A stretch of DNA of 64,000 bases from Thermoanaerobaculia bacterium. GTDB taxonomy: Bacteria; Acidobacteriota; Thermoanaerobaculia; Multivoradales; Multivoraceae. The stretch lies in the NCBI GenBank assembly GCA_963664405.1, contig OY761158.1:928001-992000 (forward strand). Reading direction: 5' to 3'. The translations under genes were made by a program, and so were the position numbers. The notes beneath the pieces were generated by a model. The model had not been told where the DNA came from and did no database searches. It saw only the letters and a program-made list of their open reading frames with translations. Positions 1 to 64,000 of the stretch are shown here, one piece after another. The first letter of the stretch is position 1; each line of letters opens with the position of its first letter.

Positions 1-926
1 AGGCCTCTTTCGAGCTCCGAGGTCAGTAGATGGATCTCTTCCGCCGCCCGCATCGGGAAGGAGTTGTACTTGAAGGGATCGAACTCCGACTCGATCGAGC
101 TCCAGGCCAGCTTCTTCATTCCCGGAAGACGACTGAACAGGAGCTGCCAGCGGGCCAGGGCTGCCATCCGGGTGACCGCGAAGGCCGGGGAAAGGAAGAC
201 CAGGCCGTCCGGACGAGGGAGGCTCGGATCGCTCAGGGCCGAGACGGCGTGGTCCAGAGCCAGCGCGGCCCCGTTCGAGTAGCCGGCGAGGATGAGAGCT
301 CCATCATTTCTCTGCTCATCAGCGGCGCGAACGGCGACACGTACGGCTGCTCGCCAGTCCTCCCAGGAGACCTGTCGGAGGTCACCGGGAACGGTGCCGT
401 GTCCCGGCAACCGCAGGCCGATCGAGACCAGACCCTGGGCAGCCAGAGTCTCGGCCAGGCTGCGAACACTGTAGGGAGAGTCCGAGAGGCCGTGCAGGAG
501 AACGGCTGCGCCGCGCCGCTTGGCAGGCTCGATGACGAAGGTGCGGTTCCAGTTCCGCGGCAGAGTGTCGGGATTCGTCGGCCCAAGAGGTCGATAGCGG
601 CTCAGGCGCGGGGGTTCATCCTCCACTGCGAGCAGATCCGTCGCCACGGCCGCAAACAGCCGTTCCTCACGGGCAATGTAGTCCTCGAGTCCGAAAGATC
701 CTCCGAGCTCGCGAGCTCTGAGCTCTTCGCGGGGCTCTAGACGATGCCAAGCTCGAAGGTCGGGCTGACGGCGGGCCTTCCCCACATAGGCGACGACGCC
801 TGCCAGCAGGGCTCCAAGCACCATCAGGCCGACGACCTTCAGCCCACCGACCCAACGCGAGCGGCTGCCTTGGCCAGAGGGGAGCCTCATGCGGCCGAGT
901 CCATGGCTCGGCTTCGGAGCTCCCAT
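1..926 (-). CDS. alpha/beta hydrolase with N-terminal membrane anchor, runs off the window edge (not in ORF track)
   Basis: Manual minus-strand translation gives ...AVLLHGLSDSPYSVR...LRLPGHGT...ILAGYSNGAALA (GxSxG nucleophile elbow). Start is 926 or 890. Confidence 0.8.
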   Translation of the reverse strand, partial: MGAPKPSHGLGRMRLPSGQGSRSRWVGGLKVVGLMVLGALLAGVVAYVGKARRQPDLRAWHRLEPREELRARELGGSFGLEDYIAREERLFAAVATDLLAVEDEPPRLSRYRPLGPTNPDTLPRNWNRTFVIEPAKRRGAAVLLHGLSDSPYSVRSLAETLAAQGLVSIGLRLPGHGTVPGDLRQVSWEDWRAAVRVAVRAADEQRNDGALILAGYSNGAALALDHAVSALSDPSLPRPDGLVFLSPAFAVTRMAALARWQLLFSRLPGMKKLAWSSIESEFDPFKYNSFPMRAAEEIHLLTSELERG

Positions 927-1169
927 CTGCTCAGCCGGCCGCTGAGGAGTATTCGGATTCTTCTCCCTATTCTCCAGCCTTCGCTACTCCTTCCGGGCGG
1001 CGGCGCCGAGTGAGCTGATCCCTGAACGGGTCGTGCGATCATAGCAATGCGGTAGAGCGGCTCTTGGCGGTCGCGTGCTTACGCCCCCGGCGATCGAGGC
1101 CGTGCTCGACTAAACTGGCGTCAACGAATACCTGACTGCGCGGGCAGCCCTGCTAGAGTCGATGGAGTC

Positions 1170-3212
1170 ATGCTACCGGGGGATCAAGGGCTCGATTTTG
1201 AAGGCGATCTCAACGACGCACAGCTCCAAGCGGTCCGCAATCTCGAGGGCCCGCACCTGGTCATCGCCGGTGCCGGCAGCGGCAAGACCAGGACTCTGGT
1301 CTATCGGGTAGCCAACCTGGTCGAGCAGGGGGTGGCCCCCGAGTCGATCCTTCTTCTGACCTTCACTCGCCGCGCCGCGAAGGAGATGCTGCGCCGCGCC
1401 AGTTCACTGCTCGACGAGCGCTGCAACCGAGTCGCCGGCGGCACCTTCCACTCCTTTGCCAACATCGTCCTTCGGCGCTGGGCGGAGCTGCTCGGATACT
1501 CGAAAGACTTCACCATTCTCGACCGCGCCGACGCCGGCGCCCTCGTCGGCAGCTTACGCAGCGAGCACGGCCACGACCGCAGGGAGCGTCGTTTCCCTCG
1601 TAAAGACACCCTCGCGGATCTGTTCTCCAAGCAAATCAATACCCACCGCTCTCTCGAACAGCTCCTGGAGGAGGACTACCCCCAGTTTCTCGACGACCTC
1701 GACGCCATCTCGGAGATTCAGGAGCAATACCGCGCCCGAAAGAAAGAGCAGAACGTCATGGACTACGACGACCTGCTGGTGAATCTGAGAGACCTCCTCG
1801 CCAACCACCCCGACCAGCGCAACCGCCTCTCCTCCACCTATCGCTATGTCATGGTCGACGAGTACCAAGACACCAATCGACTGCAGGCTCATATCGGGGC
1901 TCTCTTGGCGTCGGCACACGGCAACATGATGGTGGTCGGCGACGATGCCCAGTCGATCTACTCCTTCCGCGGAGCCGACTTCCGCAACATCATGGACTTC
2001 CCCAAGATCTTCTCCGACTGCCAGGTGACCGTGCTGGAGGAAAACTATCGGAGCACTCAGCCCATTCTGGATCTCAGCAACGAGATCCTGCGTGCCTCGA
2101 CAGAGAAGTACTCCAAAGAGCTGACCACGCAAATCGAAGGGAACGCGAAGCCGGTCTACGTGCGCACCGCCGACGACCACGACCAGGCTGCCTTCATCTG
2201 CGACGCAATCCTCGAGCTCCGAGAAGAAGGCGCTCCGCTGGAGGAGATCGCCGTGCTGTCACGGGCGGCCTGGCACACCAATTCTCTCGAGGTCGAGCTA
2301 CGCCGTCGCAACATCCCCTTTCGCAAATTCGGCGGCATCAAATTCGTCGAAGCTGCGCACGTCAAAGACGTCTGCGCACTGCTGCGCATCAGCCTCAACC
2401 CGCTCGACGTCAGCAGCTGGCTTCGCGTTCTTCAGCTGTTGCCGGGAATTGGACCGCGGCGAGCCCAACAGATGACCGAGCTCGTTGTACGCAGCGCAGG
2501 AGACCCGGAGACCGCCTTCTCCACCCAGTTCCGCGCCGCTCGTTACGGACCCGGCTTGCGCAAGCTCAGCGATGCTCTTCGCGACATCTCGAGGGGGAGC
2601 GAGGCGGCTGTCGGCGAGCGCATCAAGGGGGCTCTCGCCTACTATAAGCCTTTGATGTCGAATAACTACGACGACGCCACTCGACGCGCACAGGACCTCG
2701 AGGCGCTCCTGGTCATTGCCGAGCGTTACCAGACTCTCGAGCGCTTTCTCACCGATATCGCCATCGAGCCGCCCGAGTTCGGCAGGGGCCTCGAGGATCG
2801 AGATCGAGATGACGAGTGGATCACTCTGTCGACGATTCACTCCGCCAAGGGCCTCGAGTGGGAGAGCGTCTTCGTCATCAACCTGGTCAACGGACACTTT
2901 CCGGTGATGAGCGCCACCCTCGAGCCCGACGCCTTCGAAGAGGAGCGACGCCTACTGTATGTAGCGGTGACCCGTTGCAAAGAGAATCTCTTCCTGCTCA
3001 AACCCGAGGTCGTGGCCTCGAGGGCGTGGATGAGCGGCGTCGGAGAGACCAGTCCGCTGATCCGAGAGATCAAGGGCTTCGACTCCCTCACCGAGAGCCG
3101 AAGCTACCGCCCCAGTCGAGATCACGACAGCTTCGGCGGCGGCATCACCAGTCCTGGCGCGAGCAGAGACCGCCTGTCGCGGATCGAGGACTACTTCGAC
3201 GACGAGAGGTAG
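1170..3212 (+). CDS. UvrD/PcrA-family ATP-dependent DNA helicase
   Basis: AGAGSGKT Walker A, VDEYQD, VGDDAQSIYSFRGA, LEENYRS, TIHSAKGLEW, EERRLLYVAVTR. Confidence 0.95.
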   Translation: MLPGDQGLDFEGDLNDAQLQAVRNLEGPHLVIAGAGSGKTRTLVYRVANLVEQGVAPESILLLTFTRRAAKEMLRRASSLLDERCNRVAGGTFHSFANIVLRRWAELLGYSKDFTILDRADAGALVGSLRSEHGHDRRERRFPRKDTLADLFSKQINTHRSLEQLLEEDYPQFLDDLDAISEIQEQYRARKKEQNVMDYDDLLVNLRDLLANHPDQRNRLSSTYRYVMVDEYQDTNRLQAHIGALLASAHGNMMVVGDDAQSIYSFRGADFRNIMDFPKIFSDCQVTVLEENYRSTQPILDLSNEILRASTEKYSKELTTQIEGNAKPVYVRTADDHDQAAFICDAILELREEGAPLEEIAVLSRAAWHTNSLEVELRRRNIPFRKFGGIKFVEAAHVKDVCALLRISLNPLDVSSWLRVLQLLPGIGPRRAQQMTELVVRSAGDPETAFSTQFRAARYGPGLRKLSDALRDISRGSEAAVGERIKGALAYYKPLMSNNYDDATRRAQDLEALLVIAERYQTLERFLTDIAIEPPEFGRGLEDRDRDDEWITLSTIHSAKGLEWESVFVINLVNGHFPVMSATLEPDAFEEERRLLYVAVTRCKENLFLLKPEVVASRAWMSGVGETSPLIREIKGFDSLTESRSYRPSRDHDSFGGGITSPGASRDRLSRIEDYFDDER

Positions 3213-3223
3213 CGACTCCCACG

Positions 3224-4006
3224 ATGACGCCAAGACTCGACGACCATGTAGCGCTAATCAGCGGCGGTGGCAGTGGCATCGGTGCGGCGATCGCCCGTAG
3301 CTTCTCCGCGGCCGGGGCCAAGGTAGCGATCAGCGGGCGGCGATCAGAGGTGCTGCAGCAGAGCGCCGAAGCGATCACCGAGGAGACGGGAGGAGAGGTG
3401 TTTTCGGCCGCCGGCGACGTCTCGAGTCCGAAAGACTGCAGGCGCATGGTAGCAGAGACCGTGGACCGCTTCGGCGGCCTGCAGGTCCTGGTCAACAATG
3501 CCGGAGCCTACGCCGGGGGACCTCTTCTGGAGAGCTCCTCCGAGACCATCCATGCGGTCGTCGACGTCGACCTCAAGGGCCCTATGTTCTTGAGCCAGGC
3601 GGCATTGCCTGAGCTCAAGAAGAGCGCTGATCTGCGCGCCTCGATCCTCAACATCTCTTCTTCCGTGACCTTCCATCCGGTGGTCAATTTCTCGGTCTAC
3701 TCCGCGGCCAAGGCCGGACTGGAGATGCTCACGCGCTGTTGGGCTTCGGAGCTAGGGCCCGATCGGATCCGGGTGAATGCGATCTGCCCCGGAGTTGTGC
3801 GTACGCCGGTCTTCGGAACGATCATGCCGCAGGATCAGGTGGACGACTTTCTCGCCACCTTCGACCACGCTACACCCCTGGGCCGCATCGGCGAGCCCGA
3901 AGATGTCGCTCGGCTCGCCCTCTTCCTGGCCAGCCCGGCTAGCGAATGGATGACTGGCGCGGTGATTCCTCTCGATGGCGGACTCAGCCTGGCTGCGAGT
4001 ACGTGA
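3224..4006 (+). CDS. SDR family oxidoreductase
   Basis: SGGGSGIG, NNAG and YSAAK motifs. ATG at 3224 is in the 2816..4006 frame. Confidence 0.92.
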   Translation: MTPRLDDHVALISGGGSGIGAAIARSFSAAGAKVAISGRRSEVLQQSAEAITEETGGEVFSAAGDVSSPKDCRRMVAETVDRFGGLQVLVNNAGAYAGGPLLESSSETIHAVVDVDLKGPMFLSQAALPELKKSADLRASILNISSSVTFHPVVNFSVYSAAKAGLEMLTRCWASELGPDRIRVNAICPGVVRTPVFGTIMPQDQVDDFLATFDHATPLGRIGEPEDVARLALFLASPASEWMTGAVIPLDGGLSLAAST

Positions 4007-5040
4007 GCGCGGTTGTCAAGAGAACGCTCGGCAATCTTCTGCTTATGGGCCTGGCCCTGGGGATTGCGACACTCCTTGGAGAGTTGGGGCTTCGTGTGTT
4101 TCTGCCGCAGAAAACCATGTACCCCCGCTATGTCGACTCGCCCGACTATCCGATCGCTCTTCCAGCGAATAGCAAGATCGTCCACGCCCAGGGGGGGCGC
4201 TGGCGCTTCGAGTACAACACCAATCGAGAGGGTCACCGTGGCACCTACCTCTCCGTATCCGACACTGACCACACGACTCGCGTGGTCACGCTCGGCGACT
4301 CGTTCACCTTCGGCGAGGGGGTCAACGACGACGACGTCTATCCGCACGTACTCGCGGAGCTTTTGGGGTCCGGCTATAGCGTCATAAACGGCGGCATGAG
4401 TGGCTGGGGTATCGACTCTCAGATCAAGTGGTTCTTCAAGGAGGGCGCGCCCTACCGGCCGCTCATCGTGACCCTCCAGTTTTCCGGCAACGACCCCTCT
4501 GATTTCTACGGAGTGACGAAGATCGAGGACGGGCAGTTCACCTTTCATCCTAATCCAAACATCAGACCCTCCTGGCAGATGAGGATCTCCAGGTCTTACC
4601 TCCTGCAGAAGTCTCACATCTATGCAGGCGTCCGCGGTCTTTACGTTCGCTCCATCGTTCGAGAGGAAGGCGACACCCGCCGCGACGAGCTCAAGCCCGA
4701 ACCCCGTCCAGGCGAGGAGAAGTACGCACGAATGCTGCAGCTGTTCGCCGACACCCTCCGCCGGCAGGGCTCAATGCTGCTCTTCCTCAGCGTGACTCAC
4801 GGGCACGCCGACGAGTCCTACCACTACGACCTGAATCACTTCCCGACGATCAGAGATGCGACGACCCGGCTTGATGCCGCAGGACGGATGCGCTTTGTGG
4901 AGCTACCCAGCGCTGAGATGCGGCAGTATCCGGGCAGCCCCGAGGGCCATAAATGGTCCGCTCCGCATCATCGTCTCGCAGCCCATGCGATCGCCCAAGA
5001 GATTCGAACTATCCACGATCCTGGCTCGGGCGACGACTGA
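4003..5040 (+). CDS. SGNH/GDSL hydrolase-like membrane-anchored protein
   Basis: N-terminal TM helix, LGDSFTFGEGV, NGGMSGWG, GND, EGH. GTG overlaps the SDR stop. Confidence 0.8.
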   Translation: MSAVVKRTLGNLLLMGLALGIATLLGELGLRVFLPQKTMYPRYVDSPDYPIALPANSKIVHAQGGRWRFEYNTNREGHRGTYLSVSDTDHTTRVVTLGDSFTFGEGVNDDDVYPHVLAELLGSGYSVINGGMSGWGIDSQIKWFFKEGAPYRPLIVTLQFSGNDPSDFYGVTKIEDGQFTFHPNPNIRPSWQMRISRSYLLQKSHIYAGVRGLYVRSIVREEGDTRRDELKPEPRPGEEKYARMLQLFADTLRRQGSMLLFLSVTHGHADESYHYDLNHFPTIRDATTRLDAAGRMRFVELPSAEMRQYPGSPEGHKWSAPHHRLAAHAIAQEIRTIHDPGSGDD

Positions 5041-5057
5041 GATCTCCCGCTCGCAGC

Positions 5058-6311
5058 TTACGCCCCGAACTTGGCCAGCTTGCCGGCGTTGGCCATCGCC
5101 AGCGGCAGAAGGTCGAGGTGACGCAGCGAGCCGAGACTCCCTCCACGGCAATCCATTTCGGTAAAGCTGCGCCCGTCCGGGCGGACAAGACGGCTCCATA
5201 ACAACACCGGAAGCGGGTGCCAGGAATGGGCCCGCAACGGCACTGGTGTCGAGTGGTCGCCGGTGATCACGACGACGTCGGGCTCGCCTTCGAGGAGCTC
5301 GGGGAGGATGGCGTCGAAGTCTTCCACCTGCTCCGTCTTCTTTGCAGAATCGCCGTCCTCGCCATAGCTGTCGGTCTTCTTCACGTGAAAGTAGAGAAAC
5401 TCGTAATCGCGACTATGAGCACGGTAGGAAGCCAGCTTTGCCGGCGTCCGCTCGCCGGTGCCCTCGAGATCGATCGGGGGGCACTCCATACCCACCAGCC
5501 GTGACACTCCGCGGTACATCGGGTAAGCGGCGATCGAGCCTGCTCGAAGGCGGCAGATGTCACCAATCCGCGGCAGCTCAGGTCGTCTGCCAATGCCTCG
5601 CAAAAGCACCCCGTTGACCGCGGGCTCCGCCTCTCGCGCCACCGGCACATCGCTCAGCACCTCGGCGCAAAGCTCGGAAAGGCGCTCGAGGACGCTCGCC
5701 GTCCGACTGTCGGATTGATCGCCGCTCTGAGCCTTCGCGGCTCGACGCGCCAGCCCGACCCGGCCCGGATCGGTGTCACCGACTTCCCCCCCGAGTCCCT
5801 CGCCGCGCAGCCGCACCACGAACCTGTATTCGGACTCTGTATGGAGCTCGACCGCGACACCCTCGACTTCTGAGATCTCCGCCTTCAGGGCGGTTATCAG
5901 TTCCTCATTCAGCGCGGTCGAGATCCGCCCTGCCCGGCGATCCGCAACAAGGCCATCGTTGTCAAAAGTGGCAAAGTTGCCCCGAGCCGCCACCTCCTCA
6001 CCGCCAAGATCGAGATCGATCCCGAGCGCCGAGAGCACTCCTCGGCCGACGTCGTAGACCAGCGGGTCGTAACCGAAGAGGGAAAGGTGACCAGGCCCGC
6101 TACCGGGTGTGATCCCTGGAGCAACTACAGTCGAAAGCCCGAGAGACGCCTCTCGCGACAGCGCATCGAGATTGGGTGTATCAGCCGCCGAGAGCGGCGT
6201 TTCCCCATCGACGGGAACGTCACCGATGCCATCGAGAACCACCAAGAGGATTCTGGTGTCGCTGGCGATGCTGAGTCTCTGCAGCAGAGCGAGGGGATAC
6301 GGCAACACCAT
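5058..6311 (-). CDS. apgM: 2,3-bisphosphoglycerate-independent phosphoglycerate mutase (ApgM type)
   Basis: LDGIGD, TPGSGPGHLSLFGYDP, DRRAGRI, TGDHSTP, HSWHP. Confidence 0.9.
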   Translation of the reverse strand: MVLPYPLALLQRLSIASDTRILLVVLDGIGDVPVDGETPLSAADTPNLDALSREASLGLSTVVAPGITPGSGPGHLSLFGYDPLVYDVGRGVLSALGIDLDLGGEEVAARGNFATFDNDGLVADRRAGRISTALNEELITALKAEISEVEGVAVELHTESEYRFVVRLRGEGLGGEVGDTDPGRVGLARRAAKAQSGDQSDSRTASVLERLSELCAEVLSDVPVAREAEPAVNGVLLRGIGRRPELPRIGDICRLRAGSIAAYPMYRGVSRLVGMECPPIDLEGTGERTPAKLASYRAHSRDYEFLYFHVKKTDSYGEDGDSAKKTEQVEDFDAILPELLEGEPDVVVITGDHSTPVPLRAHSWHPLPVLLWSRLVRPDGRSFTEMDCRGGSLGSLRHLDLLPLAMANAGKLAKFGA

Positions 6312-6336
6312 ACTCGGATTGTACCTCCGGCGCCCT

Positions 6337-6810
6337 CTAACTGACCGGCCCGCAGCAGATGCGGAGGTCGCCGGGGTTCTTATGGTCGTAGCGCCACAGC
6401 AGCTCCCCCCTCAGCGCGTCCAGGGCGAAGAGACGATTGTGCGAAGAGGTGGCGTAGAGGATGCCGTCATATACGACCGGCGAGGTTTCGAGCTGAATCG
6501 CCACGCCCGTCGGCAGCATCCACGCCAAACGTAAGCTACTCAGGCTCTCGGCGTCGAGCGCCTCGATCGGAGAGTGGCGCCAGGCCGCGAAGTTACCGCC
6601 GAAGTGGAGCCAGGCAGCGGCCGTCGGCGAGTCGGCGAGCAGCTCGTCGGTCACCGGCCCCATCCCTCTCCCGGCGGGCGCGTCGCGGGTCCAGTGGCTG
6701 GCTGCAGGACCCACGCCGGGATTCCCCTCGCCCTGCTGGGCCGGCAGCAGATTTCCCGAGAAGGCAGCGAGGCACAAGAGAAGAGCGAGTGCCCGCAACG
6801 AGCTGGTCAA
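6337..6810 (-). pseudogene. 5' fragment of a PQQ-dependent alcohol dehydrogenase
   Basis: Signal peptide, WLHFGG...RHSP, ETSPVVYDGILY, then CCGPV followed by S-stop. About 157 aa against ~555 aa for the paralog at 29713-31377. Confidence 0.8.
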
Positions 6811-8393
6811 TCCGAGTCGACCCGTCGGCCGGAAAAGCTGAACTTCTGACTGCCGAGCTCCACTTCGCCTGAAAGCTCGGAGGACTCGAAGCCACCCCTT
6901 CCCTGCACTGCCAGCCGGCCGAACGAAGAAGCCAGGATGGCGCTGAAGCCCGCATCTCCGCCCGCGACTTCTATCAGCCGACCTTCGATTAGCTCTCCAT
7001 TGATCGGGATGTACCACATCCCCTCTCCCTCGGACGGAAAGTGCAGCACCGTCTCTATCACTTCGTCCTCGTTCTGATCTCGCTCCCATACCCGAACGGC
7101 AAAGACTTCTCCGGGATGATCCCGCCTGAGCTCGGCGGAGATGAGCTTCAGTCTGTCCTCCGCGCTGAGAGGGCGCAGCCCCTCTTTCACGGTGTAGTCG
7201 ACGAAGCCGATCATCATCTCGTCGAAGGACTCATTGCCGAAGGTCACGTCGACACTCGGGTCCGGGTTGTCCGGGTTGTCCGGGTTGCCGGCCGAGTTGT
7301 CGAAGTGGGCAAGGCAATCGATGCGAGTACCGGCAGGAAGATCGAGGGGCGCCTCGAGCTCGTAGACGGTCTGCCAGTTGAAGTCGTAGCCCGGCACCCG
7401 CAGAAGGGTCTCGCGCCTGCCGTCCGGGTAGATGGCCGTGTAGGTGAAGTCCCTGCCCCGATAGTGCATATGAGGAAAGAGAGAGTAGAGCACGCTGTCC
7501 TGCCGGAAGGTGAAAGACGAGCGCACCGCGTGATTCTCGGCGCCGGAGGGAATCTTGAATCCGGTATTCTGCACCCACAAGTTGACCAGCTCTTTCTCGG
7601 GCTCGCCTTCGAGGAAGTGCAGACCGATACGCGTCTGGTCGCTACTGGCAGCGTCGGTCGGGTGGTAGTGCATGTCCGCAACGATCCTCGAGCCCTTCTT
7701 GAGCAGTCGACCCGTTCCTTCAGGGAAAGTCATCGGAACCATCCCTGCGGCCCACGCACCGAGCCAACCGGTCGGCGATTGCTGGCCGTCTTCGAGCACG
7801 AAGATGATCACGTGGTGCACGACTCGGCGGTTCGAAGGCAGAATCTCGATCGACTGCACCCAACGGTCCTCGGGCAGCTCATACGTCGCGGACATGTTCT
7901 TGAAGACATCAGGACCGCCCCCCGCGAGCTCGACGGCGTCAAAGGCCACCTCGAGGTCGGGTTCACCCAGGCGCCAGCCGTCGCCGAAAGCGGGGACCGT
8001 CGGCATGTCCGCAGGATCGCCCGCCGGCGCACCCTGCTTGACCCAACGTACGAGAATCTCTTTCTCCCGGTCGCTCAGCCGCCGATCATTCGAGAACTTG
8101 CCGTAGGACGCATCGGCGTGCCACGGAGGCATGGTTCCCTCACTCACGGCTCGCCGAATGGACTTCGCCCACGGACGAACCTCGTCGTAGCTGCGAAGGG
8201 CCATCGGGGCGATGTCGTCGGGTCGGTGACAGGTCACGCACTTTTAGTGCAGAACGGGCGCGACATCTCTGCTGAAGCTGATCTTCTTGGGCAGGTCCGC
8301 CACGTCGGTGGCGGCGGGACGGCTGGCGGCAAGAATCGGAGCCGCGGTCACCGTAGCGGCGACGAGCAACGTGACGGAAGAAACGATCTTCAT
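6807..8393 (-). pseudogene. cytochrome c (CxxCH) fused to a copper type II (PHM/DBH-like) monooxygenase domain, interrupted by in-frame TAA
   Basis: ATG 8393 reads MKIVSSVTLL...RDVAPVLH*KCVTCHRP (TAA 8244-8246). Downstream are HH, HYH, HMH and DEMM copper-ligand motifs. Confidence 0.8.
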
Positions 8394-8462
8394 GGAGTCT
8401 CCTTGGGCATCCTCTGTCTAGGACGAGAAAAGTCCGATTTGGTTTCACCCGAGATCGTACTT

Positions 8463-9890
8463 TCAGCCCTCTTGGTAGGCCCGGTGCCGAAACAAAAACT
8501 CGATGATGTTGCCTTCGTGCGGCTGAAACCAGTCTAACTTGATCGTCGGGATCGCGCCAAGGTTGAGCCGGTCGATGTTGGTCGCATCCTTGAGCTGAGC
8601 GCGGAACTGGGCGTCCTCGGTGATCGCACTTCCGACCAGAGTCTGGCCGATCGAGCCGAGCATCTTCTCCTGCGGGCACTCGACCACCGAGGCGAAGGGG
8701 AACATGTACTCACTGTGGGCGAGAGGGGCTTCCGGCGACGGGCAGTGGATGATCGTAGGACAGAGATAGTCGCAGCGCTCCTTGGCAACCAATCGATCTT
8801 CGCCATCGTTTCGCGCTCTTGCCGTCATGTCGGCTGCGCCTCCCTCACCTAGCTGGTCTTCGATCTGATTCGATACCGCCTCGGCTACGCCGGGCACGGT
8901 AAAGGCCGCCAAGGCGCTCTCCGGGTCGGTCGCCGACAGCGGACGCACCGGAGCCAATCGCTCCGCCAGCGCGGTGGCGATCTCTTTGGTGTGCCGAGAG
9001 GCCCAGATTCCGGAGCAATTGATGCAGCCGCGACCACTGTTCAGCAGCACGCTATCCGTCATGATGTCGAGATAGCTCTCCCAGTCGTCGACCACGTCGT
9101 CGCCAAGCAGGATCTTGGAGAAGCCAGGCCCGTGGACCTGCACCGACGGATCGCCCTTGTACTGCTCCACGGTAGCGGTTCCGCCGAAGATCAAGCTCTT
9201 CGAGCACCCCGCGAGAACGGCGGCGCCGATGTCACCAAGCCCGGGGTAAATACAGATCGTCTCTCGCGGGACACCGGCCTCGAAGAAAGCCTGTGTCATG
9301 CGAAAGGGGGTCCACGGCTCCTGCGGACCCGGCTTGAACACCAGACCGATCTGCAGAGGGATGATGGGAAGCCACAGCGTATGCACACCCGGCGAGTTCG
9401 AGGGCAGGACCAGGCCAAGGACTGGAGAAAGCGCCTGATAGCTCACCGGAACTCCACGCTCTTCGACCCCATTCCCCTCGCTCAGAATCTCGAGCGGCAG
9501 GCCTCTTGTGAGCGAAGCGAGGATCTCCTCCATATGGGTGAGGACGAAGTGGTTCTTCTCCATATTCGCCCGCGACATATGCTCGGGCAAGCCGGTCGTC
9601 GCCGACTGCATGCGGACGAAATCGGCAGGGCTCTGGGTGCCGTTGCCGAGCTGAAGATCGCCCTCCATGTAGAGGTCGGCCACCTTCTTCATCATCTCGA
9701 GGAGCTCGCGAATGGGGATCTCCCTCAGTAGGTCGCGGGCTCGCTGCTGCTTGCGCATGTCCCTCTGCACCATGCCGGCGTTGGCCTGACTGATCTGGGC
9801 CAGCTCCTCACCGGTCTCGAAGTGGACCACCGAGTCCTTCTCGAGGCTGTCGTAGGGCTGTCCCCAGCGAATCAACGGAATATCAAGCAT
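8463..9890 (-). CDS. aldehyde dehydrogenase/acyl-CoA reductase-like protein (GriD/LuxC-like)
   Basis: LPSNSPGVH, FKPG, HGPGFSK, NSGRGCINCS, EYMFP. Start MLDIPL has an AGGAG upstream. Confidence 0.8.
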   Translation of the reverse strand: MLDIPLIRWGQPYDSLEKDSVVHFETGEELAQISQANAGMVQRDMRKQQRARDLLREIPIRELLEMMKKVADLYMEGDLQLGNGTQSPADFVRMQSATTGLPEHMSRANMEKNHFVLTHMEEILASLTRGLPLEILSEGNGVEERGVPVSYQALSPVLGLVLPSNSPGVHTLWLPIIPLQIGLVFKPGPQEPWTPFRMTQAFFEAGVPRETICIYPGLGDIGAAVLAGCSKSLIFGGTATVEQYKGDPSVQVHGPGFSKILLGDDVVDDWESYLDIMTDSVLLNSGRGCINCSGIWASRHTKEIATALAERLAPVRPLSATDPESALAAFTVPGVAEAVSNQIEDQLGEGGAADMTARARNDGEDRLVAKERCDYLCPTIIHCPSPEAPLAHSEYMFPFASVVECPQEKMLGSIGQTLVGSAITEDAQFRAQLKDATNIDRLNLGAIPTIKLDWFQPHEGNIIEFLFRHRAYQEG

Positions 9891-9933
9891 TTCGACTCCT
9901 AGTATTGGCCGGATTGGCGCCGGTTCCCGGTCG

Positions 9934-11010
9934 TCAGTAGACTCCGACAGTGGTCGTAGAGGCCATCTTGGCAAAGGGACGCACGCCACTGATCCCGTCC
10001 CAGGGGTAGGCTTCGTATGGCGGCTCGCGCTCCCCTTCATCGCGCTCGAGGAATCCTGGCACAAAAAACTCCTTGGTGAGCGTGGTCAGACGCACTCGAC
10101 CGGTCTCGCCATAACCAACGACCTGGTCGGGATTGTCGGGATCCACGACTTCGATCGCGGCTCGGGGCTGGGGCGCGTAGTAGCTGATCTTGTAGCCGTC
10201 CTCGGAACCGACCGGCTTGGAAGCGGCCAACCCCATCAACGTATTACCGTAGGTCGGTGCAATATAGGTCCCGTCGAGAAACTCTTCCACGGCGAAGCGG
10301 GTCCACTGCGGAGTGAACTCGGTGCCGCCGGCAAAGATCCCTCGCACCCCCTTCTCGCGAATGCTCGTGCCTTCCTCTTCTAAGCGCAGACACAAGGCTT
10401 CGATGAGCTTCGGCGTGCCGAACATGCACTGAATGTCGTGGCCGGCGTCGAGGACCGTGATCGCCTGGTCGACGCAGTGATCCTGATAGGCCTTGAAATG
10501 ATCCATCCACCCCTTGCGAATGAGCTTCACCACCCAGCGCGGGTCGAGGTCGATGCAAAAGCAGATGCCGCCACGGAACTGGGCCAGGTGCTCCACCGAG
10601 AGGCGTAGCCGACGAGGTCCGGAGGGCCCGAACATGAGCCAGTTGGCACCCTTGGGAAAGTGCTCCTCGGGAAGGGTGTCGGAGAAGAGCTCGTAATCGG
10701 TACGAAAGTCGGCGATCGCGACGCGGCTCTTGGGCACTCCGGTAGTGCCGCCGGTCTCGAACACAAAGGCCGGCTGGCCGCTCAGCCCTTTCGGTATCCA
10801 GCGCTCTACGGGCCCACCGCGAAGCCACTCGTCTTCAAACGGTGGGAACTTGCGCAGGTCGGCAAAAGACTCGACCGCTTGACGAGGGTCGAAGCCCAAA
10901 GTGCTCGCCTTCTCCAGCCAGAAGGGACTGCCGGTGTCGGTATTGAAGTGCCACTCCATCATCTCGCGCACCTGGGCGTCGAGCATCTCTCGTGCTTCGT
11001 CTGGGGTCAC
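9934..11010 (-). CDS. short adenylate-forming enzyme, PaaK/LuxE/EhpF/GriC-like
   Basis: ETGGTTGVPK P-loop, AGGTE, PTYGNTLMG, GETGRVRLTTLT, ERDEG. Confidence 0.78.
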   Translation of the reverse strand: MTPDEAREMLDAQVREMMEWHFNTDTGSPFWLEKASTLGFDPRQAVESFADLRKFPPFEDEWLRGGPVERWIPKGLSGQPAFVFETGGTTGVPKSRVAIADFRTDYELFSDTLPEEHFPKGANWLMFGPSGPRRLRLSVEHLAQFRGGICFCIDLDPRWVVKLIRKGWMDHFKAYQDHCVDQAITVLDAGHDIQCMFGTPKLIEALCLRLEEEGTSIREKGVRGIFAGGTEFTPQWTRFAVEEFLDGTYIAPTYGNTLMGLAASKPVGSEDGYKISYYAPQPRAAIEVVDPDNPDQVVGYGETGRVRLTTLTKEFFVPGFLERDEGEREPPYEAYPWDGISGVRPFAKMASTTTVGVY

Positions 11011-11033
11011 CGGGAGCTCTCCTTGTAGTCGTC

Positions 11034-11061
11034 GCCTCGACCGAGTCGAGGAGGTCGAGGC
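11034..11061. other. 9-bp perfect inverted repeat (hairpin) upstream of the GriC-like gene
   Basis: gcctcgacc-N10-ggtcgaggc. Confidence 0.45.
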
Positions 11062-11085
11062 CGCTGAATTATAGACCGAGCCGGC

Positions 11086-12144
11086 TCACTGCGGGGAGTG
11101 ATGTGTGGCCACTCTTCCGCCGCATCTGGAGCCCTCGAGGAGAGTGAAGAAACGCACGATCTGCTCTTCTGCCCAGTGCCTGGTCGTTCCGGGCGTAGGG
11201 CCGTGGACGAACCCGGCATGCCCGCCGCGAGGTGTGAAACGCGGTACCAACCAAGGCGACCGCTCGCAAATCTGGTGAGGCAGCGTAGAACCGGGGTTGA
11301 AGGGGTCATCTTCCGCCGCTATCAGTACTGTGGGAACGCGCACGCCGTCGAGAAACTGACCACAGCCCACTTTGCTCCAATAGTCGAAAGCATCATCGAA
11401 GCCGTGGAGTGCCGCGGTCGCCCAGGTGTCGAAGTCGGCGAAGGTGCGACTCGCAGCGATCTTTTCGCGATCGAGCAGTCCCGGATATTGGCGCGCCTTC
11501 TCCAGCGCCTTGGGGATGAGAGTGCGCAGGAACCTACGCACATAAAGACCGCCGAGTGCGCCATCAATGGCAGGACCACTCACTCGCAGGTCGAAGGGAG
11601 GAGAGACCACAGCCGCGGCGGCAACCTGCGCCGGCACCTGCTCCTCTCTCTCGCCGAGCCACTTAGCGAGTACGTTGCCACCCAGCGAGAAACCCGCGAT
11701 ATAGAGCGGCACGCCCGGAGCGCGGCGGCGAAGCTCGTCCTGGACAAAGTCGAGATCGGTGGTCTCCCCCGAGTGATAGAGCCGGGGAGCAAGGTTGATG
11801 TCTCCGTCGCAGGAGCGGAACTCGAGAGCAGCCACGCTCCAGCCGAGAGCAACAAAGGCATGGCGCAAACCGACTATGTAATTAGACGAAGCGCACCCTT
11901 CGAGGCCGTGCAGCAGGAGCACGAGGGGCCTCTCTTGGCGTCCGTCATGGAGCCACAGGCTCAGCCGATCGCCGTCGGGAGTCTGCCAGTGCTCGCGGCG
12001 CCCTCCGGGAGGGGGCTGGCGGCGAAAGAAGGGGCTCCAGATCGTCTGCGCGTGGCGGCCGCGCAACCACCACGGCGGACGGAATGGAAAGCGTGAGAGC
12101 TCTTCGACCGCGGCGGCCTTATCGAAGGCGAAGCCAGTGGGCAA
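11086..12144 (-). CDS. YheT-like alpha/beta hydrolase
   Basis: HAQTIW, LHGLEG, YHSGET, GFSLGG, DDPF, GGHAGF. Confidence 0.88.
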   Translation of the reverse strand: MPTGFAFDKAAAVEELSRFPFRPPWWLRGRHAQTIWSPFFRRQPPPGGRREHWQTPDGDRLSLWLHDGRQERPLVLLLHGLEGCASSNYIVGLRHAFVALGWSVAALEFRSCDGDINLAPRLYHSGETTDLDFVQDELRRRAPGVPLYIAGFSLGGNVLAKWLGEREEQVPAQVAAAAVVSPPFDLRVSGPAIDGALGGLYVRRFLRTLIPKALEKARQYPGLLDREKIAASRTFADFDTWATAALHGFDDAFDYWSKVGCGQFLDGVRVPTVLIAAEDDPFNPGSTLPHQICERSPWLVPRFTPRGGHAGFVHGPTPGTTRHWAEEQIVRFFTLLEGSRCGGRVATHHSPQ

Positions 12145-12147
12145 GTT

Positions 12148-12756
12148 TCAGACTCGATTGCGATAGAGCGCGGGATCCACGACCTCGGCCATCGCTCGCC
12201 GGTCTAGCCCGCCGCCCAGAAACTCATCAAGACGACGGGCGTGAGGCTCCGGATCCGCGAGAACTTCCCTGTAGCTGACGAAGAGCGTGTCGAGATGGCG
12301 CCGATACCCCACCATGAACCTCACGTGGCGCAGGTGCTCGACATAGACCTCGCGCATCTTCTCGTCTTCGGGGCCACTCTCCTCTTCGCGGTGCTCCAGC
12401 ATCTTCTGCTGCGAGCGCAACACTTCGCTCAGATCGCGCTCCATGAACACGACCTTGTAGTTGTTGTCGGCCGGAAGATCCTTGAGCAGGAAAGAGATGA
12501 CCTTGATCGCTTTGCCTCGCGATCGGCGCAGCCATCTGCGGTCTTCCATCTTCGCAAGGTCCTTGACCCGCTCGTCTTCGTAGTAGCCCCTGGGGTTGTC
12601 GTCGTCGGCGATGCGTACGCCGTCAACGGTGACCTCGAGCCCCCCTGCCTCGAGCATCTTCATCGCCATCGAGGTGCCGGAGCGGGGCAAGCCCGAAACG
12701 ACGACGACCGGTCGCCCAAAACGGATTCTTCTGAGCAGCTGGGAGAGTCCGACCAT
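12148..12756 (-). CDS. sulfotransferase family protein
   Basis: SGLPRSGTS (5'-PAPS-binding loop), NPRGYYE, R-x7-S 3'-phosphate-binding motif. Confidence 0.85.
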   Translation of the reverse strand: MVGLSQLLRRIRFGRPVVVVSGLPRSGTSMAMKMLEAGGLEVTVDGVRIADDDNPRGYYEDERVKDLAKMEDRRWLRRSRGKAIKVISFLLKDLPADNNYKVVFMERDLSEVLRSQQKMLEHREEESGPEDEKMREVYVEHLRHVRFMVGYRRHLDTLFVSYREVLADPEPHARRLDEFLGGGLDRRAMAEVVDPALYRNRV

Positions 12757-12815
12757 GATCGAGATTCGCCGCCGTACGATAGCGGCTCAGCAGGCCGTAT
12801 CCTAGCTGAGCCAGC

Positions 12816-12856
12816 TTGAATTAGCGGAACCGCGGCGCATACACTACCGCGGCGCA
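12816..12856 (+). promoter_or_regulatory. sigma70-like promoter overlapped by an 11-bp direct repeat
   Basis: TTGAAT (12816)-N18-TACACT (12840). accgcggcgca occurs at 12829 and 12846. Confidence 0.45.
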
Positions 12857-12892
12857 GCAAGGGTAGTTGGCAAACCTCAGAGACTCTCACCA

Positions 12893-15022
12893 TTGACTAT
12901 TCAAGAAGGTCGCAAGCGACCGCTCCTCCTGCTGGCCGGCAGCGCGCTGGCCTGCCTGTGCACCTCCCTCCCCGTCGCGGCCTACGTCGGCCCTGGCGCG
13001 GGTTTCGCCTTGGTCTCCGGTTTTCTCGTCATCTTCACCACCATTCTTCTCGCCGGCCTTGCGCTCCTGGTCTGGCCGTTCCGAATGATGTGGCGTCTGC
13101 TCCGTAACCGGGGTAGAAAGAAGCCTTCGATCCAACGTTTCATCGTCGTAGGACTCGACGGCCAGGACCCGCGCATCACCGACCGCCTGATCGCCGAGGG
13201 ACGGCTGCCCAATCTTCAGCGGCTAGCTGAGATGGGGAGCTACGGGCGACTCGAAACGGTTTTCCCATCGCTCTCCCCCGTGGCCTGGTCGTCCTTCAGC
13301 ACGGGCACCAACCCGGGCGGTCACAATATTTTCGACTTCGTCGAACGAGACACCAAGACCTACCTGCCGAAGCAGGCCTCGACCGAGATCGGCAAGCTCG
13401 AGCGCACCCTCAAGGTCGGGAAGTTTCGTATTCCTCTGCACAAGCCCACATTGCGGCTGCTACGTAAGTCCAAGCCGTTTTGGACCATCCTCGGCGAGAA
13501 CAACATCTGGAGTACCGTCCTCCGCGTTCCGATTACGTTCCCACCGGATCGCTTCTACGGAGCTCAGCTCTCGGCAATGATGGTGCCCGACCTGCTCGGG
13601 ACTCTCGGCACTTTCCTGTTTTTCACATCGCAGCCCAGCGCAGGTCAGATCAAAGAGGGCGGCCTTCGCTTTGAGCTCTCTCACGAGGGCGGAGCTTTTA
13701 CCGCCATGATCGAGGGACCGGAGAACAGCTTCCTCGAGGGGGAGCCGCCGATGCAGATTCCCCTGCGCATTGTCCCCGACACGGCAACAGGGCGTGCCGA
13801 GATCACACTTGGCAAGGAAGTCATCGAGCTGGCGCCGAGGGAGCTCAGTAATTGGATCACGCTCACTTTCGATGCCGCGCCGGGCATCAAGGTGCAGGGG
13901 CTGACCCGCATCATGATCACTGAGATGGGTGAGGAGGTCTCGCTCTATCTCTCGCCGATCAATCTCGACTCGGAGAAACCGGCGATGCCCATCTCCCATC
14001 CCTCCTACTACTCGACCTACTTGTCGAAGAAGATCGGCAAGTACTCCACTCTCGGGCTTGCGGAGGACACCTGGGCCCTCAACGAAGGCATCACCGACGA
14101 CGCCACCTTTCTCGAGCAGACCTACGACATCGACAACGAGCGGCAGGAGATGTTCTTCGCCGCCCTAGATCGCCTTCGCAAAGGGGCTTTGGTCTGTGTC
14201 TTCGACGCCACCGACCGCATTCAGCACATGTTCTGGCGCTACACCGAAAAAGGGCATCCCGCCGACTCCGGCTCCTCTGGCGGTGAGAACCGTGCCGCCA
14301 TCGACGAGATCTACGTTCACAATGACGAGTTGGTGGGCCGGGTGCTCGACAAGGTGCAGCCGAACGACGTCTTGTGTGTGATCTCGGACCACGGGTTCAC
14401 CTCTTTCCGTCGCGGTGTCAACCTCAACCGTTGGCTGATGGACGAGGGTTATCTGACGCTCAAGGAAGGCGCGACGGGCGAGGGCGACCTGCTTGGTGAT
14501 GTCGATTGGTCCAGGACTCGAGCGTACTTCCTCGGTCTGGCAGGGATGTTTCTCAACGTCAAGGGGCGGGAGGCGAAAGGCATCGTCTCTCGCGGCGAAG
14601 AGGCGAAGTCGTTGAAGGCCGAGATCATCGCCAAGCTCAACGGGCTTGTCGACGAAGAAAAGGGCGAGGTGGGAATCACCGAAGTCTTCGACACCGCCGA
14701 AATCTACTCGGGGCCCTACCTCGGCAACGCACCGGACTTCATCATGGGCTACAACGAGGGCTACCGAACCTCGTGGGATTGCGCCAACGGCATCGTTGCC
14801 GGGCCCGTCTTCGAAGACAACACGAAGGCCTGGAGTGGCGATCACGGGGTCGATCCGCGTCTCGTCCCCGGGGTCTTCTTCTGCAACCGAAAGGTCGACG
14901 CGGAAGAGCTCTCCCTGCTAGACCTGGCGCCAACGATTCTCACTCTCTTCGGCATCGAGCCTCCAAAGCACATGGAAGGCAAGCCCCTGTTCAAGCCGGA
15001 CTCCTTTGGCGAGGCCGCGTGA
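12893..15022 (+). CDS. alkaline phosphatase superfamily / type I phosphodiesterase-like protein with N-terminal TM segments
   Basis: GLDGQD, SPVAWSSFSTG, DRIQHMFW, SDHGF, WSGDH, plus N-terminal AYVGPGAG. Confidence 0.88.
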   Translation: MTIQEGRKRPLLLLAGSALACLCTSLPVAAYVGPGAGFALVSGFLVIFTTILLAGLALLVWPFRMMWRLLRNRGRKKPSIQRFIVVGLDGQDPRITDRLIAEGRLPNLQRLAEMGSYGRLETVFPSLSPVAWSSFSTGTNPGGHNIFDFVERDTKTYLPKQASTEIGKLERTLKVGKFRIPLHKPTLRLLRKSKPFWTILGENNIWSTVLRVPITFPPDRFYGAQLSAMMVPDLLGTLGTFLFFTSQPSAGQIKEGGLRFELSHEGGAFTAMIEGPENSFLEGEPPMQIPLRIVPDTATGRAEITLGKEVIELAPRELSNWITLTFDAAPGIKVQGLTRIMITEMGEEVSLYLSPINLDSEKPAMPISHPSYYSTYLSKKIGKYSTLGLAEDTWALNEGITDDATFLEQTYDIDNERQEMFFAALDRLRKGALVCVFDATDRIQHMFWRYTEKGHPADSGSSGGENRAAIDEIYVHNDELVGRVLDKVQPNDVLCVISDHGFTSFRRGVNLNRWLMDEGYLTLKEGATGEGDLLGDVDWSRTRAYFLGLAGMFLNVKGREAKGIVSRGEEAKSLKAEIIAKLNGLVDEEKGEVGITEVFDTAEIYSGPYLGNAPDFIMGYNEGYRTSWDCANGIVAGPVFEDNTKAWSGDHGVDPRLVPGVFFCNRKVDAEELSLLDLAPTILTLFGIEPPKHMEGKPLFKPDSFGEAA

Positions 15023-16950
15023 CCCGAGCTATTGCACTGGCCGCAACAGTGCTCCTTCTGCTCGGTTGCGGCGGAGCTAAGGCGCCGGAGAAGAGGATCA
15101 TCGTCCTCGGCTTCGACGGCATGGACTACAGCCTCGCCCGTGAGCTGATCGACGAGGGGCGACTGCCCAATTTCGCCCGCCTCGAGCGCGAGGGAAGCTT
15201 CACCCCTCTCGAGACCTCCGTACCGCCCGAGAGCCCAGTGGCCTGGTCGAACTTCATCACCGGAATGGACTCGGGCGGCCATGGCATCTTCGACTTCATC
15301 CACCGCGACCCAGCGACACTGCTTCCTTACGCCTCAGACTCGCGGGCGCTGCCGGAGGGGTTCACTCTGAAGCTCGGGAAGTGGCGTTTCCCCATCACCG
15401 GCGGTGGTTTCGAATCGCTGCGACAGGGTGAGCCTTTCTGGAAGACGCTCGAGGAGAGCGGTATCGAGACATGGATTCTGCGTATGCCCGCCAACTACCC
15501 GACCTCGGGTCTCGCGACTCGGGAGCTCAGCGGCATGGGCACACCGGACCTCAACGGGGCGAGCTTCTTTTCCTTCTACACGTCGGAGCTCTTCTACCCC
15601 ACTGAAGGGATCACCGGCGGCGAAGTTTTCGAGTGGGATGTGTACGACAACGTGGCCGAGCACAAGCTCTTCGCAGCCGAGAACCCGTTGATCGAGGATG
15701 GCGAAAGGCTCAGCGTCGACTTCAAGGTGTACCTCGATCCGGCGATCCAGGCGGCCAAGATCGAGGTCGCCGACGATGTCGAGCTCGTACTTCGCGTCGG
15801 AGAGTGGAGCGACTGGGTCGCCATCGAGTTCGACCTTCTTCCGTTCAAGAGTCTGCATGGCATCTGTCGCTTCTATCTCAAGTCGATCGAGCCAGAGCTC
15901 GAGCTCTACGTGAGCCCGATCAATTTCGATCCGCTGCTACCGGACGCACCGATCTCGACACCGGCGTCCTACGCCACCGAGCTGGCCGAGGCCGACGGCC
16001 GTTTTTACACCCAGGGCATGCCGGAGGACACCAAGGCTCTGACCGGCGGCGTGCTCGAGATCGACCAGTTCCTCGAGCAGGCTGCGATTGCGGGTCGAGA
16101 GATCGCGGACCAGTACCAGAGTGTTCTGGCAGACTTCACCGACAGCACTGCGGGGCTGCTCTTCTATTACACCGGCAACCCGGACCAGATCTCCCACGCG
16201 ATGTGGATCACCCGGGACCCCCAACACCCGGCTTGGGATGAAGAGACCTACGGCCGATACCGCGATCTCATTCCCAGCGTCTACGAGAGCCTCGACCGGA
16301 TGGTGGGTCACACCCTCGACACCATGAGCTCTGACACCACCCTGGTGGTGATGTCAGATCACGGGTTCGCTTCCTGGCGACGCAGCCTGAACCTCAACAC
16401 CTGGCTGGTGGAGAACGGTTTCATGGTTCTCAGCGACCCGGACCTCGAGGTCGACCCCGGCTTCTTCGGCAACGTCGATTGGAGCCGTACTCGTGCCTAC
16501 GGCATGGGCATCAACGGCTTGTACATCAATCTCCAGGGGCGCGAGAAAAACGGCGTCGTCTCGCCGAGCGAGCGCGAAGCGTTGATGGACGAGATCGCGA
16601 CCGCGCTCCTCGCGACCATAGATCCGGAGACCGGCGCACCCGCCGTAACCAAGGTCTACCGGCGCGAGGAGGTCTATAAAGATCGCGGTCAGCTGGAGAT
16701 AGGACCCGATATCCAGATGGGTTACGCGAAGGGCACTCGCGGCTCGAGCCAAGGGGCGCTCGGAGATATCGAGCCTCAAGTCCTGCGCGACAATCTAGAC
16801 GACTGGAGTGGCGACCACATAATGGACCACGAAAGCGTGCCGGGCGTCCTCTTCACCAGTCGCCAACTGGCACGCGAGGCACCGAGCCTAAAGAGCCTTG
16901 CAGCCGCGATCATCGCCGAGATGGACGTCAAAGCAGAGTTCCCGCAGTAG
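15019..16950 (+). CDS. alkaline phosphatase superfamily / type I phosphodiesterase-like lipoprotein
   Basis: GTG overlaps the upstream stop. LLLLGC lipobox, GFDGMD, SPVAWSNFITG, SDHGF, WSGDH. Confidence 0.88.
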   Translation: MTRAIALAATVLLLLGCGGAKAPEKRIIVLGFDGMDYSLARELIDEGRLPNFARLEREGSFTPLETSVPPESPVAWSNFITGMDSGGHGIFDFIHRDPATLLPYASDSRALPEGFTLKLGKWRFPITGGGFESLRQGEPFWKTLEESGIETWILRMPANYPTSGLATRELSGMGTPDLNGASFFSFYTSELFYPTEGITGGEVFEWDVYDNVAEHKLFAAENPLIEDGERLSVDFKVYLDPAIQAAKIEVADDVELVLRVGEWSDWVAIEFDLLPFKSLHGICRFYLKSIEPELELYVSPINFDPLLPDAPISTPASYATELAEADGRFYTQGMPEDTKALTGGVLEIDQFLEQAAIAGREIADQYQSVLADFTDSTAGLLFYYTGNPDQISHAMWITRDPQHPAWDEETYGRYRDLIPSVYESLDRMVGHTLDTMSSDTTLVVMSDHGFASWRRSLNLNTWLVENGFMVLSDPDLEVDPGFFGNVDWSRTRAYGMGINGLYINLQGREKNGVVSPSEREALMDEIATALLATIDPETGAPAVTKVYRREEVYKDRGQLEIGPDIQMGYAKGTRGSSQGALGDIEPQVLRDNLDDWSGDHIMDHESVPGVLFTSRQLAREAPSLKSLAAAIIAEMDVKAEFPQ

Positions 16951-16984
16951 GCGCTCGCAGCCAGGCACAGGAAGGAAAACAACC

Positions 16985-17176
16985 ATGTTCGGATCCAAGG
17001 TAAAGCTCGACAAAGGTCTTCTGGCGAAGGTCAAGAAATACTCGGATATAGCCGGCTACTCCTCGCCCAAGGAGTTCATCACCCACGCCCTCGAAAAAGA
17101 GCTGGCGCTGCTCGAAGACGCCGACTCCGAAGAGGAGATTCGCAAGCGTCTGAAGGGCCTAGGCTACATTTCCTGA
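16985..17176 (+). CDS. small 63-aa protein, possibly ribbon-helix-helix-like, ending RLKGLGYIS
   Basis: AGGA-type SD, then MFGSKVKLDKGLLAKVKKYSDIAGYSSPKEFITHALEKEL... Confidence 0.75.
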   Translation: MFGSKVKLDKGLLAKVKKYSDIAGYSSPKEFITHALEKELALLEDADSEEEIRKRLKGLGYIS

Positions 17177-17187
17177 GGACTCGCTCG

Positions 17188-18021
17188 ATGGCGGTATTCA
17201 ACGCGCTCGTAAGGCGCCTCATCGACGCCCTCTTGGGGCCGTTCCAAAACTACCCGGCGATGGTGACTCTGCTGCCGATCTCGGTGGTGGTCACCGTTGC
17301 CGCGCTGTTGGTGCTCAAGCGAACCTCGAACCAGGAGGCTCTCAACCGCGTCAAGGCGAAGACGCACGCCGGCATCTTCGAGATCAGGCTCTTCAACGAC
17401 GATCTGAGGGCCATCTTCTCGGCCCAACGGAACATCTTGGTTCAGGTAGCAAAGCAGATCGGCCTGACCCTAGTGCCCCTGCTGTGGATGCTAGTGCCGA
17501 TGGCCGTCCTCCTCCCTCAGCTCCAATTCCAGTACGGCTACCTTGGCATCGAGCCCGGCGAGCCGGTGCTCCTCATCGCCACCCTCGACGCACCGCTGGG
17601 AGCCGACGAGACGAAGCCGGTCTTTCACCTCGAGACCCCCACCGGCGTTCGCGCGGAGACGGGGCCAATCTGGGTGCCCGCCAAGAACGAGCTGGTGTGG
17701 CGCCTGGTGGCGGATGAGCGCGGCAGCTTTGAGCTCTTGATCGTCGATGGCGGGGGAGGTAAGTCGGTCACCAAGAGCCTGGAGGTCTCGGACCAGATCC
17801 GAAGGCGCTCGCCGAAGAGGGTTACCGGCTTCTGGTCCCAAATCGCCTACCCCGCCGAGTCCCCGCTGCCGCCCGGTGCGCCTTTTCGGGAGATCTCCCT
17901 CGCCTACCGAGACGCAGAAGTCAGCTTTTTCGGCTGGGAGACCAACTGGATGATCGCCTTCCTCCTGCTCACCCTCGTCTTCGCCTTTGCCCTACGCGGG
18001 CCCCTTGGCGTCACCTTCTAG
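17188..18021 (+). CDS. membrane protein, possibly EMC3/TMCO1/DUF106 (Oxa1 superfamily)-like
   Basis: Amphipathic N-terminus, TM1, charged helical loop, TM2, extracellular domain, TM3 preceded by NW. Confidence 0.6.
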   Translation: MAVFNALVRRLIDALLGPFQNYPAMVTLLPISVVVTVAALLVLKRTSNQEALNRVKAKTHAGIFEIRLFNDDLRAIFSAQRNILVQVAKQIGLTLVPLLWMLVPMAVLLPQLQFQYGYLGIEPGEPVLLIATLDAPLGADETKPVFHLETPTGVRAETGPIWVPAKNELVWRLVADERGSFELLIVDGGGGKSVTKSLEVSDQIRRRSPKRVTGFWSQIAYPAESPLPPGAPFREISLAYRDAEVSFFGWETNWMIAFLLLTLVFAFALRGPLGVTF

Positions 18022-18182
18022 ACCAGCGTTTCCGAAGTTCGCGCACAGTTCTCGGCCCCTTCTGCCCGCTGGCGGCGTTGCGCCTCCTCGACATAGTCCC
18101 TGCTATGCCTGCGTCGGCGCGCCTTGCCAGCGAACAGAATGACCTCGAGTTCTGTACACGAACTTCGGAAACGCTGGTCTAG
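18018..18182. mobile_element. palindromic MITE copy 1 (165 bp including both CTAG)
   Basis: ctagaccagcgtttccgaagttcg...cgaacttcggaaacgctggtctag. The left CTAG contains the stop of the upstream gene. Confidence 0.9.
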
Positions 18183-18235
18183 CCAGACGGCCGAGGCGGC
18201 CAGAGAGCGATCGCTCGTAGGAGACGCGCTCGCCC

Positions 18236-18965
18236 TCAGCTAAGGCTGGGAATCTTGGCGCGCAGGAACTTTCTTGTCTTTTCGATCGCTCGCCGCACAT
18301 TTTGCGGTTCTTTCCATTCTGTGACGAGCTCGGCATTCTGCGCCAGCGCGGCGATCTCTCGCGCGATCGGCAGCGGGTGGTAGAGATCGTTTCCCGCCAG
18401 GATCAGAAGCGGCGTCTCGACTGTTCGCACAAAGTCGCGGCCGACATTGAACAAGAAATCGCGGTTGTACATACTGTTGCGAAAAGGAGCAAGGGTGCCG
18501 TCCTCGAGACCATCCTGGCGCTCCTTCATGTCGTCGGCCCAGCCGTCGAACATCTCGTAGAACGCCGCTCGATTGTCGTGAAGCCCGATCGGGCTCTGCA
18601 GAACAGCCGCGGTGACTCTGCCGGGGTCTGCCTCCATGACCCCGAATGCGTAGGAGCAGCCAATGCAGCCGCCATAGAGGTGGCAGCTCTCGATCTCGAG
18701 GTGATCGAGCAGAGCAATCTGGTCGGAGGTATAGCTCTGCCACCCGTCGCTCGCTCGCACCGGCGCAGTCGAACCGCCCGCGTTGCGCTGATCCATGGCT
18801 ATCACCCGGAAATCAGCCGAGAGCTCCAGCCGTGGGTCGAAAGGAGAGCGCTCCCAGGTATCGGCGCTGGAGCGCATGCCGCCGGGAGCGAAGAGCAGTA
18901 GAGGGTAGCCAGCCCCGCTCTCTTCCCAATGGATCTTGACACCCCCCCCGCTCGAAGATCGGCAA
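18236..18965 (-). pseudogene. alpha/beta hydrolase with a +1 frameshift in a G8 run near the 5' end
   Basis: TTG 18965 (MPIFERG) joins GVKIHWEESGAGYPLLLFAPGGMRS only if the run at 18942-18949 is G7. Downstream are MDQRNAG and GGCIG. Confidence 0.7.
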
Positions 18966-19123
18966 TTCGTGAGCCCCCGTAGTCGATCCGTTTGACTCTG
19001 CCAGAAGGGCAGCCTAGCATTCTCTTTTTCGGATAAACGCTACGATCTTCGAATCTGAGCGTAAGGTGGCTCAGCCTTGGTGGTGAGACCTGTGCCAGCA
19101 TACTGTCCCGCCAACCTCATGCC

Positions 19124-19675
19124 ATGAGCGAGGAAAAGAACGACCATCGCGCCTCCTTTCAGCTGATCCGCGGTGGGCGCGCGGGGAGTGAGGATCAGGG
19201 AGCGATCCAGGTCGTCATGGCCTCACCTGAGCAACAGCCGTTCTCGGTAGAGGCGGTCATTCATGAGGAGGATACCTATCTGGTCCTCTCCTCCGAGCCC
19301 CGACCCGAGCAGACCAGGCCCGAGCACCCGATCCGCATGATGACAGCTCTACTCGAAGTCGAGCCCAAGCCCTTGGGTAGCATTGTGGTACGGCCGGGCC
19401 TTCCCTTGAAGATCCTGGCAGTCGTCCACGATCTCCAGCGCGAGCCCTCATGGAAAGAAGAGTGGGTCATCGCGGCGCTGGCTGGCGCACTCGAGGAAGT
19501 CGAGCGCCGTGAGCTCCGCTCGGTGGCACTCGAAATGCTAGGAGCTGTACACGGCAAGCTGGAGCGGCCTCGCTTCCTCCAGCTGCTGCGGCGCTCGTTG
19601 CAACAGGCCGATGCCAAGAGCCTCGAGCGGGTTTGGCTCATCCCCCCCGACCGGCCCACTCTCGAAAGCATTTAG
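19124..19675 (+). CDS. hypothetical protein, macro-domain-like
   Basis: C-terminal pattern LAVVHD...ALEEVERRELRSVALEMLGAVHG resembles macro folds. Confidence 0.55.
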   Translation: MSEEKNDHRASFQLIRGGRAGSEDQGAIQVVMASPEQQPFSVEAVIHEEDTYLVLSSEPRPEQTRPEHPIRMMTALLEVEPKPLGSIVVRPGLPLKILAVVHDLQREPSWKEEWVIAALAGALEEVERRELRSVALEMLGAVHGKLERPRFLQLLRRSLQQADAKSLERVWLIPPDRPTLESI

Positions 19676-19701
19676 GGAGACACGAGAGGCCGTAGCTGGT
19701 C

Positions 19702-19865
19702 CTAGACCAGCGTTTCCAAAGTTCGCGCACATATCTCGGCCCCTTCTGTCCGCTGACGGCGTTTCGCCTCCTCGACATATTGCCAATATGCCTGCGTCGG
19801 CGCGCCTGGCCAGCGAACAGAATGACCTCGAGCTATGTATACGAACTTTGGAAACGCTGGTCTAG
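19702..19865. mobile_element. palindromic MITE copy 2 (164 bp)
   Basis: Same terminal inverted repeats. The right CTAG supplies the stop of the minus-strand gene ending at 19862. Confidence 0.9.
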
Positions 19866-20506
19866 TCAATCGCGAAGCAGTAGAAGTACCCGTTGCCGCC
19901 AGTTCCCTGCAAATCCTTCTGACCGCAGGCCCGGCTCCCATGAGCCGAGTTCCACGACGACGGTACCTGTCCGCCCCCTTGGCGATCATGGTGGCCGACC
20001 TGCGCACTGCCGGCACCGTTCGTTGTCCAGTTGCTGCAGGTGTGATCTTTGCCGTCGGTGAAACGGGTCCCATCCAACTGGGACCCGGTCAAGATGTCGT
20101 GCATATTGGGATCATCACCCCGGCCGTTGACAACCTCGCCCTTTTCATTGAGCTGCGTCTCTTTGGTGAGACCTACGTTCGAGTAGTGCAGCTCGCTGAC
20201 GTTGGCGGCAACCTGCGCTCCCTTGGCATTGAACCAGGGCCCTGAACCGATGCGGCCTCTGGCATCGACCCCTCCGGAGCCACCCGTGCTCAAATAAGCG
20301 TGCCATGTCTTGGCGCCGCCACCCGCAGCCTTCGCCAACATGGCGCAGTGTCGGTCGGCCCCATCGAGCCCCCCGAGGTTGGCACCGTCACCCGACCCCC
20401 GGCTGGTAATGAAGAAACTCATCGCACCCTTCTCCTGCGAGAGAACGGGCGAAGCCGCCACTGCCAATATCGTTCCAACAAGTAGACATCTGATCTCGAC
20501 CTTCAT
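19862..20506 (-). CDS. secreted Cys-rich lectin/endostatin-like domain protein
   Basis: Signal peptide, GANLGGLDGADRHC, HDILTGS, TCSNWT, FYCFA. Confidence 0.7.
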   Translation of the reverse strand: MKVEIRCLLVGTILAVAASPVLSQEKGAMSFFITSRGSGDGANLGGLDGADRHCAMLAKAAGGGAKTWHAYLSTGGSGGVDARGRIGSGPWFNAKGAQVAANVSELHYSNVGLTKETQLNEKGEVVNGRGDDPNMHDILTGSQLDGTRFTDGKDHTCSNWTTNGAGSAQVGHHDRQGGGQVPSSWNSAHGSRACGQKDLQGTGGNGYFYCFAID

Positions 20507-20653
20507 CGGTTTTCCTCCACACTCCTCATCATACGGGTTCCGGGGTCTGCTAGCCACGAGCCTCACTCCGGAAGGATAGCCTAGCTCACCCATCGACCTC
20601 TACCGGCATACAATGCGTTCTCTCCCAAGCTTCCGACAGGAGGAAGAGATCTC

Positions 20654-22504
20654 ATGCGCTCCAGGCCGCTGACATTGTTTCTCTGTACTGCGCTCTTTGC
20701 GACATACGCGGTTGATTCTGCCAATGCTGCGCAGCAGGCTGCGGCACCCGCCGGCGACGACTGGCCGATGTATCGCGGCGATCTGGCCGGCACCGGCTAC
20801 TCGGCCCTGGCCAAGATCACCCCCGCCAACGTTTCGAGCCTCACGCGGGTGTGGACCTACTCTCTCGAACGCACCAATGGGGGTGGCGGAGGCAACCTCC
20901 AGGCGACGCCCATCGTTGTCGGAAACGTAATGTACCTCCCCGCAGCAGACCGCGTGGTCGCGCTCGAGCCCGCGACAGGGAGCGAGATCTGGCGACATCT
21001 CGTCACTGACGGCAGCCCCTCTCGCCGCGGTGTCGCCTACTGGCCGGGCGAGGGCCGAACGCCCCCACGCATCATCTTCACCGCCGGACGCCGACTGCTC
21101 GCTCTCGATGCCGCGACCGGCGCACCGATCTCGAGCTTCGGGCACAACGGCGAAGTCGACATGGTGGTGCCCTACAACTCGGTTCCTCTCGTCCATCGCA
21201 ATGTCGTCGTCGTCGGCGCCAACACTCCACCTGGAACGAGCGGCGGCATCGGCAATGCAAGAGCCTACAACGCACGCACCGGCGCCAAGTTGTGGGAATT
21301 CAGCTCGGTGCCACTGCCCGGTTCCGTGGGTCATGACACCTGGGAAGGCATGAGCTGGAAGGACCGACTCGGCGCCAACGCGTGGCCGTTCTATTTCACC
21401 GTCGATGATGAGCGCGGGCTCCTCTACATACCGCTCGCCTCGCCCATCCCCGGCTACTACGGTGGCGACCGCAAGGGCGCCAATCTGTTCGGAAACTCCG
21501 TTGTCGCGGTAGACCTCCAAACAGGTGAGTACAAGTGGCACTTCCAGACCATCCATCACGACCTCTGGGATGCTGATCCCCCCGCGCCTCCTGTCCTGTT
21601 CGACATCAAAAGAAGTGATCGAACGATCCCGGCACTCGGCCTGACCACCAAGTCGGGCTACGTCTACATTCTCGACCGTGCCACCGGAGAGCCGATCTTC
21701 GGGGTCGAAGAGCGCGCGGTTCCCGCAAGCGACGTCCCGGGCGAGGCTGCGTATCCGACTCAGCCATTCCCCACGAAGCCGCTGCCGGTGGGTCGTGTGA
21801 GCTACGAGCCTGAGGACCTGGTGACCGCCGCAGACACGAGCGCGGAGCACGCCGCCGCCTGCGCCGAGCTACTCGCGACCCTCGGTGAAGTCCACAACGC
21901 CGGGCCCTTCACCCCCTGGGCCTATCGCACCGACGGCGCTCCCGCCAAGACCACGTTGAATTTTCCCGGAGGCCTCGGCGGACACAACTGGGGCGGCGGC
22001 GCCTTCGACCCATCCTCCGGCTATCTCTTCGTCGTCAACCAGGACGTCGGTGCGCTGGGCTGGATGGTCGACTCCGACGACCCGACGCGAGGGTCGTATC
22101 GGCGCGTCGGCCCAAGGCCCGCAAGCTTTGAAGTTCAAGTCGGGGGAGTCCGAATGCCATGCCAGAAACCACCCTGGGGCCGACTCACAGCGATCGACTC
22201 CTCGACCGGGGACATCGCCTGGCAGCGCCCTCTCGGCATTACCGAGCAGCTCCCTCCAGACCGCCAGAACACCGGACGGCCCGTACGAGCCGCAGCCATC
22301 GTCACCGCCAGTAGCCTGCTCTTCGTCGCTTCGACCGACGACAACCGCTTCCGAGCCTTCGAAGCGACAACGGGCAAGGAGTTGTGGGAAGACCGACTCC
22401 CCCGACACGGAAATGCCAACCCCATGACCTATCGGGGCAACGACGGCAAGCAGTACATCGCTCTGGTCGCGCTCGATACGTTACTCGTCTACGGGCTGCC
22501 GTAG
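20654..22504 (+). CDS. PQQ-dependent dehydrogenase, glucose/quinate dehydrogenase-like, soluble
   Basis: [41 protein letters not shown]. Confidence 0.88.
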
Positions 22505-22683
22505 CTCCCCCGGTACTCACCAGCCCCCCAGGGTCTGTGACGGCCATTCTTCGGCCGCGGACGCCCCCGTCGCCGCCAACCCCTCCAGATCAGGAGGCCA
22601 AGCATCACCTGTTAGGCTACCTCTCACTGCCTCTACCGGCAGTTGAGCCCGATCTGGCTCGCCGAGATGCCGATCCCTCCCAG

Positions 22684-24138
22684 ATGACCCGGATTGCAGA
22701 GATCGTCGTCGCAACGGCCAGGTCCTGGCCGCGGCGGAGCGCACGCGGATTGCGCGCGGCCGCCCTGTTGCCATTCCTCGGTAGCTTGGCGTGCGTCAGC
22801 GAGGCACCGCGAAAGGGCAAGCCCACTATCGTGATCGTCATCGCCGACGATCAGGGCTGGGGCGACCTCAGCCATCACGGCAACACCAACCTCGAGACAC
22901 CGAACATCGATTCGTTGGCTCGAGACGGCGCCAGCTTCCGCCACTTCTTTGCCAGCGCGGTGTGCTCGCCGACGCGTGCCGAGCTCCTCACCGGCCGTTA
23001 CCATCCGCGAGGCGGCGTACGCGGGACCAGTGCGGGAGCCGAGCGATTGGATCTCGATGAACGTACTCTCGCCGAGACCTTCAAGCATGCCGGCTACGCG
23101 ACCGGCGCCTTCGGCAAGTGGCACAACGGTAGCCAGCATCTCTACCATCCGAACGCGCGTGGATTCGACGAGTTCTACGGCTTCACCTCGGGCCACTGGG
23201 CGCTCTACTTCGATCCACCGCTGGATCACAACGGTCGAGCCGTCCGCGGGAGCGGCTTCATCATCGACGACCTCACCGATCATGCGCTGAGCTTCATCGA
23301 AGACAACGCCGCGAAGGGCGAGCCTTTCTTCCTCTATGTCCCGTACAACACGCCGCACTCGCCGATGCAGGTACCCGATCGCTTCTACGAGCGCTTCGCC
23401 GGCGCGGAATTGCCTCTCCGCCATCGCGACCCGGACAAAGAAGATCTCGAGCACACGCGCGCGGCAATGGCGATGGTAGAGAACATCGACTGGAACGTCG
23501 GCAGACTCCTCCACCGGCTCGACGAGCTCGGTCTGGGGGACGACACCCTCGTTCTCTATATGAGCGACAACGGTCCCAACGGCTGGCGCTGGAACGGTGG
23601 CATGAAGGGGCGCAAGGGCACCCTCGACGAAGGAGGCCTGCGGGTTCCGGCCTTCGTGCGCTGGCCGGGGAAGATTGATGCAGGGCAGGAGGTTGAGCCG
23701 ATCGCTGCCGCCATCGACCTGCTACCGACTCTCGCCGAGCTGGCTGGAGTCGAGGTTGTGGGTGACCGGCCCCTCGACGGCCGGAGCTTGGCGCCGCTTC
23801 TTGTCGGCGAGCGAGCGCAGGAGACGTGGCCGGACCGCGAGATAGCCAGCTTCCACCGTGGCGAGGTCACTCTTCGCACCCAGCGCTTCCGCCTCGACCC
23901 CGAGGGTCGCTTGTTCGATCTGCAAGAGGATCCGGGTCAACGCGTCGACATCACCGACAAGCAACCGGCCGAGGCTCGACGGCTGCAAAGATTGGCGGAA
24001 GAGCTCTCCGCCGAGATGGCCGGAGAGCTCGGGCCGGTAGACGATCGACCGTTCCTTATCGGAGGAGACCGCGATACCTTGGAGACCTGCTCGAGCACCC
24101 GATGCGGCGGGCAGTGGTTTCGTCTTCAACTCTGGTGA
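22684..24138 (+). CDS. Cys-type (formylglycine) sulfatase, probably C-terminally truncated near 24065
   Basis: [35 protein letters not shown]. The tail after DDRPFLIG looks non-homologous. Confidence 0.85.
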
Positions 24139-26197
24139 GCGCGTCCTTGGCACGAGCACACCGCTCTTCACCTTGATCTTGGCCTCTCTCGGCGCCTTTG
24201 GCCTACCAATCCCGGCAGCCGCGGCGGCTCTCTATTCTCTCTTTCTCGCAGCAACGGCAGTGACGGGTGCTCGTCTCCTACTGCGCCGGGGGGCGCCCGT
24301 GCTGGCGGTGTCGTTCGTGGCGCTGGTCGTATCTGGCTTCGGCAACGTCCTGCACTTTTTCGGTATGGAGACAACGCTCTTCATGTGGCTACTCCTCAGG
24401 GCGGTCTCGGACGCGGTGGCAGATCGATCGAAAGCAGCGGGGCTGGCGATGGGGCTGGCCTGCCTGTGCCGCTATGAAGGCTTCCTGTTCGCTGCAATTC
24501 TGATGGTTGCCATGGCAGTCCGGCGTCGTCGAGCCGCCTGGGGCGCGGCCGCTGCGGCTGTGCCCGTCGTCCTGCCCTGGCTCCTCTTCGCCAGGTTGTA
24601 CTTCGGTTCTGTATTGCCAAGCACTCTCGCTGCCAAGGCCGGTGACGTAGGCTTCGGCGAGTACCTCCGGCGGTCTCTGCTCCTTCAGCTCGACGGTCTC
24701 CACCCACTGCGGCACTTCACGCTCGGTCCTCGGTGGAGTGAGATCGTCGAGTGGGGGTGGCGCTGTTCCCGCTCCTACTTTGGCTCGCCTACGGTGTCAT
24801 CGGCGCGCCGGTTCTGCATCGCTGGCACCTCGTGCCGGCAAGCCTTCTGCTGACCCTGCTCGGCTTTCTTGCAGGGAGCGAAGCACCGTCGCCTCTGCCG
24901 TCTGGCGCGAAGCGGTTGGTTGGCGGGACACTGGCGCTGGCGGTGTGCGTATGGCTGCCTTCGGCGACGCGGGCGGAGAAGTCGTCCCTCGTTGACACCG
25001 GCTACTACGTGGGTCGGGTCAAGGCATACCGAGAGATGGCCGATTGGATCGTAGCCAACGATGCGGCGGATCTCGAGCTCCTCACCCTCGAGCCCGGTTA
25101 TCTGTGCTTCCTGACTGGGAACCCGGCCATCGACCTCGGCGGGCTGGTGACTCCGGGGCTCCACTTCCATGATCCGCGAGATCGACGCAGTCGGGTCGTA
25201 GACGTGGTGGCAAGGCGAGAGCCGCCACTTGTGGTGACGAGTTTCGGGCATCCACCGGGTCTCGGCTTGCCGGGGTACATCATCGTGTACGAGTCGTTCC
25301 CTGGGCGGCAGCTCCTGATGAGGGAGTCGGTCTATCGCTCTCGCTTCGACGCTCTGGCGGCCCGTCGCCTCCGGCCCAGCGAGCCGCCCCGGGGGGGGGC
25401 TGCGGCACCCCTTCGCGTTGGATATGGCTCTGTCGACCACACCGGCGGCGGTGCCGTGGGAGGGCGATGAGACGCCACCATTCGTAATCGACTTCGACGA
25501 GATCTCGTTCGAGCTCGGCACTGCGGATAGGCAGGGAGCCGTGGCTCAGCTCGTAGTTGAGGGAGTGACGGTCCTGCAGACCCGTCCGCCCGGGCGAAGA
25601 TCGGGGGGCCAGCGAGGTATGGAAGGCTCGATGCAGACGATCATCTGGCCAGTGTACCCATGGCAGGGGCGCAGTGCGGTGCTTCGATTCGTCGATGCCG
25701 CGGCCGCGCCACATTGGCTCGACGCAGGGCGAGTTCGTTCACTGCGTCACAGCAGGAGGCTTCTCTTCGATGGCTTCGAGGCAGACGGGTACTCCCAGCG
25801 CTGGGAGGAGGTGTTCGACGGCGGTCCGTCGCCGCTGCGTGACCTCGCTCTCGTGCGGGGCCCTGGTTTCTTGTTATCGGGGTCGGCGGCGTCGAGCTTG
25901 GGGCGGGAAGGCGGGCAGACACTCCGCAGCCTGCCGTTCGCGGTGAGCTCCGACTTTCTCTCGATGCTCGTTCTCGAGTCTGGGGCCGCGACCCGGATCA
26001 CCCTGCGAGTAGCCGGCAGGAGAGTGCGATCCTTCCGTGGTCGCCGAGAGGTGCAGTCGCCGCGAGCGCTGACCTGGAATCTCACACCTTTTCTCGGGCG
26101 TACGGCCGTACTCTCGGTCGTCGATGGCGATCCGAGTGCTCAGCGGGGTGTCGTTGTCGACGAGATCGTGTTCTTCGATCGCGAATCGCCGGGCTGA
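24104..26197 (+). pseudogene. GT-C-like polytopic membrane protein with C-terminal soluble domain. 5' end missing and about 2 frameshifts.
   Basis: Starts mid-motif at [27 protein letters not shown], then GMET, RYEG, YFGSVLPSTLAAK, DLGGLVTP. Split over ORFs 24173, 24751 and 25418. Confidence 0.7.
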
Positions 26198-26274
26198 GGT
26201 GCGGGCGCCGACGACCGTGGCGGCGCAATGGCGCTCGGTGCCGGGCTCGAGATCTACCAGCTGAACGATGTCCT

Positions 26275-27753
26275 CTAGAAGAAGAGCTGAACCCGTTCCC
26301 CGTGGAGCTCATGCACTGTCGAACGGGTGGCGGGCCACATCGGGTCCGCCAGGGTGGAATTCCAGCTCGCAAGCTCGCCTTCGAGACGCTCGACGATCTC
26401 CGGATGCTCCTCGGCAAGGTTGGTCTGCTCACCCTCATCCACAGACAGGTCGTAAAGCACGGTCATCTGGCCCATCGGCGATTCGCCGGAGTGCGCCACC
26501 ACCGGTAACAATCGCGGAAAGGCCGCGAAGTCGTCGTCACCGAGATCGGTCTTGTTCACCTTCCACATTTTCCACTTTCCCCATCGCACCGCGAGATTGG
26601 GCTTGGCACGCCAGAACAGTAGCTCGTGTGGCGGCCCGGTCGCCGCGTCGAGGAGGTGGGGCATCAGATCGACGCTATCAAGCCCGCGCTCTTCGGAACC
26701 GGCGACGGCGGCAAAGGTCGAGTAGAGATCCAGCGAGATGATCGGCTCACGGTACACGGTGCCCCGCGCCAGCCTGGCCGGCCATTTGAAGAGGAACGGC
26801 ACTCGAATGCCGCCTTCGAGGTGATAACGCTTGGCGCCACTCAGAGGCGCGTTGGTGCAGATCTCTGCCGGCATGTAATTGACGCAGCCGTTGTCTGAGA
26901 AAAACACGACCAAAGTGTTCTCCTCGAGCCCGTGCTCACGAAGCTCGTCCACCACGTCGCCGACGTAGTCGTCCAACGACGCCACCATCGCCGAATAGAT
27001 CCGCCTGCCGTCCTCCTCGATGTGGGCATAGCGGTCGGTGTATTCGGCGGTTGCCTGGATCGGCGTGTGGGGGGTCTTGGGGGTGAGCATCAGAAAGAAG
27101 CGCTCTTCCTTGTGACGGGCGATGAAGTCCACCGCCTTGTCGGCATAGACGTCGGTCAGATAGCCCTCGACTTCGACCCGTTCGAAACCGTCGAAAGCCA
27201 TCGCGGGGGTCATCGGCGCCATGTCGGCCGGCCACGATTGCACTCCCTCGACTCTGGAATCGATGTAGGAAGCGCTACTGCCGCCGAAGAATTCGTCGTA
27301 GCCGCGGTTGAGCGGGTTGTGCGGCTCATCTTGGCCGAGGTGCCACTTGCCGATCAGTCCGGTGACATAGCCCGCGTCTTGCATCAGATTGCCCAAAGTT
27401 CTGAGATCGGTCGGCAGCTTCGCGACCCCGCCTCCCGAGTCGTTGAACTCATAGCCGAAGCCGGTCGGGTAGCGACCGGTCTGCAACCCCGCACGAGACG
27501 GACTGCACACCGCGGCGGCGACATAGCCGTCGGTCAGACGAACGCCGTCGCGGGCCAGCCCATCGATATGGGGCGTTTGAATCGTCGTCCCACCGTAAGC
27601 CCCGAGATCACCGTAGCCAAGATCGTCGGCCAGAATGACCACGATATTGGGCGGCTCGTACGAAGTCTCCGTGGACGGTGGCGCGTCGGTTGTGGGCAGC
27701 TCGCCACACGCCGCGAGCGAAAGGGCAAGCAGAAAAGTCGGTGAGCGCCTCAT
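26275..27753 (-). CDS. Cys-type sulfatase, lipoprotein
   Basis: LAAC lipobox, ADDLGYGD, CSPSRAGLQTGR, GKWHLG. Confidence 0.92.
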   Translation of the reverse strand: MRRSPTFLLALSLAACGELPTTDAPPSTETSYEPPNIVVILADDLGYGDLGAYGGTTIQTPHIDGLARDGVRLTDGYVAAAVCSPSRAGLQTGRYPTGFGYEFNDSGGGVAKLPTDLRTLGNLMQDAGYVTGLIGKWHLGQDEPHNPLNRGYDEFFGGSSASYIDSRVEGVQSWPADMAPMTPAMAFDGFERVEVEGYLTDVYADKAVDFIARHKEERFFLMLTPKTPHTPIQATAEYTDRYAHIEEDGRRIYSAMVASLDDYVGDVVDELREHGLEENTLVVFFSDNGCVNYMPAEICTNAPLSGAKRYHLEGGIRVPFLFKWPARLARGTVYREPIISLDLYSTFAAVAGSEERGLDSVDLMPHLLDAATGPPHELLFWRAKPNLAVRWGKWKMWKVNKTDLGDDDFAAFPRLLPVVAHSGESPMGQMTVLYDLSVDEGEQTNLAEEHPEIVERLEGELASWNSTLADPMWPATRSTVHELHGERVQLFF

Positions 27754-27831
27754 TAGACCTCCGGTAGCGTGAAGAACGTGAGTACCCTATGCTGACAGAA
27801 TCGGTCGTAGCGAACCAGGACCGATTAGAAG

Positions 27832-29298
27832 ATGAGCTCGGTAACGCCCTTCCTCCCCGCTCTGCTACTCCTCGCTGGGTGCCGGGGTCCAGATCCTTCT
27901 CGCCGTGACTCTCGTCGAGCAACCTTCCCCGCACTGACGGTCGCCGAGGCTCCAACAACGGCGAGGACCCCGGAGGGTCAGTACATCTCGTGGAAGGAGC
28001 ACCGCATCGACGATCAAGACCTGAACGGCGGCATCGAGCTGCGCGGCGGTGACGGCCTCCAGATGGCCGACCTCGATCGCGACGGTCACCAGGACATCGT
28101 CTCGGTCCACGAAGACAACTACCACATTCGTCTCGCCTTCGGCACCGACGATCCGGACCGGTGGGAGCTCGCGACCTTGGCGGAAGGCGAGGAGGCGAAC
28201 GCCGCCGAAGACGTCTCGATCGCGGACGCCAATGGCGACGGCTGGCTGGACATCGTCGCCGCGACCGAGCTGGCGCACCTGATCTACTTCCAGAACCCCG
28301 CAGACCCCACCGAGACACGCAGTGGCGCATGGCCGCGCACGATCCCGCCGGGCACACGAGACCGAGGCTCCTGGATCCGGGTCTTCTTTGGCGACTTCGA
28401 CGGCGACGGCAGGCCGGAAGTCTCGGGTCCGAACAAAGGCGACCAACTTCCCGCCGAAAAAGAAGGACCGGCCGAGTTCGCACCCAAAGAGATCTCCTGG
28501 TTCGAGCTACCCGGGGACCCTCTTGCCGGCGATCTGTGGGAAGAGCACGTGCTGGTGCGGATCAAGATCCCGATGAACGCTCGACCTGTAGACCTCGATC
28601 GCGACGGCGACCTCGACATTCTCGGTGGCAGCCGCTTCGAGATGCGCCCCTTCTGGTTCGAGAATGTCGGAGGGTCGCCGACCGACTTCGAGCTTCACCC
28701 GATCGACGTAAGCGGTCGCAACCAGGCGCAGCCGGAGATCTTCGGCGGCAAGTGGCTGACAGCGATGAACGTCGTCATCGAAGACCTCAACGACGACGGC
28801 CGGCTCGACATCATCCTCCAGGAGACGCCCTTCATAGTCAGCTGGATGGAGCAGCCTCCAAGCTTCAACCAGCCCTGGCAGCTACACAAGATCGGCGACT
28901 TGAGCCCCGACACGTCGACCGGTCTTACCTTGGTCGACATCGACGGCGACGGGCGCAAGGATCTATTCACCGGCGGCTACAGCCAGAACCCTCGCGATCA
29001 TGACGGTGAGGACATCACCACGAACAGCCAGACCGGACGCCTTGCATGGTGGAAGCAGCCGGCGGACCCGAGCGCCGAGTGGACCCTGCACAACGTCAGC
29101 CGTCGCAAGCGCGGCATGTACGACCAGTTCGTCGCCCGCGACATGGATGGTGACGGAGACGTCGACTTCGTCACCACGCGAGGCAACAGCGGGACTTACG
29201 ACGGCGTACTCTGGCTCGAGCAGGTCCGCACTGCCGAGCAGACCCGGTCGTTCCTGCCGGCCCGCGAGAAGGAGAGCGCCCACCTCCCCCTGCCCTAG
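27832..29298 (+). CDS. FG-GAP/VCBS repeat lipoprotein
   Basis: LAGC lipobox and about 7 DxDxDGxxD repeats. Confidence 0.88.
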   Translation: MSSVTPFLPALLLLAGCRGPDPSRRDSRRATFPALTVAEAPTTARTPEGQYISWKEHRIDDQDLNGGIELRGGDGLQMADLDRDGHQDIVSVHEDNYHIRLAFGTDDPDRWELATLAEGEEANAAEDVSIADANGDGWLDIVAATELAHLIYFQNPADPTETRSGAWPRTIPPGTRDRGSWIRVFFGDFDGDGRPEVSGPNKGDQLPAEKEGPAEFAPKEISWFELPGDPLAGDLWEEHVLVRIKIPMNARPVDLDRDGDLDILGGSRFEMRPFWFENVGGSPTDFELHPIDVSGRNQAQPEIFGGKWLTAMNVVIEDLNDDGRLDIILQETPFIVSWMEQPPSFNQPWQLHKIGDLSPDTSTGLTLVDIDGDGRKDLFTGGYSQNPRDHDGEDITTNSQTGRLAWWKQPADPSAEWTLHNVSRRKRGMYDQFVARDMDGDGDVDFVTTRGNSGTYDGVLWLEQVRTAEQTRSFLPAREKESAHLPLP

Positions 29299-29737
29299 CC
29301 GGGGAAAATGATGGATATCATTTCCCCCGACTAGTTGTTCTTTGGCGCCGAGGACGGCGCACTCAGGCGGTGCTTCCTATTCGCTCCGGGCAGCGGTCCG
29401 GTTTCCTTCCGCGCAGACTCCTCTAGGAAGCCTGGACCACAGGAGCTACGGGTGCGCCGTCCTCGGCGTCCTTCCCGAGAGCGGCTCCGCAGGAGCCGGT
29501 CGAGTTGACCGCCGTGGAGCTCGCGCCAGCGAGGTCACAAGAACAACAATGAGCCGGAGGAAATGATAGCCATCATTTCTGGAGGCGAAGCCCGAACGCT
29601 AGGAGAGTGTCCGAGTATTCGGCCAGAGCCGTTTCCCGGAGCGAGTAGGAAGCAACGCCCTAGTGCGCCGTCCTCGGCGCCAACAACAATGAGCCGGAGG
29701 AAATGATAGCCATCATTTCTGGAGGCGAAGCCCGAAC
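29299..29737. repeat. mosaic palindromic intergenic repeat (second family) containing a 56-bp exact direct repeat
   Basis: 29299-29390 is an imperfect inverted copy of ~29635-29724. 29542-29597 is identical to 29682-29737. Confidence 0.8.
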
Positions 29738-31377
29738 ACGAAGAGCGCGCTGCCGGCGGCGGCAGCTACGTACTGCTTACCTTCGACGGCATACGTGATC
29801 GGACAGCTGGCAATCGACCCGCCCAGAGTCGCCTTCCACAGCAGCTCACCCGTCTTCGCATCGAGGGCGTGGAAATAGCCCTCGCGGCCGCCGGCGAAAA
29901 CGAGGTCGGAGGCCGTGCTCAAGACGCCACTCTGAGTGACATCGGTCATCTTGAATCGCCAACGCTGCTCGCCCGTTCGCGGATCGAGAGCCAGTACCGC
30001 ACCGTTGGCGACGTCTTCGGTCCAGTTATTGATCAGTGGGCGACCCCTACCCGTCACGCCCGGCGCTCCGGGGTTCGGACTGGTCGGCGGACCACCCAAG
30101 AAGCGTTGACCGGGTCGGTACTCGACCTCCACCGGTCGGAACACATGTCCGCAGTTCTCCCATGCAGAAACGTAGATCAGCTCGGTGTTGGGGCTGAACG
30201 AAGGAGAAAACCAATTCGTGCCTCCGGGAACGCAAGGGTAGGTCGTCGCTCCGAGGGGTTGAGGGGTCTCGATCGGTCGTCCCTTCTCGTCGAGCCCGCT
30301 AGCCCAGTTGACCTTGACGAAGGGCGTCCCCCTGATGAATTCGCCGGTGGCGCGGTCGAGCACATAAAAGAAGCCGTTGCGGTTTGCCCACAGCATGAGC
30401 TTGTCGCTGCCCACTCCGGTGACGTCTAGATCGACGAGCACAGGAACCTGGACCGCGTCATAGTCATAGTCATCGTTGGGAGTGAACTGGAAGTGCCACT
30501 CGAGCTCGCCGGTATCGGCGTCGAGCGCGACGACAGAGTCGGAGTAGAGGTTGTCGCCGGGTCGTTGGGCCGGATTCCAGTCCGGCCCCGGGTTGCCGAT
30601 GCCCCAGTAAGTGAGGTTGAGCTCGGGGTCGTAGGAGCCGGTGACCCACACCGACGCACCACCATGCTCCCAGGCGTCGCCGCCGCCCTCCCAGGTCTCA
30701 TGGCCAGGCTCCCCGGGCCCCGGGATGGTGTAGAAACGCCACACTTCATCCCCGCTCACGGCATCGTAGGCGGCAATGAACCCGCGGATTCCGTACTCGC
30801 CGCCGGCAACGCCGACGACGACCTTGTCACCGATGACCAGGGGAGCCAGGGTCATCGCGTAGCCCAGACTGGGGTCGGCAACCGCGGTCTTCCAGATCGG
30901 TCGGCCGGAGATGGTGTCGATCGCGATCAACTGCGCGTCGATCGTCGCCATGAACAGAGTCTCGCCGAGAATGGCGAGGCCCCGGTTCACCGAACCACAG
31001 CACGGTCTCGACTCGGAGGAAGGGACGTGCTCATACCTCCAAAAGGCACTTCCGAGCTTGGCGTCGAGAGCGATCACGGTGTTCGGCGCTTCGGTCAGAT
31101 ACATAACACCGTCGACCACCAGCGGAGTGGTCTCGAACTTTTCCAACGACCGAGCCTGGAACACCCACTTCATTTCCAGCTCGCCAACGTTGTCCGGTGC
31201 GATCTGCCGTAACAGACTGTGGCGGGTACTCGCGTAATCGCCGGAATAGGTGAGCCAGTTGTGCGGCTCTTTCGCGGCTTCGAGCAGGCGTTTGGACGTC
31301 ACCTGTGCGCTCAGGCTCTGAGCCGGCAGCATCAGCGAGAGAAGCAACAGGCCGGCACGACTCATGAGTCTGCGCAT
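29713..31377 (-). CDS. PQQ-dependent alcohol dehydrogenase (methanol/ethanol family)
   Basis: CCGSVNRG vicinal Cys pair, GGEYGIRG, GNPGP, TPNDDYDYDAV, NRNGFFYVLDR, GGTNW. Confidence 0.92.
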   Translation of the reverse strand: MRRLMSRAGLLLLSLMLPAQSLSAQVTSKRLLEAAKEPHNWLTYSGDYASTRHSLLRQIAPDNVGELEMKWVFQARSLEKFETTPLVVDGVMYLTEAPNTVIALDAKLGSAFWRYEHVPSSESRPCCGSVNRGLAILGETLFMATIDAQLIAIDTISGRPIWKTAVADPSLGYAMTLAPLVIGDKVVVGVAGGEYGIRGFIAAYDAVSGDEVWRFYTIPGPGEPGHETWEGGGDAWEHGGASVWVTGSYDPELNLTYWGIGNPGPDWNPAQRPGDNLYSDSVVALDADTGELEWHFQFTPNDDYDYDAVQVPVLVDLDVTGVGSDKLMLWANRNGFFYVLDRATGEFIRGTPFVKVNWASGLDEKGRPIETPQPLGATTYPCVPGGTNWFSPSFSPNTELIYVSAWENCGHVFRPVEVEYRPGQRFLGGPPTSPNPGAPGVTGRGRPLINNWTEDVANGAVLALDPRTGEQRWRFKMTDVTQSGVLSTASDLVFAGGREGYFHALDAKTGELLWKATLGGSIASCPITYAVEGKQYVAAAAGSALFVFGLRLQK

Positions 31378-32189
31378 TAGCTCAACCCCTTCAAGGACAG
31401 TAGGTAGGCCAGCACGTCGGCTCTCTCTTCCGCCGTCAGGGTCTCTTCGTACGAAGGCATATCCGAGGAGGTGAGGATCGTGAGCTCGCGGAGAGTGACC
31501 TTTTCCAGCGAGACCAGACGCTCGTGATCGTCGATGAGCTGGACGGTGAAGGTGTCTTCGTTGATGCGGCGACCGTTGATCACCGTCCCATCGCTCTTTA
31601 CGACTCTCACCGGGCGGTTGATCGGTAGTGTCGAGCCTTCCGAACCGAGGATCGCTCGTTCGAGCTGAGCCGCGGTGCGAACGGAGCCTATGTTGCTCAG
31701 ATCCGGCGCGGAGCGCGGCCCTCGACCGAAGACCCTGTGACAGCTTCCGCACTCGCCCTTGCCTTCGAAGAGGGCCTGACCCTGTCCGCCATCACCGAGC
31801 GAGATCGAGCCGAGATTGGCGGTCGTGATGTTGCGAACGTAGGCGACCAGAGCCGTGATCTCGGGGGCGGTGTACTCGGTCGGCGTCATCTGCGTTCCCG
31901 GAATTCCGTCACGAATATTGTTGCCAAGAAGAGCGTCGCTCGGAGAGTTCGGGAAGTCCCCGAGGCGAAGATTGACCTTGCGCTCCATGTCGCCGTTCTC
32001 GCCGTGGCAGGAAACACAGTGATTACTGTAGAGGTAGAACCCGTACTCGATGTCGGTCTGTTCGTAGCCACCCGCATCCTGGGCGCCGAGAGGAAGCCCT
32101 GCCATCACCACCATCGATGCAACTCCGACCGACGCCCGCTTGAACGATCCGTACCCGACCCGTACTATCCACTGCCATCGGTTCTTCAT
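31377..32189 (-). CDS. di-haem cytochrome c
   Basis: CVSCH and CGSCH. The stop overlaps the start of the PQQ dehydrogenase. Start position is uncertain. Confidence 0.88.
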   Translation of the reverse strand: MKNRWQWIVRVGYGSFKRASVGVASMVVMAGLPLGAQDAGGYEQTDIEYGFYLYSNHCVSCHGENGDMERKVNLRLGDFPNSPSDALLGNNIRDGIPGTQMTPTEYTAPEITALVAYVRNITTANLGSISLGDGGQGQALFEGKGECGSCHRVFGRGPRSAPDLSNIGSVRTAAQLERAILGSEGSTLPINRPVRVVKSDGTVINGRRINEDTFTVQLIDDHERLVSLEKVTLRELTILTSSDMPSYEETLTAEERADVLAYLLSLKGLS

Positions 32190-32223
32190 GATTGATGAGA
32201 TTCTACTCACTTCGAGGTAACTC

Positions 32224-33282
32224 GTGCCGCACACTCCCATCGGCCGTCTGACGATACTCCTTGCCGCCGTCGCCACCGGCTGCGGAGCGACCGTCGCGAT
32301 CGCGCAGCGCGGTGCCGATTTCGGCACCGAACCGCCTCATGTCATTCTGGTCATGGCCGATGACCTGGGCTGGGGCCAGACCAGCTACTACGGCCACCCT
32401 CTCCTCGAGACTCCGAACCTCGACGCCATGGCCGACAACGGACTGCGCCTCGACAGGTTCTACGCCGGCGCCCCTTCCTACACTCCGACCCGAGCCAGCG
32501 TGCTCACCGGTCGCAACAACGATCGTACCGGGGCGGTCCGGGTTCCCGGCCCGATCAACAAGCAGGAGAAGATGATGCCGGTCGCCTTTCAGAATGCGGG
32601 CTACGCGACCGCGCATTTCGGCAAATGGCATCTCAACGGGCTCCACGCCAGGCCGGGTTTACCCATCCTGAAAGAAGACCCTTACCATCCCGGTGAGCTG
32701 GGCTTCGACTACTGGCTCAGCTGCTCGAACAATTTCGATCGCGACCCGATCCTGAGTCGCAACGGCGACATCGAAGAATTCGAGGGTGACTCCTCGGAGA
32801 TCCTCGTCGAGGAGGCGCTCAGCTTCATCGAGCGAGAGACGGCCCAAGACAAGCGCGTTTTCGTGGTCATATGGTACTCCTCGCCACACCGGCCGTTGGC
32901 CGCGTCCGAGGAGGACGCCAAGCCCTTTAGCCATCTCGATCCGGGCTCCCGCGACCACCATGGCGAGATTGTGGCGATGGATCGCTCCATCGGCGCCCTA
33001 CGCAGTGGCCTTCGCGACCTCGGCATCGCCGAGAACACTCTGGTCTGGTTCAAGAGCGATAACGGCGGCCTACCCGACATCGACTACGGCCCTGGCTACG
33101 GCCCCATCGTGCCGGATACCACCGGCCATCTGCGAGGATTCAAGAAGGACTCCTACGAGGGCGGTCTGCGGGTGCCTGCGCTGATCGAGTGGCCGGAGCG
33201 CATTCAGCCACGAATCACCCACTACCCCACCAGCACGATGGACATCTTTCCCACCCTGATCGAGGTCGCGGGCCTCGACCCC
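32224..33282 (+). pseudogene. sulfatase with Tyr in place of the catalytic Cys and loss of the C-terminus
   Basis: APSYTPTRASVLTGR where CxPxR is expected. Sulfatase-like sequence ends at IFPTLIEVAGLDP. Confidence 0.75.
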
Positions 33283-35105
33283 CGCCGGCTGCCGAGAACC
33301 GTCCCTATTCACCGTCAGTCGATCGCACTTATCCCGACAACGTCTATTGGGGCGACACCCATCTCCACACCTATCTGTCGGGAGACGCTTTCACTCTCGG
33401 CACCCGCCTCACACCTGAGGACGCCTATCGCTTCGCAAAGGGAGAGACCCTTCGAGCGACCGGCGGCGAGAAAGTACGGCTTCGCCGCCCACTCGACTTT
33501 CTGATGGCGGGCGATCATGCAGAGAATCTGGGAGCGGTGCCGCGGCTCGCAGCCGGTGATCCGAGAGTCGAGGCAAGCGAAGACGGCCGACGCTGGGCGG
33601 AAGTGCTCGCGAGCATTCCAGCGCTACCGGATATTCTGAACGCCGCAGATCCTGAAGGCTTCGATCAGGGCAATCGCGAGCTGGGGATCGCCAAAGGCGC
33701 TTGGCAGGCCGGCTATGCGATCGATGACGACTTCAGGCGCGAGGTCTGGCACGAAGTCATTGCCGTTGCCGAGAAGCACAACGACCCCGGTAGATTCACC
33801 GCCTTTGCCGGCTTCGAGTGGAGCGGGAGGGACCCCGGCATGATCCACAGAAACGTCCTCTTTGCCGGCGGGCCGGAACAGACCCAACAGGTGCTGCCCT
33901 TCTCACGCTTCGACAGCGACAATGAAGAAGACCTCTGGTCCTACCTACAGGACTACATGGATCGGGTCGGGGGCGAAGTGATTGCCATTCCGCACAACAG
34001 CAACCTGAGCGGCGGCCGCATGTTCCGGCCAACCAACTACGACAACCAGCCGTTCACAAGAGCCTACGCCCAGACGCGCTCCTCCTTGGAGCCCATCGTC
34101 GAGGTAACCCAGATCAAAGGCGACAGTGAGACTCACCCGATCATCGCACCTAACGACGAATTCGCCGACTACGAGACCTGGGGCGGCAGCCCTCCCAAGG
34201 CTAAGCCGGGGGCGCCGGCGCCGGACCTCGCCCTCTATGAAGAGAGCGTGGCCAACTCGTATGCCCGCTCGGCGTTGAAGGCAGGGTTGGGTCACGAGGC
34301 CGAGCTGGGGGTGAATCCCTTCAAATTCGGCATGATCGGCAGTACCGACTCCCACACCGCTCTCGCCACCGCCGACGAGGACAACTTCTGGGGCAAGATG
34401 GGCCTCAACGAGCCCAGTCCTTACCGAGCTGTCAAGCAGTGGAGTTTCAGCTCTTCCGGATACGCGGCGGTGTGGGCCGAAGAGAACACCCGAGAATCTC
34501 TGTTTGCGGCGATGAAACGTCGCGAGGTCTATGCCACCACGGGTCCGCGAATGACCGTGCGCTTCTTCGCCGGCTGGGACTACTCCGCCGACGATGCAGC
34601 GAGTCCGAAGCTGTCAGACATCGGCTACGGCAAAGGAGTACCCATGGGCGGCGACCTGGCTCGGGCCCCCACAGGGAAGGTGCCCAGCCTGTTGATTCGA
34701 GCAGTGAAGGACCCCGACGGCGCCAACCTGGATCGCGTGCAAGTGGTCAAAGGCTGGCGCACCAGCTCCGGCGAGCTGCTCGAGCGCGTTTACGACGTAG
34801 CTCTCGCTGATGGCAGAACCGTGGACGCGAAGGGCAAGGTGCAGCCCGTGGGCAGCACGGTCACTCTGCAGGAGCCTACGTACTCGAACAACATTGGCGA
34901 CCCCGAGCTGTATGTGGTTTGGCGCGACCCGGATTTCGATCCCGACGAGCTCGCCTTCTACTACGTGCGAGTGCTGGAGATCCCGACGCCGCGCTGGACG
35001 GCCTACGATGCCAATTTCTACGACCTCGGAGCGCTCCCGAAAGAAGTGCCGGTGATCACACAGGAAAGAGCGTACACCTCGCCGATCTGGTATACGCCCG
35101 AATGA
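33280..35105 (+). pseudogene. DUF3604 (PHP-like metallohydrolase) protein lacking its start and signal peptide
   Basis: YWGDTHLHT, DHAE, HRNV, IPHNSNLS, GSTDSH, QERAYTSPIWY. Upstream of ~33280 the frame lies within the sulfatase sequence. Confidence 0.75.
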
Positions 35106-35109
35106 GGCG

Positions 35110-35220
35110 ATGAGAAGGATCCTTGGATTCACAGTGGCTCTGGCTTTGCTCGGTCCCTTACCGGTGTCGGAAGCATGCCGAGCGCCACTAGAACCAGCAC
35201 GCCATGCCATCCCTCCTTGA
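35110..35220 (+). pseudogene. orphan signal-peptide stub
   Basis: GAGG-containing upstream sequence, MRRILGFTVALALLGPLPVSEA, then a stop 14 codons later. Confidence 0.45.
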
Positions 35221-35290
35221 TTACTCATGGGTTGAAGAGCCGCCGGGAGAATATACTCTCGTCCAACAATTGAGATACGAAGGGACTCCC

Positions 35291-36148
35291 ATGAAGCACG
35301 CGACACTGTCAGCCATCGGCGCCCTTCTCCTGCTCACGAGCGTCAGTCTCGCCGATTCGATCGACTTCGGTCGCGGCGCACTTCCCATCACGATCCCCGC
35401 CGGCTACAGCGCAGAGCGGCCCGGCCCCTTGGTGCTGCTCATCCACGGCTACACCAGTAGCGGCGAAGGGCAGAACAAGTATCTGAAGATCGGAGCGCTG
35501 GCCGATGAGTACGGTTTCTTCTTCGTCGCTCCGGATGGAACGGTCGAGAAGGAGAAAGACAAGAATCGTTTCTGGAACGCATCGAACGCCTGCTGCGACT
35601 TCCAGGGCTCCAAGGTCGACGACTCGGCCTACCTGCGAAGGATCATCGACGAGATGAAGAGCCGCTATTCGATCGACGCCAGGCGCGTGTTCTTGATGGG
35701 CCACTCCAACGGCGGATTCATGGTGCACCGGATGGCGATGGATCACCCTGAGACGATCGCGGGCATCGTCGCCTTGAACGGTGCGGCACCGCCGAAGCTA
35801 TTGGGGCCACGTCCCTATCGACCCGTCAATGTACTGCATATCCACGGCACCGCCGATGAGCTCAACGATTACAAGGGTGGCGACATCTATGGCGCGCGCT
35901 ATCCCGGCGCAAGGGAGTCGGCTGCGAGTTGGGCCGCATTCGCGTGGGGCGCAAGTTTCGGTGTCGATCTGCCGGAGCGGATCGATATCGACTCTTCCCT
36001 CGAAGGGAAGGAGACTGTCGTGACTCAATGGGCCGACGGTCATGTCGAGCTGTGGACGATCGAAGAAGGTGGACACATTCCGCGGTTCCCCGAAGGCTTC
36101 AATCGACGCGTCATCGAGTGGATGTACGCGCATCCGAAGGGGATGTAG
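35291..36148 (+). CDS. secreted esterase, PHB depolymerase/LpqC-like
   Basis: Signal peptide, LIHGY, WNA..ACC, GHSNGG, HIHGTAD, GGH. Confidence 0.85.
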   Translation: MKHATLSAIGALLLLTSVSLADSIDFGRGALPITIPAGYSAERPGPLVLLIHGYTSSGEGQNKYLKIGALADEYGFFFVAPDGTVEKEKDKNRFWNASNACCDFQGSKVDDSAYLRRIIDEMKSRYSIDARRVFLMGHSNGGFMVHRMAMDHPETIAGIVALNGAAPPKLLGPRPYRPVNVLHIHGTADELNDYKGGDIYGARYPGARESAASWAAFAWGASFGVDLPERIDIDSSLEGKETVVTQWADGHVELWTIEEGGHIPRFPEGFNRRVIEWMYAHPKGM

Positions 36149-36228
36149 GAAAGAAACGGCCTGGCGCAAGTAAGTCCCCTCCAGCAAAGACGAATCCTCA
36201 CTGAAAGAAAGGGCAGAGAACTAGGACC

Positions 36229-37005
36229 ATGGAACTACAAGACAAGGTTGCCGTTATTACTGGTGGCGCCGGCGGCATCGGTCGCGCGATGGCCCAGGCG
36301 TTTCTCGACGAAGGCGCCCGCGCCATCGTCCTGGCGGATCTGAGCGAAGAGGCCGTACAGGCGGCTGCGAGTGAGATCGGCTGTGACGGCATTGCCTGCG
36401 ATGTCACCAATGAGGAACAGGTTGCCGCACTGGTCGAGCGGACGCTGGAAAAACACGGTCAGATCGACCTCTTCTGCTCGAACGCGGGCGCCGGTGGCCC
36501 GGGGCTGCTGACCGACGCCGACAACGAGGTATGGCAGAAGCAATGGGAGCTTCACGTGATGGCGCATCTCTACGCCGCACGAGCCGTTCTGCCATCGATG
36601 ATCGCCAGGGGCGGTGGTTACCTGCTCAACACCGCCTCCGCCGCCGGCCTCCTGGCCGCAATGGGCTCCGGCCCCTATACGGTGACCAAGGCGGCGGCCG
36701 TGAAGCTGGCGGAGTTCCTGGCGATCACACACGGGGACGAAGGCATCAAGGTTTCGGTGCTCTGCCCCCAGGGAGTCAACACCGCGATGGCGCCTAAGAG
36801 CCTGGGTGACGGCCAGACCGACGGCGTGATCGAGCCTGAAGCCCTCGCTCAGACGGTTGTCGAGACGCTCAGAGAGGAGCGCTTTCATGTTCTCCCCCAC
36901 CCCGAGGTCGAAGAATATGTGCGTCGAAAGGGCAACGACATCGACCGTTGGCTAGGGGGGATGCAGCGACTCCGGCGGCGCTCAGGTGGCGGCGAGCAGG
37001 CGTAG
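36229..37005 (+). CDS. SDR family oxidoreductase
   Basis: TGGAGGIG, SNAG, YTVTK. Confidence 0.92.
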   Translation: MELQDKVAVITGGAGGIGRAMAQAFLDEGARAIVLADLSEEAVQAAASEIGCDGIACDVTNEEQVAALVERTLEKHGQIDLFCSNAGAGGPGLLTDADNEVWQKQWELHVMAHLYAARAVLPSMIARGGGYLLNTASAAGLLAAMGSGPYTVTKAAAVKLAEFLAITHGDEGIKVSVLCPQGVNTAMAPKSLGDGQTDGVIEPEALAQTVVETLREERFHVLPHPEVEEYVRRKGNDIDRWLGGMQRLRRRSGGGEQA

Positions 37006-37052
37006 TAGAGATCGCACGCCCCAAAACAACTCATTCCTCGAGGAGCCTCCGC

Positions 37053-38849
37053 ATAGAGACTCATGAGTACCGACTCACGACGGTCGCCTTCATGGTGGCG
37101 GCCGTCGCCTCGCTGAACCCATCGCCGGGAGTCGCTCAGGCTCGGTCTTCGGACTTCATTCCGGTGACCGACGCGATGCTGCAGGATCCAGCGCCGGGAG
37201 ACTGGCTGATGTTTCGCCGCACTCTCGACAGTTGGGGCTATAGCCCCTTGGACGAGATCAACCGAGAAAACGTCAGCGAGCTACGGATGGTGTGGTCACG
37301 CGCACTGGCGCCGAGCACCTCGGAGATCACCCCCCTGGCCTACGACGGAGTCCTCTACGTACCGCAGGTGAGCGATGTCATTCAGGCCATCGATGCCCTG
37401 ACCGGCGACCTCATCTGGGACTACACCCGCGAGCTGCCGTCGGATGTCTACACCCACGTCGGCCTCGGCGCCGCCAACAATCGCAACATCGCGATCTACG
37501 GCCGATTCATCATCAACACCAGCGACGACAACTACGCCTTCGCCCTCGATGCAGATTCCGGCGAGATCGCCTGGGAGACCAAGATCTTCGACTACAAGGT
37601 CCATTCCGCCACCCACAGCTCAGGACCGATCATTGCCGACGGCAAGGTCATCTCGGGACGGAGTTGCCGACCCTGGGCTGGGCCGGACGCCTGCGTGATG
37701 ATCGCCCACGACGCTCGCACCGGCAGAGAACTGTGGCGGCGGCGCACGATCCCGGCTCCCGGCGAGCCGGGTGACGAGACCTGGGGCGGTGTTCCCGAGG
37801 AAGATCGGCAGCACGTCGGCACCTGGATGGTTCCGAGCTACGACCCCGAGCTGCGCCTCATCTACTTCGGCACCGGGGTCACGTCGCCGGCACCGAAGTT
37901 CATGCTCGGGGGCATCGACAAGACGCACCTCTACCACAACTCGACGCTTGCGCTCGATGTGGACACGGGTGAGATCAAGTGGTACTTCCAGCATATGAAC
38001 GACCACTGGGACATGGACCATCCTTTCGAGCGCATCCTCCTCGACACCGTCGTCCAACCCGATCCTGAGGCTGTGCGCTGGATCAACCCGGCCCTCCAAT
38101 CCGGGGAAGTCCGGAAGGTCATCACCGGCATTCCCGGCAAGACCGGACTGGTCTACACCCTCGATCGCGAGACCGGCGAGTTTCTGTGGGCAACGCCCAC
38201 GGTTCCGCAGAATGTGATCGACGACATCGACACCACCACCGGGCGAGCCACCGAGAACTCCGAGGTAGTGTTCACAGAGCTCGAGCAGGAAGTCTTCGTG
38301 TGCCCCACCTCGACGGGAGGCAAAGACTGGGAGGCCGGCGCCTATAGCCCCCTCACGAGGACGATGTACTTCCCACTCCACAATGCCTGTGCGGACATGT
38401 TGGTGACCGATAACCTCGATAGCGCTCGGGCCCAAGCGATGAGGCAGAGACTCTCGTCCTACTCGCTGGCCGTAGAACACAAAATCGCCCCGGGCACAGA
38501 CCAGCTGGGAAGCGTGCAAGCGATCTCGGCCGAGACCGGCGAGACCAGATGGCTCTACCGAACGCGGGCGTCGACGACGTCGCTGGTAGCCACCGGTGGC
38601 GGCCTGCTCTTCGGTGGCGACGAGAACGGACGATTCCGCGCCTTCGACCAGGATACCGGCGAGGTCTTGTGGGAGATCAATCTCGGATCGTCGGTGATGG
38701 GCTTTCCGATCAGCTACAGCGTCGACGGACGCCAGTACGTGGCCGTCTCGACCGGCCCGGGCAGAGTCATCAACATGAACATGACCCCCGAGCTCCGCCC
38801 CAGCCGAGGGAGCAACCTCTTCGTGTTTGCCCTCACTAAAGGAGACTAA
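37053..38849 (+). CDS. PQQ-binding dehydrogenase-like beta-propeller protein
   Basis: DWLMFRRT..SWGYSPL, YDPEL, NDHWDMD, GKTG, GGKDW. The SD-aligned codon at 37053 is ATA and the next ATG is 37092. Confidence 0.85.
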   Translation: METHEYRLTTVAFMVAAVASLNPSPGVAQARSSDFIPVTDAMLQDPAPGDWLMFRRTLDSWGYSPLDEINRENVSELRMVWSRALAPSTSEITPLAYDGVLYVPQVSDVIQAIDALTGDLIWDYTRELPSDVYTHVGLGAANNRNIAIYGRFIINTSDDNYAFALDADSGEIAWETKIFDYKVHSATHSSGPIIADGKVISGRSCRPWAGPDACVMIAHDARTGRELWRRRTIPAPGEPGDETWGGVPEEDRQHVGTWMVPSYDPELRLIYFGTGVTSPAPKFMLGGIDKTHLYHNSTLALDVDTGEIKWYFQHMNDHWDMDHPFERILLDTVVQPDPEAVRWINPALQSGEVRKVITGIPGKTGLVYTLDRETGEFLWATPTVPQNVIDDIDTTTGRATENSEVVFTELEQEVFVCPTSTGGKDWEAGAYSPLTRTMYFPLHNACADMLVTDNLDSARAQAMRQRLSSYSLAVEHKIAPGTDQLGSVQAISAETGETRWLYRTRASTTSLVATGGGLLFGGDENGRFRAFDQDTGEVLWEINLGSSVMGFPISYSVDGRQYVAVSTGPGRVINMNMTPELRPSRGSNLFVFALTKGD

Positions 38850-38854
38850 GTCTC

Positions 38855-40339
38855 ATGCCGAAGGTAGTCATCGGTACCGCCTTCCTCGCTCTCGCGTTCG
38901 TTCACCTCGCCTGCACGGCTCCCGCCGCCCAGGCGCCTGATACGAGCGCAGACACAGCGGCGCAGACGCGGCCCAACTTCGTAATCATCTTCGCCGACGA
39001 TCAGGGCTACGGCGATCTGGGTATCTACGGGGCCACCGACTTTGCGACGCCTCGCATCGACAGGTTGGCGCAAGAAGGTCTGCGCTTCACCGCCTTCTAT
39101 GCGCAGCGCTACTGTGGCCCATCGCGAACGGCTCTTCTCACCGGCTCTTACCCCACTCGCGTCGGCGAGTACGGCAATGAGAAGCGAGCCTTCCCCTATG
39201 TACACGAAGAAGAGATCCTCCTGCCTCGAGTGCTCCAGGAAGCCGGCTATGCCACCGCTTGGATCGGCAAGCTCGACATCACCATGCGCCGAAACGGTTT
39301 TCGACCGGAGCTCAACCCGGTGCGGCGCGGCTTCGACTACTGGTTCGGGCCGGTAGGAGCGAACGACAGCGGCGAGGTCCACTGGATCCACCGCAACGAA
39401 GAGAAGATCGAAGAATCCGCGAGGCTCGCCGACCTGACCCGCCGCTACACCGATGAGGCGCTCGACTTCATTCGCCGCAGTCAGGAGCAGCCTTTCTTTC
39501 TCTACGTCGCGCATACCATGCCCCATGTCGTCCTCGACGCTAGCGAGGCCTTTCGTGGCCGCACCTCGCGCCTCTACGGCGACGTCATCGAAGAGCTCGA
39601 TGCCAGTACGGGCGAGATCGTCGACCTGCTCGAGGAGCTCGATCTGGCTGAGAACACCGTCGTCGTCTACACCTCCGACAACGGACCGTGGAGCAATCAC
39701 TCACTGCCGCGTTACGCCGACGACATCGAGCAGCACGCCGGCTCCTCCGGTCCCCTGCGAGGCGCCAAGGCCACCACCTGGGAGGGAGGGATCCGTGTTC
39801 CCGCAGTCGCCTGGGGGCCCGGACTCATCCCGCCGGGCCGAGTGACCTCCGAGATCGCAACGACAATGGATCTACTCCCAACCTTCATCTCGATGGCCGG
39901 TGCTTCACTCCCGGCCGACCGCATTCTCGACGGTCGTGACATCTCGCCGCTGCTTCTCGGAGAGCCCGACGCCACGAGCCCGCACGAGGCGTTCTACTAC
40001 TACACCGAGACTCAGCTAGATGCGGTGCGCAGCGGGCCGTGGAAGCTCGTCTTCCCGCGGCCCGGTCGCGACGATACCGAGTGGCTGCTGTCGAAGACCG
40101 GGAACTTCCTCGGAGAGATTCTCCAGCCCGTGAAGGAGCTCTCCCTCTACAACCTCGAAAGTGACATCGGCGAGCGTCGCAATGTAAGCGGAGAGCACCC
40201 CGACGTAGTGGCACGCCTCGAGACCCTGGCGGAGTCGGCCAGGGATGAGCTAGGCGACTACGACCGTATCGGTGCCGGAGTGCGCTTCTTCGAAGACGGA
40301 GCGAAGTGGCCGAATCGAAAGCGGTGGATCACGCATTGA
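38855..40339 (+). CDS. Cys-type sulfatase
   Basis: ADDQGYGD, CGPSRTALLTG, SDNGPW, WEGGIRVP. Confidence 0.92.
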   Translation: MPKVVIGTAFLALAFVHLACTAPAAQAPDTSADTAAQTRPNFVIIFADDQGYGDLGIYGATDFATPRIDRLAQEGLRFTAFYAQRYCGPSRTALLTGSYPTRVGEYGNEKRAFPYVHEEEILLPRVLQEAGYATAWIGKLDITMRRNGFRPELNPVRRGFDYWFGPVGANDSGEVHWIHRNEEKIEESARLADLTRRYTDEALDFIRRSQEQPFFLYVAHTMPHVVLDASEAFRGRTSRLYGDVIEELDASTGEIVDLLEELDLAENTVVVYTSDNGPWSNHSLPRYADDIEQHAGSSGPLRGAKATTWEGGIRVPAVAWGPGLIPPGRVTSEIATTMDLLPTFISMAGASLPADRILDGRDISPLLLGEPDATSPHEAFYYYTETQLDAVRSGPWKLVFPRPGRDDTEWLLSKTGNFLGEILQPVKELSLYNLESDIGERRNVSGEHPDVVARLETLAESARDELGDYDRIGAGVRFFEDGAKWPNRKRWITH

Positions 40340-40378
40340 CCGACGAAGGGCCAACCGCAGGCAGCGCCAGGCCGCTGA

Positions 40379-40557
40379 CTAGACGAGCGTTTCCGAAGTT
40401 CGAGTCGCATAGCTCGAGGTCATTCTGTTCGCTGGCAAGGCGCGCCGACGCAGGCATATTGGGAATCTGTCGAGGAGCGCGGGGGCGCCTAGCCAACGCC
40501 GCCAGCGGGCAGAAGGGGCCGAGATAGGTAGCGCGAACTTTGGAAACGCTGGTCTAG
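40379..40557. mobile_element. palindromic MITE copy 3 (179 bp, opposite orientation to copies 1-2, internal expansion)
   Basis: ctagacgagcgtttccgaagttcg...cgaactttggaaacgctggtctag. The right CTAG is the stop of the 40554 gene. Confidence 0.88.
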
Positions 40558-42788
40558 TCCACATAACCCAAGGCTCTCATCTGTTCGAGGACCTCCGGCT
40601 CGAGATCCTCTTCATCGACCGTGGGAACCGCCTCCGTGGAAGCTTCCACGGAGGTCAGCAGGATGCGGAAGTACTCGCTCAGAATCGGCCACTCGGCGGC
40701 GACGTTAGTTCTCTCACCAGGATCCGAGACGCGGTCGTAGAGCTGGACGTCGGAGCCCATATTCTCGGACTGCGGCAGAATGAATCGATGCGTCGGTGTA
40801 GTAACGCTCCGCCCTGTGAACCCGTCAACATCGATCGTCGAGAGGATCCACCCGCCCCCCCCATCCGAGGCCGCTGAGCCCCGTAGGATCGGCATCAGGT
40901 CGCGGCCTTCGACAATTTTCGGTGCCTCGACGCCAAGGTACGCCAGGAGGGTCGGGAGCAGGTCGACGTGCTGGACAGGCTGCTCGATCCGCGCCCCGCG
41001 TGCGAGATCGGGAAAGCGGACGATGAGGGGCACATCGAGGACTTCGGTATAGAGCGAGTGGCCGTGCTGCCAGCGGCCGTGCTCACGGAACTCCTCGCCG
41101 TGGTCGGAAACGAATACGACGATAGTGTCGGCGGCGACTGGAGAGCGTTCCAGGATGTCTAGAAAGTCGCCGAAGTTCGCGTCGGCACCGGCAACTTCGG
41201 CATCGTAGAGGGCGAAGAGGTCGGCCGTGAGCTCGGGACTGGCCTGGACTTCGTCGTGGGCCAGCTGCCGGAGGATTCGCAGTGAAGTGAGCTCGGAGTC
41301 GTCGGCGTTGGGGGCGAATCGTTGCTGGAAGCCTGGAGAGGGTGAGTAGGGTGCATGGGGCTCCACGGTGTGTAGATACACAAGAAAAGGACGGCTCTCG
41401 TCTTCGCGCTCCGAGAGCCAGCGCTCGAAGGTCTTGTTGAGATCTCGGGCCGGCCCTCGGCCGGTCAGGCGATAATTGTCGAACCCCTGGCCTAGCCCGA
41501 AGCGTCCTGCCACGTTGGGGTTATTGACCCAGCCCATCGTCGCGTACCCCTCGTCGCGGAGTACCTCGGCCAGGGTCACGTTATCTTCGGCCAGCCGATG
41601 GCGCCGATCCTGAACGCCATGGGTATCCGGCCCCAGGCCAGTGAAGATCGACGCCACCGAAGGCCGCGTCCACGATGACTGCGCGACCGCCTGCTCGAAG
41701 AGCGTGGCTGTTTCAGCGAACCCGTCGATCCTCGGCATCAGTGACCGATCGGCTCCATAGCCACCCAGACGATCTGCTCTGAGGGCGTCGACCATATAGA
41801 TCACGACGTTCTCGCGTCGGCCGGCGCCTTCTGCGTGTGTGGGCCTCTCTGGCATCTCCGGAAATTCGATTCGTGGCAGCTCGAGGCGCAAGGGGCTCGA
41901 GCTTGCCCCGGCTCCGCCCGCCGACCTCGAGATCGCGGCGAAGGAGAGACGCACCACCCCGGCTTGGCCGCCTAGCCCGAGCCGCTGACCTCCATCGGCG
42001 TTCCCCAGCTCGGCCGAGATCGGCGGCTCCTGATCCCGAGCGACATCGATCTTGAGGACTCCTTCGTCGTCTCCACTCAAATCGTCAATCACCAGCATCG
42101 CGCCGGCGGGCAGCCGGAGGTAGTAATCGACCTGTGTTCCGTACGGAAGGATCAGCTCGTTGGAGCGCACTTCCACCTGGCTCTTCTCACGCGGCGCCGG
42201 GCCTTGAAAAGAGACAGAGTCCCAGGCGGCTGCGAGCTCTCTCTTGTCTTCTGTCCCAAGCACCTCGCTGGGCGCCACCGCAAAGGCGCTGCGAAGAAGC
42301 AGCTCGTTGGAGCCCCTTCGCAAGGCGCGAGCAGGGAGGTCGAAACGCAGCGTCCCGCCGCCCTCCGCCAGCGGTGCCTCGTCGAGTACGACTCCGTTGA
42401 CCTCGACACCGATTGTCTGGCCGCCGGAATCGGGATAGGCCAAAGACCAGCCGCGCAGCTCCAAGCGGAGATCGTGGGAACCGAGGGCGAAAAAGGAGAG
42501 GGTCGACTCGCGGCCGACAGCCCAGACGAAGGTCCTCTCGCCTGGGGTCCCCTCGTCCGTGGACCAACCCTCACGAAGAACAAGACGCCCAGCCTCGGTG
42601 CCGAGATCGAAAGCCGCCGTCTCTTGCCGTACCTGAGCATCAGGGAAGGCCGCTAGTAGGTCCAAGCCGGCGCCGCGCCGAGGCGCTGCCGCTTCGCGCC
42701 CGCCGCAGCCATTGGCCATGACGGCCATCGAAACGGCAAGCAGGGTCGGAGCGAAAGCGAAGGGCCTCGAGATCCCGGCGGCGATCAC
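40554..42788 (-). CDS. sulfatase-like hydrolase with N-terminal accessory domains (Thr in the nucleophile position)
   Basis: DALRADRL, SSWTRPSVASIFTG, EPHAPY, SDHGEEF, C-terminal MRALGYVD. Start approximate. Confidence 0.82.
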   Translation of the reverse strand: MIAAGISRPFAFAPTLLAVSMAVMANGCGGREAAAPRRGAGLDLLAAFPDAQVRQETAAFDLGTEAGRLVLREGWSTDEGTPGERTFVWAVGRESTLSFFALGSHDLRLELRGWSLAYPDSGGQTIGVEVNGVVLDEAPLAEGGGTLRFDLPARALRRGSNELLLRSAFAVAPSEVLGTEDKRELAAAWDSVSFQGPAPREKSQVEVRSNELILPYGTQVDYYLRLPAGAMLVIDDLSGDDEGVLKIDVARDQEPPISAELGNADGGQRLGLGGQAGVVRLSFAAISRSAGGAGASSSPLRLELPRIEFPEMPERPTHAEGAGRRENVVIYMVDALRADRLGGYGADRSLMPRIDGFAETATLFEQAVAQSSWTRPSVASIFTGLGPDTHGVQDRRHRLAEDNVTLAEVLRDEGYATMGWVNNPNVAGRFGLGQGFDNYRLTGRGPARDLNKTFERWLSEREDESRPFLVYLHTVEPHAPYSPSPGFQQRFAPNADDSELTSLRILRQLAHDEVQASPELTADLFALYDAEVAGADANFGDFLDILERSPVAADTIVVFVSDHGEEFREHGRWQHGHSLYTEVLDVPLIVRFPDLARGARIEQPVQHVDLLPTLLAYLGVEAPKIVEGRDLMPILRGSAASDGGGGWILSTIDVDGFTGRSVTTPTHRFILPQSENMGSDVQLYDRVSDPGERTNVAAEWPILSEYFRILLTSVEASTEAVPTVDEEDLEPEVLEQMRALGYVD

Positions 42789-42877
42789 GGCTTGCAATCG
42801 TACCCCTTCACTCGAAAGCGCGGTGTGGAATCGGGCGCCAGTGCCGTCCTTCCTAGTGCCATGTCGGAGACACAACA

Positions 42878-45208
42878 CTAGGGTGTAAAGACCCGGAGCT
42901 CTGAGACCGACCACGCCGTAAGCATCTCGTAGGACAACTGCCGCAGCCGGATGAAGCGCGCCACCTCAGCTCCCAGCGGAAATACCAAGGGCATCGCCTC
43001 CAGATCGTGAAGAGCGGCGGAAACGGTGTGGGCAAAGGTGGTGCCATGCCAAGCTTCTCTCCACTGCTCTCCGTCCGCGGAAAGCTCGATGACGAGTTGA
43101 AGGGGGTAGTGGCTTCGGTGGGGACCGAGCTCGAGCACGACTGCCCCCAGCTTCGCCTCGACCCCCAGGTCGACGGTGAGTTGGTGAGGCTCGCGCTGCG
43201 ATCCGGCCATCCACACCGTCCCGCTGTCGCCGTCGTCGACGAAAGCCACCGCCTCCGGGTTGCTGTCGCTGCTCACCGCGGCGAGCCGGAGCTCGCCGCC
43301 GAACGACTCGGACACCGGGAACGGTGCCGCCGGCTCGAGATTGTAGAGAACCTGATCGCCCTCCTCTCCCAACCGCTGTGCACCTTCATAGCCCCCCACG
43401 TAACGCTCCCATCGCTGTCTGCGGCCATCGCCACCCTTGATCAGCACATGGCGCACGCCGAGCCCGGCAAGCAGGCGTAGCACTTCGGGGTCGCGCCACC
43501 GCAAGCCCTGCTGCAAAGCCCTGTAGTGCGGTGCGCGGTACCCACTCCGCCCGTTGACCACAGGCTGACCATGGCCGCTGGAGCGATACGCGGCCGCGAG
43601 GTCCTGCCTCTGCCCGCCGAGCGGCAGCTCGAGGACCGGCCCTGTGGCGTTTTCATCGAGCAGCCGCGAATGGCGAGGTGCTGGAAAGGTCGGCATTGCG
43701 AACATCCAACCGTCGGCGAGGATCCCAATCGACACCAACGCCAGGAGGGTCCGGCGCCATCGACCAGACGGCGACACGAGGCGAGCGAAAATAACACCTG
43801 CGAGCGCGGATAAGCAGAGAACGGCCAGCATCCAGAAGCGGGCTGGTACTCGCACGCCGTCGAAGCCGGGTAGAAGCATCAGCCACCGGAACGGGGCGGT
43901 GGTCAAGATCGGCTCGTCCATCAGGGTCGGCTTCGGCCCCAGGGCAAGCACCCAGAGCAGAGCCGCCGCCAACAGATAGAAAAGGGGGACGGACTTGCGG
44001 CGCCAGGCGCCGAGGAGGGCCGGACCGCTGAGAGCGAAGAGCGTCCACACCGCAACCGTCAGCGTGACTGCCCGGCTGAGACGACTGACCGAAAGCTCGA
44101 GGCCGAGGAGCCCGACCTCCCAGGGTCCGAGCGCCAGCCGGGCCGCCAGCGCCAGGCACCCCGCAACGCCAAGCACACCGAGCACTCGGTGCACGCGACT
44201 GAGCCACCCCGGCGATCGCTGCTTGTCCGGCCTGGGCAAGCGCACAGCTGCACCGACGATCAAAAGTAGGATGGTCAGCCCTGGAAAGAGCTTCATCCCC
44301 GTCGCCTTGCGGAATCGATGCTCGAAACCCCAAGCCGTCAAGTTCTTCGAGGCGCTCAAGAGATCCGTCAGGTCGGCGCTGAAGTGCTCCGCCTGGACCA
44401 CCGAGCGTGAGAACCCGAGGCTCTCGTGCACCTCACTGTAGTGCAGAAGCACCGGCAGGACCGGTAGATGGGCGAGCGCTGCGACCGCGACGACAGCCCC
44501 CACCCGACTACCAACGCGACGCCACCCCACCCTCGGATCGACGATGAACCAGAGAGCCCAGAGGCCAACCAGTACCGGGACGTAGAGCATGTAGTACAGG
44601 TTGCACAACCCCTGCATCAATAATGAGAGGCCGAAGAGGACGAGCCACCGGCGGCGACCCCGGCGGAGATAGCGGTGCAGTCCCAGCAGCACCAGGGGCA
44701 TCCAAAAGGAAGCCAGGACCTGAATGTGGGTCAGCTGGTCGGCGCGATAGGGGGCGAAGCCGAACGCCAGACCGACAATCCAGCCCGCGTCGCGCCTCCC
44801 GGTGAGCTCGTGACCGAGAAGATAACCGGCAACGACAGAGAGAGGAAAGGTGAGCAGCAACACCAGGTTGTAGGTAGCCACAGGACTGGCGGTGAGCCAG
44901 GAAATAGGGGTCGCCAGGAAGGAGAGACCGACCAGGTTCTCCGAATACGCCATCACGTCGGTAGCCGGATAGAACATGGGGGCGCTCCACCAACGGTCGG
45001 TAAACGGTAGGACCTGACCGTTCCACCACAGAATCCAGCTGGTGAGAACCGAATCGCTGACGCCGGCCACGATGACCGTACGAAGATGCAGGATCAGCGG
45101 GAAGGTCAGGGCCACCGCGATCACGGTGTAAGCGACAAAGGCCCACGGCGCGGAGAATCGCCGCCAGGGAGACCGGCCGGCCGGGCGCGTACCTGCGTCT
45201 GACACCAT
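42878..45208 (-). CDS. polytopic GT-C/YfhO-like membrane protein with C-terminal discoidin (F5/8-C)-like domain
   Basis: Many TM helices, RVPARF, VNGRSGY, DGDSGTVW...VDLG...ARFIRL...WSVSE. Confidence 0.72.
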   Translation of the reverse strand: MVSDAGTRPAGRSPWRRFSAPWAFVAYTVIAVALTFPLILHLRTVIVAGVSDSVLTSWILWWNGQVLPFTDRWWSAPMFYPATDVMAYSENLVGLSFLATPISWLTASPVATYNLVLLLTFPLSVVAGYLLGHELTGRRDAGWIVGLAFGFAPYRADQLTHIQVLASFWMPLVLLGLHRYLRRGRRRWLVLFGLSLLMQGLCNLYYMLYVPVLVGLWALWFIVDPRVGWRRVGSRVGAVVAVAALAHLPVLPVLLHYSEVHESLGFSRSVVQAEHFSADLTDLLSASKNLTAWGFEHRFRKATGMKLFPGLTILLLIVGAAVRLPRPDKQRSPGWLSRVHRVLGVLGVAGCLALAARLALGPWEVGLLGLELSVSRLSRAVTLTVAVWTLFALSGPALLGAWRRKSVPLFYLLAAALLWVLALGPKPTLMDEPILTTAPFRWLMLLPGFDGVRVPARFWMLAVLCLSALAGVIFARLVSPSGRWRRTLLALVSIGILADGWMFAMPTFPAPRHSRLLDENATGPVLELPLGGQRQDLAAAYRSSGHGQPVVNGRSGYRAPHYRALQQGLRWRDPEVLRLLAGLGVRHVLIKGGDGRRQRWERYVGGYEGAQRLGEEGDQVLYNLEPAAPFPVSESFGGELRLAAVSSDSNPEAVAFVDDGDSGTVWMAGSQREPHQLTVDLGVEAKLGAVVLELGPHRSHYPLQLVIELSADGEQWREAWHGTTFAHTVSAALHDLEAMPLVFPLGAEVARFIRLRQLSYEMLTAWSVSELRVFTP

Positions 45209-45437
45209 GACTCAGCGGACAGTCTACTAGCCGCCTCCGCCGAATGAGAGCCAAGGGCCCACTCATTGGGTCGAGGTGCACAGGGACCGGCACGAGGTTA
45301 CCCCTACTCGGGCGGCCCAGAGCTGAAGACCTCTTGAACACAGCCCGCCGAGGGATTGGCGGGGGCGGTATGATCGCCCCACGTTCTACGGAGGGGGTTC
45401 CGACTCCCGGCAGAGACAGCGTCGAGGAGCCTTGGCG

Positions 45438-45923
45438 ATGAAGGGAACACTGAAGGTCGTTGGCGCAGGCGTGACTCTATTGGTCGTTTTCGCCCTCGGG
45501 TGGTTGCTCTCAGCGACCGGCGCCGGACAGGCCGCGGCACCGGAGAGCTTGAGTGAGCGCGAGAGAGCTTTCACCGAAAGGATGCAGAACGTCGTCCTGA
45601 TCGGCAACTTCACGATCGAAGGACGTGACGTGCCGAGGGGTCGGCCGGAGCGCTACGAGATCTCCAGCGTCACCAAGCTCGACGGCGATCGTTGGCGCTT
45701 CAACGCTCGAGTCACCTACGCCAGCGTCGACGTAACCGTGCCCGTCGTCGTTCCGGTCCTGTGGGCCGGCGGCACCCCCATGGTCGCTATCACCGATGCT
45801 GCGCTACCGGGACTGGGCGAAGGCTTCAGCGCCCGAGTACTCTTCTATGAGACCCGCTATGCCGGAACCTGGGATCACGGCGAGTACGGCGGGCTCATGT
45901 ACGGCACCATCGAGCCGATGTAG
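45438..45923 (+). CDS. exported hypothetical protein
   Basis: GAGGAG SD, signal peptide, coherent 161-aa ORF. Confidence 0.7.
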   Translation: MKGTLKVVGAGVTLLVVFALGWLLSATGAGQAAAPESLSERERAFTERMQNVVLIGNFTIEGRDVPRGRPERYEISSVTKLDGDRWRFNARVTYASVDVTVPVVVPVLWAGGTPMVAITDAALPGLGEGFSARVLFYETRYAGTWDHGEYGGLMYGTIEPM

Positions 45924-45952
45924 GCCGATCGACGTCAGTCAGAGGAGAGAGC

Positions 45953-46417
45953 ATGAACGGCAAAGTCGAATCGATTCACATCGGTATTGATGCAGGCTCG
46001 ACCATGACTGAAGTCGCCGAGGCGAAGCTCGAGGCCGGCAGGGGCATCGCCGGTGATCGCTACCACTCCCGGATCGGCACCTTCTCCCCTGATCCGCCCG
46101 ATCCCGACCACGAGCTGACTCTGATCGCCGCCGAGGAGATCGACGCCTTCAACGAAGCCGGCGGCCGCTCCCTGAGCGCAGGAGAGCTGCGCCGCAACAT
46201 AGTGACGCGCGGCGTCGATCTCAACGCCCTCGTCGGCAAAGAGTTCACCATCGGCCCCGTAAGAATCCAAGGAATCCGCCTCTGCGAGCCCTGCTCCTAC
46301 CTAGCAGACCTCATCGGCCCCGACATCCTCCCCACCTTGGTCAGCAGAGCCGGCCTGAGAGCAGGCATCATCGAAGGTGGAACGATCCAAGTCGGCGACC
46401 GCCTCGAGGCATCGTAG
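45953..46417 (+). CDS. MOSC domain protein
   Basis: GIAGDRY, LRRNIVTRG, CEPC, GLRAGIIEGGTI. Confidence 0.9.
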   Translation: MNGKVESIHIGIDAGSTMTEVAEAKLEAGRGIAGDRYHSRIGTFSPDPPDPDHELTLIAAEEIDAFNEAGGRSLSAGELRRNIVTRGVDLNALVGKEFTIGPVRIQGIRLCEPCSYLADLIGPDILPTLVSRAGLRAGIIEGGTIQVGDRLEAS

Positions 46418-46526
46418 CGCCACAGCTGTGTTGCTCGATCGGCATTTCAAGAAGATCGAGACGGCGAGCAACACGCGGCCTCAACCCGCACGGCCCCGCC
46501 CCGCCGCCGCGCTCAACGCCCCAGCT

Positions 46527-47030
46527 TCAGAAATACGGGTAGTACATCCGCCAGAAGTTGGGGTCATCGTTTTCGGCCCATTTGGGGCCGAAGGCTCGCT
46601 CGAAGAAGTCGCCGAGGCGGTCGAAGAGGAGCTGCCAGGTCGAGCCGCCTCGTCTGGCGGTCGCCAGGAGGTCGACAAGAAAGGCGTCGAGGTTGGCTAG
46701 CTCTTCTTTCGGCAGATAGGCAAGCGCACCCTTGTTCACCGAGTCTTTGAGCGTCTCGACGCTCACGGCGTGAGCGGTCAACATCACCGTCGGGATGTCG
46801 CACTTCACCGTCTCTGACAGCAGTTCCTGCCCGTTCACGCCCATGATGTCGAGGATCGCCAGGTCGTAGCTATTGACCTCGAGCTTAGCCAGGGCAGCTT
46901 CGAAACTCTCGGCGGTATCGACTTTCGCGTCCTCGAGAACATCGACGATGGACTCGAGAACGTCCGGCTCGTCGTCGACGGCAAGGATGTGGAGGCCCTC
47001 CAGTGTCTCTAACCCTTCACTCTCGCTCAT
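46527..47030 (-). CDS. single-domain response regulator
   Basis: AVDDE, ILDIMG, MLTAH, YLPK. Confidence 0.9.
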   Translation of the reverse strand: MSESEGLETLEGLHILAVDDEPDVLESIVDVLEDAKVDTAESFEAALAKLEVNSYDLAILDIMGVNGQELLSETVKCDIPTVMLTAHAVSVETLKDSVNKGALAYLPKEELANLDAFLVDLLATARRGGSTWQLLFDRLGDFFERAFGPKWAENDDPNFWRMYYPYF

Positions 47031-47063
47031 CGCTCTTTCTCCTTTCCTGTTCTGGGCTTCCGA

Positions 47064-47903
47064 TCAACTGCCCGAAGGCGCCTCCTTGTCGTCCGCCATT
47101 CTGCCACCTTCAAAGGCGACAGGAATCTCGAGACGAAAAAGGGCACCTCCCTTCGATGCATCTTCAACGGAAACCTCTCCACCGAGACTGCGAGCGAGAG
47201 CCCGGGCGCCGGCCAGGCCGAGACCATGACCCGACTCCGAGCCGCTCTCCCCCGTCCCGACACGAGCATACCGCCGAAAGACTGTCTCTCGCTCTTGCGG
47301 CTCGATACCGGGCCCATCATCTTCCACTTCCACGGTCACGATCCCGTCGACCAGCTCAGCGTGAATCCGGAGCGCCTTGCGACGAAACTGCACGCCATTG
47401 CGGAGCAGGTTGCCGAGAATCTGCTCCAGCTTCGTCGCATCTTGTTCCATTTCGAGACTGTCGATACCGGGTCCCAGGTCCAGCAAGACGCCTTCCTTCT
47501 CGAGCGCAAGCAACGCCAGCGCATCGTCCTCCGGAAGTCGGCTGGATCGCTCCGCCTCCACTACTTCGAAGGACTCTAGAACAGCCGGGAGCAGAACATC
47601 GCGAAACCGAAAGTGAAGGATGCTGAACTCTTCGGCATCGGCACGCGCCAGCTCCAAGAGATCGTGAAGCATTCGACGGGTCTTGAGCACACCGCGCAGA
47701 GCCCGCTTCAGGCTGCGCTCCTGCCGGTCCGACAGGACTCCGTACCTCTCCCGCTTCTCCAACAAGGGTCGCACCGCCGCTTCGACGACCGAGATCGGAC
47801 TCTTGAGATCGTGGACGAGAAGCTCGATCGAGATCTCCCGAAACGGCGAGCCAGGTGCGGCCTCTCTAGGCTCTTCGGGCGGGTCCCGGCGAGCGCTGGT
47901 CAT
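47064..47903 (-). CDS. sensor-less histidine kinase (HisKA + HATPase only)
   Basis: HDLKSP close to the N-terminus, NLLRNG, DDGPG, GHGLGL. Confidence 0.88.
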   Translation of the reverse strand: MTSARRDPPEEPREAAPGSPFREISIELLVHDLKSPISVVEAAVRPLLEKRERYGVLSDRQERSLKRALRGVLKTRRMLHDLLELARADAEEFSILHFRFRDVLLPAVLESFEVVEAERSSRLPEDDALALLALEKEGVLLDLGPGIDSLEMEQDATKLEQILGNLLRNGVQFRRKALRIHAELVDGIVTVEVEDDGPGIEPQERETVFRRYARVGTGESGSESGHGLGLAGARALARSLGGEVSVEDASKGGALFRLEIPVAFEGGRMADDKEAPSGS

Positions 47904-49333
47904 GGAGAGCGCTCCGTAGCCAACTCCGAGCGACGGTGGGCGAAAACGCTAGCCGGGAGCTCGAGAGTAAAGAGGCTCCCCTGCCCCACTTCGCTGCTGA
48001 CACCAAGGCGAAGCCCGCTCCGTTCGGTGAAGAGTTTCGTACGCAACAAATCGAGGCCGACACCGCCGGCCTTGTAGTCGTAGGGATGCCCCGAACTGTA
48101 ATCCTCGGTGCGACCGGCATGAACAAAGCCCGAAAACAGCTGATCGACGAGCTCGGCGTCCATGCCCACGCCAAAGTCTCGCACACGTAGCTCGATCTCT
48201 CCGCCGCTGTCTTCGAGCTCGACCCGAACCTCGCCGCCGTCAGCGGTGGCCTCGATCGCATTCCGAATGAGCCCGATCACGGCTTTCCTCAGGGGCGCTT
48301 CAGGCAAGCGCACCGAGGGGCAAACCTCGAGACAGAGCTTCACCTCCACCGCACGATGGCGATGAAGAGGAGCGATCTGCGCCACCACCTCGGCGACCCA
48401 GTTCTGCAGCAGAATCTCGACTTCCTCGTCATCGCGCCCTTCGGGGTAGAGCGCTTCGAGGCGACCGACGAGCTGAGCCATGGCGGCCGAGGTCGGACTC
48501 TCTTCCGCCACCCAGCAGGCGAGAAGATCGTGACAGCGGCTGTGCCAGGCATCGTCTCTCCGCTCCTCGCCGCGATCCTCCGCGTTGGCAATATCGGCGG
48601 CTTCGGTCTGCAGCTCGGTGAGGCGACCGAGGCTTCTCCGCGCCCGTTCCAGGATTGCCTCGAAACGGGCATCGTCCTGCCGCACCGAAGGCCTGCCGAG
48701 CAATCTCGAAGCCGAGGCAATGATGGCGAGCGGTGTCTTCAGCTCATGCGACAGGTGATCGATCATCTTCCGCTGCGCCTTAGCTACCGTTTCGAGGCGC
48801 GCATGGGCCTCCCGTAGCTCCTTCCATACCCTGGCATTGTGCAGGCTCACCGCCAGGATCGATTGAATGATCAGGAGGCTCTGCAAGGTCGCGGTATCGA
48901 TCGGCGACGGGTTTATCCTCTTCACCGTGACCACACCGAGCACCTGGTTTGAAGCCTGCATGAGCGGCACACATAGGCACTCTTTCCCATCGCTGGGCGC
49001 CTCTGCCCGGGGGAAGGGTACGGCTACATCCGAGTCCAGCGCATAGGACTCCGGCGCCTTCGATCGCAAGACGGCGCCAAAGACGCTACCCTCGACGGGT
49101 ACAGCGTCCGCCTCGCAATCGCTCACAGTCGAAGATGATCGCTCGAGATGCAGGAAGTCGCCGCTGGCGTCGAGAAGGAATATCGCCACTCCCTCACCGC
49201 CAGAGAAGTCCGAGAGGGCCTCGACACCACGATCCAGAATGGTCTCTCGGTCATCGTCGGCGAGCAGCAGACGAACCGCGAAGCTGAGGAGAGCGAGGCG
49301 CTCGGAGCCATCAAGGTTGGAGATCTGCGACAT
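47900..49333 (-). CDS. cytoplasmic GAF-domain histidine kinase
   Basis: GAF (LCVPL...GVVTV), HELKTP, NAIEA, DFGVG, GGVGLDL. Confidence 0.88.
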   Translation of the reverse strand: MSQISNLDGSERLALLSFAVRLLLADDDRETILDRGVEALSDFSGGEGVAIFLLDASGDFLHLERSSSTVSDCEADAVPVEGSVFGAVLRSKAPESYALDSDVAVPFPRAEAPSDGKECLCVPLMQASNQVLGVVTVKRINPSPIDTATLQSLLIIQSILAVSLHNARVWKELREAHARLETVAKAQRKMIDHLSHELKTPLAIIASASRLLGRPSVRQDDARFEAILERARRSLGRLTELQTEAADIANAEDRGEERRDDAWHSRCHDLLACWVAEESPTSAAMAQLVGRLEALYPEGRDDEEVEILLQNWVAEVVAQIAPLHRHRAVEVKLCLEVCPSVRLPEAPLRKAVIGLIRNAIEATADGGEVRVELEDSGGEIELRVRDFGVGMDAELVDQLFSGFVHAGRTEDYSSGHPYDYKAGGVGLDLLRTKLFTERSGLRLGVSSEVGQGSLFTLELPASVFAHRRSELATERSP

Positions 49334-49463
49334 CTCGGCGTCGAGCCTTGCCGTCGGCTGTTAGTCTCGCCCGAGGGCGAACTATAGCAGCGCAGGTCCT
49401 CCCGCACTTCTCGCGGGTCCTCCGCACAGACTCGCGGACCGGCGCTAGGGGAAGGGATTGGAC

Positions 49464-50177
49464 ATGGCACGCATTCCACTAGACCAGCGTTTCCAAAGTT
49501 CGTGGTGCATAGCTCGAGGTCATTCTGTTCGCTGGCAAGGCGCGCCGACGCAGGCATATTGGGGAATATGTCGAGGAGGCGCAACGCCGTCAGCGGACAG
49601 AAGGAGCCGAGATATGTGCGCGAACTTTGGAAACGCTGGTCTAGTAGACCCGAAGACGAGCGAGGGCTACGCCTCGAAGGTGTTCGAAGCGCAAGAGAGA
49701 ACCTGGGGAGCACCGCTTCTCAACCATCGGATCTATGCCCGGCGACCGGCGCTACTAAGAGCGGTAAGGGGCATGTGGACAGGATTGAACGACGGCGGAC
49801 TCCTCGATGACACGCTGTTGGCCCTGGTCAACCGCCGCGTCGCGGGCTTGAATGGCTGCGTCTTCTGAGCGGATCTCAACGCTGCAGTTGGCAGCGCTCT
49901 GGGAATCGCAGACAAGAAGCTGCTCGCCGTCGAGATCTACGCCACGAGCCCGCTGTTCAGCGATCGAGAGCGTGCCGCTCTCGAATACGCCGATGCCATC
50001 ACGCTGTCGGACCGCGACTTGAGCGAGGCTCTATTCGCTCGCTTACGGCGCTTCTTCGACGAAGACGACGTTGTCGAATTGACCGCAGCCATCGCCTGGG
50101 AAAACTCTTCGAGCAAGTTCAACCGCGCGCTCAGAATCGAGTCCCAGGGCCTCTGGAAACCCGATCGAGTGGGCTGA
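49464..50177 (+). CDS. AhpD/carboxymuconolactone decarboxylase-family probable selenoprotein (CxxU) carrying an in-frame MITE
   Basis: ...RRVAGLNGCVF-TGA(49866)-ADLNAAVGSALGIADKKL...FSDRERAALEYADAIT...FDEDDVVELTAAIAWENSSSKFNRAL. The frame stays open to the TGA at 50175. Confidence 0.85.
49479..49644. mobile_element. palindromic MITE copy 4 (166 bp), intragenic and in frame
   Basis: Removing 162 bp restores ATG GCA CGC ATT CCA CTA GTA GAC CCG (MARIPLVDP). Confidence 0.92.
49869..49909 (+). promoter_or_regulatory. putative bacterial SECIS hairpin
   Basis: Stem CGCTGC/GCAGCG (49880-49896) with a G-containing AGTTG loop, starting 11 nt after the UGA, plus weaker basal pairing. Confidence 0.6.
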
Positions 50178-50246
50178 GGCCGTGCAGCGAGACGGGGCCT
50201 CGTGGCGGCGCGCAGCCAGTGGCCGGCGGTGGCATATGATGGGACG

Positions 50247-51563
50247 ATGCGAAGACTGAATCAGGTGAAGCTGCTCTCGCTGGTCTTGATGCTGGCGCTC
50301 AGCCTCACTACCACCGCCTGCGACGTTCAGTCGCGGGCCGACATCCCCGCGCCCCAGCCGCGCAATCTGAGCCCGGCGTCCCCAGAGGATGTTGGTATGT
50401 CGACCGAGCGCCTCGGCCGTCTCTCGGTAGCGATGCAGAACATCGTAGACGAGGGCGAGCTCGCCGGCATCACGAGCATGGTGGCTCGTCGCGGCAAGGT
50501 CGTCTACGCCGAGACCTTCGGCCATCAGGAGATCGCCTCCGACACGAAGATGGATATCGACACCATCTTCCGCATCTATTCGATGTCCAAGCCGATCACC
50601 GGAGTGGCCATGATGCTTCTCTACGAAGAGGGCAAGTTCCGACTCTCCGACCCGGTTGAGAAGTACATCCCCGAGCTCGAGGGCCTCGAGGTCGCAGCCG
50701 GCGAGGGGAAGGACGGGCCCATCGTGGAAGAGGCCGACCACCCAATGACCATCCGCGAGCTGATGAGCCACACCGCTGGGCTCTCCTACGGCATCTTCTC
50801 CCAGTCCCAGGTCGACGATATGTACCAGGAGGTCAATGTCCTAGATTCGAAATCGACGCTGAGAGATATGATCGAGAAACTGTCGAAGATCCCGCTTCGC
50901 CAACAGCCCGGCTCGCTCTGGCACTACAGCGTGGCGGTAGATGTACAGGGCTATCTCGTCGAGGTCCTGTCCGGCAAGTCCTTCGACCAGTTTCTCGAAC
51001 AAAGGATCTTCGAGCCCCTCGGAATGAGCGACACCGCATTCCACGTGCCCCCTGAGAAGACCGATCGCTTTGCCCAGGTTTACTCTTATGACGAGGACAG
51101 GGATCTAGTCGCCCGGGAGGGCGGCGGCGGGTCGCGGAGCTACTTCGAGCCTGCGACGTTCTTCTCAGGCGGTGGCGGGTTGGTCTCGACCACCATGGAC
51201 TACATGCGCTTCTGTCAGATGCTCTTGAACGGTGGAGAGCTCGACGGCGTAAGACTGCTCTCCCCGCTCACTGTCGATCTCATGCACCGCAACCAGCTCC
51301 CTCGAGAGATGGGTGAGATGTCCCCGGGAGGCGGTACCGGCTTCGGTCTCGACTTCGCCGTGGTCCTGGACCCAGTCGCCGCCGACGGAGTGTCGAGAGG
51401 CGAGTACTACTGGGGTGGCGCCGCCGGCACATGGTTCTGGATCGATCCGGCCGAAGACTTGGTCTTCGTCGGCATGATCCAGCAATTCGGGCAAGGCCGA
51501 CCCGATCTTCGGTCGCTGTCTCGAAGGCTCACCTACCAAGCCATCGTCGACTCCGATAGCTGA
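50247..51563 (+). CDS. serine hydrolase, beta-lactamase class C-like esterase/peptidase lipoprotein
   Basis: FRIYSMSK (SxxK), LMSHTAG, WHYS, GGGGLVST, WGGAAGT. Confidence 0.9.
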   Translation: MRRLNQVKLLSLVLMLALSLTTTACDVQSRADIPAPQPRNLSPASPEDVGMSTERLGRLSVAMQNIVDEGELAGITSMVARRGKVVYAETFGHQEIASDTKMDIDTIFRIYSMSKPITGVAMMLLYEEGKFRLSDPVEKYIPELEGLEVAAGEGKDGPIVEEADHPMTIRELMSHTAGLSYGIFSQSQVDDMYQEVNVLDSKSTLRDMIEKLSKIPLRQQPGSLWHYSVAVDVQGYLVEVLSGKSFDQFLEQRIFEPLGMSDTAFHVPPEKTDRFAQVYSYDEDRDLVAREGGGGSRSYFEPATFFSGGGGLVSTTMDYMRFCQMLLNGGELDGVRLLSPLTVDLMHRNQLPREMGEMSPGGGTGFGLDFAVVLDPVAADGVSRGEYYWGGAAGTWFWIDPAEDLVFVGMIQQFGQGRPDLRSLSRRLTYQAIVDSDS

Positions 51564-51595
51564 AGCTCCCGCCTCGATCAGCGCCAAAACGAAGA

Positions 51596-52186
51596 ATGCA
51601 TAAACCTCTTCACGACTTGCAGCGGAATCAGCAGCGGGCCCGTGACGCAAACGATTCGAACGCCGAGCTCTGCTGCCTGGCAACGGTGTCGAAGGCGGGA
51701 CGGCCGGGTCTACGGGTGCTGGTCCTTCGCGAGGTGACCAACAACGCACTGGCGGTCTTCTTCTCCCGTTCGAGCGCGAAGTGGGAGCAGCTGCAGGCGA
51801 CCAAGACCTACGAGATCTTGATCTATTGGACCGCGATCAAACGCCAATACCGCATTCGCGGATCCTTCACGGAGATCCCCCAGCCCGAGATCCAGAAGAA
51901 CTGGAAGAAGCGCGCCTACGGATCCAAGCTGCTCGACCATTACTACCAGCGTTTCGACCCGCAGTCGAGCCCGATCACCTCCCGCGATCAACTGTTGGAA
52001 GGCATCGCGACCTTGGCGCGCGAGTACCCCGAGTCGAACCAGGTGCCCTTCCCCCAGGGCGTCATGGGCGTTCGTTTCGCGGCCGAGCAGGTCGAGGTCT
52101 GGCGCGAGTCGCCGGATCGAATTCACGATCGATCGCTCTATAGCCTCCGGGGCCCCAAATGGCATCATCAGGTGCTCGTTCCATGA
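51596..52186 (+). CDS. pyridoxamine 5'-phosphate oxidase family protein (divergent PdxH-like)
   Basis: LATV..GRPGLRVLVLR, RQYRIRG, EVWRES.DRIHDR..Y...W....LVP. Confidence 0.75.
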   Translation: MHKPLHDLQRNQQRARDANDSNAELCCLATVSKAGRPGLRVLVLREVTNNALAVFFSRSSAKWEQLQATKTYEILIYWTAIKRQYRIRGSFTEIPQPEIQKNWKKRAYGSKLLDHYYQRFDPQSSPITSRDQLLEGIATLAREYPESNQVPFPQGVMGVRFAAEQVEVWRESPDRIHDRSLYSLRGPKWHHQVLVP

Positions 52187-52203
52187 TCGAGCCCCCGGCC
52201 CAT

Positions 52204-52369
52204 TAAGACCAGCGTTTCCAAAGTTCGTGCTGCATAGCTCGAGGTCATTCTGTTCGCTGGCTAGGCGCGCTGACGCAGGCATATTGGGAAATATGTCGAG
52301 GAGGCGAAACGACGCCAGCGGGCAGAAGGGCCCCAGATATGTGCGCGAACTTTGGAAACGCTGGTCTAG
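52204..52369. mobile_element. palindromic MITE copy 5 (166 bp, left end TAAG)
   Basis: taagaccagcgtttccaaagttcg...cgaactttggaaacgctggtctag. Confidence 0.88.
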
Positions 52370-52477
52370 TCCGTCGAAAGCTCCTGCAAGGTTGATGGGG
52401 AACTTTGCGTCCCCTATTGGCAGGGGCCCCAAGCCCACGGCAAAAAGACCGACTCGCGCGGGGTACTATCGAGCGAC

Positions 52478-54364
52478 GTGAGTGATCTTCTGTCAGCGAC
52501 CACTCTCCAACACCAGCTGAACGGCTCTGAGCCGGACCGGTCAGATGAGCGCCTACTCCAGACCGTCAAGAATTACTGGGGCTTCAGCGAGCTGCGGCCG
52601 CTGCAAGAGGAGGCGATCGCTGCGGAGCTCAGCCATCGCGATTCGCTGGTGGTCCTCCCAACCGGCGGCGGCAAATCACTCTGCTATCAGGCGCCGCCTG
52701 CGGTCGCAGGCCGTACCGACATCGTAGTGTCACCCTTGATATCGCTGATGAAGGATCAGGTGGACGGCCTGCTCCAGTGCGGCTATCCAGCCGCCGCGTT
52801 ACACAGTGGCCTTACCCCCAATGAGCTGCGCTCAGCCGAAGGCCAGGCCGCGGAGGGTCGCCTGCGTCTGCTCTTCGTCGCTCCCGAGCGCTTGCTCTCG
52901 AGCCGCTTTCTCGAGCTCGCGGCCCGACTCGAGGTTCGCGCCTTCGCGATCGACGAGGCTCACTGCATCAGCCACTGGGGCCACGACTTCCGCCCCGAGT
53001 ACCGCCAGCTCGCACAGCTCAAAGAACGCTTTCCCGACGCCAGCGTGCATGCCTATACCGCGACGGCGACCGAGCGAGTGCGCACCGATATCGTGAACCA
53101 GCTCGGCCTCGAAGAGCCGACAGTTCTGGTCGGCACTTTTGATCGCCCCAACCTCGTTTACCGAGTGCTGCCGCGAGTCGACCGGCTCCAACAGATCGCC
53201 GACGTCATCGATCGCCATGCCGGAGAGGCGGTCATCGTGTACTGCATCAGTCGCAAGGAGACCGAGCAAACGGCGGCGATGCTGCGCGCCAGGGGAGTGG
53301 GAGCCGCCCACTACCACGCCGGAATGGACCGCGAGGCGCGGCGCTCCACTCAGGAGACCTTCGCCGACGAGACGCTCGACGTCGTCACCGCGACGGTCGC
53401 ATTCGGCATGGGAATCGATCGCAGCGACGTGCGCTGTGTCGTGCATTCGGCGATGCCGAAGTCGATCGAGCACTATCAGCAGGAGACCGGCCGCGCCGGA
53501 CGAGACGGCCTCCCCGCCGAGTGCGTGCTGCTCTACTCAGCGGCCGATGTTCTGCGCTGGCAGTCTCTCGTTGAGCGCAGCGCGAGCCAGGGCGAGGTCA
53601 GCGCCGAAGCCAAGGCGGCGACGAGCGAGCTCCTTATCCATATGCGTCGCTACGCCAGCAGCATGAGCTGCCGCCATCGGACGCTCTCCGAGTACTTCGG
53701 CCAGGCCTACGAGGCCTCGAGCTGTGGAGCCTGCGACGTGTGCCTGGAAGAGGTAGAGGGAGTCGCCGACGCAACCTCCGCCGCTCAGAAGATTCTCTCC
53801 TGCGTAGCCAGAGTCGAGCAACGATTCGGCGCCACCCACGTGACCTCGATCCTACTCGGGGCCGACACCGAGGCGGTGCGCCGCTGGGATCACCAACAGC
53901 TTAGTACCTGGGGTCTCCTCGAGGGCGAGGATCGCAAGAGGCTGACCAGCATGATCTACCAGTTGATCGACCAGGGAGTGCTCGAGCGCACCGCCGGCGA
54001 GCGGCCGATATTGAAGCTCAACGAGGCCTCTTGGCAGGTGATGCGGGGGGAGCTTTCCGTGCGCCTGGTCATGCCTAAAGCCAAGCTGCGAAGGACAAAG
54101 GCCGACAAAGAGTCTTGGGATGGCGTCGATCGGGGACTTTTCGAGAATCTGCGCGAGCTGCGACGCGATATCGCACTCGAGCGCGGCGTGCCTGCCTACG
54201 TCGTATTCGGCGACGAGTCGCTGCGCCAGATGGCACGCGAGCTGCCGTCAACAGTCACCGAATTCCTCCAGATCCACGGCGTCGGACAACAGAAACTCGC
54301 CGACTTCGGCGAGCGCTTTCTCGAACGGATCGCCGAGTGCAGGCAGCGCAGCGGGGCGTCGTAG
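52478..54364 (+). CDS. recQ: ATP-dependent DNA helicase RecQ
   Basis: PTGGGKSLCYQ, DEAHCISHWGHDFRPEY, QETGRAGRDG, Zn-binding Cys cluster, RQC and HRDC domains. Confidence 0.96.
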   Translation: MSDLLSATTLQHQLNGSEPDRSDERLLQTVKNYWGFSELRPLQEEAIAAELSHRDSLVVLPTGGGKSLCYQAPPAVAGRTDIVVSPLISLMKDQVDGLLQCGYPAAALHSGLTPNELRSAEGQAAEGRLRLLFVAPERLLSSRFLELAARLEVRAFAIDEAHCISHWGHDFRPEYRQLAQLKERFPDASVHAYTATATERVRTDIVNQLGLEEPTVLVGTFDRPNLVYRVLPRVDRLQQIADVIDRHAGEAVIVYCISRKETEQTAAMLRARGVGAAHYHAGMDREARRSTQETFADETLDVVTATVAFGMGIDRSDVRCVVHSAMPKSIEHYQQETGRAGRDGLPAECVLLYSAADVLRWQSLVERSASQGEVSAEAKAATSELLIHMRRYASSMSCRHRTLSEYFGQAYEASSCGACDVCLEEVEGVADATSAAQKILSCVARVEQRFGATHVTSILLGADTEAVRRWDHQQLSTWGLLEGEDRKRLTSMIYQLIDQGVLERTAGERPILKLNEASWQVMRGELSVRLVMPKAKLRRTKADKESWDGVDRGLFENLRELRRDIALERGVPAYVVFGDESLRQMARELPSTVTEFLQIHGVGQQKLADFGERFLERIAECRQRSGAS

Positions 54365-54428
54365 GCGGGCCGGCCGCGGGAGGGGGTCTCGGGCGCGTCA
54401 CAGCCTCGAGATCTGGACGCGAGTGCTA

Positions 54429-55094
54429 TTACTTCTGTAGGACCGTCTTCCGAGCTTCGGTTTTCTTTCGGGCCTCGGAGATTTGCTCTGGGGTCATCTC
54501 TTCTTCGAGACGGTCTCTGCGTCGGATGGCAATCTCGCTGTTCTCGCCCTCTGGGTCGGAGGCGGCCAAGCTGTACCACACATAGGCCTGGACCTTGTCC
54601 TCGGCTACACCCAGACCGGCGCTGTACGCGAAACCCAGGTTGTACTGCGCATAGGGGTTGCCCTGATCGGCGGCAGCCTGCAGCCAACGCACCGACTCTT
54701 TGTCGTCCTGGGCTACTCCATGCCCGGTGCCATACCTGACTCCGATGTCGTACTGGGCCTCTACGTGTCCCTGCGTAGCCGCCGCCAGGATCCACTTGAA
54801 GCCCTCACCGTACTTCTTGGGCACGCCGCGGCCGATGTCATACATCCTCCCTAGCTGATATTGGGCTCCGGCGTGTCCTTGGCCTGCCGCCTCGCCATAC
54901 CAGCGTGCCGCCTCCTCGTAGTTCTGTGCCACTCCCTCTCCGGCCTCATACATCTGCCCGAGATCGAACTGAGCCTGCTCATCCCCCTGCTCGGCCGCCC
55001 GAACGATCGCTGCAGGGTCCTTCGCCGCAACACATGGGGTGCCTGCGCCTAGGAGCAAGGCCGGTAGAGCCATCAGGACAACGCGCACGATCAA
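54429..55094 (-). CDS. Sel1-repeat exported protein
   Basis: Four AQxxLG..Y..G.GV repeats after a signal peptide. Confidence 0.9.
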   Translation of the reverse strand: MIVRVVLMALPALLLGAGTPCVAAKDPAAIVRAAEQGDEQAQFDLGQMYEAGEGVAQNYEEAARWYGEAAGQGHAGAQYQLGRMYDIGRGVPKKYGEGFKWILAAATQGHVEAQYDIGVRYGTGHGVAQDDKESVRWLQAAADQGNPYAQYNLGFAYSAGLGVAEDKVQAYVWYSLAASDPEGENSEIAIRRRDRLEEEMTPEQISEARKKTEARKTVLQK

Positions 55095-56443
55095 TCGCCA
55101 ATCGAGAACAGGGTGCCGTCACTGCGAAGCAACAGCCTGCTGTCGGCTATCGCCGGTGACGCGATGAGACGTTCACCCAGGTCATTCCGGGCCAGAATCT
55201 CCGGCTCCCTTCCGGCACGCAGCACGAAGACTTCGCCGGTTTCGCTAGCCATATATACCTTTCCGTCGGCAGCCACCGGAGAAGCGAAGAAAAGGCCACC
55301 CAGTCTCTTCTTCCATACCGGCTGGCCTGTGCTCGCCTCCGCGCAGGTCACCACTCCGACTTCATTGGTCATGTAGAGCAGCCCACCGTAATGGACGATC
55401 GAGGGCACGTAAGAGGCCCCCCCCGGCGTCCGCCACACGATGTGGCTCGCCGACACATCGCCTCGCCCGCCCGGGCGAAGAGCCAAGAAGTCACTGTTGC
55501 GATAGCCCCGGCTCATATATACCAGGCCATCGTGGAACACGGGGGTCGGGATCGGCGTCTGGCGAGGAGTGCCGGCATGCCAAAGAAGAGTGCCCGTGGC
55601 AGGGTCGTAGGCGTCGATGCGCTGGCTCGAATTGACGATCAGCTCGCCTCCCTGCGGACCAGGAACGATCAGCGGAGTGGAGTGCGAGCTGCGACCGGGG
55701 CCGCGCTCCACCTTCCAGCGCACGCGACCTGTGCTCTTGTCGAGCGCCAGCAGATAGGCGTTGGAGGAGGTGTGGTCGCACAAGAGAATGAGCAGATCCT
55801 GGTAAAGGACCGGCGAGCTGCCGTGCCCCCACTGGTTGCGAAAGGGTGGGTAGTCATCGGCAAGATGGCGGGTCCAGACCAGTAGGCCATTCATATCGAC
55901 GGCGATGATCTGTCCGTTGCCAAACCAGCCGTAGATGCGCTCGCCGTCGGTGGTCGGAGTCGGGCTCGCCAAGTTGTGTTTTTCGTGGAGTTGAGGAAAC
56001 TCTCCGGTGGCCCTGACGCGATGTTCCCAGAGCTTGCTTCCGTCGGCGTGCTCGAAGGCTTCGATCACAAGGAAAACTCCATCGGGAGAAGGGGCCATCC
56101 GCCGCCCGCCAATGGGATTCTCATCTACAGCCAGAGAGCGGTCGTCTCGCGCCAACTGAGGGTGCGAACCTTGTCTCGTAGGAGCACTGCCGAGCTGCGA
56201 GGTGACATAGACCCGATCGTTCCAGACGATAGGCGAAGAGCTGCCAAGGCCCGCCAACGAAACCTTCCAAGCGATGTTCTGGTCGGCGGCCCAGTGCGTG
56301 GGAAGTCCCGACGCGGCGGAAACGGCGTTACTCGAAGGCCCTCGCCATTGCGGCCAATTCTCCGCCTCTAGCCCAGCCGGGTGCAGGCAGCAGAGAGCAG
56401 CCAAGGCCCAAGGCCAAGCACCCCTTCCATCGCCTGCCCACAC
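55091..56443 (-). CDS. PQQ-like (BamB-type) beta-propeller exported protein
   Basis: ENWPQWRGP, SSPIVW, ASPTPTTDG, FASPVAADG. Confidence 0.85.
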   Translation of the reverse strand: MWAGDGRGAWPWALAALCCLHPAGLEAENWPQWRGPSSNAVSAASGLPTHWAADQNIAWKVSLAGLGSSSPIVWNDRVYVTSQLGSAPTRQGSHPQLARDDRSLAVDENPIGGRRMAPSPDGVFLVIEAFEHADGSKLWEHRVRATGEFPQLHEKHNLASPTPTTDGERIYGWFGNGQIIAVDMNGLLVWTRHLADDYPPFRNQWGHGSSPVLYQDLLILLCDHTSSNAYLLALDKSTGRVRWKVERGPGRSSHSTPLIVPGPQGGELIVNSSQRIDAYDPATGTLLWHAGTPRQTPIPTPVFHDGLVYMSRGYRNSDFLALRPGGRGDVSASHIVWRTPGGASYVPSIVHYGGLLYMTNEVGVVTCAEASTGQPVWKKRLGGLFFASPVAADGKVYMASETGEVFVLRAGREPEILARNDLGERLIASPAIADSRLLLRSDGTLFSIGD

Positions 56444-56464
56444 TACTCGCTCACTCCCGACATC

Positions 56465-59257
56465 CTACGGCGCACGCTCGACGCGGACAGCGCAGAACTT
56501 GAAACCAGGGATCTTCCCGTCCGGATCGAGCTCGTCGAGAGTAAGAAGATTCGCGGCGGCCTCACGAAAATGAAAAGGCATGAACACAGCGCCACGACAC
56601 TCACGCTCTGTGAGCCGCACTTTGAGAGTCACACTTCCCCGCCGGCTGGTGACTGTGACCCGCTCGCCATCTTCGATCGCCAGCTCGGCTGCATCTTCAG
56701 GATGCATCCCCACGAAAGCTTCCGGGGCGATCTGGTCGAGGACGCGGGAACGACGCGTCATCGCACCCGTATGCCAGTGCTCGAGCAGACGCCCCGTATT
56801 GAGAACTAGAGGGTACTCATCGTCCGGTAGCTCCTTGGCTGCCGTCCACTCGGCAGGCACGAACTTCGCCTTGCCGTTTGCCGTGGGAAAGCCTTCACCG
56901 AAGAGAACGACAGGGCCGTCTTCGTGCTCCGGATCCGGGTTGGGCCAGAGTTTGCCGGTGGGACCGAGGTTGTCGTAGTTGAGAGTGGCGTAGGAACTGG
57001 TGAGAGCCGCGAACTCGTCGAAGATCTCCGCCGGCGACTCGTAGTCCATCGCATAGCCCATGCGCTCCGCCACCTCGCAAAGCACCTGCCAATCCAAACG
57101 CGCTTCCCCCGGCATGGCGAGCGCCGGGCGTCCGATCTGTACCCGCCGATCCGTATTGGTGTAAGTGCCGAGCTTCTCGAGGTAGGAGCTTGCCGGCAGA
57201 ATGACGTCGGCAAACTCCGCAGTCTCGGTGAGAAAGATGTCCTGAACCACCAGGAAATCGAGATTTGCCAAGGCCTTGCGTACTTTGTTGACGTTTGGAT
57301 CAGAGAGAAAGGGGTTCTCCCCCATGATGTACATGGCCTTGATCCGGCCTTCCAGGGCCCCCTGGGTGATCTCGACAACCGTCAGGCCGGGCTCGCTGGA
57401 GAGCTGTCTCCCCCATGCGCTCTCGAACTTCTGCCGTACCGCCGCATCGTCCACCGGCTGGTAGTCGGGGTAAACCATCGGGATGAGCCCGGCGTCACTG
57501 GCCCCCTGGACGTTGTTCTGGCCCCGCAGAGGATGCAGTCCCGAGCCCGGCTTGCCGATGTTTCCGGTGAGCAGGGCGAGCGAGATCAGGCAGCGCGCAT
57601 TATTGGTGCCGTACACGTGCTGCGAGATACCCATACCCCAGAAGACGATCGCGCTACGGGCACGCGCAAAAGTGGTTGCCACGTTGCGGATGGTCTCGGC
57701 ATCGACACCGCAGATGCGTGCAGCGCGTTCCGGCGGGTACTCCACCACCAAGCTCCGCAGCGACTCGTAGTTCTCGGTGTGGCGAGCAATGTAGTCGTCG
57801 TCGGCGAGCCCTTCCTCGATGATCGTGTGCATCATCGCATTGTAGAAGGCGACGTCCGTACCCGGCTTGATGCGACAGTAGAAGTCGGCATGATCGGCGA
57901 TCGCCTCGCGGCGCGGATCGACCACGATCAGCTTGGTACCGCGCCTGTGCGCATCTTTGAAGAAAGTGGCAGCGACCGGATGATTGACCGTAGTGTTCGT
58001 GCCCGCCAGCAAGGCCGCGTCGGCATTCGCGATGTCACGGTAGGTGGTCGTGACCGCGGCGCTACCAATGCCCTCGAGCAGAGCGGCCACGCTCGAGGCG
58101 TGACACAGGCGAGTGCAGTGATCGACATTGTTGGTGCCGAAAACAGCTCGAATCAACTTCTGAAACAGGTAGGCCTCTTCGATCGAGCACTTTGCGCTGC
58201 CGAAGCCGGCCATCGAATCACCGCCGTAGGTGTCCCGGACCGCCGCAAACTTCTCGGCGACGAGATCGAGAGCCTCGTCCCAGGTCGCCTCACGAAATGC
58301 GGGGAGGACTTCGGCATAATCGACAATGCCACCCGGCTTGCGGCGTCCATCGTGCTCGCCACGCACATCCGCGGATAGAGCTCCCTTGGGATAGGCCCCT
58401 TCGCGCCGGATCAGTGGAACTGTCAGGCGCTGCGGGTGGGCGGCATAGTCCCACCCGTAGCGACCCTTGACGCACAGCCGCCCATCACTGCCCGGGCTGT
58501 CACGACCCTCCGCGAAAACAATGGCATTCTGATCTCGGTCGACGTGGTAGGTCAGCGCACAGCCGACACCGCAATAGGGGCACACGCTGTCGACCGACTC
58601 GAGCTCGCTGCGAGGCCTGAGGTCGACACCCACCGCGCGGTCGACGAGCGCGCCGGTCGGGCAGGCCGCGGCACACTCTCCGCACGAGACACAGGTGCTC
58701 TCCCCCATTGGAGCGTCGAGATCGAAAGCGATACGGGCTTCGAACCCTTTACCGGTGCGCCCAATCACCTCGTTACTCTGGATCTCGTTACAGGCTCGAA
58801 TACAGCGATCGCAGAGAATGCAAGCCTGATGATTGACGTCGATCACCGACGAGCTCGTGTCGCATGGACGGCCGTTGGCTCGAGGCAATCGATCTCCCCA
58901 TGCGTCGTAGCGGCGAGCGAGAGCCAGAAGCTCGTTGTCGCCGGTCGTGGACTCGCGGGGATCCTCTGCGGGAGGGAGCTGATCGGCCATCAAGAGCTCG
59001 GTGAGAGTGGCTCTTCTCGCCTCGACCTCGGGGGTCGCCGTGCGCACCTTCATCCCCGCCGAGCACTGCCTGACGCAAGCCGCGGCCAAAACCCGCTCGC
59101 CGACGTCGACCACGCACATCCGACATACACCAACAGGCTCCATCCGCGGGCTGTGGCATAGCGCAGGGATCTCGATACCTGCAGCAGCCGCCACCGCGAA
59201 GATCGTGGATCCCTCTTCGGCCTCGACCTCGACGCCATCGATCTCGAGCTGAATCAT
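56465..59257 (-). CDS. fdhF: formate dehydrogenase alpha subunit (Cys-ligated Mo/W-bisPGD) with N-terminal Fe-S domains
   Basis: CRMCVV, CILCDRC, CVSCGEC, CPYCGVGC, DHCTRLCHASS, LRGQNNVQG. ATG 59257 overlaps the upstream stop. Confidence 0.92.
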   Translation of the reverse strand: MIQLEIDGVEVEAEEGSTIFAVAAAAGIEIPALCHSPRMEPVGVCRMCVVDVGERVLAAACVRQCSAGMKVRTATPEVEARRATLTELLMADQLPPAEDPRESTTGDNELLALARRYDAWGDRLPRANGRPCDTSSSVIDVNHQACILCDRCIRACNEIQSNEVIGRTGKGFEARIAFDLDAPMGESTCVSCGECAAACPTGALVDRAVGVDLRPRSELESVDSVCPYCGVGCALTYHVDRDQNAIVFAEGRDSPGSDGRLCVKGRYGWDYAAHPQRLTVPLIRREGAYPKGALSADVRGEHDGRRKPGGIVDYAEVLPAFREATWDEALDLVAEKFAAVRDTYGGDSMAGFGSAKCSIEEAYLFQKLIRAVFGTNNVDHCTRLCHASSVAALLEGIGSAAVTTTYRDIANADAALLAGTNTTVNHPVAATFFKDAHRRGTKLIVVDPRREAIADHADFYCRIKPGTDVAFYNAMMHTIIEEGLADDDYIARHTENYESLRSLVVEYPPERAARICGVDAETIRNVATTFARARSAIVFWGMGISQHVYGTNNARCLISLALLTGNIGKPGSGLHPLRGQNNVQGASDAGLIPMVYPDYQPVDDAAVRQKFESAWGRQLSSEPGLTVVEITQGALEGRIKAMYIMGENPFLSDPNVNKVRKALANLDFLVVQDIFLTETAEFADVILPASSYLEKLGTYTNTDRRVQIGRPALAMPGEARLDWQVLCEVAERMGYAMDYESPAEIFDEFAALTSSYATLNYDNLGPTGKLWPNPDPEHEDGPVVLFGEGFPTANGKAKFVPAEWTAAKELPDDEYPLVLNTGRLLEHWHTGAMTRRSRVLDQIAPEAFVGMHPEDAAELAIEDGERVTVTSRRGSVTLKVRLTERECRGAVFMPFHFREAAANLLTLDELDPDGKIPGFKFCAVRVERAP

Positions 59258-61029
59258 AGATTGCCGGCCTCCATCGTCGAGTCGATCGCCAGATCCCTCA
59301 CCACGGTCTCGGGTAGGTAGCCCTCGTCGGTCCATCCTCGAGCACGGTGATAGCCGACAATCATCTCCTGCAAGCGCTCTCGCGGCAGCCGCGTGCCCGC
59401 TACTGTGCCCTCCGGGAGTGCCTCGCTCAAGAATCTCTCGGGTAGGCAGTCGTCTTTCGGCAACCAGCCCTCGCGAATATTGAACGCCTTGCGCAGCGCA
59501 ACAATACGCCTGGCCACCGTCTCGAGCTCTTCGCCATTCCAATCCATCCCGGTCACCGCCCGCAACAGCTCCGCCGACTCGCCATAGAGATCGTCGAAAG
59601 CGCCGCGCACGAATTTGCACAGAATCAGTGAATCGATGAGGGCGGCTCGATCTTCGGGTCCGGTTGCAAGTGCGGCCGAGCGAGCATCGCCGTGGAGGCG
59701 GTCGACGTCGTCCGAGAAGTCGAGCTCATAAGCGCCACTGCGATTGTGATCCGCTCCACGGCTGCCGACGGCAAAACCGAGAGCCATGGTCTGCAGCGCT
59801 CTCGGCTCGTACCCCGGGAGCTCCAACCCTTTCACCTGAGGCGCAAAATCGAGTGAGTGCCTGCCGATACGGATGGCGGCTCGCCGCGAGCCCTCGGCGA
59901 GAAGATCGCCGATCCCCCGGCGATGAGCAATGTCCGCCAGCAGCGCCAGGAGCCCTTCCGCGTCACCGAAGCGCGGGGCCTCGAGGTAGCCCTTCTCCGC
60001 ACATTCCATCGCGAAAGCGATCGTACCGCCGGCAGACACCGTATCGAGGCCGAGCTCGTCACAGCGATGGGAGGCGGCGAGAACGGAGTCGGGATCGACA
60101 ATGCCACAGAGCGGACCGAGGGCGAAGAGATTTTCGTACTCCACACGAGTCGTTCTGCCGTCGGCAAGGGCATAAAGGTGCTCGCACCCGATCGTGCAAC
60201 TGGCACAGGAAGCCCTCGCATGGCCGCGCAGAGGCTGCAGCTCCTCCGCCGAGAGAGAGTCGGCATCCTCGCAATGGCTGGTTTGGAAGTTACGGGTGGG
60301 TAACGCCGCCAGCCGATTGAAGGCCATCAGATTACCGGCGGTACCAAGCTCCCGGTACTTGGCAGTCGCGGGGCCGAGAGAGCGTCGGGAAAGGGCACGG
60401 GAAAGCTCGAGCACGCGTTCGCGGTCGTACAGCGAGGTCTGCGTCTTACCGCCGACAACGAGAGCCTTGAGCCTCTTGGCCCCCATCACGGCCCCCAGAC
60501 CGCCCCGACCGGCGTGACGACCACCGTTGGAGATCGTTGCATAGCGAACGCCGTTCTCTCCGGCGACGCCGATCGCCGCTACCGAGCCCTCGCAGCCGAG
60601 CACGGCTTCGGTTGCGGCAGCCGAGCTCCCCCACATAGAAGTCGGTCGCAGCTCACCCCTCACCAACTCCGAAGGCTCGGCGCATGCGCCGACCACGACG
60701 ATGGCGTCGACGCCCATACTCTTGCCCGCGATCGCGAAGTCCGAGCTCGAAAGGCCGTCACTGATCATCCCGGTGAGAGGCGACTTGGCCACCACCGCGA
60801 ACTTTGCAGAGGTGGTCAGCGGCGTCCCGACCAAGGGCGAGAAGCTGAAAACCAGAGGTGCCTCCGCGGCCATGGGGTCGACCCCGGGGGGAGCCTCGCG
60901 GTGCAGAAGCCAGGCTCCGAGCCCCACTCCACCGAGGTAGCGGCGCAAGACCCGCTCCTCGATGGGCACCATCTCACCGCGACCGGTACTGAGATCGAAG
61001 CGCCAGTAGCGACCGTGGAAGCCGTGCAC
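59254..61029 (-). CDS. aldehyde ferredoxin oxidoreductase family protein (W-pterin AOR/WOR)
   Basis: KSPLTG, AGRGGLGAVMGAKRLKA, CASCTIGC, EYE, LGLDTVS, DSLILCKF. Confidence 0.92.
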   Translation of the reverse strand: MHGFHGRYWRFDLSTGRGEMVPIEERVLRRYLGGVGLGAWLLHREAPPGVDPMAAEAPLVFSFSPLVGTPLTTSAKFAVVAKSPLTGMISDGLSSSDFAIAGKSMGVDAIVVVGACAEPSELVRGELRPTSMWGSSAAATEAVLGCEGSVAAIGVAGENGVRYATISNGGRHAGRGGLGAVMGAKRLKALVVGGKTQTSLYDRERVLELSRALSRRSLGPATAKYRELGTAGNLMAFNRLAALPTRNFQTSHCEDADSLSAEELQPLRGHARASCASCTIGCEHLYALADGRTTRVEYENLFALGPLCGIVDPDSVLAASHRCDELGLDTVSAGGTIAFAMECAEKGYLEAPRFGDAEGLLALLADIAHRRGIGDLLAEGSRRAAIRIGRHSLDFAPQVKGLELPGYEPRALQTMALGFAVGSRGADHNRSGAYELDFSDDVDRLHGDARSAALATGPEDRAALIDSLILCKFVRGAFDDLYGESAELLRAVTGMDWNGEELETVARRIVALRKAFNIREGWLPKDDCLPERFLSEALPEGTVAGTRLPRERLQEMIVGYHRARGWTDEGYLPETVVRDLAIDSTMEAGNL

Positions 61030-61031
61030 TC

Positions 61032-61859
61032 TCAGCCTCCCGCCTGCGCATCGATAACGATCACACGCTCGCCGGGTCCGATGGGCACTCGAGCATCCCG
61101 CACCAGGTCACGACCATCCAGAGAAACAAGATAGGGCGATGCGACACGCTCTCCATCGAGCAATTCGAGGCTAGGACGGGTACAGGCCAAGACCTCGGCC
61201 AAAGTGCCGACAGGTACCTCCATGACCTCGCGGCCCAGGGCCAATCGCGCACGGCCGACCACTTCGAGGTGAGCTGTGGTCTCTCCAAAGGCCTCGCGCA
61301 CAGCCTCAAGATACTGCTCAGGAGTGTTGAAGCCGCGCCAAGCACCCTGGTCGGGAAGCTCTGCCTCAGTCACGGTGCGATAGTCGGCAGCCTCGAGCAG
61401 AAAGAGGGGCCGCATCCGCTTGGCTGCGAGGAGCTCCTCGGCTGCCGGCAATGCCGAGCGCGGATAGACCGCTGACAGAGTCTGCACGTAACCCTCGACC
61501 TCGGCGGCAGCCGCTGTGCCAAAGCTCAACATGGTGCGTACGAAGTGTGGAGTGAGAAAGGGCGAGTCCACGCTCGTGACGTAGGCGAGGTCGGCTTCGA
61601 TCGCCGCCAGCCCCTCGCGGATCCCGGCGAGTGGCCCGAGGGCGGGGGCGCGATCCATCACGACTCGAGCCTCGAGCTCCGGCAACTCGAGGTCCGCCGA
61701 CGAGACCACGACGACCTCGTCGACGATCTCAGCCAAGACCGCGACGACATGGCTCAGCAACGGCCCTTCTCCCCAAGGCAGCCAGGCCTTGGCTCGACCC
61801 ATCCGGGAAGATCGTCCCCCGCAGAGCACGACCCCCGCGCTGCTCAGGCCCGAGCTCAC
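61032..61859 (-). CDS. mobA: MobA (Moco guanylyltransferase) fused to a MoaD/ThiS-like domain
   Basis: LCGGRSSRMGRAKA, GPLAGI, NTPE, and C-terminal ...GERVIVIDAQAGG-stop. Confidence 0.85.
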   Translation of the reverse strand: MSSGLSSAGVVLCGGRSSRMGRAKAWLPWGEGPLLSHVVAVLAEIVDEVVVVSSADLELPELEARVVMDRAPALGPLAGIREGLAAIEADLAYVTSVDSPFLTPHFVRTMLSFGTAAAAEVEGYVQTLSAVYPRSALPAAEELLAAKRMRPLFLLEAADYRTVTEAELPDQGAWRGFNTPEQYLEAVREAFGETTAHLEVVGRARLALGREVMEVPVGTLAEVLACTRPSLELLDGERVASPYLVSLDGRDLVRDARVPIGPGERVIVIDAQAGG

Positions 61860-63451
61860 TTTCCTCGCACCTTGTCGGGGAAGCGCTCGAGGAGCGACAG
61901 CAGCGGACCTAGAGCCACTTGGCCCAGACCGCAGATGCTGGTCTCCTTGAGCGTGATGTCGAGCTCGGATAGGAGCGACTCGGTGGCCGGCGACACCGCC
62001 GTGTCTGCCTCCACCAGAGCCACGGCCTTCTCCGAGCCCAGCCGGCAGGGGACGCACTTGCCGCAGGACTCGTTGCGGAAGAATCGAGTGACGTTGAGGC
62101 CAACCTCGAGAAGGTCGCGTCCCTCGGCGACAAAGATCGCGGCTCCTGAGCCGAGCATCGAGCCCGCCGCGGCGAGCGTGTCGAAGTCGAGCGCGAGTGC
62201 AAGAGAGTCGGCGCCAAGAAAATTACTGGACGCTCCTCCCGGCGCCACCGCCGCCAGCGGCAGGCCCTCACGCATGCCGCCACAGCGCTCCAGGATCTCG
62301 CCGAGGGTGGTACCGAAGGGAACCAGCACCACGCCGGGCTCGGCAACGTCGCCACTCACCGCCATGAACTTGTGTCCAGCATGGCCTTCGCGTCCCAGCG
62401 AGCGCCACCAATCGGCACCGCGCTCAGTGATTGCAGCGGCGTGGGCGAGGGTCTCCACGTTGTTGATCAGAGTCGGTTGTCCGAAGAGACCCTCGCTGCC
62501 GGGGAATGGAGGCTTGTTTCGGGGCTCGCCTCTGCGACCCTCCATACACTCGAGCAGCGCGGTCTCTTCGCCGAGAATGTAGCCACCGGGTGAAACGAAG
62601 ATGTCTATGTCGAAGCAGAAGTCGCTGCCCAGGATCTTGTTGCCGAGCACACCGGCGCCTCGCGCCTCCTCGATCGCCGTTTCGAGGCGCCTGCGCTCTG
62701 GCTCGTACTCGTGACGGATGAACACAGTGCCGCGCTCGGCGCCGATGCACAAGGCGCCGAGGGCCATCCCCTCGATCACCAAATGCGGAAGATCGTGAAG
62801 GATCTCTCGATCTTTGAAGGTGCCCGGCTCGCTCTCGTCGGCATTACAGATCACGTACTTCGGCGTTGCCGCCTCGCCGGCCACGATCGACCATTTGCGG
62901 GCGGTAGGGAACCCGGCACCACCCATCCCTCGCAACCCAGAGTCCTCCAGATTGGCGATGATCTCGGCGGAAGGTCGCTCCAAGGCCCGACGTAGAGCGC
63001 CGTAGCGATCCTCCACCTTCTCGTAGGGGTCGGCGGCCCAGCTCCGTACCGGGAGCTCGCTCAACACCGAAGTGTCTTCATCGAGAGCCGCGACGATACC
63101 CTCGAGGTCGTCGGCGGTCATCAGTCTGTGGCCGAGCGCGACCGCCGGCGGACGATCGCATCGACCCAAGCACGAGACCTCATCGATCTCGACGTCATCG
63201 CGACCGGCAACTACCGCTCGCAGCGCCGCGCAAGCCTCCCCTCCCCCAAGAGCACAGGGAAGATCACGACAAAGACTGAGCTCTATCCCCCGCGGGGCTT
63301 CCCGTCGGAAGTGGGTATAGAAGGTCGAGACGCTTTCGAGACGGTGAAGAGGTACTCCCAGCCTGCCCGCAAGGCTGTGAAGCGAGGCGTCGGAAAGCCA
63401 CCCCTCTCGTTCTTGGAGTAGGGTCAGCTCGTGGAGAATGGCCTCTTGCAC
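61856..63451 (-). CDS. NuoE-NuoF fused NADH-dependent diaphorase subunit (FdsG/FdsB-like)
   Basis: CRDLPC...CLGRC, SGLRGMGGAGFP, NADESEPG, YILGEET, CGKCVPC...CGLG. Confidence 0.9.
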   Translation of the reverse strand: MQEAILHELTLLQEREGWLSDASLHSLAGRLGVPLHRLESVSTFYTHFRREAPRGIELSLCRDLPCALGGGEACAALRAVVAGRDDVEIDEVSCLGRCDRPPAVALGHRLMTADDLEGIVAALDEDTSVLSELPVRSWAADPYEKVEDRYGALRRALERPSAEIIANLEDSGLRGMGGAGFPTARKWSIVAGEAATPKYVICNADESEPGTFKDREILHDLPHLVIEGMALGALCIGAERGTVFIRHEYEPERRRLETAIEEARGAGVLGNKILGSDFCFDIDIFVSPGGYILGEETALLECMEGRRGEPRNKPPFPGSEGLFGQPTLINNVETLAHAAAITERGADWWRSLGREGHAGHKFMAVSGDVAEPGVVLVPFGTTLGEILERCGGMREGLPLAAVAPGGASSNFLGADSLALALDFDTLAAAGSMLGSGAAIFVAEGRDLLEVGLNVTRFFRNESCGKCVPCRLGSEKAVALVEADTAVSPATESLLSELDITLKETSICGLGQVALGPLLSLLERFPDKVRGK

Positions 63452-63464
63452 CCGTGTGCCCTTC

Positions 63465-63929
63465 CTAGCTCGCCACCGCAGTTAGCTCGACAATCGGAAT
63501 CTCGCGCTCCGTCCTCTTCTGATAGGTGTCGTAGTCGCTGTAGATCTCCAGGAAACGAGGCCATAGCTCGCCACGGCGCGCTGGCTCCGCCGTCTCTGCA
63601 CGCGCCTGCAATCGCTGCGCTCCGACCTGGATCTCAACCGCGGGATCGTCGACGAGATTCAGGTACCACGCCGGATGCCGATCGGAGCCACCATAGGAAG
63701 CGACCAGCGCGTAGCCGGTCTGAGTCTTCAAATAGAGAAGAGGCAGCGTTCGCGGCAAGCCGGTCTTGCGACCGGTTGTCGTGAGTAGAAGAATCGGTCC
63801 GGCGAGCCAACCCCCGACCCTGCCCCGGCTCACCCGATAGAGCGCCTTGTGCACTCCCACGAAAGCCTGGAAGAGATGGTACCGGAAATCTCCGGGATTC
63901 GGTTTCGGAGGGGCCATGAGCTCCTGCAA
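63465..63929 (-). CDS. deazaflavin-dependent nitroreductase (Ddn/DUF385) family protein
   Basis: LLLTTTGRKTG..R..PL, VASYGG...HPAWYLNL, YQKRTEREIP. Start may be the ATG at 63918. Confidence 0.88.
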   Translation of the reverse strand: MQELMAPPKPNPGDFRYHLFQAFVGVHKALYRVSRGRVGGWLAGPILLLTTTGRKTGLPRTLPLLYLKTQTGYALVASYGGSDRHPAWYLNLVDDPAVEIQVGAQRLQARAETAEPARRGELWPRFLEIYSDYDTYQKRTEREIPIVELTAVAS

Positions 63930-64000
63930 GCATACCGCTTAGCGTGCAGGTGACGGCGTGCGGGTCACGGCGTGCCTGTTTTCGGCCTGCTTGTCGCGGC

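Follow-up and report, generated by a model that had tools for sequence, protein, structure and literature searches.

A predicted AhpD/CMD-fold selenoprotein gene carrying a palindromic MITE in frame between its sixth and seventh codons

We analysed a stretch of 64,000 nucleotides from the genome of a Thermoanaerobaculia bacterium (Acidobacteriota), referred to as the window throughout. The listing of its standard open reading frames (ORFs) gives a frame at 49458–49868 that ends at the TGA at 49866–49868. If this TGA is read as selenocysteine (Sec, U), the frame 49464–50177 is open over 237 residues and includes the tetrapeptide C-V-F-U, so that the continuation of the frame through a CxxU to position 50177, as put forward in the original prediction from the letters of the window, was confirmed. 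The features of the locus, with positions in the window, are as follows.

49464–50177, plus strand: whole interrupted gene, predicted to encode a YciW-related AhpD/CMD-fold selenoprotein; 237 residues including Sec and a 54-residue insert
49464–49481, plus strand: original ATG and first six codons (MARIPL), cut off from the rest by the MITE
49475–49502, plus strand: left arm of the terminal inverted repeat, including the flanking CTAG
49482–49643, plus strand: net 162-bp insertion, consisting of the 160-nt MITE (49482–49641) and a duplicated TA; 54 codons, no stop
49601–49616, plus strand: AAGGAG (49601–49606), a 7-nt spacer and an in-frame ATG at 49614, within the predicted hairpin stem
49621–49648, plus strand: right arm of the terminal inverted repeat
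49644–49865, plus strand: protein core, from VDPK to C-V-F
49866–49868, plus strand: UGA predicted to be read as selenocysteine, the U of CxxU; TGA in 85 of 85 loci of relatives
49869–50174, plus strand: protein part 3′ of the Sec codon, conserved among relatives
49880–49896, plus strand: SECIS-like hairpin of 17 nt (CGCTGC, loop AGTTG, GCAGCG), beginning 11 nt after the UGA
50175–50177, plus strand: final stop codon, TGA

From VDPK onwards (residues 61–237), the product matches the Pfam family CMD with an E value of 3e-8, and its best NCBIfam match, and the only strong one, is NF053654, ‘YciW-related (seleno)protein’, which is aligned contiguously from position 7 to position 178 of 179 (E = 7e-81). 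The core scores 270 bits against this profile (265 bits in the genome search), under the curated cut-off of 310; uninterrupted orthologues from the same taxonomic family score 260 bits and other homologues 229–329. Profile positions 1–6 correspond to MARIPL, which is placed 162 bp upstream of the matched core, and while the N termini of homologues match the profile from position 1, the interrupted protein does so only from position 7. Intact homologues start with M-[AST]-R-[IV]-x-x and continue with V/I-[DEN]-P; such starts, and Sec or Cys at the position of the UGA, had been expected of relatives. Once the insert is removed, the protein has the 183 amino acids calculated in the original prediction, and its homologues have 180–185.

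The structural model points the same way. AlphaFold2, run on a 48-sequence alignment, predicts a confident all-helical core with pLDDT > 90 for residues 61–232 and a fold that begins at V61; residues 1–45 have pLDDT < 50 and residues 46–60 about 50–60, and the insert together with the first six residues is predicted to be disordered. Foldseek retrieves the AhpD-like structures 7xw1 and 2o4d and the debrominase Bmp8 (6ohi), with target TM-scores of 0.77–0.93 (0.93 for 7xw1), and a sequence search of solved structures also leads to 7xw1 (E = 6e-15). A codon-usage model trained on long ORFs of the same genome scores the sequence after the TGA at +0.23 per codon, compared with −0.59 and −0.27 in the shifted frames; the core before the UGA scores +0.13 per codon and the 54 inserted codons −0.22. 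The CxxU lies at the conserved position within the CMD/AhpD fold, and the gene is the sole close member of the family in the genome (the next match reaches 81.5 bits). Judged by these comparisons, 49464–50177 is one gene, predicted to encode a CMD/AhpD-fold redox protein with a CxxU active site.

At the codon aligned with 49866–49868, TGA was found in all of the 80 best loci from species-representative genomes, which span many phyla (the record titles include Acidobacteriota, Chloroflexota, Rubrobacter, Rokubacteria/Methylomirabilota, Gemmatimonadota and WPS-2), and, in frame, in five of five relatives of the same order with a clear homologue. Sequence is conserved among relatives on both sides of this codon. 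Twenty-five aligned database homologues have Cys (6) or Trp (9) at the Sec position or are fragments (10) that start 2–6 residues past it. All nine Trp-bearing homologues are JGI predictions, and their Trp is taken to be TGA read by another code. In public protein sets, the family appears either with Trp at the Sec position or as C-terminal fragments, of about 99 amino acids, that start just after it, which looks like a systematic mis-annotation of the YciW-related family.

The minimal SECIS element of Escherichia coli fdhF is a 17-nt upper stem-loop located 11 nt downstream of the UGA. The hairpin at 49880–49896 resembles it in length, in distance from the UGA and in having G and U in the loop, but its sequence is unrelated. 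In relatives the hairpin mostly reads CGCUGCC-GUG-GGCAGCG, with seven pairs and a 3-nt loop, compared with six pairs and a 5-nt loop here. In a set of 86 sequences (80 distinct), pairing holds in 91.1% of 560 cells, as opposed to 24–60% when the partner is slid, and changes on both sides are seen in three of the seven pairs, with a covariation score of 0.112 compared with 0.087 in shuffles, a score reached by 0 of 500 shuffles. Counting against the hairpin, its columns double as code for the conserved N-A-A-V-G-S. Folded alone, the region has ordinary stability (z = −0.35), and an Rfam scan of 49300–50300 placed no SECIS or other Rfam family on the hairpin.

The genome encodes the machinery for selenocysteine insertion. 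Matches to selD (362 bits), selA (423 bits) and selB (340 bits) are all above the curated cut-offs and a tRNA-Sec with anticodon tca is present, which makes the set of selA, selB, selC and selD, proposed in the original prediction as a check, complete. Because TGA is conserved at the codon, Cys forms exist, the hairpin shows compensatory changes and the Sec machinery is encoded, we predict UGA 49866 to be a selenocysteine codon, and the earlier classification as an AhpD/CMD-type selenoprotein gene agrees with the Pfam, NF053654, AlphaFold2 and Foldseek results and with the TGA in 85 of 85 loci. Two selD homologues are present in the genome: the better one (genome positions 388007–388930) has an in-frame TGA and is, from its sequence, probably a selenoprotein gene itself, and the second (565727–566650) is without TGA.

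Selenoproteins labelled ‘AhpD-like (COG2128/YciW), CxxU’ appear in the tables of PMC2398784 and PMC9312934 (the Zhang and Gladyshev family). The gene described here shares with NF053654 and this AhpD-like CxxU family the CMD/AhpD fold, the position of CxxU, a length of about 180 amino acids, the M-A-R-I N terminus, the SECIS-like hairpin directly after the UGA and the existence of both Sec and Cys forms. It differs in its score, which stands at 270 bits against the curated 310, and in the 54 foreign codons after residue 6.

These 54 codons are contributed by a fully palindromic element that sits between codons 6 and 7, whose 28-nt arms are 96% complementary. An equally valid reading of the insertion is a 158-nt element with a duplicated CTAG, and the empty site is the same either way. 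The proposal that the net 162 bp add 54 stop-free codons and represent the fourth copy of a miniature inverted-repeat element is borne out by the inverted repeats and by the copies elsewhere in the window, where the terminal 21-mer occurs ten times, that is, in five copies, with 0.01 occurrences expected by chance. The other four copies, given without strand, are the following.

18021–18179: MITE copy 1
19705–19862: MITE copy 2, adjoining the TAG stop of a minus-strand gene
40382–40554: MITE copy 3, 173 nt, adjoining the TAG stop of a minus-strand gene
52207–52366: MITE copy 5

Across the genome we counted 137 copies of 158–251 nt, 63 of them exactly 160 nt. Their flanks have the form CTA|element|TAG, with TA on the left in 127 and on the right in 133 of the 137, and since this holds for nearly all copies, the target is CTAG. 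The family has terminal inverted repeats, small size, no transposase coding, many copies, a target duplication and an empty site, the features by which a MITE is recognized. Orientation was set by global alignment, as BLAST is unreliable for this element because it is palindromic.

In the 41 genomes searched, full-length copies occur in the host genome only. Thirteen of 40 related genomes (G004, G039, G034, G005, G009 and others) have repeats that match the centre of the MITE alone, at 73–93% identity over positions of about 17–137 and without the terminal repeats; the MITE may have a modular build, or new ends may have been joined to an older hairpin core to form a chimera. A search of the host genome with the 21-nt end, allowing up to three mismatches, found no autonomous partner insertion sequence with MITE ends. 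It returned three end pairs more than 300 bp apart, all of which were rejected: two pairs of 2700 bp hold an IS91-type transposase and an integrase, are unrelated, and have ends that match only at three mismatches each, and a pair of 3633 bp with perfect MITE ends (genome positions 6281700–6285332) encloses an unrelated IS21 with IstA-like and IstB-like genes. This IS21 looks as if it landed inside or between MITE copies.

The RNA of 49440–49680 is predicted to form a near-perfect hairpin about 165 nt long (minimum free energy −132 kcal/mol, z = −11.9) that begins 11 nt after the start codon at 49464. A plant microRNA precursor matched this hairpin at 34 bits, compared with a gathering score of 200, and was set aside as a generic match to a long hairpin. 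A consensus scan of 49300–50300, MITE included, found no promoter or terminator consensus. Of the 160 positions of the family consensus, 7 differ in the copy within the gene, about three of them by rare changes. One of the differences, G to A at 49605, is unique to this copy and turns AAGGGG into AAGGAG; AGGAG followed by ATG is found in 1 of the 137 copies, and position 49605 reads G in all other contigs compared.

To place the insertion among strains, contigs of four public runs (X1, X7, X9 and X10) were compared with 49200–50400; the runs listed as containing the locus include no RNA run. A 644-nt contig of X10, a seawater metagenome, runs through 49200–49478 and resumes with 49641–49853, skipping exactly 162 bp, with four ambiguous letters at the junction that correspond to CTAG. 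In the contigs of X7 (3226 nt) and X9 (2604 nt), 163 bp are missing and a single C stands in their place; they have CCA (Pro) as codon 6 compared with CTA (Leu) here, and no CTAG. Over 49643–50400, the X7 contig differs by ten letters and two gaps (about 98.7% identity). The Sec codon at 49866–49868 is unchanged in all four runs. In X1, a 9004-nt contig extends from the upstream gene into the MITE by 54 nt and a 2618-nt contig starts within the MITE, 26 nt from its right end, and continues through the gene, both with zero differences. Both ends of the MITE are hence crossed in X1, as the original prediction had suggested checking, and the empty site that it reconstructed exists as such in X10 and, with one further base pair skipped, in X7 and X9. 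The MITE insertion is real and is a recent difference between strains, because three other runs contain the locus without it.

The position of the MITE in this gene can be set against its placement genome-wide. Each copy was removed in silico and genes were called with the codon model, using a crude custom gene caller; unoccupied CTAG sites, classified alike, served as a control (n = 1499).

Outside genes: MITE 88 of 137; control CTAG 545 of 1499
On a TAG stop codon: MITE 26 of 137; control CTAG 99 of 1499
First 70 nt of a gene (5′-proximal): MITE 13 of 137; control CTAG 111 of 1499
Deeper inside a gene: MITE 10 of 137; control CTAG 744 of 1499

Relative to positions outside genes, and compared with the control sites, copies inside genes are about 12-fold depleted (10 to 88) and copies in the first 70 nt are hardly depleted (13 to 88). 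The stop-codon count covers minus-strand genes only, owing to the definition of the junction, and the TAG stop is part of the CTAG target; at stop codons the MITE may rewrite or preserve stops.

A single copy that is in frame and free of stops is not remarkable, because the net length of about half of all copies (76 of 137) is a multiple of three and 66% (91 of 137) are stop-free in the orientation and frame seen in the gene. In the reverse orientation and the same frame, 95 of 137 are open; the CTAG target permits four combinations of orientation and frame, and three of the four are open in most copies. The 5′-proximal copies taken together show a stronger pattern. Twelve of these 13 are in frame and without a stop, compared with 57 of the 114 copies that are intergenic or on stop codons (Fisher p = 0.003), and 12 of 13 have one orientation relative to the gene, compared with 75:62 overall. 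By eye, in a curation that is post hoc and deals with small numbers, 10 of the 13 interrupt signal peptides after the charged start and before the hydrophobic core, lipoboxes being present in several, and two (1233722 and 1749830) resemble insertions in a 5′ untranslated region (UTR); without these two, 11 of 11 are in frame. Ten of the 13 are 160 nt long, the commonest length, and the in-frame excess could reflect youth alone, young copies having this length and so being in frame in any case.

The 12 of 13 cases amount to repeated insertion, in frame and without a stop, into genes that are otherwise intact, as in the Rickettsia palindromic elements (RPEs), and the bias in orientation and frame suggests that selection filters where MITEs persist. 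Selective filtering of in-frame elements is known for RPEs. The 5′-proximal copies lie within the first 4–12 codons of their host genes, which include sulfatases and lipoproteins; sites include 918291, 1614488, 1861954, 2274071, 2422658, 2553225, 2663462, 5149810, 6131948 and 6461670. One in-frame 5′-proximal case is a peptidase gene just upstream of the window.

What the interrupted gene now produces can be read in several ways. Two of these question the recoding or the insertion itself. That TGA 49866 simply ends translation, with the downstream similarity left by a dead remnant or a separate gene, is in keeping with standard ORF calling, which ends there, and with the many database entries that are C-terminal fragments of about 99 amino acids starting just past the TGA; but TGA in 85 of 85 loci across many phyla with conservation on both sides, the Cys forms, the compensatory hairpin changes and the full Sec machinery all speak against it, and we regard it as highly improbable and, as far as sequence can tell, refuted by conservation. 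That the assembly placed the MITE in the gene wrongly, because it is a multi-copy repeat, is more improbable still. The short-read contigs of every run do break inside the MITE, and the filled site is supported by X1, which may itself be the source sample of the window; on the other side, the X1 contigs enter the MITE from both sides without a difference (54 nt and 26 nt), the genome is a single 6.78-Mb contig, and the copy in the gene has private substitutions.

The remaining readings concern expression. The one we favour, at about an even chance, is translation through the MITE: ribosomes would start at the original ATG at 49464, unwind the MITE hairpin and read the 54 open codons, giving a 237-residue selenoprotein with an intact catalytic core and its first 60 residues as a floppy N-terminal extension, and the MITE would survive since the extreme N terminus is the one region of a gene from which the family is not purged. 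In line with the proposed tolerance, the core is intact with coding-like codon usage, and the catalytic core, the Sec codon and the SECIS-like hairpin, all at least 220 nt 3′ of the MITE, are untouched; the structural model faintly hints that the extension may be harmless, and the slight depletion of copies in the first 70 nt of genes, with their in-frame and one-orientation bias, agrees indirectly. Against this, the near-perfect hairpin could keep ribosomes from initiating or attract RNase III, an enzyme that the genome encodes, and with flanks about 98.7% identical between filled and empty strains the insertion may be so young that selection has not yet acted on it. On these same points rests a somewhat unlikely alternative in which the MITE has silenced the gene or nearly so, through blocked initiation or cleavage by RNase III, leaving a nascent pseudogene whose intact core merely reflects how recent the insertion is. 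The empty-site alleles in three other runs, the stability of the hairpin, the non-coding codon usage of the insert and the missing second family member that could show the function to be needed all fit silencing, as does the report in PMC2649163 that RNase III cleaves or binds Correia elements once they are transcribed. However, the frame is still open despite the seven differences from the consensus, and the in-frame, open, one-orientation bias of the 5′-proximal copies would be unexpected if insertions simply killed genes. The persistence of the insertion itself proves little about tolerance, because the filled or empty state varies between close strains.

An unlikely further reading gives the gene a new start from the MITE, at which AAGGAG and the ATG at 49614 would yield a protein of 187 residues, with ten residues from the MITE in place of the original six, perhaps enabled by RNase III removing the 5′ arm or by upstream ribosomes opening the hairpin. 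The Shine–Dalgarno (SD)-like sequence and the ATG are 7 nt apart and in frame, the substitution at 49605, which makes the SD perfect, is seen in 1 of 137 copies and is absent from the other contigs compared, and the overlapping ATGTG offers, in this orientation, a start codon in both CTAG-allowed frames. A start within the MITE would also fit the 12:1 orientation bias, for which stops alone are no explanation, the reverse orientation being open in 95 of 137 copies. Against it, SD and ATG lie inside the predicted hairpin stem, the MITE has no promoter-like site, the change at 49605 is a single post hoc observation, and a net length divisible by three would not be needed, yet is found in 12 of 13. 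The frame bias favours read-through from ATG 49464, and the orientation bias favours either the SD-and-start end of the MITE or its Arg-rich peptide. The gene is most likely still expressed.

A broader possibility, which we also hold to be doubtful, is that these MITEs serve as a portable N-terminal or translation-start module. In one orientation the outer end of the MITE, with SD-like AAGGRG and overlapping ATG and GTG, would provide starts for both CTAG-allowed frames, both of which are open, and first-codon insertions (11–13 cases, mostly in signal peptides, and the selenoprotein gene) would survive as N-terminal extensions or re-started proteins, with hairpin processing perhaps setting the level of expression. 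If this were true, the filled and empty alleles would differ in regulation and the filled allele would not be a knock-out.

Palindromic repeats inside genes are familiar from other bacteria, and the review PMC10969869 calls in-frame MITE fusions ‘not unusual’. RPEs and other intragenic MITEs with such fusions (ERIC, BOX, Coxiella QMITE1 and the Anabaena MITEs) resemble the family reported here in being palindromic repeats of about 150–160 bp in many copies, in having several open frames and in lying in frame in otherwise intact genes. In contrast to these, the host belongs to the Acidobacteriota, no sequence relation is expected, and in-gene copies cluster at the first 4–12 codons, mostly in signal peptides, in one orientation and at a CTAG target. 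The Correia repeat-enclosed elements of Neisseria (PMC2649163) are likewise MITEs of about 155 bp with long inverted repeats and a TA-containing target, with many copies 5′ of genes and a transcribed hairpin whose binding or cleavage by RNase III alters expression. Their described effects are transcriptional, or on mRNA stability from the 5′ UTR, whereas the MITE here lies inside the coding frame.

Both the selenoprotein family and in-frame MITE fusions are, then, already described; what the locus adds is a pair of natural filled and empty alleles and a genome-wide pattern of oriented, in-frame copies at first codons. The locus is also prone to a double mis-annotation, cut at the UGA and given a false N terminus by the repeat. 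With filled and empty alleles in close strains, the effect of an in-frame palindromic element on the translation of a real gene can be tested directly. Apart from the MITE, the empty-site contig of X10 is also without 21 nt at 49418, between the histidine-kinase gene and the selenoprotein gene.
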